This document shows, one piece after another, positions 1-64,000 of a stretch of 64,000 bases of DNA (positions are counted from its first letter, which is position 1; each line of letters begins with the position of its first letter). Location: NCBI GenBank assembly GCA_964016885.1, contig CAXHJY010001589.1, positions 1 to 64,000 on the forward strand. Direction: 5' to 3'. A program made the translations under genes and the position numbers. Below the pieces are notes generated by a model that had not been told where the DNA came from, ran no database searches, and saw nothing but the letters and a program-made list of their open reading frames with translations. Source of the DNA: Eledone cirrhosa. Taxonomy: Eukaryota.

Positions 1-20279: not shown

Positions 20280-21220
20280 TGGGAGTTTGTGCAGTGGGGT
20301 GATAGTGGAGGGTGGTGCTGGGTGATAGCTCGAATGTTTTTTTCCAGTTCTTTTGCCAGATTCATTATGGCTAAAAAAGAGGAAGAAGTTTCCTGTTTAG
20401 AAGACTGTTGGTGACTGTGGTAGTGGTTATTTTTATGTACGTTATGGTTTTTGTTTTTGCTTTTATTTTTAATTTTATTTTCATTTGTCCGACGGTTCCC
20501 CGGGAGATGGGTAAAGGGACAATCCCGGTCTAAACACAATCTGTCTCGCAGGGAAAAGCGGCAGATTTGTGGATTCCTTGTTTGAGTTATTGGTGGTTGT
20601 GTTGGTGTTAAATTAGAGTATGTATTATGGTGGTGGCTGTTTGTGGGGATAGATCGTTTTGTCCTAGGTAAATGGGTGAATTTGCAGCCACTATCCGTAC
20701 ATATTCTATAGCGTAGAGAGTAGCGGCAAATGATGGGGTTTCGAGTGGGTGGGTATGTGGGTGTGTGTGTTGTGAGAGGTGTAGATGATGGTTTGGGTAG
20801 GATTTGACGACCTTTGTGGACTGTGGGAGGGAGAGTTCTTGTTCTGGTATTAGAAGGTAAATTCCTTGACATAGCAGTAGACAAAAATGTTGTAGTAGTA
20901 GTAGTAGTAGTAGGCAGAGATGTTGGCAGTGGTGATGATTGGACTGCTGGGCCAGAGAAAGGATGTGGCGTTTCATGCTGTGAGACAGAGGCTACTGGGG
21001 GGTCAATAGTTTCATTTAGTAGATCGGCCATTGTTGATGAATCAAGGAGTGGTTCACACCGTTGTTGTCGTTGTTGTTGTTGCTGTTGTTGATGTTGTTG
21101 TTGTAGCTGTTGTTGTTGTTGTTGCCGTTGTAGCTGCTGTTGTTGTTGTTGCTGGACAGCATTCGAAGAAAAAACACACCGTAGTTTATCCAAATGTTTA
21201 TTGATTAATTTAAAAGCAAT
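20267..21220 (-). CDS. LINE ORF1 C-terminal part with polyQ and two CCCH zinc fingers
   Basis: [19 protein letters not shown] and [19 protein letters not shown] (C-x8-C-x4-C-x3-H). The frame stays open up to the TA tract. Confidence 0.8.
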
Positions 21221-21221
21221 T

Positions 21222-21496
<275 letters not shown>

Positions 21497-21611
21497 GTAT
21501 ATATATATATGTATATATATATATGTATATATATATATGTATATATATATATGTATATGTATATATGTATATGTATATACGTATATATATATATATGTAT
21601 ATGTATATACG

Positions 21612-21762
<151 letters not shown>

Positions 21763-22338
21763 GTATATATATATATGTATATATATATATGTATATGTAA
21801 GTATGCATGTATACGTACATACATATATGTATACAGACGTACAGTAGCATGCACATATATATATATATATACATATATACATACATATGCATACAGGTAC
21901 ACATACATATATGCACGTATCAGTTTAGCGGCGCTAACGTCGCTTTGTTCGTTTGTAAACAAACTGAACAGCCTGAATTTATGCCATACGGTGTTAAGGC
22001 AACCACGTCACCTTTTTGTTCAACACTGACACAGGAACGATGTACTAGTTTCAAGCTTGTTAGCTATCATCAGCACCGTTTACCCATCTGCCAGATAGTT
22101 GAACGTTCGAAAGTATATACTTTCCTTATGAAAATTAACGGCTGAGCAGCCTAATTTGCATATTGAGTGAGTTAAATCGGTCAGGCATACCGAAAACGAT
22201 AAATTGAAACAAAATGAAAACGAAATTTCATTTCTCACTCTTAGTATGGCACTTACTTAAATGTAAGTATGCATGTATACTTAATTTTCATAAGGAAAGT
22301 ATATACTTTCGAACGTTCAACTATCTGGCAGATGGGTA

Positions 22339-22383
22339 AACGGTGCTGATGATAGCTAACAAGCTTGAAACTAGTACATCGTT
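22339..22383 (+). ncRNA. Type I hammerhead ribozyme (first of 7 direct copies, plus 1 inverted)
   Basis: AACGGTG-CTGATGA-TAGCTAACAAGCTT-GAAA-CTAG-TA-CATCGTT. Predicted cleavage is after A22376. Confidence 0.85.
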
Positions 22384-22723
22384 CCTGTGTCAGTGTTGAA
22401 CAAAAAGGTGACGTGGTTGCCTTAACACCGTATGGCATAAATTCAGGCTGTTCAGTTTGTTTACAAACGAACAAAGCGACGTTAGCGCCGCTAAACTGAT
22501 ACGTGCATATATGTATGTGTACCTGTATGCATATGTATGTATATATGTATATATATATATATATGTGCATGCTACTGTACGTCTGTATACATATATGTAT
22601 GTACGTATACATGCATACTTACATTTAAGTAAGTGCCATACTAAGAGTGAGAAATGAAATTTCGTTTTCATTTTGTTTCAATTTATCGTTTTCGGTATGC
22701 CTGACCGATTTAACTCACTCAAT

Positions 22724-22770
22724 ATGCAAATTAGGCTGCTCAGCCGTTAATTTTCATAAGGAAAGTATAT
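22724..22770 (+). promoter_or_regulatory. Octamer plus PSE-like motif (putative snRNA-type promoter), repeated in the units
   Basis: ATGCAAAT-N16-TAATTTTCATAAGGAAAGTATA. Family B has ATGCAAAT-N15-TAATTTTCATAGAAAAAGCATA. Confidence 0.55.
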
Positions 22771-25483
22771 ACTTTCGAACGTTCAACTATCTGGCAGATG
22801 GGTAAACGGTGCTGATGATAGCTAACAAGCTTGAAACTAGTACATCGTTCCTGTGTCAGTGTTGAACAAAAAGGTGACGTGGTTGCCTTAACACCGTATG
22901 GCATAAATTCAGGCTGTTCAGTTTGTTTACAAACGAACAAAGCGACGTTAGCGCCGCTAAACTGATACGTGCATATATGTATGTGTACCTGTATGCATAT
23001 GTATGTATATATGTATATATATATATATATGTGCATGCTACTGTACGTCTGTATACATATATGTATGTACGTATACATGCATACTTACATTTAAGTAAGT
23101 GCCATACTAAGAGTGAGAAATGAAATTTCGTTTTCATTTTGTTTCAATTTATCGTTTTCGGTATGCCTGACCGATTTAACTCACTCAATATGCAAATTAG
23201 GCTGCTCAGCCGTTAATTTTCATAAGGAAAGTATATACTTTCGAACGTTCAACTATCTGGCAGATGGGTAAACGGTGCTGATGATAGCTAACAAGCTTGA
23301 AACTAGTACATCGTTCCTGTGTCAGTGTTGAACAAAAAGGTGACGTGGTTGCCTTAACACCGTATGGCATAAATTCAGGCTGTTCAGTTTGTTTACAAAC
23401 GAACAAAGCGACGTTAGCGCCGCTAAACTGATACGTGCATATATGTATGTGTACCTGTATGCATATGTATGTATATATGTATATATATATATATATATGT
23501 GCATGCTACTGTACGTCTGTATACATATATGTATGTACGTATACATGCATACTTACATTTAAGTAAGTGCCATACTAAGAGTGAGAAATGAAATTTCGTT
23601 TTCATTTTGTTTCAATTTATCGTTTTCGGTATGCCTGACCGATTTAACTCACTCAATATGCAAATTAGGCTGCTCAGCCGTTAATTTTCATAAGGAAAGT
23701 ATATACTTTCGAACGTTCAACTATCTGGCAGATGGGTAAACGGTGCTGATGATAGCTAACAAGCTTGAAACTAGTACATCGTTCCTGTGTCAGTGTTGAA
23801 CAAAAAGGTGACGTGGTTGCCTTAACACCGTATGGCATAAATTCAGGCTGTTCAGTTTGTTTACAAACGAACAAAGCGACGTTAGCGCCGCTAAACTGAT
23901 ACGTGCATATATGTATGTGTACCTGTATGCATATGTATGTATATATGTATATATATATATATATGTGCATGCTACTGTACGTCTGTATACATATATGTAT
24001 GTACGTATACATGCATACTTACATTTAAGTAAGTGCCATACTAAGAGTGAGAAATGAAATTTCGTTTTCATTTTGTTTCAATTTATCGTTTTCGGTATGC
24101 CTGACCGATTTAACTCACTCAATATGCAAATTAGGCTGCTCAGCCGTTAATTTTCATAAGGAAAGTATATACTTTCGAACGTTCAACTATCTGGCAGATG
24201 GGTAAACGGTGCTGATGATAGCTAACAAGCTTGAAACTAGTACATCGTTCCTGTGTCAGTGTTGAACAAAAAGGTGACGTGGTTGCCTTAACACCGTATG
24301 GCATAAATTCAGGCTGTTCAGTTTGTTTACAAACGAACAAAGCGACGTTAGCGCCGCTAAACTGATACGTGCATATATGTATGTGTACCTGTATGCATAT
24401 GTATGTATATATGTATATATATATATATATGTGCATGCTACTGTACGTCTGTATACATATATGTATGTACGTATACATGCATACTTACATTTAAGTAAGT
24501 GCCATACTAAGAGTGAGAAATGAAATTTCGTTTTCATTTTGTTTCAATTTATCGTTTTCGGTATGCCTGACCGATTTAACTCACTCAATATGCAAATTAG
24601 GCTGCTCAGCCGTTAATTTTCATAAGGAAAGTATATACTTTCGAACGTTCAACTATCTGGCAGATGGGTAAACGGTGCTGATGATAGCTAACAAGCTTGA
24701 AACTAGTACATCGTTCCTGTGTCAGTGTTGAACAAAAAGGTGACGTGGTTGCCTTAACACCGTATGGCATAAATTCAGGCTGTTCAGTTTGTTTACAAAC
24801 GAACAAAGCGACGTTAGCGCCGCTAAACTGATACGTGCATATATGTATGTGTACCTGTATGCATATGTATGTATATATGTATATATATATATATATGTGC
24901 ATGCTACTGTACGTCTGTATACATATATGTATGTACGTATACATGCATACTTACATTTAAGTAAGTGCCATACTAAGAGTGAGAAATGAAATTTCGTTTT
25001 CATTTTGTTTCAATTTATCGTTTTCGGTATGCCTGACCGATTTAACTCACTCAATATGCAAATTAGGCTGCTCAGCCGTTAATTTTCATAAGGAAAGTAT
25101 ATACTTTCGAACGTTCAACTATCTGGCAGATGGGTAAACGGTGCTGATGATAGCTAACAAGCTTGAAACTAGTACATCGTTCCTGTGTCAGTGTTGAACA
25201 AAAAGGTGACGTGGTTGCCTTAACACCGTATGGCATAAATTCAGGCTGTTCAGTTTGTTTACAAACGAATAAAGCGACGTTAGCGCCGCTAAACTGATAC
25301 GTGCATATATGTATGTGTACCTGTATGCATATGTATGTATATATGTATATATATATATATATGTGCATGCTACTGTACGTCTGTATACATATATGTATGT
25401 ACGTATACATGCATACTTACATTTAAGTAAGTGCCATACTAAGAGTGAGAAATGAAATTTCGTTTTCATTTTGTTTCAATTTA

Positions 25484-27037
<1,554 letters not shown>

Positions 27038-29854
27038 CCAATTGTACTGTTGACACATTCAAACTCAGTCTGTGACACACTGATAATACATATGAAGCAA
27101 CTACAGACGGTAATATGTGTCACATATCGGCCGCCCGATGCCCCCAGTCATGAGGGTAAATTTGAGGATAGCCTAAGTAGGATAGAATAGGTCCTTGACA
27201 AACTGGACCAGGGTCTCAACATCCTACTGTTGGGAGACTTCAACCTACCAAAGGTCAAATGGCCTGAGGGCCACCTCCTCCCTGGAATGACGTCAATAGA
27301 ACAGAGACAGACGGAATCCCTGCTGGCCCTCACACACAGGCTGTTCATGGAGCAAGCAATACTCCTCCCAACAAGAGGCGAAAATGTCCTGGACCTCTGT
27401 TTTACAAACAACGAAGTGCTCATCCACAATGTAAAGGTGACACCAACAATTCTCTCGGATCATAACTTGGTAGAGCTAATGATATGTGGTCCAAGAGAAC
27501 CAACAGAGACAAAACCACCAAGAAGCTCCGGGACGCTATCCAGCCTTAACTTCTACGGGGCTGACTGGAAGAAGATTAAGAGTAAAATCCGGAAGCAAAC
27601 ATGGAGTGCAAACATCGCCACACGAGACACTAACACACAATTTCAACACTTCATGACAACGATACACACCATATGCAAAAAGTGTGTCCCGGAGAAAGAG
27701 GCAAACAGACACACAAAAATCTTATTCCCAGAGATAGGAAAATCCTTATGAGACGTAGAACTAAACTCTCAAACCAGTTGAATAGTCAACAAAACCAAAA
27801 CAAGAAGGAATCCTATTTGAAACGTGCACTACTTGACACCGAGATTGCACTCAAGCTTTCACATGAGAATGAGAGGGCAAGGAAAGAGAACAGGGCCATA
27901 GAAAACATTAAAACAAACCCTAAGGCCTTCTTTAAATTTGCAAAAGAAACTGCCTCAGTACACTGCAAGATTGGACCACTCTTCCACACGGACGGTTCAT
28001 TAACCGAAAATCCCCAAGAGATATGTGAAATACTGAACGAACAGTACAAAAGTGTCTTCACATGTCCACTGAGGCACATGCAAATAACGAAGCCAGAGGA
28101 GTTCTTTGATGCCACAACACTACATCAAGAAATGGCAACCATCAACCACATAGACATAACGGAGGAGGATGTGGTGTACGCCATTGATGAAATTAGAACA
28201 GACTCGGCTGCTGGACCTGATGGATTCCCAGCAGTTCTCCTAAAAATATGTAAGCGGGCCTTAGCAACTCCACAGAAGATGCTCTTCAGAAGCTCCTTAG
28301 CTAGCGGTGTACTACCCAGGGAGCTGAAAGAAGGCACAATATGCCCTATCCATAAAGGAGGTAGTAGAGCGGAGGCCAAGAACTATAGGCCAGTTTCCCT
28401 GACGTCGCATATCAGTAAGGTCATGGAGCGAGTCGTCAGAAAGAAACTAATCACTTTCCTCGAAGAAAATGACCGTCTGACTAGCACGCAACATGGCTTC
28501 CGCCCAGGAAGAAGCTGCCTTACACAGCTGCTACATCACTACGACTGGGTACTGAGACAACTACTAGACAGCTCACATGTGGACGTGATATATCTTAACT
28601 TTGCGAAGGCCTTTGACAAGGTCGACCACGGAATGATATGTCACACACTACACGGACTCGGCATAATTGGAAAAGTAGGTGAGTGGCTGCATGGCTTCCT
28701 AACGGACAGAAGCCAGGCAGTCGCAGCAAATGGGGCCCTCTCGAAGGAAACACCGATAACAAGTGGGGTGCCCCAGGGGACAGTCCTGGGACCACTACTG
28801 TTTTTGGTGGCTCTCTCGGACATGCCCTCTGTGGTGCATGCAACAACATCTCTCACTAGCTATGCTGATGACACTAAGGTAGCACAGGCAATCAAAAACC
28901 CGGCTGACGCTGCTCTTTTACAGCAGAATCTGGATGCCATATACAGATGGGCGGAAGAAAACAACATGCAGTTTAATGCTGGCAAATTCCAAGCCCTACA
29001 ATACAAACCTGCAAACACAAACACAAATATAGCGGAACACAGCTACACAGGACCAGGAGGGACCGATATCCCCGTGTCAAAATCGATACGAGACCAGGGC
29101 ATAGACATGAGCGATGATGCATATTTTTCTTCACACATCATGAAGGTGGCGACAGCATGTAGACGATTCGCTGGCTGGATCTTGAGGACATTTCTTACAA
29201 GAGATCGAGACACCATGTTGACACTGTGGAGGACTTTTGTCCTAAGCCGCCTGGACTACTGCTCCCAGCTGTGGTCACCCCATAGTGTCAAACTAACCAC
29301 GGAGCTTGAGGCAATCCAGCGAAGCTACACCAAGAGGATTGCCAAGATGAGGGAGACAAGCTACTGGGAGAGGCTGAGGGAACTGAGCCTCTACTCCTTG
29401 GAGCGAAGACGGGAGAGATACGCAGTGATCTACATGTGGAAAATCCTGGAGGGACTAGTACCAAACTTTGGCATTGGGAGCTGGACCAACCGTCGAACAG
29501 GACGTCACTGTGTGGTGTCAAAGGTCCCGTCTTCCACATCTAGAATAAGGAGCAGGTATTGCAATAGCCTGGGATTCAAGAGCCCTCAACTCTTCAACAG
29601 GCTGCCGAGGCATCTGCGAGACTTGCATGACGTGGAGGTGGATGTCTTTAAGAAACATCTCGACACCTTGTTATCCAGGATCCCGGATGAGCCCACAGCA
29701 AGACACGAGGGAAACCTAAGGGCAGCAGCAACAAACTCCCTCCTACACCAGTGGCCAACCTATACAGGCTGGAGATAAAATGTTTAGCAACAAGGGCGGT
29801 GCCCCAGCATGGCCTCAGCCGGATGGCTGAAACAGGTAAAAGAGTAAAAGAGTA
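27038..29854 (+). mobile_element. CR1-group LINE family 2, truncated within APE and defective
   Basis: YRPP, GDFN and LSDH, then the RT (27673-29778, YADD). Stop at 27188, frameshift near 27710, and catalytic YLDF changed to YLNF. Tail (GTAAAAGA)2GTA runs into (TA)n. Confidence 0.92.
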
Positions 29855-29890
29855 TGTATATATATGTATATATATATATATGTATATATA

Positions 29891-30904
29891 CAATTAAGTT
29901 AAAAAAATACATCTACATACTGAAATACATATGTAACCGGTTTTTAGATTCATACTGGTTTTTGAGGGAACACCTTCCCTCTATTCTCCAGAAAGCCAGA
30001 CAAGGAATATTGAACTAGTTTCGTTGTTGTTACAACTCATCAGCAATATTTACCTATCTACCGGCCTTTCTGGAGAATTGTAAAAGCACATATTGTTATA
30101 TGCTTTTTCTATGAAAATTAGTAGTGGGCAGACTAATTTGCATAGAGTGTGAGTACGCACCGGTTCAGCGGAGACGATAAAAACAAATAACGAAACGAAA
30201 TTAAATTTCGTTTCGTTTGTAACTCACTTTTGTATGACTGACGCTTAAACAATTAAGTTAAAAAAATACATCTACATATGCATACTGAAATACTAGTGTG
30301 TATATGAATACACACACGTATACATATGTATATGTAACAAGTCTTTCACTGGTTGCTTTACTGTGAGCACCCAGCTATTCTGTATGTAAACACACAGACA
30401 AACCGGTTTTTAGAGTCATACTGGTTTTTGAGGGAACACCTTCCCTCTATTCTCCAGAAAGCCAGACAAGGAATATTGAACTAGTTTCGTTGTTGTTACA
30501 ACTCATCAGCAATATTTACCTATCTACCGGCCTTTCTGGAGAATTGTAAAAGCACATATAGTTATATGCTTTTTCTATGAAAATTAGTAGTGGGCAGACT
30601 AATTTGCATAGAGTGTGAGTACGCACCGGTTCAGCGGAGACGATAAAAACAAATAACGAAACGAAATTAAATTTCGTTTCGTTTGTAACTCACTTTTGTA
30701 TGACTGACGCTTAAACAATTAAGTTAAAAAAATACATCTACATATGCATACTGAAATACTAGTGTGTATATGAATACACACACGTATACATATGTATATG
30801 TAACAAGTCTTTCACTGGTTGCTTTACTGTGAGCACCCAGCTATTCTGTATGTAAACACACAGACAAACCGGTTTTTAGAGTCATACTCGTTTTTGAGTC
30901 ATAC
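29891..30904 (-). mobile_element. Retrozyme-like tandem array, family B (466-bp unit, ~2.4 copies)
   Basis: Unit starts at 29891 (internally deleted), 30250 and 30716. Hammerheads AATATTG-CTGATGA-GTTGTAACAACAAC-GAAA-CTAG-TT-CAATATT at 30006-30050 and 30472-30516. Octamers at 30136 and 30602. Confidence 0.88.
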
Positions 30905-31638
30905 TTGTTATGAGTTGCGATTTAGATTTTTGAATGGGACGGATAGCACGAGGCCCAAGCCTTGGGTGTATATTGAAGGCGATGCCAACATCATTTGGGC
31001 AGTGATGATGGCACATTTTCCACATCATGCAGATAATATAACGCTCACGGCGACGTTGGAGTGAGTAAAGTTTCAGGTTTTCTAGTCGACCCCAGTATTC
31101 AAGGTCTGACATGCCATCTATCTTTTTCGTGATTGCCCTTTGAGGAGCTTCAAGTTTCATGATACTTTGTTTCGTGTGGGGAGACCACAGTGGACAACAG
31201 TATTCAAGGTGTGGTCGGGCAAAAGTAGAGAAGAGAAGGATAATGGTGTGGGAATCTCTCGACTGGAAGGTTCTGAGGATCCAGGAACACATTCTGCGGG
31301 CCATGTCAATTTTGCTGCTTATATTCGTGGCCCAGCTGATGTTGCTGTCCACGGTTACTCCCGAGTCTCTGATGTTGTTAGATGCCACGAGAGTTTCCCC
31401 GGAGGGAAGGGAGTACGGGAGTTTCAGAGCACCCACTTTTCCAAAGTGGATCAGTTCGAATTTGTCTTCGTTCAGTAACATGTTGTTCTTTTCCGCCCAT
31501 TGGGTAACAGCCAGTAGGTCTGACTGAAGGCTTATCCGGTCATCCACGCCATTGATGACCTTTTGGAGATTGGAATCATCAGCGAAATATTTTAATGTTG
31601 CTGTGTTTGATGATGTCAGTGATGTCATTAATATAGAT
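30905..31638 (-). mobile_element. CR1-group LINE family 1 fragment lacking its 3' end
   Basis: Duplicate of 14061-14794, joined directly to the family B array. Confidence 0.9.
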
Positions 31639-31779
31639 GTATATACTTATATATATATGTATATACTTATATATACATATATATGTATATACATGTATAT
31701 ACATATATATATATATATATGTATATATATGTATATACATATATATATGTATATACATATATATATATATGTATATACT

Positions 31780-31826
<47 letters not shown>

Positions 31827-32105
31827 GTATATACTTATATATACATATATATATATATGTATATACATATATATATATGTATATACTTATATATACATAT
31901 ATATATTTATGTATATACATATATACATATATATATATATATGTATATACATATATATATATATGTATATACTTATATATATATATATATGTATATACTT
32001 ATATATACATATATATATATATGTATATACATATATATATATATGTATATATATATATATGTATATACATATATATACATACATATATATACATATATAT
32101 ACATG

Positions 32106-32193
<88 letters not shown>

Positions 32194-32196
<3 letters not shown>

Positions 32197-33585
32197 CAAT
32201 GTCCAGTAGTGCTAAGTTTAATATTATGATCGCAGTTTTGGTACGAGTGAAGAAGAATGTGTCCCGAATGTGCGACCCAACAGAAATGGAAAGACACATC
32301 CAACACTTCATCAACCGTATGCAGTTCTCTGGCTACAACCAAAGAGACAGAGTGAGAGTATACGAAGGAGCCATGGAGAAGTATAAGACCCTCATAGAAC
32401 TGGACATGAAAGGAATTTTCCCATTATACAGAAGCAAATCATGGAATAGCTTAGATAGGGCTAGACATAAGATAGAGAAAGCCACCGCATGGTACGACAA
32501 CCAGAGATACCAGAGTGTCATGTTTGTGGACGCTACCCCTGGAGGGAAATTAGCTAACCAGTGTAGAAAGGCCCTGAGAAAGACCCACTTAAAGATTAAG
32601 GTGGTAGAAAAGCCAGGAACCACCATAAAATCCCTGATCAGCAAAACCTACCCTTTTAAGAAAACCCACTTTACTAATAGGAAATGTATCATATGTAAGG
32701 TAAACCCTCGGATTAACTGTAAAACTAGAAACGTAGTCTATAGCATAAGATGTACAGAGGGTACTTGCAGAAACATGACAACAACATACATAGGCGAGAC
32801 AGCTCGTAGCATAGGTGAAAGGATAGACCAATACTGGGGGGAACCTAAAGGACGAAAATACGGATCAGTACTATACGAACATGCCAGACAACATAACGAC
32901 GGTAATATAGACAACATAAAAATTAGAATAATATCTAAACATAGAAATGACCCAGCAGACAGGCAAATCAGAGAGGCCAGTGAAATAGTAATTAGAAGGC
33001 CAAGGCAAAACAGAAAGAATGAATGGAATAACAACAACACCCAAACAAACAACACTGACCTAAGAGAAGTATAAATAAATAAATAAATAAATAAATAGAT
33101 AAATAAATAAATAATACATACACAAGCAGAATAACAACAAACACATATAAACACACACTAGTAACGATAGAATACATTAACCAATACACAGTCACCCAAT
33201 CACGAACACACATCAAACACTATACACACACGCAAACACATGCGCAAAGAAGACAAAATAAAATGAACAAATAAATAAATATATACATACGGACTAAATA
33301 AAGATGGCGTAGAAAATAGAATGTAACGGGAGGAAACAATAGCACCACTGATGATGTTGCAGATGTGCAACGAAAGAACTTTGATGAACTATATATATGT
33401 GTTTGTGTCTATATTGTATCTGTATTATTTTTGACCGTTGGTCAGTCAATGGCAACATTGAGGACCGAATATATTAGATTACCGATATAAAAGACACAGA
33501 AGCGAAAAGCGAAAAGCAACCAAACAATAAGTGTGTTCTGTTACTAATTCTGGCAATATTACGAAAATATGACCCTCCCAAGTAT

Positions 33586-33591
<6 letters not shown>
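32194..33591 (+). mobile_element. PLE family 2 3' fragment (duplicate), hammerhead at 33343-33386
   Basis: Near-identical to 15360-16757. The ORF reads through the codon that is a stop in copy 1. Confidence 0.88.
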
Positions 33592-33683
<92 letters not shown>

Positions 33684-33789
33684 GTGAGGTTTTTTTTACA
33701 ATTGAAAAATAACCGGTGTCCTACACGAGTGAAAGTATAAAGAAAAAGAGATGAAATCAAAATGCAACTGGAGTCTTATTTTTTTAAAA

Positions 33790-36585
<2,796 letters not shown>

Positions 36586-36886
36586 GGTTATACTTTGGGA
36601 GGGTCATGTTTCCAATAAGAAACACACGCACCAGTAGCATTCACTTCAATTTATTATATATTTATAAATTTATGAATTTACAAATCTACAAATTTATAAA
36701 TTTCTGGTTGGTTGGTTGGTTCCACAACCAGATAGTTGTTTATATATAGTCATAGTCCTTGGTTGTGGAACCAACCAACCAACCAACCAGAAATTTATAA
36801 ATTTGTAGATTTGTAAATTTATAAATTTATAAATATATAATAAATTGAAGTGAAAGCAACTGGTGTGTGTGTTTCTTATTGGCAAC

Positions 36887-39800
36887 AGGACCCTCCCAAA
36901 GTATAACAATATCCGTTTCAACACACGATTTCAGATAAAGAATCTTACTAAACAAATTCAGAAACGAAATATCGTAAGCCTTAGCCAGGCTAACAAGATA
37001 CTGAAAACCACCATGTTCTGTTGTCTACGAAAAAGCATAACATCTCGACAACTATACTTCATAAAGCTGTGTTCCTCGTCCAGAATCTACACCAACACCA
37101 TCAATACTAACGTTAGAAGATTACAACTCACCAAAAAACAAGCAGATAGGCTAAAACGAACATTAATTCTAAACATAAAAAAGAAAATCTATAGAGAATT
37201 AAGTCATCAAGAAAAACAAAAGCGTAACCTAATACAAGAAATAGCTAGGATCACCACACCAAGAGAGAAACTAATATTTATAAGCCTTATACGCCCTGAA
37301 GAACAGTACATTACTCAAGAATGTGATAAGCACTTTAAGAGGAAACTAAAGTGGCTTAAAAAGGCAAAGCTAAATCAGGATACTATAGAGTATACCAATA
37401 GATATCCCGACAAAATTGACGGTATCAACATGGCCGACACCTCATTATCAGAAGAGTTCAACAACAAAAAACACCAACATATATGGGAACGCAAAAATAC
37501 ATAATGATGAAATGTCTGTGTTATGTTTGCCGCCGAAATTTGAGACATTCAAGAAGGTAAATATGATTAGTTGTCTGTCAGAAATAGAAAATTCATTTAC
37601 AAAACTACGCTGGAGCATCAAAAACAAAAGCAACAATATACGCACACACATATACAACACACATCCCAACAACAACAGACACACAGACACAAACAACAAT
37701 AACAACAACACACACATCAACATCAACAATAACAACATACCCAGAAACAACAACAACAGACACGCAGACACAAACAACAATAACAACACACACAACAACG
37801 ATAACACACACGGAGACAACAACAACACACATCAACAACAGCACACATCAACAACAACAACACACACGCATTCAATGCCTCTCACCACCACCACAATCTT
37901 AACAAACACACAGACACAGAAAACAAGTAATGACAGTAGCACAGAAATCACAGAAATAAGGGAAAGTAATAGGATTAAAAGGAGAAGGGAGACTAAGGAC
38001 AAAGAGAATAACCAAGACGAACACACAGACACACAAAATAGGGTAGATAACAACATTGAGCCAGTGGAAAGAGACAGGAGTAATTATGAGAGACATAGAA
38101 ACAACCATGATGCTGTTGGTGGAAATAGAAATAGAAACTACACAACTAACAATAACAATAGCACTAGTACACATAAAGCAGCAGCCTGGAACTCTCCGTT
38201 TTATAATCCCTCCGATAAATCATTCGACCTGCGACGAGTCCACGCCACGACTTTACCATTTAACAAACGCACGCAGTTGCCGTCGCAAGTCGATGAACAA
38301 ACAGAAGCACAATTTAGTATAGCTAGATCCGAACTTAGAAATATTATAGAACAGTATAGCAAGAAGCATAATAGAATGGAGGCCCAGCAACTGGGAGAAA
38401 AATCTGCAAATGGCTTGCGTAAGCTCATGCAGCGCTCACGTAATGGAGAGATAGCATGCTTTCCAACAGACAAGTCTGGCAGAATGTCGGTTGACAGCCT
38501 GCCAAACTACATCCAGGCAATGCAACCCCACATCACTAACACAAGAGAGGTAACACCACAGGAGCATGAGGATAGAGAAAAAGCCCTCAATGCCCATATG
38601 GTGATGTGGACGAATATAATGCAGCCCAACAAAAGGACTGCCAACAACTTCCAGGCCTAGAACAATGACGTGCCGGCGTTGTATGGGCTTCGAAAAGACC
38701 ATAAAACGGGCTGTGACCCTGTCGCGGGACCACCAGCACGGCCAATCTGTGGAGCTAACATTGCTAGTAACTACAGACTGTCCTATTTCCTCTCCCTGAT
38801 TCATACGCCCCATCATTGAGATGTCCCCAGATGTATGTGACAGCACGGAGGACCTCCTCAGCGGAATCGGCGTGAGTAACCGATCTGGGGACCTAACAAA
38901 CTGCATAATAGGCAGTATGGATGTTGTGTCCCTGTATCCATCTATTGACGTGGATTTTGCTGTGGAGAAATGCGTAGAAATGATCAGCGAGAGCAAGGTT
39001 GAGTTCCGTGGGATTGATACCAGTGAGCTGGGACTTCTACTTAAGCTTACCCATAGTAATAGTTACCTAGACACATATGACCTTAGCAACCTGTGCCCTA
39101 CAAGACCAGCAAGAGGCAGACCACCTACCATTACCTCAACGGCCAAGAAAACCCACACAGAAAGATCGAACGGGTGGACCAGAGCCATACGGACACCCGA
39201 AAACCACGATGAACTGAAGAAAATGATTGCACATGCGGTAGGGGCCAGCATAAAATTAACCCTTAAGGAACATATGTTCAAATTTAATGGAAAAACATAT
39301 GCCCAAGAGGAAGGAGCAGCCATTGGTGTTAGCATTGCAGGCGACATAGCTAACTTATTCATGGTATGGTGGGACAGTAGACTTAAACTTAAACTTAAAG
39401 AACAATTAGAAGACAGCTTAACCCTGATAATGTACTCCCGCCACGTAGATGATATAAACATCGTAATTAAGACACCCCCACTAGAGAACAGTCAGGAACT
39501 AGAGAAAAACACAATGGAAAGCATCCAGCAAATAGCAAACTCCATCCACCAGAGCATTAGAGTTACTATAGACTACCCAAGTAGACATCCCAACCATCGA
39601 TTACCTGTACTAGACACAGAGCTCTGGTTAGATACGATTAATAACCAAAAACAAATCCTCCATTCCCATTATGCCAAACCCATGACTTCCAAACATCTGA
39701 TCCACCGAAACTCGGCCATTTCGGACCATACCAAAATCAACATACTGATTGCGGATTTGGTACGGGTGATGAGAAATGTGTCCCGCATGTGCAACCCCGA

Positions 39801-40590
39801 AGAACTAGAGAGACACATACAACACTTCATCCACCTCCACCGTATGCAGTTCTCTGGCTACAATCAGAGAGATAGAATCAGAGTGTATAGAGGAGCCAGA
39901 ACCAAATGGGAAAAAATGGTAAATAATGACATAAATGGGACCTGCCCCTTGTATAGGAGCAAATTTTGGAATAGAATAGAAAGAACTAGGAACAAGGCCA
40001 ATAGAATAAACTCATGGTATGATAGCAATAAATACCAGAGTGTAATGTTCATCGATACAACCCCTAGAGGCGAACTAGCCTACACATTTAGAAGGGCCCT
40101 AAATAAACATAAACTCAATATTAAGATAGTAGAAAGACCAGGTACCTCCGTAAAAACACTTATTAGCAAGACATACCCGTTCCAAAGACCCTCATGTATA
40201 GATAAGAAATGTATAACCTGTAAAATAAGCCCCCATATTAACTGTAAAACTGGAAATGTAGTGTATAGCATAAGATGTACTGAAGGACAATGTAGAAACA
40301 AAAATATAGTGTACATAGGTGAGACAGCTCGTAGTATAGGGGAACGGATAAATGAACACTGGCGAGACCTTCAAGATAATAAAGAATCATCTGTACTCTA
40401 CCAACATGCTAAGATAGAACACAAGGGTAAATTAGAGAACAGAAATAAAAATAGAATCTACACACAGAAAAGACGCAATGTTTAGACAAATTACAGAGGC
40501 AATAAACATAAAAGAATTACAACCAAAATTAAATAGAAAATATGAGTGGAACAGCAACATCACAAATTACAATAAAGGACAAAATGAAAA
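36887..40590 (+). pseudogene. PLE RT/GIY-YIG ORF, copy 1 (disrupted)
   Basis: TDKSG, LRKDHK, DVVSLYPSID, RHVDD and YIGET motifs. The start codon is mutated, and there are frameshifts and a TAG at 38658. Confidence 0.85.
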
Positions 40591-40778
40591 CACACACACA
40601 CATAAAACAAACAACCAACCAATAACATGTAAATAAATAAACAAATAGATAAATGAACACAAACACACAGACACCCGGATGTGGCGCATGCGCAAACTGA
40701 GCACACAACACACACACAGAAACAAGATGTCGTAGGACAGAAGAAAGGAAAGGCACAGAAACAAAGAAAGGAATCCCC

Positions 40779-40823
40779 AGTCACTGAAGAGGTCACAGAG
40801 TGTGTGACGAAAGGACTATGACT
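40779..40823 (+). ncRNA. Minimal type I hammerhead in the pLTR (second copy at 44853-44897)
   Basis: AGTCA-CTGAAGA-GGTCACAGAGTGTGTGAC-GAAA-GGAC-TA-TGACT. Confidence 0.85.
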
Positions 40824-40963
40824 ATATATAAACAACTATCTGGTTTTGGAACCAACCAACCAACCAGAAATTTATAAATTTGTAGATTTGTAAATTTATA
40901 AATTTATAAATATATAATAAATTGAAGTGAAAGCAACTGGTGCGTGTGTTTCTTATTGGCAAC

Positions 40964-43900
40964 ATGACCCTCCCAAAGTATAACAATATCGGTTTCAACA
41001 CACGATTTCAGATAAAGAATCTTGCTAAACAAATTCAGAAACGAAATATCGTAAGCCTTAGCCAGGCTAACAAGATACTGAAAACCACCATGTTCTGTTG
41101 TTTACGAAAAACCATAACATCTCGACAACTATACTTCATAAAGCAGTGTGCCTCGTCCAGAATCTACACCAACACCATCAATACCGACGTTAGAAGATTA
41201 CAACTCACCAAAAAACAAGCAGATAGGCTAAAACGAACATTAATTCTAAACATAAAAAAGAAGATCTATAGAGAATTAAGTCATCAAGAAAAACAAAAGC
41301 GTAACCTAATACAAGAAATAGCTAGGATCACCACACCAAGAGAGAAACTAATATTTATAAGCCTTATACGCCCTGAAGAACAGTACATTACTCAAGAATG
41401 TGATAAGCACTTTAAGAGGAAACTAAAGTGGCTTAAACAGGCAAAGCTAAATCAGGATACTATAGAGTATACCAATAGATATCCCGACAAAATTGACGGT
41501 ATCAACATGGCCGACACCTCATTATCAGAAGAGTTCAACAACAAAAACACCAACATATATGGGAACGCAAAAATACATAATGATGAAATGTCTGTGTTAT
41601 GTTTGCCGCCGAAATTTGAGACATTCAAGAAGGTAAATATGATTAGTTGTCTGTCAGAAATAGAAAATTCATTTACAAAACTACGCTGGAGCATCAAAAA
41701 CAAAAGCAACAATATACGCACACACATATACAACACACATCCCAACAACAACAGACACACAGACACAAACAACAATAACAACAACACACACATCAACAAC
41801 AACAATAACAACATACCCAGAAACAACAACAACAGACACGCAGACACAAACAACAATAACAACACACACAACAACGATAACACACACGGAGACAACAACA
41901 ACACACATCAACAACAGCACACATCAACAACAACAACACACACGCATTCAATGCCTCTCACCACCACCACAATCTTAACAAACACACAGACACAGAAAAC
42001 AAGTAATGACAGTAGCACAGAAATCACAGAAATAAGGGAAAATAATAGGATTAAAAGGAGAAGGGAGACTAAGGACAAAGAGAATAACCAAGACGAACAC
42101 ACAGACACACAAAATAGGGTAGATAACAACATTGAGCCAGTGGAAAGAGACAGGAGTAATTATGAGAGACATAGAAACAACCATGATGCTGTTGGTGGAA
42201 ATAGAAATAGAAACAACACAACTAACAATAACAATAGCACTAGTACACATAAAGCAGCAGCCTGGAACTCTCCGTTTATAATCCCTCCGATATATCATTC
42301 GACCTGCGACGAGTCCACGCCACGACTTTACCATTTAACAAACGCACGCAGTTGCCGTCGCAGGTCGATGAACAAACAGAAGCACAATTTAGTATAGCTA
42401 GATCCGAACTTAGAAATATTATAGAACAGTATAGCAAGAAGCATAATAGAATGGAGGCCCAGCAACAGGGAGAAAAATCTGCAAATGGCTTGCGTAAGCT
42501 CATACAGCGCTCACGTAATGGAGAGATAGCATGCTTTCCAACAGACAAGTCTGGCAGAATGTCGGTTGACAGCCTGCCAAACTACATCCAGGCAATGCAA
42601 CCCCACATCACTAACACAAGAGAGGTAACACCACAGGAGCATGAGGATAGAGAAAAAGCCCTCAATGCCCATATGGTGATGTGGACGAATATAATGCAGC
42701 CCAACAAAAGGACTGCCAACAACTTCCAGGCCTAGAACAATGACGTGCCGGCGTTGTATGGGCTTCGAAAAGACCATAAAACGGGCTGTGACCCTGTCGC
42801 GGGACCACCAGCACGGCCAATCTGTGGAGCTAACATTGCTAGTAACTACAGACTGTCCTATTTCCTCTCCCTGATTCATACGCCCCATCATTGAGATGTC
42901 CCCAGATGTATGTGACAGCACGGAGGACCTCCTCAGCAGAATCGGCGTGAGTAACCGATCTGGGGACCTAACAAACTGCATAATAGGCAGTATGGATGTT
43001 GTGTCCCTGTATCCATCTATTGACGTGGATTTTGCTGTGGAGAAATGCGTAGAAATGATCAGCGAGAGCAAGGTTGAGTTCGGTGGGATTGATACCAGTG
43101 AGCTGGGACTTCTACTTAAGCTTACCCATAGTAATAGTTACCTAGACACATATGACCTTAGCAACCTGTGCCCTACAAGACCAGCAAGAGGCAGACCACC
43201 TACCATTACCTCAACGGCCAAGGAAACCCACACAGAAAGATGGAAGGGGTTTACCAGAGCCATACGGACACCCGAAAACCACGATGAACTGAAGAAAATG
43301 ATTGCACATGCGGTAGGGGCCAGCATAAAATTAACCCTTAAGGAACATATGTTCAAATTTAATGGAAAAACATATGCCCAAGAGGAAGGAGCAGCCATTG
43401 GTGTTAGCATTGCAGGCGACATAGCTAACTTATTCATGGTATGGTGGGACAGTAGACTTAAACTTAAACTTAAAGAACAATTAGAAGACAGCTTAACCCT
43501 GATAATGTACTCCCGCTACGTAGATGATATAAACATCGTAATTAAGACACCCCCACTAGAGAACAGTCAGGAACTAGAGAAAAACACAATGGAAAGCATC
43601 CAGCAAATAGCAAACTCCATCCACCAGAGCATTAGAGTTACTATAGACTACCCAAGTAGACATCCCAACCATCGATTACCTGTACTAGACACAGAGCTCT
43701 GGTTAGATACGATTAATAACCAAAAACAAATCCTCCATTTCCATTATGCCAAACCCATGACTTCCAAACATCTGATCCACCGAAACTCGGCCATTTCGGA
43801 CCATACCAAAATCAACATACTGATTGCGGATTTGGTACGGGTGATGAGAAATGTGTCCCGCATGTGCAACCCCGAAGAACTAGAGAGACACATACAACAC

Positions 43901-44701
43901 TTCATCCACCTCCACCGTATGCAGTTCTCTGGCTACAATCAGAGAGATAGAATCAGATTGTATAGAGGAGCCAGAACCAAATGGGAAAAAATGGTAAATA
44001 ATGACATAAATGGGACCTGCCCCTTGTATAGGAGCAAATTTTGGAATAGAATAGAAAGAACTAGGAACAAGGCCAATAGAATAAACTCATGGTATGATAG
44101 CAATAAATACCAGAGTGTAATGTTCATCGATATAACCCCTAGAGGCGAACTAGCCTACAAATTTAGAAGGGCCCTAAATAAACATAAACTCAATATTAAG
44201 ATAGTAGAAAGACCAGGTACCTCCGTAAAAACACTTATTAGCAAGACATACCCGTTCCAAAGACCCTCATGTATAGATAAGAAATGTATAACCTGTAACA
44301 TAAGCCCCCATATTAACTGTAAAACTGGAAATGTAATGTATAGCATAAGATGTACTGAAGGACAATGTAGAAACAAAAATATAGTGTACATAGGTGAGAC
44401 AGCTCGTAGTATAGGGGATCGGATAAATGAACACTGGCGACACCTTCAACATAATAAAGAATCATCTGTACTCTACCAACATGCTAAGATAGAACACAAG
44501 GGTAAATTAGAGAACATAGAAATAAAAATAGAATCTACACACAGAAAAGATGCAATGTTTAGACAAATTACAGAGGCAATAAACATAAAAGAATTACAAC
44601 CAAAATTAAATAGGAAAAATGATGGAACAGCAACATCACAACTTAAAATTAAGGACAAAATGAAAACACACACACACATAAAACAAACAACCAACCAATA
44701 A
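40964..44701 (+). pseudogene. PLE RT/GIY-YIG ORF, copy 2 (disrupted)
   Basis: MTLPKYNN start and RYVDD motif. Frameshift near 42278, TAG at 42733, frameshift near 42878. Confidence 0.85.
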
Positions 44702-45159
44702 CATGTAAATAAACAAATAAATAAATGAACATAAACACAGACAGACACCCGGATGTGGCGCATGCGCAGACTGTGCACACAACACACACACAGAAACAAA
44801 GTGGCGTAGGACAGAAGAAAGGAAAGGCACAGAAACAAAGAAATGAATCCCCAGTCACTGAAGAGGTCACAGAGTGTGTGACGAAAGGACTATGACTATA
44901 TTTAAACAACTATCTGGTTGTGGAACCAACCAACCAACCAGAAATTTATAAATTTGTAGATTTGTAAATTTATAAATTTATAAATATATAATAAATTGAA
45001 GTGAAGGCATGGGGTGCGTGTGTTTCTTATTGGCAACATGACCCTCCCAAAGTATAACAACATCGGTTTCAACACACGATTTCAGATAAAGAATCTTGCT
45101 AAATAAATTAAGAAACGAAATATATATATATGCATATATATATATATATATGTATATGC

Positions 45160-45189
<30 letters not shown>

Positions 45190-45190
<1 letters not shown>

Positions 45191-46877
45191 ATATATTTAG
45201 AAACACACAGATACATGCGGACACACACATATACATGAATGCATCCGCACCCAACCATGAGTTAAGGGTGCCAACTTCACCGATGTTGCTCAATGAATGA
45301 CTGGGACAGACCAATCCGGTTGAACCAGACTGAACCAGTATCAGAGTTAAAAATACATTATGAAGAGAGAAGAAACATTTAGATATAATTAGTAATAAAA
45401 TGTATCATACCTAAACTGCTCCTAGATTCCTCGACTACGTAGTTTCGTGGCATAAACAAAAACAATATATCATAAAGATATAGAGTCCTTGCGAGGTCTG
45501 CCGACTTATCAAGAGGATACCTCATTTTACTAGTCTCAAGAACGCGTCTCCACAACGTGAGAAAGAATCCCAAAAGGCGGAGGGGGAGATAGTCACGCGA
45601 TATAACGGTCGAGAAACAGAGCTAAGCCTCTTATAACCCCGAAGAAAATACCACGGAGGCGGAGGGGGTATTTATATCGAAGCCGTAGAAGAGGTGGTGA
45701 AGGAGGCGAGAAGTATGAGTAATGAAAGCTTTCCAGCAGTCCCCACACTTCAAAGATTGCTCGACCAGAGGGAGTTATTAACAATATATTTAGAAACACA
45801 CAGATACATGCGGACACACACATATACATGAATGCATCCGCACCCAACCATGAGTTAAGGGTGCCAACTTCACCGATGTTGCTCAATGAATGACTGGGAC
45901 AGACCAATCCGGTTGAACCAGACTGAACCAGTATCAGAGTTAAAAATACATTATGAAGAGAGAAGAAACATTTAGATATAATTAGTAATAAAATGTATCA
46001 TACCTAAACTGCTCCTAGATTCCTCGACTACGTAGTTTCGTGGCATAAACAAAAACAATATATCATAAAGATATAGAGTCCTCGCGAGGTCTGCCGACTT
46101 ATCAAGAGGATACCTCATTTTACTAGTCTCAAGAACGCGTCTCCACAACGTGAGAAAGAATCCCAAAAGGCGGAGGGGGAGATAGTCACGCGATATAACG
46201 GTCGAGAAACAGCGCTAAGCTTCTTATAACCCCGAAGAAAATACCACGGAGGCGGAGGGGGTATTTATATCGAAGCCGTAGAAGAGGTGGTGAAGGAGGC
46301 GAGAAGTATGAGTAATGAAAGCTTTCCAGCAGTCCCCACACTTCAAAGATTGCTCGACCAGAGGGAGTTATTAACAATATATTTAGAAACACACAGATAC
46401 ATGCGGACACACACATATACATGAATGCATCCGCACCCAACCATGAGTTAAGGGTGCCAACTTCACCGATGTTGCTCAATGAATGACTGGGACAGACCAA
46501 TCCGGTTGAACCAGACTGAACCAGTATCAGAGTTAAAAATACATTATGAAGAGAGAAGAAACATTTAGATATAATTAGTAATAAAATGTATCATACCTAA
46601 ACTTAGGCTTAGCTCTGTTTCTCGACCGTTATATCGCGTGACTATCTCCCCCTCCGCCTTTTGGGATTCTTTCTCACGTTGTGGAGACGCGTTCTTGAGA
46701 CTAGTAAAATGAGGTATCCTCTTGATAAGTCGGCAGACCTCGCAAGGACTCTATATCTTTATGATATATTGTTTTTGTTTATGCCACGAAACTACGTAGT
46801 CGAGGAATCTAGGAGCAGTTTAGGTATGATACATTTTATTACTAATTATATCTAAATGTTTCTTCTCTCTTCATAAT

Positions 46878-46878
<1 letters not shown>
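45190..46878 (-). mobile_element. Retrozyme-like tandem array, family C (593-bp unit, ~2.4 copies) plus inverted 5' segment
   Basis: Unit starts at ~45190, 45783 and 46376. 46604-46878 is inverted. Variant hammerheads at 45428-45517, 46021-46110 and 46717-46806. Confidence 0.85.
46717..46806 (+). ncRNA. Type I hammerhead with U3-A8 core variant
   Basis: TCCTC-TTGATAA-GT(C)GGCA...TGCCAC-GAAA-CTACGTAG-TC-GAGGA, with a GUC triplet. Confidence 0.75.
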
Positions 46879-46915
<37 letters not shown>

Positions 46916-46950
46916 GTATATATCTATATATATATATGTATATATATATG

Positions 46951-46981
<31 letters not shown>

Positions 46982-47246
46982 GTATATATACGTATATGTA
47001 TATATGTATGTATATATATATGTATATATATATGTATATATATATGTATATATATATGTATATATATATGTATATATTTATATATATATGTATATATATA
47101 TGTATATATATATGTATATATATGTATATATATATGTATATATATGTATATGTATATATATATATGTGTATGTATATATATATATATGTATATGTATATA
47201 TATGTATATGTATATGTATATATATATGTATATATATATGTATATG

Positions 47247-47279
<33 letters not shown>

Positions 47280-47283
47280 GTAT

Positions 47284-47331
<48 letters not shown>

Positions 47332-47582
47332 GTATGTATATATATATATATGTATGTATATATATATATATGTATATATATATATGTATGTATATATATA
47401 TATATGTATATATATATATGTATGTATATATATATATATGTATGTATATGTATATGTATGTATATATATATATATATGTATATAGATTTTGAGTTTATGT
47501 TGGTTGTATACCAACACCTCAGTATGCAGGCTGGAGCACTCGACGAAGTGCGCAGGTTGGTTTGGTTACCCCGGAGTAGTGT

Positions 47583-47890
47583 AAAATAAAGTTAAATAAA
47601 AGTCAAATGATTAAAATTTAGCTTCGTTTATTACTGCTATATATATTTCAGTGACAGCCATCTTTGTCATATGACTCCAGTTCCCCAGTGAATTAACAAC
47701 CCAGCAAGGAACTGGGCATATCAGAGTATTGACAATATCATACACCTAAACAACATATGTACTTGTCTATACCATACTAATTCAAACTGCCTGAAGAGGT
47801 CACAGCCAAAGATGGCTGTCACTGAAATATATATAGCAGTAATAAACGAAGCTAAATTTTAATCATTTGACTTTTATTTAACTTTATTTT
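47583..47890 (+). mobile_element. Short PLE-type pLTR fragment with hammerhead (47786-47840) and inverted 5' copy
   Basis: ACTGC-CTGAAGA-GGTCACAGCC..GGCTGTCACT-GAAA-TATATA-TA-GCAGT-AATAAA. 47583-47665 is the reverse complement of 47808-47890. Confidence 0.82.
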
Positions 47891-47897
47891 ATATATG

Positions 47898-47951
<54 letters not shown>

Positions 47952-48050
47952 TATGTATATATATATATGTATATATGTATATATATATGTATGTATATAT
48001 ATATGTATGTATGTATATATATATGTATATATATATATGTATATATACAT

Positions 48051-48660
48051 GTCAGGTCACCAGTTGGTGCTACTGGTAACATGTATCCCAGTACAACCTG
48101 TCTCATGGTCGGATCGTTGGCGACTAAACTGGCAACCCCACCAATGTTTCTTGGTGAGGAGGGTGACTTTGGACATCCTGCAGGACTAAAAACAAAACCT
48201 GTCAAAGGGCAAAGGGGCTTTTAAGAGTCAATGGCCATCCAAAATCACCGGGAGAGATGACCCCTTAGCCTTTGTCAAGGCAGAATTCTAGGAGAAGGAA
48301 AACTCTGATATAACACCAGCAACCTTGATGGTATCCAATGATGTTGACTTGTTCTACTTTTTGGTATATATCATCTTGGTTAAGAGAGTGGGACTGGCTT
48401 TGTGCAGTGCCTTTGCTGACTATAAAAGCTTCACGGCACAGACATTGCTTTATATCTGGAGATCTCTCTGCACTTGTCGTCACATGGTACCATTGTCCCA
48501 GCACTATGTGTCAATAATTGTCACAAGTGTAGTGTTTGTACCAGAGTTTTCAAGTCGCTGGCTGGACTAAAATGTCACACTCGTTCAGTGCATCGGTAGG
48601 GGTTCTCCTACATGGATATAAAGTAGTGGCCGTACTCGAAAACGAGTTGGCAGCCACCAT
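48051..48660 (+). mobile_element. Bipartite non-autonomous RTE derivative (5' UTR plus 3' end)
   Basis: RTE-like 5' UTR words (GGCGACTAAACTGGCAACCCC, GGAGAAGGAAAACTCTGA) joined to a remnant zinc finger [22 protein letters not shown] and a short 3' UTR. Confidence 0.6.
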
Positions 48661-48695
48661 ATTTATATATATATATGTATATATATATATGTATG

Positions 48696-48730
<35 letters not shown>

Positions 48731-48731
48731 G

Positions 48732-48765
<34 letters not shown>

Positions 48766-48867
48766 TATGTATATATATATGTATATATATATATATATAT
48801 GTATGTATATATACATATGTATATATATATGTATGTATATATATATATATGTATGTATATATATATG

Positions 48868-48902
<35 letters not shown>

Positions 48903-48934
48903 GTATGTATATATATATATATATATGTATATAT

Positions 48935-49514
48935 AATTAAGTTAAAAATGTACATCCACATATGTATACTGAAATACTAGTATGCATATGAATACACACA
49001 CGTATACATATGTAGATGTACCGAGTTTTTCACTGGTCACTTTACTGTGAGTGTCCAGCTATTCTGTATGTAAACACACAGACAAACCGGTTTTTAGAGT
49101 CATACTGGTTTTTGAGGAAACACCTTTCCTCTATTCTCCAGAAAGCCAGACAAGGAATATTGAACTAGTTTCGATGTTGTTACATCTCATCAGCAATATT
49201 TACCTATCTTCCGGCCTCTCTAGAGAATCGTAAAAGCACATATCGTTATATGCTTTTTCTATGAAAATTAGTAGTGGGCAGACTAATTTGCATAGAGCGT
49301 GTTTACATACAGAATAGCTGGACACTCACAGTAAAGTGACCAGTGAAAAACTCGGTACATCTACATATGTATACGTGTGTGTATTCATATGCATACTAGT
49401 ATTTCAGTATACATATGTGGATGTACATTTTTAACTTAATTGTTTAAGCGTCAGTCATACAAAAGTGAGTTACAAACGAAACGAAATTTAATTTCGTTTC
49501 GTTATTTGTTTTTA
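48935..49514 (-). mobile_element. Family B retrozyme-like copy with inverted 5' segment
   Basis: Hammerhead at 49156-49200, octamer at 49286-49293, and 49299-49514 inverted. Confidence 0.85.
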
Positions 49515-50341
<827 letters not shown>

Positions 50342-52330
50342 ACGCTTTGGCGTACTTGTGTTTGCTATTCCTAATATTAGGTTTCCTTATGGACATGTTG
50401 TGCGAGATGATGTTGTAGCTATGTGTTTTCTTAGGTAGGAACTCAATTTCTATATTATGGCCGGATCTAGCTAATGCTTGATTATAATATTGTGAGTTTT
50501 TGCTAAATATGTTTGCGTCATAGGATAGATTAGAGATTCTATTGGATACCCCCTTAGAGATAGAGTTTAATATTGATCTAGGGTGATTAGACTTGGTATC
50601 TACGTAAATGATTTTTTCGTTAGGCTTATGGAAAGGTGTATATATTTTTGAGTCTAGGTATAGTGTGGAGTCTAGGAAGTTAACATTTTTAGTGTTTTTT
50701 GTGCATGGTGATACTAAGGTTAAAGTTTTTGAATGTCTTGTGCAATAGTTTTCTAGTTCTTTCTATATTTAATTTTCTATAAGTAGAAGTGCATCATCGC
50801 GGTACAAACCACCGTTGAGGTAAGGGAGGTCCTTATGGATTTCATTGAGAAGGTATAGGCCGACCAAATCAGTGACCTGCGCCGAGTCACTAGATCCCAC
50901 GGTTATGTCGAAGTTGTTGTGTGTATCCTTGCGTGTTCATAGTTGGTCCTCGAAGGTGATTATGGTTTTACGGGCCGCAAGGATGACATCAATCTGTGCT
51001 CTAGTCAGGTCGCTATTGTTCATGGCCATGATTAGTGCCTTATTTAATAGGATAGGGGAAATAGAGGTGTAGTATTAATTGATATCAAATTGAATAAATT
51101 TTTTGTCCTTATTATTCTTGATATCTTTGAACCATTCAATAACTTCACCCGTATTTCCCAATTGTTTAAGGTGTATCTTGTGTTTAATTTGTGGGATGAT
51201 TTTATCTAAAATTTTCTTGCTGATAATACCAATGTCGGACTTGTAAGGGCAGATAAGTCTTATCGAGGGGTTGCTGATGAAGTCCTTCTTATGATCCTTC
51301 AGAGAGAATCTAGGGGATTTTGGGGTGAATGGTTGTGTATGCCTCTGAAGTCCTAGTTTAGACACTATATTATATCCCTCTATATTAATATCTTCTAAGT
51401 TTTTCAAGGTGGTCTTCTTGTAGCTTTTATGTAGTTCATTATATATAAACTTTCTATAAGTATTATAATCTAGGCTGTATATGTTATTAGTTTTATCTGC
51501 GTGTACAATAATTTTATTACTAGTTTTGAATCCGTTAATAGAGGTGTTAAGTTTGTTTAAGAAGGTGCTGCTTCTATTATGGTGCTTATTGTATTTAATG
51601 TTCTTAACTAGTTTAACTAGATCATTTTCAAAGAAGTTAAGTAGTGTGTTATGAGGGGGGCTTTTAAAGGTTTTAAAGCCGAAGGAGTCAAATTTGTTAG
51701 TATTATTCACATTGTTAGATCTGTTTCTATCATAATGGAATGTCCTCCATCTCACTCTATTGATAAATGAATTTACACTGTTGATCAGCAATTTCTCATA
51801 TGTATTCCTGGATGGTATTGGTATGTTCTTGGTTGACATGGGGAGTTGGTCTTTGATTAGCATATTGGTAATATTATATGTCAGCTCAACAATATGGAGC
51901 AGTTAATAGTATTAATTATACTATTTATGGTTATGTAAATACGAAAACCTTTTGCAGTTATATATATTTTTATATACAAACCCTAAATAGTGGGAGGAAG
52001 TAATATATTACTACCTTATTACCAGTAAGTTAAGTAGCTCAATGTAAAAACATCAGATGATTTACAGAGCAGTTATATGAAATATAAGAATCAAAGAACT
52101 GTTCAAAACATGTTTATGCTTACAACTGTTTCCTCCAAACCGAGGTTTGGATTCTTCGGAGCAATTTATTAATGAATGAACACTTATATGACCTCCTTTT
52201 CACCCAAGAGACATACAGATACATATGCAAATATTGTGGGTCAACATTCATTACAGCATTTAGAGTGGCAGTACACACTTAGAGATTACATTCATATTAA
52301 AAGATACAATCAAAAATACAGGTTAAAATA
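50342..52330 (-). mobile_element. Naiad-like PLE: 5' pLTR plus RT, endonuclease absent
   Basis: KNIPIPS, ADKTNN, LKDHK, FDI, GLYRDD, VNFLD and SNHP motifs with premature stops. Variant hammerhead at 52117-52163. The element may extend to ~53585. Confidence 0.82.
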
Positions 52331-53585
52331 CATGAAAATAAGCGGTTATATAGTGCAAAGCTTATGTGTGGCAAGCACGTGCGTCTGTTTCTATAGTGTG
52401 GCAGAGAGTTACGTGTAGTAGAAGCACTTAAGTAGATAAACAAGAGTGTTAGGTTGGTTGATCTGGTGGCAAATTCTTTATATGATTGTTATAGTCTTTG
52501 TGTGGAGAAATAATATAAGCATTAAAATTAGTGCAAGAATTAAAAATATTGGAAATGCACAGCAAAGGGATGATATGGACTTCATGTACTTCGACATTTT
52601 CATAGTCTGGGGAGTGTATTTTTCAGATTATATGCCCCTCACATAATCCACGACAATTCGATATTGAGCGTTTGACAATCCAGTTAGAGAATCGTAGTCT
52701 GATGTTCTTTAGTTCAATACAGAAGGATGTTACGTTTCGAGAATCGACATTGAAATACTACCCGGAAGTGTGTGTGTGGCTAAGGGGAGTTAATGCATGA
52801 GGGGAGGTAACTCCGAGGTTTCTATTACTAACTATTGAAATGTGTCTCAAAATAGACCCTAACTTCTATGGTTAAGCGCAATTTCTAAAAAATGTCTAAA
52901 GCTTAAAGTGTTTTAACTATAGAGTAGTCTATTAGGTAGTGCTGAAGGTGTTCGTATTATTATGGTGAATTAACCCCCATCGTAGAGTGCCGCACATGAA
53001 TATTATAGACGCCGCGCGAGGATTCAAAATTAATGATCTCTGTGGTTGTAGTCTACTCAAAGGACCAGGCGCGGTGATTGCAGAATCACTTCAACACACA
53101 ATGATCTCTGGTAAGTTCTGGGTCATCGCTTGCTACATTGGATGTCGAAAGATAATCATCACCAGGGCCGACCAGAGGTCAATCCGCAGTCCTCATGACC
53201 CCACCCTGACCATCAAATCATCCATATATGTACAACCCGCACGCCAGTTGCAATACATTCATTCCCTGCACTCAGCGTACCGGTCATACTGCTCAACAGC
53301 GTTACTAGATTAATTCGTTTTTCATCTGTCCAACGAAGGCACTTCCTCCGCACAACACTAACAAGACAATCAATTCATGCTTAAATTACCTATAGAGCGG
53401 TGTAGTGCATTTCAAGTGGGTGGATGTTGTCACACCTAAAGTAGAGGTGCAAATGGGTATTCGCCCTGCGAAGGGTTCTAGAGGGATATCGCTGTTTGTG
53501 TTATATTAGATCAGTTAGTGTTGGGTATGCGGTATAAGGTGTGCCCCTGGTGTTTGATGCTAGAGGTGGTGTATTTCATATATTT

Positions 53586-54422
<837 letters not shown>

Positions 54423-54425
<3 letters not shown>

Positions 54426-55300
54426 AAGGCGGGTAAAATTCCCGAGATCCATGGACGAGTTCTCTCCAGCGGTCTCTGTCCCTCATTATCGCTGCCATAT
54501 CCTGCATCTCCAACAGACCAGTGTCTGTCCTTAGGGCAGCAACATGTGTTAACCTTGGTCTTCCGCTTCTAGTGTGTCCATGTAGGGGCTCCCAAAGGAG
54601 CACTGAGTGCAATGTCAACTCTGGATGTCGGTGAGCATGTCCAGCCAACCTCAGTCTCCTCTGTGTCATTTTGAGCTGACTTTTGTGATGCTCCCATACA
54701 GCTCTGAGTTTTTCATCCTCAGTGTATACTGATTAATGTTCAGAGCCATCCTCAGCATTCTCGTGTAGAACCCATCCACCATCTGAGTGAGTCTCTTGGT
54801 CAGTGTCCAAGTCTCAGACCCATACAGCAGCACAGACTCCACTACAGCAATGAAGAGGCGGATTTTCAGGTCTCTACGAAGGTCCGACTTCCAGACCGAT
54901 CTCAAGCTGTGACACGCCGCCCAGGCCTTGCTCTTCCTCTCAACCACATCATCTTCCGTATTCCCAATCTTTGCTCCCAAATACAGGAAGTCCTCAACCA
55001 ATTCCAGCGGCTTCCCGCCTACATTAGTGATCCCCTCTGGCTTCTCAACATTCTCTACCAGATATTTTGTTTTAGTCTCATTCATTCTCAGCCCCACACT
55101 CATCGACACAGTCTCAACCTCCCGCATCAAATCCTCTGCCTCCTTCACTGTATTTGTCACCAAAACTATGTCGTCGGCAAATTGAGCATCCGATACCTTT
55201 TTCGCCCCAACTCTCCTGCTCTGAGCCGGTGCTACAGTAAAGCCAGTGTCCTGGTGTTTCTCCAGTGCAAGGCGCATACAATAGTCCACTACGATGATAA

Positions 55301-55305
<5 letters not shown>
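54423..55305 (-). mobile_element. RTE-clade LINE, 5'-truncated (same family as 1996-2775)
   Basis: FADD, KTKY, VEDFLYLG and YGSETW motifs. Frameshift near 54667. The ORF ends SREFYPP* directly at (TA)n. Confidence 0.9.
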
Positions 55306-55392
<87 letters not shown>

Positions 55393-55403
55393 GTATGTAT
55401 ATA

Positions 55404-56899
55404 TAAAGGAGGTAGTAGAGCGGAGGCCAAGAACTATAGGCCAGTTTCCCTGACGACGCATATCAGTAAGGTCATGGAGCGAGTCGTCAGAAAGAAACTA
55501 ATCACTTTCCTCGAAGAAAATGACCGTCTGACTAGCACGCAACATGGCTTCCGCCCAGGAAGAAGTTGCCTTACACAGCTGCTACATCACTACGACTGGG
55601 TACTGAGACAACTACTAGACAGCTCACATGTGGACGTGATATATCTTGACTTTGCGAAGGCCTTTGACAAGGTCGACCACGGAATGATATGTCACACACT
55701 ACACGGACTAGGCATAATTGGAAAAGTAGGTGAGTGGCTGCATGGCTTCCTAACGGACAGAAGCCAGGCAGTCGCAGTAAATGGGGCCCTCTCGAAGGAA
55801 ACACCGATAACAAGTGGGGTGCCCCAGGGGACAGTCCTGGGACCACTACTGTTTTTGGTGGCTCTCTCGGACATGCCCTCTGTGGTGCATGCAACAACAT
55901 CTCTCACTAGCTATGCTGATGACACTAAGGTAGCACAGGCAATCAAAAACCCGGCTGACGCTGCTCTTTTACAGCAGAATCTGGATGCCATATACAGATG
56001 GGCGGAAGAAAACAACATGCAGTTTAATGTTGGCAAATTCCAAGCCCTACAATACAAACCTACAAACACAAATATAGTGGAACACAGCTACACAGGACCA
56101 GGAGGGACCGATATCCCCGTGTCAAAATCGATACGAGACCTGGGCATAGACATGAGCGATGATGCATCTTTTTCTTCACACATCATGAAGGTGGCGACAA
56201 CATGTAGACGATTCGCTGGCTGGATCTTGAGGACTTTCCTTACAAGAGATCGACCCACCATGTTGACACTGTGGAGGACTTTTGTTCTAAGCCGCCTGGA
56301 CTACTGCTCCCAGCTGTGGTCACCCCATAGTGTCAAACTAACCACGGAGATTGAGGCAATCCAGCGAAGCTACACCAAGAGGATTGCCAAGATGAGGGAG
56401 ACAAGCTACTGGGAGAGGCTAAAGGAACTGAACCTCTACTCCTTGGAGCGAAGACGGGAGAGATACGCAGTGATCTACATGTGGAAAATCCTGGAGGGAC
56501 TAGCACCGAACTTTGGCATTGGGAGCTGGACCAACCGTCGAAGAGGACGTCACTGTGTGGTGCCAAAGATCCCGTCTTCCACATCTAGAATAAGGAGCAG
56601 GTATTGCAATAGCCTGGGATTCAAGGGTCCTCAACTCTTCAACAGGCTGCCGAGGCATCTGAGAGACTTGCATGACGTGGAGGTGGATGTCTTTAAGAAA
56701 CATCTCGACACCTTGTTATCCAGGATCCCGGATGAGCCCACAGCAAGACACGAGGGAAACCTAAGGGCAGCAGCAACAAACTCCCTCCTACACCAGTGGC
56801 CAACCTATACAGGCTGGAGATAAAACGTGTAGCAACAAGGGCGGTGCACCAGCATGGCCTCAGCCGGATGGCTGAAACAGGTAAAAGAGTAAAAGAGTA
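55404..56899 (+). mobile_element. CR1-group LINE family 2, 5'-truncated, RT uninterrupted
   Basis: YLDFAKAFD, GVPQG and YADD motifs. Same 3' UTR and tail as 27038-29854. Confidence 0.92.
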
Positions 56900-56906
56900 A
56901 TATATG

Positions 56907-56989
<83 letters not shown>

Positions 56990-57004
56990 GTATATATATA
57001 TATG

Positions 57005-57057
<53 letters not shown>

Positions 57058-57150
57058 GTATGTATATATATATATGTATGTATATATATATATATGTATG
57101 TATATATATATATATATGTATGTATATATATATATGTATGTATATATATA

Positions 57151-57502
57151 TAACTTTGAATAACTTTGAAATGTTTTGGCCAGTATTGGCCCAGGCCATG
57201 TCTAACTTAATAGCACCACCTGGCGAAGTCTTTCAATTCAGGATTTGGGCACCATGGCCCATTCGAGAAGAGAATTACTGTTTGCGGAGACATATCCGGG
57301 TGTGGGTGGTTTGTCCGGGATTACTTGGAGGAATTTGTCCAAAGACTTCTTGAATATTTTGTGCTCAGTTTCTGTTTTGACGTGTCCTGGTGTGATGTTG
57401 AAGAGAGCAGGGCCAATTGAGGTGAAATAATTGTGCCGTATTGTTGTTATGAGTTGCGATTTAGATTTTTGTATGGGACGGATAGCACGGGGCCCAAGCC
57501 TT
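57151..57502 (-). mobile_element. CR1-group LINE family 1, 3' 350 bp
   Basis: Matches 17175-17526. Confidence 0.9.
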
Positions 57503-59242
<1,740 letters not shown>

Positions 59243-61178
59243 TTATTAGTAATAATAATAAAATTGAAGACTAAAACCCAAAGAGGGCTGGATAAGGAAA
59301 ATGTATATCAAATATATAAGAACCGTAGAGCAAATATTTATTAAAATAGCAGATTAAAGTTTAAGCAAAGAATCGCTGCTTTCACCCTTAACGGGATCTT
59401 CTGAAACTAACAAAGTCAATCTGTAAACGCAGAACTGGATATTTCAAAAAACGTTGCAACCGGAGGAAGACAGGAAGACGATACTTTGGTTCGTGGTAAC
59501 GTTCGCTGGCAAAGAACGGGAAAAAACGAATAATACGTCATTAATAGGAGCGGTGAAAAACAATTACGCGCAAAGACAAAACCACGTTTATGGTATAAAA
59601 GAGGTCGTAGACTAATGTTCTCTTAGGTGGTTCTCTGACAATGAACGGAAAAACGAAGATAATAAGTCATATGTGGAGCGTGGAGAACAATTACCTAGCC
59701 GTAGGAACACGTGCAACCCTGTAGTTAGTACTAACTGTAATTGTAGGAATCGGGCTGATTGCCCCCTATCCGGGAAATGCCTCTCTAGTAACATTGTCTA
59801 CAAATGTAAGGTTGTAACACCCACGTCCCGTAGCGCCTACATAGGGTTAACCGCCAATAGTTTCAAGCAGCGTCTTTACATGCATACCCATTCTTTTCGT
59901 TACCCTCTAAGAAGGAATATGACGTCACTTTCAGCTTATATCTGGAGTCTAAAAGACAACCACACCCAATATAAGTTACACTGGGAGATCCTAGCTAGGG
60001 CTAGATCGTATAACGGAAATAAAAGACCATGTGACCTCTGCGCCGCTGAGGCCCTGGAAATACTCTACGCCACAGACCACATCTTAAACAAAAAATCTGA
60101 GGCAATTTCGGCTTGTAAACATAATTTGCACAAAACTTTCCTGTATTACAGCCCCACGTTATAACCTAACGGATAGCACGATCTATACGTGGATATTTTA
60201 CGTCTTGATGTGGGAGCTAAGTATATGTTTTGTTTATTCCTTTACTTATTTGCATAGGTAAGTATATATTAGCCGTATGTTGTGTGAAGGTATGTATACC
60301 TTCTCGTACGTATATTTGACTGTTATGGCGTATAATTTTTACATATTCTGGTATTTAGAGTTTGGCTATGTGTATACGGGAGTTTTGCGTCCGCGTGAGT
60401 ATGCAGGTTCGTATGTATGGTGGGTGTGTGTATATGTGTACTTCTTGTTTTAGTTGACTTACGTCTCCGAACATTCGTGTATTTATATGTAGATATGCGT
60501 GTGCGCTTGTTATATACGTATTTATTTACTTATATACGTTTATATAATTATTTATTTATTTGTACACAAGCATACACACACACACATATTTATATGTGCG
60601 TGGTTTTGTATACCTATGGTAAGGTTTTGCGTATGCTTGTGTATGTACGTATTTGTTTGCGTGTATGTATTTATTTGTTTCTATTACTTCTGTATCGTAT
60701 TTATTTACTTTGTTCTTAACTCTGTAGCGGAGATTCATTTGGTCTCCTAGTTAGAATTTTAGTTTACGATTTCTGCTATACCATTTACGTGGTTTTGTCT
60801 TTGCGTGCTATTGTTCTCCACACTCCACATATGACTTATTATCTTCGTTTTTTCGTTCATTGCCAGAGAACGTCTCTATGCACCACCTAAGAGAACATTA
60901 GTCTACGACCTCTTTTATACCATAAACGTGGTTTTGTCTTTGCGCGTAATTGTTTTTCACCGCTCAAATTAATGACGTATTATTCGTTTTTTCCCGTTCT
61001 TTGCCAGCGAACGTTACCACGAACCAAAGTATCATCTTCCTGTCTTCCTCCGGTTGCAACGCTTTTTGAAATATCCAGTTCTGCGTTTACAGATTGACTT
61101 TGTTAGTTTCAGAAGATCCCGTTAAGGGTGAAAGCAGCGATTCTTTGCTTAAACTTTAATCTGTTATTTTAATAAATA
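59243..61178 (+). mobile_element. Naiad-like PLE 3' fragment with inverted 5' pLTR
   Basis: ~59334-59690 is the reverse complement of ~60810-61178, and these repeats enclose a GIY-YIG ORF. Confidence 0.85.
59691..60164 (+). pseudogene. Naiad-type GIY-YIG endonuclease domain (5'-truncated)
   Basis: CNCRNRADCPLSGKC linker, IVY...YIG, FKQR, LSAYIW, CDLC, LNKKSE and CKH motifs. Confidence 0.85.
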
Positions 61179-61424
61179 TATATATATGTATATATATTTC
61201 ATTATTTCTGAATACGGCATATATATGTGTTGGTATGTATATTTAATTTTGATAGTTTGTATAATTTTATATAATTTTGTACATAGATCTGTTGAATATG
61301 CATGCCAATTCTAACACATATATATCCTAGAAACGATCGTTAAATAATGAACTTTTTTTGTTTAATATAAGGAACTGTTTCATTGTTTTATTCATTATTT
61401 TTTTAATATTTTTTTTAATATTTT

Positions 61425-61451
61425 ATATGTATATATATATATATATATATG

Positions 61452-61526
<75 letters not shown>

Positions 61527-61815
61527 GTATGTATATATACATGTATATATATATATATAGGTATATATATATGTATATATATATATAGGTATATATATAT
61601 ATGTATATATATATAGGTATATATATATATGTATATATATATAGGTATATATATATATGTATATATATATATAGGTATATATATATATGTATATATAGGT
61701 ATATATATATATGTATATATACATAGGTATATATATATATATGTATATATACATTGGTATATATATATGTATGTGTATATATATGTATATATGTATATAT
61801 GTATATATATATATG

Positions 61816-61849
<34 letters not shown>

Positions 61850-61863
61850 TATGTGTATATATG

Positions 61864-61910
<47 letters not shown>

Positions 61911-62031
61911 ATATGTATATATATGTATATATGTATATATATATGTATATATATATATATGTATATATATATGTATATATATATATGTATATATATGTAT
62001 ATGTATGTGTATATATATGTATGTGTATATG

Positions 62032-62062
<31 letters not shown>

Positions 62063-62577
62063 GTATATGTATATATATGTATGTGTATATGTATGTATAT
62101 ATATATGTATATGCATATATATGTATGTGTATATGTATATATATATGTATATATATATGTATATGTATGTATATATATATATGTATATATATGTATATGT
62201 ATATGTATATATATATATATGTGTATATGAATATATATATGTATATATATATATATATGTATATATATATGTATATATATGTATATGTATATGTATATAT
62301 ATGTATATGTATGTATATATATGTATATGTATGTGTATATATATGTATATGTACGTGTATATATATGTATATGTATATATATATGTATGTATATGTATAT
62401 ATATATGTATGTATATGTATATATATATGTGTATATATGTATATGTATGTATATATATGTATATCTATGTGTATATATATGTATATGTATGTGTATATAT
62501 ATGTCTATGTATATGTATATATGTATATGTATATATATATGTATATGTATATGTATATATATTTGTATATGTATATA

Positions 62578-62622
<45 letters not shown>

Positions 62623-63231
62623 GTATATATATATGTATATATATATGTATATATATGTATATATATATGTATATATATATATATATGTATATATATATGT
62701 ATATATATATATGTATATATATATGTATATATATATATATGTATATATATATGTATATATATGTATATGTATATGTATATATATGTATATGTATGTATAT
62801 ATATGTATATGTATGTGTATATATATGTATATGTACGTGTATATATATGTATATGTATATATATATGTATGTATATGTATATATATATGTATGTATATGT
62901 ATATATATATGTATATATATGTATATGTATGTATATATATGTATATGTATGTATATATATGTATATCTATGTGTATATATATGTATATGTATGTGTATAT
63001 ATATGTCTATGTATATGTATATATGTATATGTATATATATATGTATATGTATATGTATATATATTTGTATATGTATATATATATGTATATATATATGTAT
63101 ATATATATGTATATATATGTATATATATATGTATATATATATGTATATATATATGTATATATGTATATATATATGTATATATGTATATATATATGTATAT
63201 ATATATATGTATATATATATGTATATATATG

Positions 63232-63262
<31 letters not shown>

Positions 63263-63289
63263 GTATGTATATATATGTATATATATATG

Positions 63290-63328
<39 letters not shown>

Positions 63329-63466
63329 GTATATATATATGTGTATATATATATGTATATATATGTGTATATGTATATATGTATATGTATATATGTATAT
63401 ATGTATATGTATATATGTATATATGTATATATATATGTGTATGTATATATATATGTGTATATATAG

Positions 63467-63498
<32 letters not shown>

Positions 63499-64000
63499 GT
63501 GTATGTATATATATATATGTGTATATATAGATATGTATATATGTATATGTATATGTATATATGTATATATATATGTATATGTGTATATGTATATGTATAT
63601 ATGTATATGTATATATGTATATATGTATTTGTATATATATGTATATATGTATATATATATATGTATATATATATATGTGTATATGTATATATATGTATAT
63701 ATATATATAAAGAATGAATAATAACAGGTAGACATCATAAAAAGGTAATTTATTTCGTATGTGTATATATATATATATGTATATATATGTATATGTATAT
63801 ATATGAATGTGTATATGTATATATATATGTATATATATATGTATATGTATGTATATATATATATGTATATATATGTATATGTATATATATGTATGTATAT
63901 ATATATATATATGTATATATATATGTATATATATGTATATATATATGTATATATATGTATATGTAATTATATATATGTATATGTATGTGTATATATATGT
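61425..64000. repeat. Degenerate (TA)n microsatellite
   Basis: Directly visible. Confidence 0.97.

Follow-up and report, generated by a model that had tools for sequence, protein, structure and literature searches.

The tandem array in the window, i.e. the stretch of 64,000 nucleotides of Eledone cirrhosa DNA analysed here, is probably best explained as one insertion of a high-copy, non-coding retrozyme family. Each unit has a predicted hammerhead, and the copies, which have two fixed end sites in (TA)n, were likely written by the reverse transcriptase-endonuclease of a Penelope-like element (PLE). The family's architecture, fixed ends, copy number, covariation and match to a host motif were observed directly.

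Architecture and ends of the insertion

The array is a single insertion of a dispersed non-LTR retrozyme family (family A), flanked by unstranded (TA)n target microsatellite on the left (21222..21794) and on the right (25485..27037). It consists of an inverted arm on the minus strand (21795..22280, 486 nt or 1.04 units, identical in sequence to the unit) and a tandem arm on the plus strand (22281..25484, 6.87 units of 466 bp). Unit positions are numbered from the hammerhead cleavage site. The sense 3' end of the inverted arm lies at fixed site 1 (unit position 248-251), and the tandem arm runs from unit position 371, where its first unit begins without the octamer motif, to fixed site 2 (310). 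The repeat at 22281-25484 has a period of 466, 6.9 copies and 99% matches, in agreement with the seven near-identical units of about 466 bp described in an earlier note on this DNA; the single SNP at 25270 and the one TA indel listed there were also found (one unit measures 468 bp). The array of that note (21795-25483) is real in its plus-strand tandem units, but positions 21795-22280 are the inverted arm, which had been missed. Inside the unit, an alternating purine-pyrimidine/TA tract (22495..22612, plus strand) is predicted to form a long hairpin; its length differs among copies, with units of 440-591 bp. The 'tail' (22624..22686, plus strand) lies between the two fixed end sites. A short hairpin is predicted around site 1, which falls in its loop, whereas the sequence at site 2 is TAT|CGT; we infer that both form a pair of start sites for reverse transcription (RT).

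The window as a whole is a nest of retroelements within (TA)n tracts. At its very edge, positions 1-31 belong to a further family A insertion, of which they form the end at site 2. Nested LINE/PLE blocks are repeated at 13505-17526, 30905-34066 and 56900-57502, and a 3.2-kb block (14061-17176) recurs at 30905-34066 with 97% identity.

The first set of insertions comprised 51 loci with 97 arms, i.e. the 50 loci behind the 100 matches listed plus the window. Fixed ends were found in 80 of the 97 arms, 36 at site 1 (243-256) and 44 at site 2 (300-312); the other 17 arms end in the internal TA tract (10), elsewhere (6) or at the locus edge (1). Head-to-head pairs number 34 among the 51 loci, with both ends fixed in 21, and all 21 combine one site 1 with one site 2. 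A second set of 34 further loci (81 arms), picked by the downstream pattern with the core not required, contains 14 pairs; both ends are fixed in five, each with one of each site. Here 32 of the 81 arm ends fall under 'other', being mostly alignment breaks in diverged subfamilies, and are not counted as ends. The sister family B has ten pairs in 16 regions, and one of each site in 8/8 pairs with both ends fixed. Overall, the rule of one site per arm holds in 34/34 such pairs, the sites lying about 60 nt apart. Arms within a locus differ by 0.9% (median) versus 5.4% to arms of other loci (30 loci). According to the junction tallies, the target is (TA)n or AT-rich.

Hammerhead core, copy number and sister families

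The first plus-strand copy carries a type I hammerhead with extended stem I at 22315..22401 (core 22346-22376) and predicted cleavage after A22376. A17 of the seven plus-strand cores is at 22376, 22842, 23308, 23776, 24242, 24708 and 25174; an eighth hammerhead lies on the minus strand in the inverted arm 21795..22280 (A17 at 22043). In order, the motif comprises CUGAUGA, a stem II of 4 bp with U.U as its closing pair, GAAA and then stem III, which consists of one A-U pair plus the palindromic CUAG and is followed directly by A17. Stem I has 6-7 bp and is lengthened by two further helices, the extended form reaching a folding z of -3.5 (0/200 shuffles equally stable). Seven type I hammerheads with extended stem I had been described before, and both the cores and the predicted fold agree with that description; as a correction, the closing pair of stem II is U.U rather than G-C. 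Rfam returned no match at the gathering threshold, with the best hammerhead model at 18.5 bits (E 0.15), and the ribozyme call therefore rests on core sequence and covariation. Rfam miRNA matches on the TA hairpin were rejected as compositional.

In a selected set of 16 variants of families A and B, 11 core positions are invariant (C3-A6, G8, A9, G12-A15.1, U16.1), while N7, loop II and H17 vary and 7/15 stem pairs change on both sides. Stem cells are paired in 95.8% of cases vs 34-50% with the alignment slid; pairs-with-change are not above shuffles (112/500), and the covariation counts represent few independent events (A vs B and a few subfamilies). An invariant core amid varying N7, loop II and stem pairs implies selection for cleavage by the predicted ribozyme. 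The hammerhead is weak and probably dimer-acting: the predicted monomer fold is not a cleanly active core, with inner stem I pair probabilities of 0.18-0.8. Family A combines the one-pair stem III and palindromic tetraloop of HHR_Amex1 with the U.U at the stem II base of HHR_Amex2, both from axolotl as described in PMC7229834; axolotl retrozymes carry each of these weak features and are reported there to cleave well only as dimers. For Xenopus, cleavage in vitro of only one of nine dimers is reported (10.64898/2026.07.22.740005).

Copies in the genome (3.0 Gb) were counted by sequence patterns. The exact family A hammerhead core (40-mer) has 10,122 matches (control 0), the 32 nt following the cut 13,326, and a generic core covering A and B 40,754 (control 52); the generic-core matches among the 100 listed are all of type A or B. 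By this core count, about 40,000 units would make up roughly 0.6% of the genome. Family A is dispersed: 70 Mb of a single contig contain at least 50 of its loci. It has a GC content of 0.36, under the 45% taken as the limit for retrozymes, without an ORF of at least 150 aa inside the tandem arm, and the RT plus GIY-YIG ORF of an autonomous PLE was not found in its array. By their tandem type I hammerhead units, non-coding nature and high-copy dispersal, as read from the genome, families A and B are non-LTR retrozymes, as the earlier note had proposed for the array. The metazoan non-LTR retrozymes of coral, mussel and axolotl described in PMC7229834 likewise consist of tandem non-coding type I units with low GC content and high copy number. 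They measure about 170-400 nt vs 466 nt here, and circles are shown there, whereas family A is known from sequence; to their features it adds a host U6-type element and PLE insertion footprints.

Family B occurs in the window on the minus strand at 29935..30898 (2.07 units of 466 bp), with the same motif and hammerhead architecture and a G-C pair at the base of stem II. A second, unstranded B insertion (48935..49515) has head-to-head arms ending at the two fixed sites of this family. Further hammerhead repeats were observed. A 310-bp family (L104:5700-7301, L186:2650-3800) has U.U at stem II, an ACGCGU stem III and head-to-head arms of the same architecture, without the U6-type motif. Window positions 45190-46881 hold a 593-bp tandem repeat with an inverted arm, whose minus strand contains a hammerhead-like core of the U3-A8 variant with palindromic stem III; its predicted fold is not hammerhead-shaped.

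The U6-type motif and RNA

The motif ATGCAAATTAG (22724..22734, plus strand) matches an element at -76 to -78 of the host U6, U6atac and MRP genes. The arrangement ATGCAAAT-N16-TAATTTTCATA, previously read as an octamer/PSE-like promoter, is present upstream of the core, and its first motif is indeed common to host small-RNA promoters. The supposed PSE, TAATTTTCATA (22748..22758, plus strand), is instead an imperfect inverted copy of the motif at 22724-22734, i.e. a dyad or hairpin arm: it approximates the reverse complement of TATGCAAATTA, with which it pairs in the predicted fold, and a subfamily variant preserves the number of matched pairs. A TATA-like box (22766..22773, plus strand) follows 42 nt after the motif start; the transcription start is predicted at about 22796-22801.

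The host consensus, ATG(C/G)(A/T)AAT(T/G)AG at -76 to -78 with TATA at -30, is present in 5/5 host genes tested (three distinct U6 promoters, U6atac and MRP), and a four-gene matrix recovers the held-out MRP site at -77 with 14.4 bits. Family A scores 14.8 bits, a value reached in 1/400 shuffles and 3/1000 genomic windows, and family B 21.2 bits, reached in 0/400 and 0/1000; the genomic windows exclude snRNA loci, the U6atac locus itself scoring 23.8 bits. Since A and B share ancestry, both scores amount to about one test. The 11-mer of the motif is identical in these diverged families, and positions 346-375 have no variant common to three loci (110/430 positions overall; loci not selected for the motif). 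The element was found in 0/14 further U6 matches, mostly retrocopies (best 4.5 bits). Upstream regions of U1, U2 and RNase P (nine regions) reach at most 7.2 bits and use TCAGT instead; in U1 and U2 it lies near -57, with no octamer within 110 nt, and no TCAGT at such a distance upstream of the hammerhead was found in A or B. By this alignment to host upstream regions, which the earlier note had suggested, the motif matches a U6-type (type 3 Pol III) upstream element and not those of U1 or U2, and the comparison of that note with a Pol II snRNA-type promoter as in newt satellite 2 therefore fails. The newt satellite 2 promoter reportedly consists of octamer and PSE, and that of the schistosome hammerhead satellite is said to be of the A/B-box type. 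Both are hammerhead repeats with internal promoters (PMC2220036); the snRNA promoter of the former is described there as used by Pol II, whereas the family A motif matches U6, U6atac and MRP.

Sense-strand T runs reach at most T4 in the window array; T6-8 occur within units in 9/28 family A loci and T5 or more in 6/6 family B loci. These resemble the host terminators (T5-10), which would argue against Pol III read-through. An octamer-plus-TATA arrangement could also be used by Pol II.

Retrozyme sequence is present in RNA. Run X6 is RNA by six spliced joints in RPL3, none of which occurs in the DNA run X1, and 74 of its contigs fall on a 932-nt retrozyme stretch. Its depth relative to X1 is about 0.001-0.004 for the retrozyme vs 0.035-0.06 for three intronic repeats; because this ratio is low and contig depth is a poor measure, it is taken for the presence of the sequence in RNA only. 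Two X6 contigs stop at 22841-22843, beside a cleavage site (one study; not counted as evidence). Runs X4 and X5, with single low-depth contigs and RPL3 not covered, were left out.

Whether the motif pair and TATA box act as a working promoter is finely balanced, and on the sequence we lean slightly towards it. They might instead belong to a retrozyme without a working promoter. In that case the pair would be left over from a U6-type promoter once captured and would persist because it forms a hairpin in the RNA, while the units would be transcribed only as passengers of host transcripts. Such a relic, which we consider possible but somewhat doubtful, touches the transcription step only and is compatible with the rest of the preferred explanation. 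It would fit the spacing of motif and TATA, which at 42 nt (A) and 43 nt (B) is 4-5 bp short of the 46-48 nt of host genes, the more so as this promoter type is reported to vary in spacing by only 1-2 bp in insects (PMC1761439). Motif and inverted copy form a predicted hairpin (z -5.0 in B, -1.5 in A), the TATA box also sits in a predicted hairpin, family D has no motif, the contigs of the single RNA run do not exceed what ordinary repeats show, and metazoan retrozymes seem, in the account of PMC7761336, to have neither a promoter nor a motif pointing to a helper. A hairpin would, however, tolerate compensatory change, whereas the exact 11-mer is shared by A and B; moreover, its match to host Pol III genes is correctly oriented, with a TATA box downstream of it and the cleavage site following after 119 nt (A).

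Several host loci deserve mention beside these promoters. Two kinds of upstream element occur in this one animal, the U6/U6atac/MRP type and a TCAGT type; RNase P, U1 and U2 (L161:1400-1500, L043-L070) have TCAGT and TATA-like boxes in common. A second U6-type element in a U6 tandem array (L003:150-210, contig C19), with TATA 46 nt downstream, precedes sequence without Rfam match, possibly an unannotated Pol III gene. In some U6 array copies (L007, L008, L010-L012) TATA and gene are separated by about 190 bp of inserted sequence. A stretch beside a U6atac copy (L166:1390-1492) shows, on the opposite strand, similarity to the promoter region of the retrozyme (E 3e-5), with no hammerhead seen downstream of it.

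Insertion enzyme and template

A PLE with RT and GIY-YIG-type domain lies in the window on the plus strand (36582..45123); it is made up of two copies in tandem, their frames broken, plus an inverted arm. It has two fixed ends 60 nt apart (19/39 matches); among PLE pairs in the fetched loci, judged by eye, six are of mixed site, and one diverged pair (L187) has the same site twice. Its protein shows RT motifs, a GIY-YIG-like domain and an upstream CxxxxCxxC, a layout described for Neptune/Nematis (PMC8557442); the best named relative of a neighbouring PLE protein is from Octopus vulgaris (66%), which supports the mollusc host supposed in the earlier note and makes an octopod likely. In the 329 kb of sequence searched, no PLE terminus showed homology to A or B; only the TAT|CGT of site 2 is shared by A, B and this PLE, which is a candidate for the kind of helper involved. 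Hammerhead-like cores were further observed in the termini of several PLE families, whole or as fragments, at 36582-45123, 15393-16756, 32194-33590, 49512-52315 and 59616-60164.

PLEs are known to insert into microsatellites and to have inverted arms and a tail on one side only (PMC8557442), and in vitro a PLE protein is reported to nick and extend both strands of AT-rich DNA and to start RT at two RNA sites bounding the tail (PMC11167929). As described in these two sources, EN+ PLEs resemble family A in their partial tandems, inverted 5'-truncated arm, one-end tail, (TA)n or AT-rich targets and two start sites. The tail measures 30-40 nt there, compared with about 60 nt in A and 70-74 nt in B, and unlike EN+ PLEs family A has no ORF, a full hammerhead with extended stem I, and arms that can both exceed one unit. 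We infer that enzymes of the PLE class made the retrozyme insertions, as their genomic footprint suggests. Retrozymes and a proposed PLE link are already known (PMC7229834, PMC7761336, 10.64898/2026.07.22.740005, PMC4209133). The same conclusion, that PLEs mobilise retrozymes, is drawn for Xenopus and other vertebrate retrozymes as PLE derivatives (10.64898/2026.07.22.740005), whose units of 51-972 bp include the 466 bp found here; that case builds on co-occurrence and pLTR homology in Xenopus, the present one on the insertion footprint in a mollusc. Our search of the freely available literature listed no paper on cephalopod retrozymes, paired fixed retrozyme ends or a U6-type element in a retrozyme.

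We propose a five-step cycle, from transcription to arm joining. Tandem units would be transcribed, likely helped by the internal U6-type element and TATA box. Paired hammerheads would cut the multimer into monomers of 466 nt, to be circularised by a host ligase. At the (TA)n target, a PLE protein would nick the two strands and prime them on the RNA, using site 1 for one strand and site 2 for its partner; synthesis of each arm would then continue beyond the cleavage site, over 0.1 to more than 14 unit lengths. The cDNA ends would finally join head-to-head with little or no microhomology, giving the order (TA)n, inverted arm, tandem arm, (TA)n.

The RNA template, as far as genomic copies record it, carried the unit repeatedly. 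Both arms cross the cleavage site in 15/21 pairs, locus selection having forced only one arm across it, and a cleaved linear monomer therefore cannot be the template; both arms exceed one unit in 6/21. Inner arm ends are scattered, without any at the cleavage site, and 0 of 97 + 81 arms start between unit positions 464 and 22. In a check for a pile-up of inner ends at the predicted transcription start, 13/183 cores appeared truncated a short way upstream of it, at scattered positions with a slight excess at 412-424. Since arms traverse the cleavage site repeatedly and none starts there, the template was a circle or an uncleaved multimer. The near-identity of units, said earlier to fit a single rolling-circle event, is not diagnostic, 9/119 arms from other loci being equally close; the two-arm architecture across loci is better evidence for repeated passes over one template.

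The preferred reading has to be weighed against two others. An ordinary satellite, or a SINE mobilised by LINEs, with a chance hammerhead-like string would agree with the missing Rfam match at threshold and with the abundance of LINE-type RT ORFs in the window; it is nevertheless highly improbable in view of two fixed 3' ends, of which each arm has one, the head-to-head arrangement, insertions that lack a poly(A) end and dispersal over the 50 or more loci, and is largely refuted by the paired fixed ends in A and B together with core invariance and covariation. The other, which we regard as unlikely, retains the PLE machinery and has it copy a linear, uncleaved read-through multimer from existing arrays, with circles, if any, as a by-product and long arrays growing afterwards by unequal exchange. 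Because PAc is reported to use unprocessed RNA in vitro (PMC11167929), a linear multimer could serve as template; the hammerhead is weak (one-pair stem III, U.U in stem II), most arms are shorter than three units (51 loci), and variant blocks are repeated in L191 and in a 31-unit family B array, some long arrays having been reshaped later by local duplication. Against a linear template stand the core invariance that implies selection for cleavage, inner ends without a clear pile-up at one transcript start, and young arms of 7 and 14-15 units in which variants are almost lacking and whose end falls precisely on site 2; judging from the copies, such long arms and the core selection favour a circular template. 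That the family is, in full, a self-transcribing circular RNA replicon of 466 nt, with a captured and re-spaced U6-type promoter, self-cut and closed, around which a PLE rolls in both arms, we offer only tentatively.

The enzyme that mobilises animal retrozymes, the role of circles as templates and retrozyme transcription are stated to be open in PMC7229834, PMC7761336 and 10.64898/2026.07.22.740005. The insertion ends described here point to an enzyme class and to the exact RNA positions where RT should start, so that a well-defined assay in vitro, on a substrate of 466 nt, can address the question. The strict rule of one site per arm extends the two start sites reported for a PLE (PMC11167929) to a both-strand model in vivo. 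Should the internal promoter work, the family would depart from the reported absence of promoters and offer a compact unit for circRNA expression in cephalopods; if the replicon reading is true, rolling-circle target-primed reverse transcription would have left its record in the approximately 40,000 genomic units.

Follow-up and report, generated by a model that had tools for sequence, protein, structure and literature searches.

Two subfamilies of a 466-nt hammerhead retrozyme, probably mobilised by a Penelope-like element

Repeat families A and B of the window (the whole 64,000-nucleotide stretch of DNA analysed) are best read as two subfamilies of one non-autonomous non-LTR retrozyme, moved in trans by the protein of a Penelope-like element (PLE), a reading to which we assign a probability of about 0.75. 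As judged from sequence, both are tandem arrays of 466-nt units, in which the type I hammerhead is intact, and are inserted into (TA)n with fixed internal ends and inverted 5′ arms; a PLE is probably responsible for mobilising them. The original prediction of a family of elements in place of a passive satellite is upheld by three dispersed loci with shared ends and by their conserved structure.

Tandem-repeat analysis of the window locates family B at 29935–30898 on the minus strand (period 466, 2.1 copies) and family A at 22281–25484 on the plus strand (period 466, 6.9 copies), confirming the common period, with one of the six spacings in the A array measuring 468 nt. CTGATGA, GAAACTAGT, ATGCAAAT and TAATTTTCATA are common to both families, as had been claimed. 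The two are homologous and align end to end (global score 168, against −57 ± 14 for 100 shuffles), so that the ‘strong divergence’ ascribed to B amounts to 67–71% identity over ungapped columns of the whole unit, with 17–28 indels depending on the gap setting. The spacing, described as nearly the same, is so from the octamer to the PSE-like motif (24 versus 23) but not from the latter to the ribozyme core (64 versus 77, a shift of 13 nt). The two B copies differ at 3 sites over 29935–30432, and a third locus, B2 (48935–49515), found by BLAST within the window, is ~93% identical to B with 25 differing sites. The units have a GC content of 0.36, and no ORF of 120 aa lies inside B. Counting unit positions (A and B numbering) from the base after the predicted cleavage site, the loci are as follows.

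29935..30898, minus strand: family B dimer (unit positions 47–466, 1–466 and 1–78)
29890..29934, minus strand: deleted remnant of a further B unit, ending at B230 into (TA)n, a short 3′ end
48935..49301, minus strand: B2 arm with hammerhead (B328–466, 1–228), ending at B228 into (TA)n
49299..49515, plus strand: B2 inverted arm (B86–302), ending at B302 into a TA-rich microsatellite
22281..25484, plus strand: family A array, ending at A310 into (TA)n
21795..22280, minus strand: inverted arm of the A locus (A229–466, 1–248), ending at A248 into (TA)n
1..32, plus strand: family A fragment (A274–305) followed by (TA)n, found by BLAST

The window holds many (TA)n arrays, with LINE and Penelope-like fragments between them. 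A 2735-nt block comprising a LINE fragment, a TA array and a PLE 3′ fragment is present twice at 99.0% identity (30904–33626 and 14061–16793). In the copy at 30904–33626, family B replaces the LINE 3′ end and the junction has a 6-nt duplication, both of which suggest that the junction arose by template switch. A supposed third 466-bp family at 55450/55916 was rejected, as it lies in a LINE ORF.

All arms of A, B and B2 run out into a TA-rich microsatellite, and they do so at only two positions, which are homologous between the families. Exact junctions place the long 3′ end at A310 (25484) and B302 (49515), and the short 3′ end at A248 (21795), B228 (48935) and B230 (29890). The A and B2 loci each have two outward-pointing arms, one finishing at the short end and the other at the long end, and the two ends are separated by 62 nt in A and 74 nt in B2; of the three full loci, these two have an inverted 5′ arm and both ends, and B has the short end only. 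Among the loose ends listed from read contigs, the B302–(TA)n junction occurs in 12 contigs of run X1 and 1 of run X6, and the short end, present at the three window loci, does not occur. Between the two recurrent ends lies a segment that we term the tail.

30643..30716, minus strand: tail segment (B229–302), with a 13-bp hairpin

Owing to the lack of any B2 difference over B215–302 (P = 0.004, post hoc) and to the single listed read variant there (B220), the tail is a candidate recognition site for reverse transcriptase. In PLEs, reverse transcription is described as beginning within the RNA, at two sites, on AT-rich DNA that has been nicked, and the tail arising from this two-site start is termed ‘unique to PLEs’ (PMC11167929); inverted arms with a tail, microsatellite targets and tails of 30–40 bp are reported for PLEs in 10.1101/2021.04.23.441226. 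Two internal 3′ ends, an inverted 5′ arm and an AT-rich target, the features of a PLE-type insertion, are all present here. Counting against a PLE helper, the tails of A and B2 (62–74 nt) are longer than the PLE tails described. Elsewhere in the window, a tandem repeat at 45191–46880 (period 593, ~2.4 copies, 99.6% identity) has an inverted 276-nt arm followed by (TA)n; it contains no CTGANGA core on either strand, and may be a second non-autonomous element with a similar insertion style.

An example of the candidate helper type is found in the same window.

36586..45121, plus strand: tandem Penelope-like element with reverse transcriptase (RT) and GIY-YIG-type end, ORFs interrupted

Its two units, spaced ~4075 nt apart, are nearly identical and contain stops and frameshifts; the element has an inverted 5′ arm and a 60-nt tail in the layout seen at A and B2. 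The tail is bounded 169 and 229 nt after the presumed cleavage site, and both ends of the tandem recur in a mini-insertion near 54325–54367. Minimal-hammerhead-like motifs at 40784 and 44858 were read by eye and missed by the descriptor. The protein matches RVT_1 with an E-value of 3e-4, below the cut-off, and has atlas neighbours at 0.93–0.98, several of them with RT, HTH_animal and GIY-YIG. Autonomous-type PLEs and the putative retrozyme are thus found beside one another in one genome. Comparison of A and B with the window PLE ends and pLTRs (6 stretches) gave only low-complexity matches; above-shuffle scores against PLE ends and the 593-bp repeat came from TA-rich stretches and were discarded.

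The N-terminal part of the 36586–45121 element contains an Asn/Thr-rich low-complexity insert. A second PLE family, with a minimal hammerhead-like motif at 16514 and 33348, has a 3′ end resembling the short end of the first. Fragments at 50343–51902 and 59246–61180 look by eye like pieces of a different PLE-type family; they include a GIY-YIG-like ORF at 59616–60164, accompanied by an inverted copy of its left flank, and gave no Pfam match.

The type I hammerhead of A and B is formed by CUGAUGA, a stem II with AACA loop, GAAA and a helix III that is the palindrome ACUAGU; short palindromic helices III are typical of metazoan hammerheads working as dimers (PMC4209133). A complete core (CUGANGA, GAAA, UH and stems I–III) is present in 8 A copies, 2 B copies and 1 B2 copy. 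In keeping with the definition applied by Li et al. (2026, 10.64898/2026.07.22.740005), two or more units follow one another in tandem and every one of them carries a complete type I hammerhead; the units also share with non-LTR retrozymes the traits of being non-coding, having a GC content under 50% and adopting a stable self-paired fold.

30479..30516, minus strand: hammerhead of the upstream B copy, stem I 5′ arm to GUU, predicted cleavage after 30479
30013..30050, minus strand: hammerhead of the downstream B copy, predicted cleavage after 30013
30449..30544, minus strand: stem I and distal extension, upstream B copy

Against Rfam Hammerhead_HH9, B scored 38.6 bits (E = 1.8e-8, 376-nt search) and A 18.5 bits (E = 0.049), neither reaching the gathering score of 52, and no family attained its gathering score in a Rfam scan of the whole window. 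When 376 nt of B and 341 nt of A were searched against Rfam by E-value, no second ribozyme turned up on the antisense strand. Cleavage is predicted at GUU in B (H17 = U) and at GUA in A, which also has a U–U mismatch at the base of stem II; U is described as excluded at the position of the B site (PMC1636495). Because of the GUU of B and the U–U pair of A, cleavage may be slow. A GUC variant occurs in one loose end of run X6. Among Xenopus retrozyme dimers, 8 of 9 tested are reported not to cleave in vitro (10.64898/2026.07.22.740005). A hammerhead pattern search of viral contigs gave 108 matches, and none among 114 loci passed the stem I/II filter. Within the window, 47791–47850 contains an isolated motif resembling a type I hammerhead, in which helix III is a TA palindrome and stem I has 5 pairs, and a weak descriptor match at 3347 (minus strand) is possibly due to chance.

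Comparison of the families reveals that the RNA structure has been conserved well beyond the ribozyme. The predicted compensatory swap in stem I (AACGGTG/CATCGTT versus AATATTG/CAATATT) is present, with double-sided changes in 3 of 7 pairs. The distal extension had been thought to be rebuilt in B; CTCCAGAAAG and CTTTCTGGAG do pair with each other in B, but in a hand registration the inner 7 pairs match those of A (4 invariant, 3 double-sided), and the B helix is longer. Hand registration, which is biased towards structure, yielded 63 pairs between A and B, of which 43 are invariant, 18 double-sided, 1 single-sided and 1 broken. The helix segments covered numbered 11, none of them in helix III or the octamer hairpin; the TA-rich hairpin and an ambiguous stretch of stem I were excluded. 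Covariation in support of the ribozyme is therefore real and, with 18 of 63 pairs changed on both sides across the unit, wider than had been claimed. Within stems I–III, 6 pairs changed on both sides, a count equalled or exceeded in 2 of 500 shuffles and compared with 0–1 in slid controls, which is descriptive only, since three of the 4 rows are closely related.

A blind test used the fold of one family and a sequence-only alignment at three gap settings, with the TA hairpin excluded. From A to B, it found 14–15 double-sided changes against 3.3–4.4 expected (0 of 5000 simulations), and from B to A 10–12 against 4.2–5.2 (P = 0.004–0.023); the 19–32 pairs broken per comparison count against a conserved fold. 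The B2 locus provides an independent test, since the fold was derived from B alone. Its 25 differences from B comprise 10 at unpaired positions, 8 in 4 compensating pairs, 6 that keep G–U pairing and 1 that breaks a pair, the breaks numbering 1 against 9.3 expected (0 of 20000 under the null). All 6 single-sided changes involve G–U on the hammerhead strand (P = 0.016), a bias that points to a single-stranded nucleic acid of that strand. Read contigs from 4 runs, placed on one unit, vary at 25 places (13 unpaired, 9 compatible and 3 breaking, against 6.2 under the null, P = 0.036). B444 is listed as a pair break, and its compensating partner is present in B2 and absent from the read-variant list; pair G36–C45 of the B locus is A–U in ~97% of the depth of run X1. 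Circular minimum free energies have z-scores of −8.8 (A) and −9.5 (B) with 40 shuffles each, and −5.4 and −7.7 on the antisense strand. The blind test, the B2 comparison and the hand registration bear out the proposed selection on RNA structure and show, at the level of sequence comparison, that the hammerhead strand has kept a branched fold.

This fold pairs across the unit junction and is kept around the whole unit, which argues against another origin, namely descent of A and B from an autonomous Penelope family outside the window, as pLTRs or 3′ fragments that became detached and were amplified locally as a satellite without circular RNA. We regard this as unlikely, albeit worth serious thought, given the pLTR-like layout (hammerhead, 170–310 nt, two ends) and the report that 24 of 57 Xenopus retrozyme families match known transposable elements at their termini, nearly all of them PLEs (10.64898/2026.07.22.740005). 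The hammerhead is, however, canonical with an extended stem I, and not of the minimal PLE type (PMC4209133), and ORF sequence is attached at none of the three loci.

The original prediction also proposed a promoter composed of an octamer and a PSE-like motif. These motifs, ATGCAAATTA and TAATTTTCAT, pair with each other as opposite arms of a single hairpin, in which A and B have a C–U mismatch in common.

30574..30612, minus strand: octamer hairpin, upstream copy (octamer arm 30602–30609 pairing with ‘PSE-like’ arm 30576–30586)
30108..30146, minus strand: octamer hairpin, downstream B copy

Pair probabilities in the circular ensembles are 0.77–1.0, and local z-scores are −5.0 in B and −1.7 in A. 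Between A and B, 10 of the 11 hairpin pairs are invariant, 1 has a single-sided change and none is double-sided; being invariant, these columns yield no covariation, and the covariation support claimed for the promoter falls away. Whether the octamer is better conserved than its flanks has a divided answer: among 37-column windows, the one at the hairpin is the most conserved between A and B (30/37, rank 1 at four gap settings), but the scan-wide P is 0.06–0.32. Its proportion of changed pairs does not differ significantly from that of the other helices (1/11 versus 20/63, Fisher P = 0.12). With the motifs forming one hairpin and the scan at this level, selection on a promoter is not substantiated. 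The simplest view of the hairpin is that of an RNA element to which a protein possibly binds.

That the hairpin is additionally a DNA promoter of the Pol II snRNA type, a compact octamer plus PSE carried along since the units are tandem, we consider rather doubtful. A perfect octamer occurs in A, B and B2 (chance per shuffled unit 0.03), its hairpin ranks first in conservation as noted above, and B332–384 has no B2 difference (P = 0.04, region picked post hoc), all of which favour it. The ‘PSE’, however, is the reverse complement of the octamer arm, mirrors it and is therefore not independent evidence of a promoter; the 13-nt shift relative to the ribozyme also weighs against this reading, as does a rare variant (0.75% of depth in run X1) that alters the octamer and keeps the pair as G–U. 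Pol III terminates at runs of four or more T, and the four T-runs of at least 4 in each unit oppose read-through in a Pol III form. Precedents are the Pol II promoter of snRNA type in newt satellite 2 (a secondary statement in PMC2220036) and the compact DSE–PSE layout of human RPPH1, set against the usual DSE at −250 to −170 (both PMC9652321). Aligned on ATT, the ‘PSE’ departs from the insect invariants T5, C6 and C8 at position 6, where it has T; all 101 Pol II and all 23 Pol III insect promoters are reported to have C there (PMC1761439), in a consensus that may not be that of the host. The octamer-hairpin pattern had 6 matches in metagenome contigs, none with a downstream core or BLAST similarity. 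A sigma-70 promoter scan was set aside as irrelevant to an animal genome.

For unit length, the predicted selection has weak backing and a loose size constraint is possible. The equal length of A and B despite 17–28 indels, noticed post hoc, has P = 0.025–0.047 under a sign-flip null, under which a net change of 4 nt or less has P = 0.12–0.24; homologous segments differ in length by −23 to +10 nt, and length variants comprise one 468-nt A unit and a 6-nt insertion in 3 contigs of run X1.

A viroid-like RNA circle that does not derive from a local pLTR and structurally mimics the two-site priming module of a Penelope protein, its best-conserved hairpin doubling in the DNA as an internal octamer promoter in parallel with newt satellite 2, is an improbable variant of the scheme. 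Also improbable is mobilisation by a LINE with inversions produced by twin priming. LINE fragments are abundant in the window and also end in (TA)n, and the B 5′ end adjoins one at 30904; by contrast, two fixed internal ends with a one-sided tail fit PLEs, to which they are called unique (PMC11167929), and no 3′ sequence is shared with LINEs among the BLAST matches listed. A passive satellite whose palindromes reflect DNA secondary structure or slippage is scarcely credible: the antisense strand folds well too and the unit contains a TA-rich microsatellite hairpin, but the hammerhead core is intact on one strand, the double-sided changes and G–U bias fall on that strand, and the dispersed loci share ends.

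In other sequencing data, run X1 has a summed depth of 2–7 × 10^5 over most of the unit and 940 contigs, suggesting a very abundant family, on an uncalibrated depth scale. Run X6 has 36 contigs at depth 128–589, a signal that may come from a relative or from carry-over. In runs X5 and X7, B is found at a depth of about 3–30, with one 34-nt match at 73. Their loose ends lie at GANTC/GATC-like sites, which we read as library junctions, and two other runs of the X5 organism contain 0.00 of words; for these reasons neither run was counted as cross-species spread. Word shares in runs of twelve other organisms are 0.18–0.30. No RNA run was listed among those containing the sequence, and miRNA matches in the window scan were microsatellite artefacts.

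In the retrozyme reading, by analogy with known retrozymes (PMC7229834), multimeric transcripts would self-cleave as hammerhead dimers via the palindromic helix III, and the monomers may then circularise. A Penelope-like RT/GIY-YIG protein acting in trans would, as in PLE biology, nick AT-rich DNA, reverse transcription would be primed at two internal sites (A248/B228–230 and A310/B302), and this two-site priming would write the tandem and inverted copies.

The element class is already known. Like the animal non-LTR retrozymes described by Cervera and de la Peña (2020, PMC7229834) and Li et al. (2026), A and B form tandem non-coding units with a type I hammerhead each, a GC content of 36%, a strongly self-paired circular fold and PLEs in the same genome. 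Their 466 nt fall within the 51–972 bp range of Li et al. and exceed the 170–400-nt circles of Cervera and de la Peña. Compared with such elements as described there, A and B have defined ends (two fixed sites, an inverted arm and a (TA)n target) and no homology found to the window pLTRs; ‘inverted’ occurs 0 times in the main text of PMC7229834 and once, in a reference title, in that of Li et al.

Newt and axolotl satellite 2 (HHR_Amex1 type) is similar by its description. The type has one stable helix III pair, a palindromic tetraloop cap and expected dimer action (PMC7229834), and A and B likewise have a palindromic helix III, expected dimers and a possible octamer; they differ in length (466 versus ~330 nt) and in their promoter, experimentally reported in newt and putative here. 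The Dolichopoda pDo500 satellite (PMC2837043), likewise a hammerhead satellite of an invertebrate, has compensatory changes within its stems I and II, whereas in A and B compensation reaches well outside the ribozyme. As in PLEs (pLTR and tail; PAc of Anolis, PMC11167929), two internal ends lie downstream of the hammerhead at an AT-rich target, and the loci have partial tandems and an inverted 5′ arm; unlike PLEs, A and B lack an ORF, their hammerhead is canonical and not minimal, and the tail is 62–74 nt long versus 30–40.

PLEs have been named ‘a strong candidate’ for mobilising animal non-LTR retrozymes (PMC7229834), and mobilisation mechanisms are listed as future work by Li et al. A literature search, mainly of the main texts of open-access papers, listed no description of a retrozyme with an octamer or a PLE tail. 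The A and B loci combine a PLE tail signature, priming sites predicted at base level and two subfamilies near a PLE with a similar tail and target. The helper hypothesis can thereby be put directly to the test in the PLE in vitro assay already published (PMC11167929). What the loci most usefully add to the known class is a retrozyme that bears the PLE tail signature.
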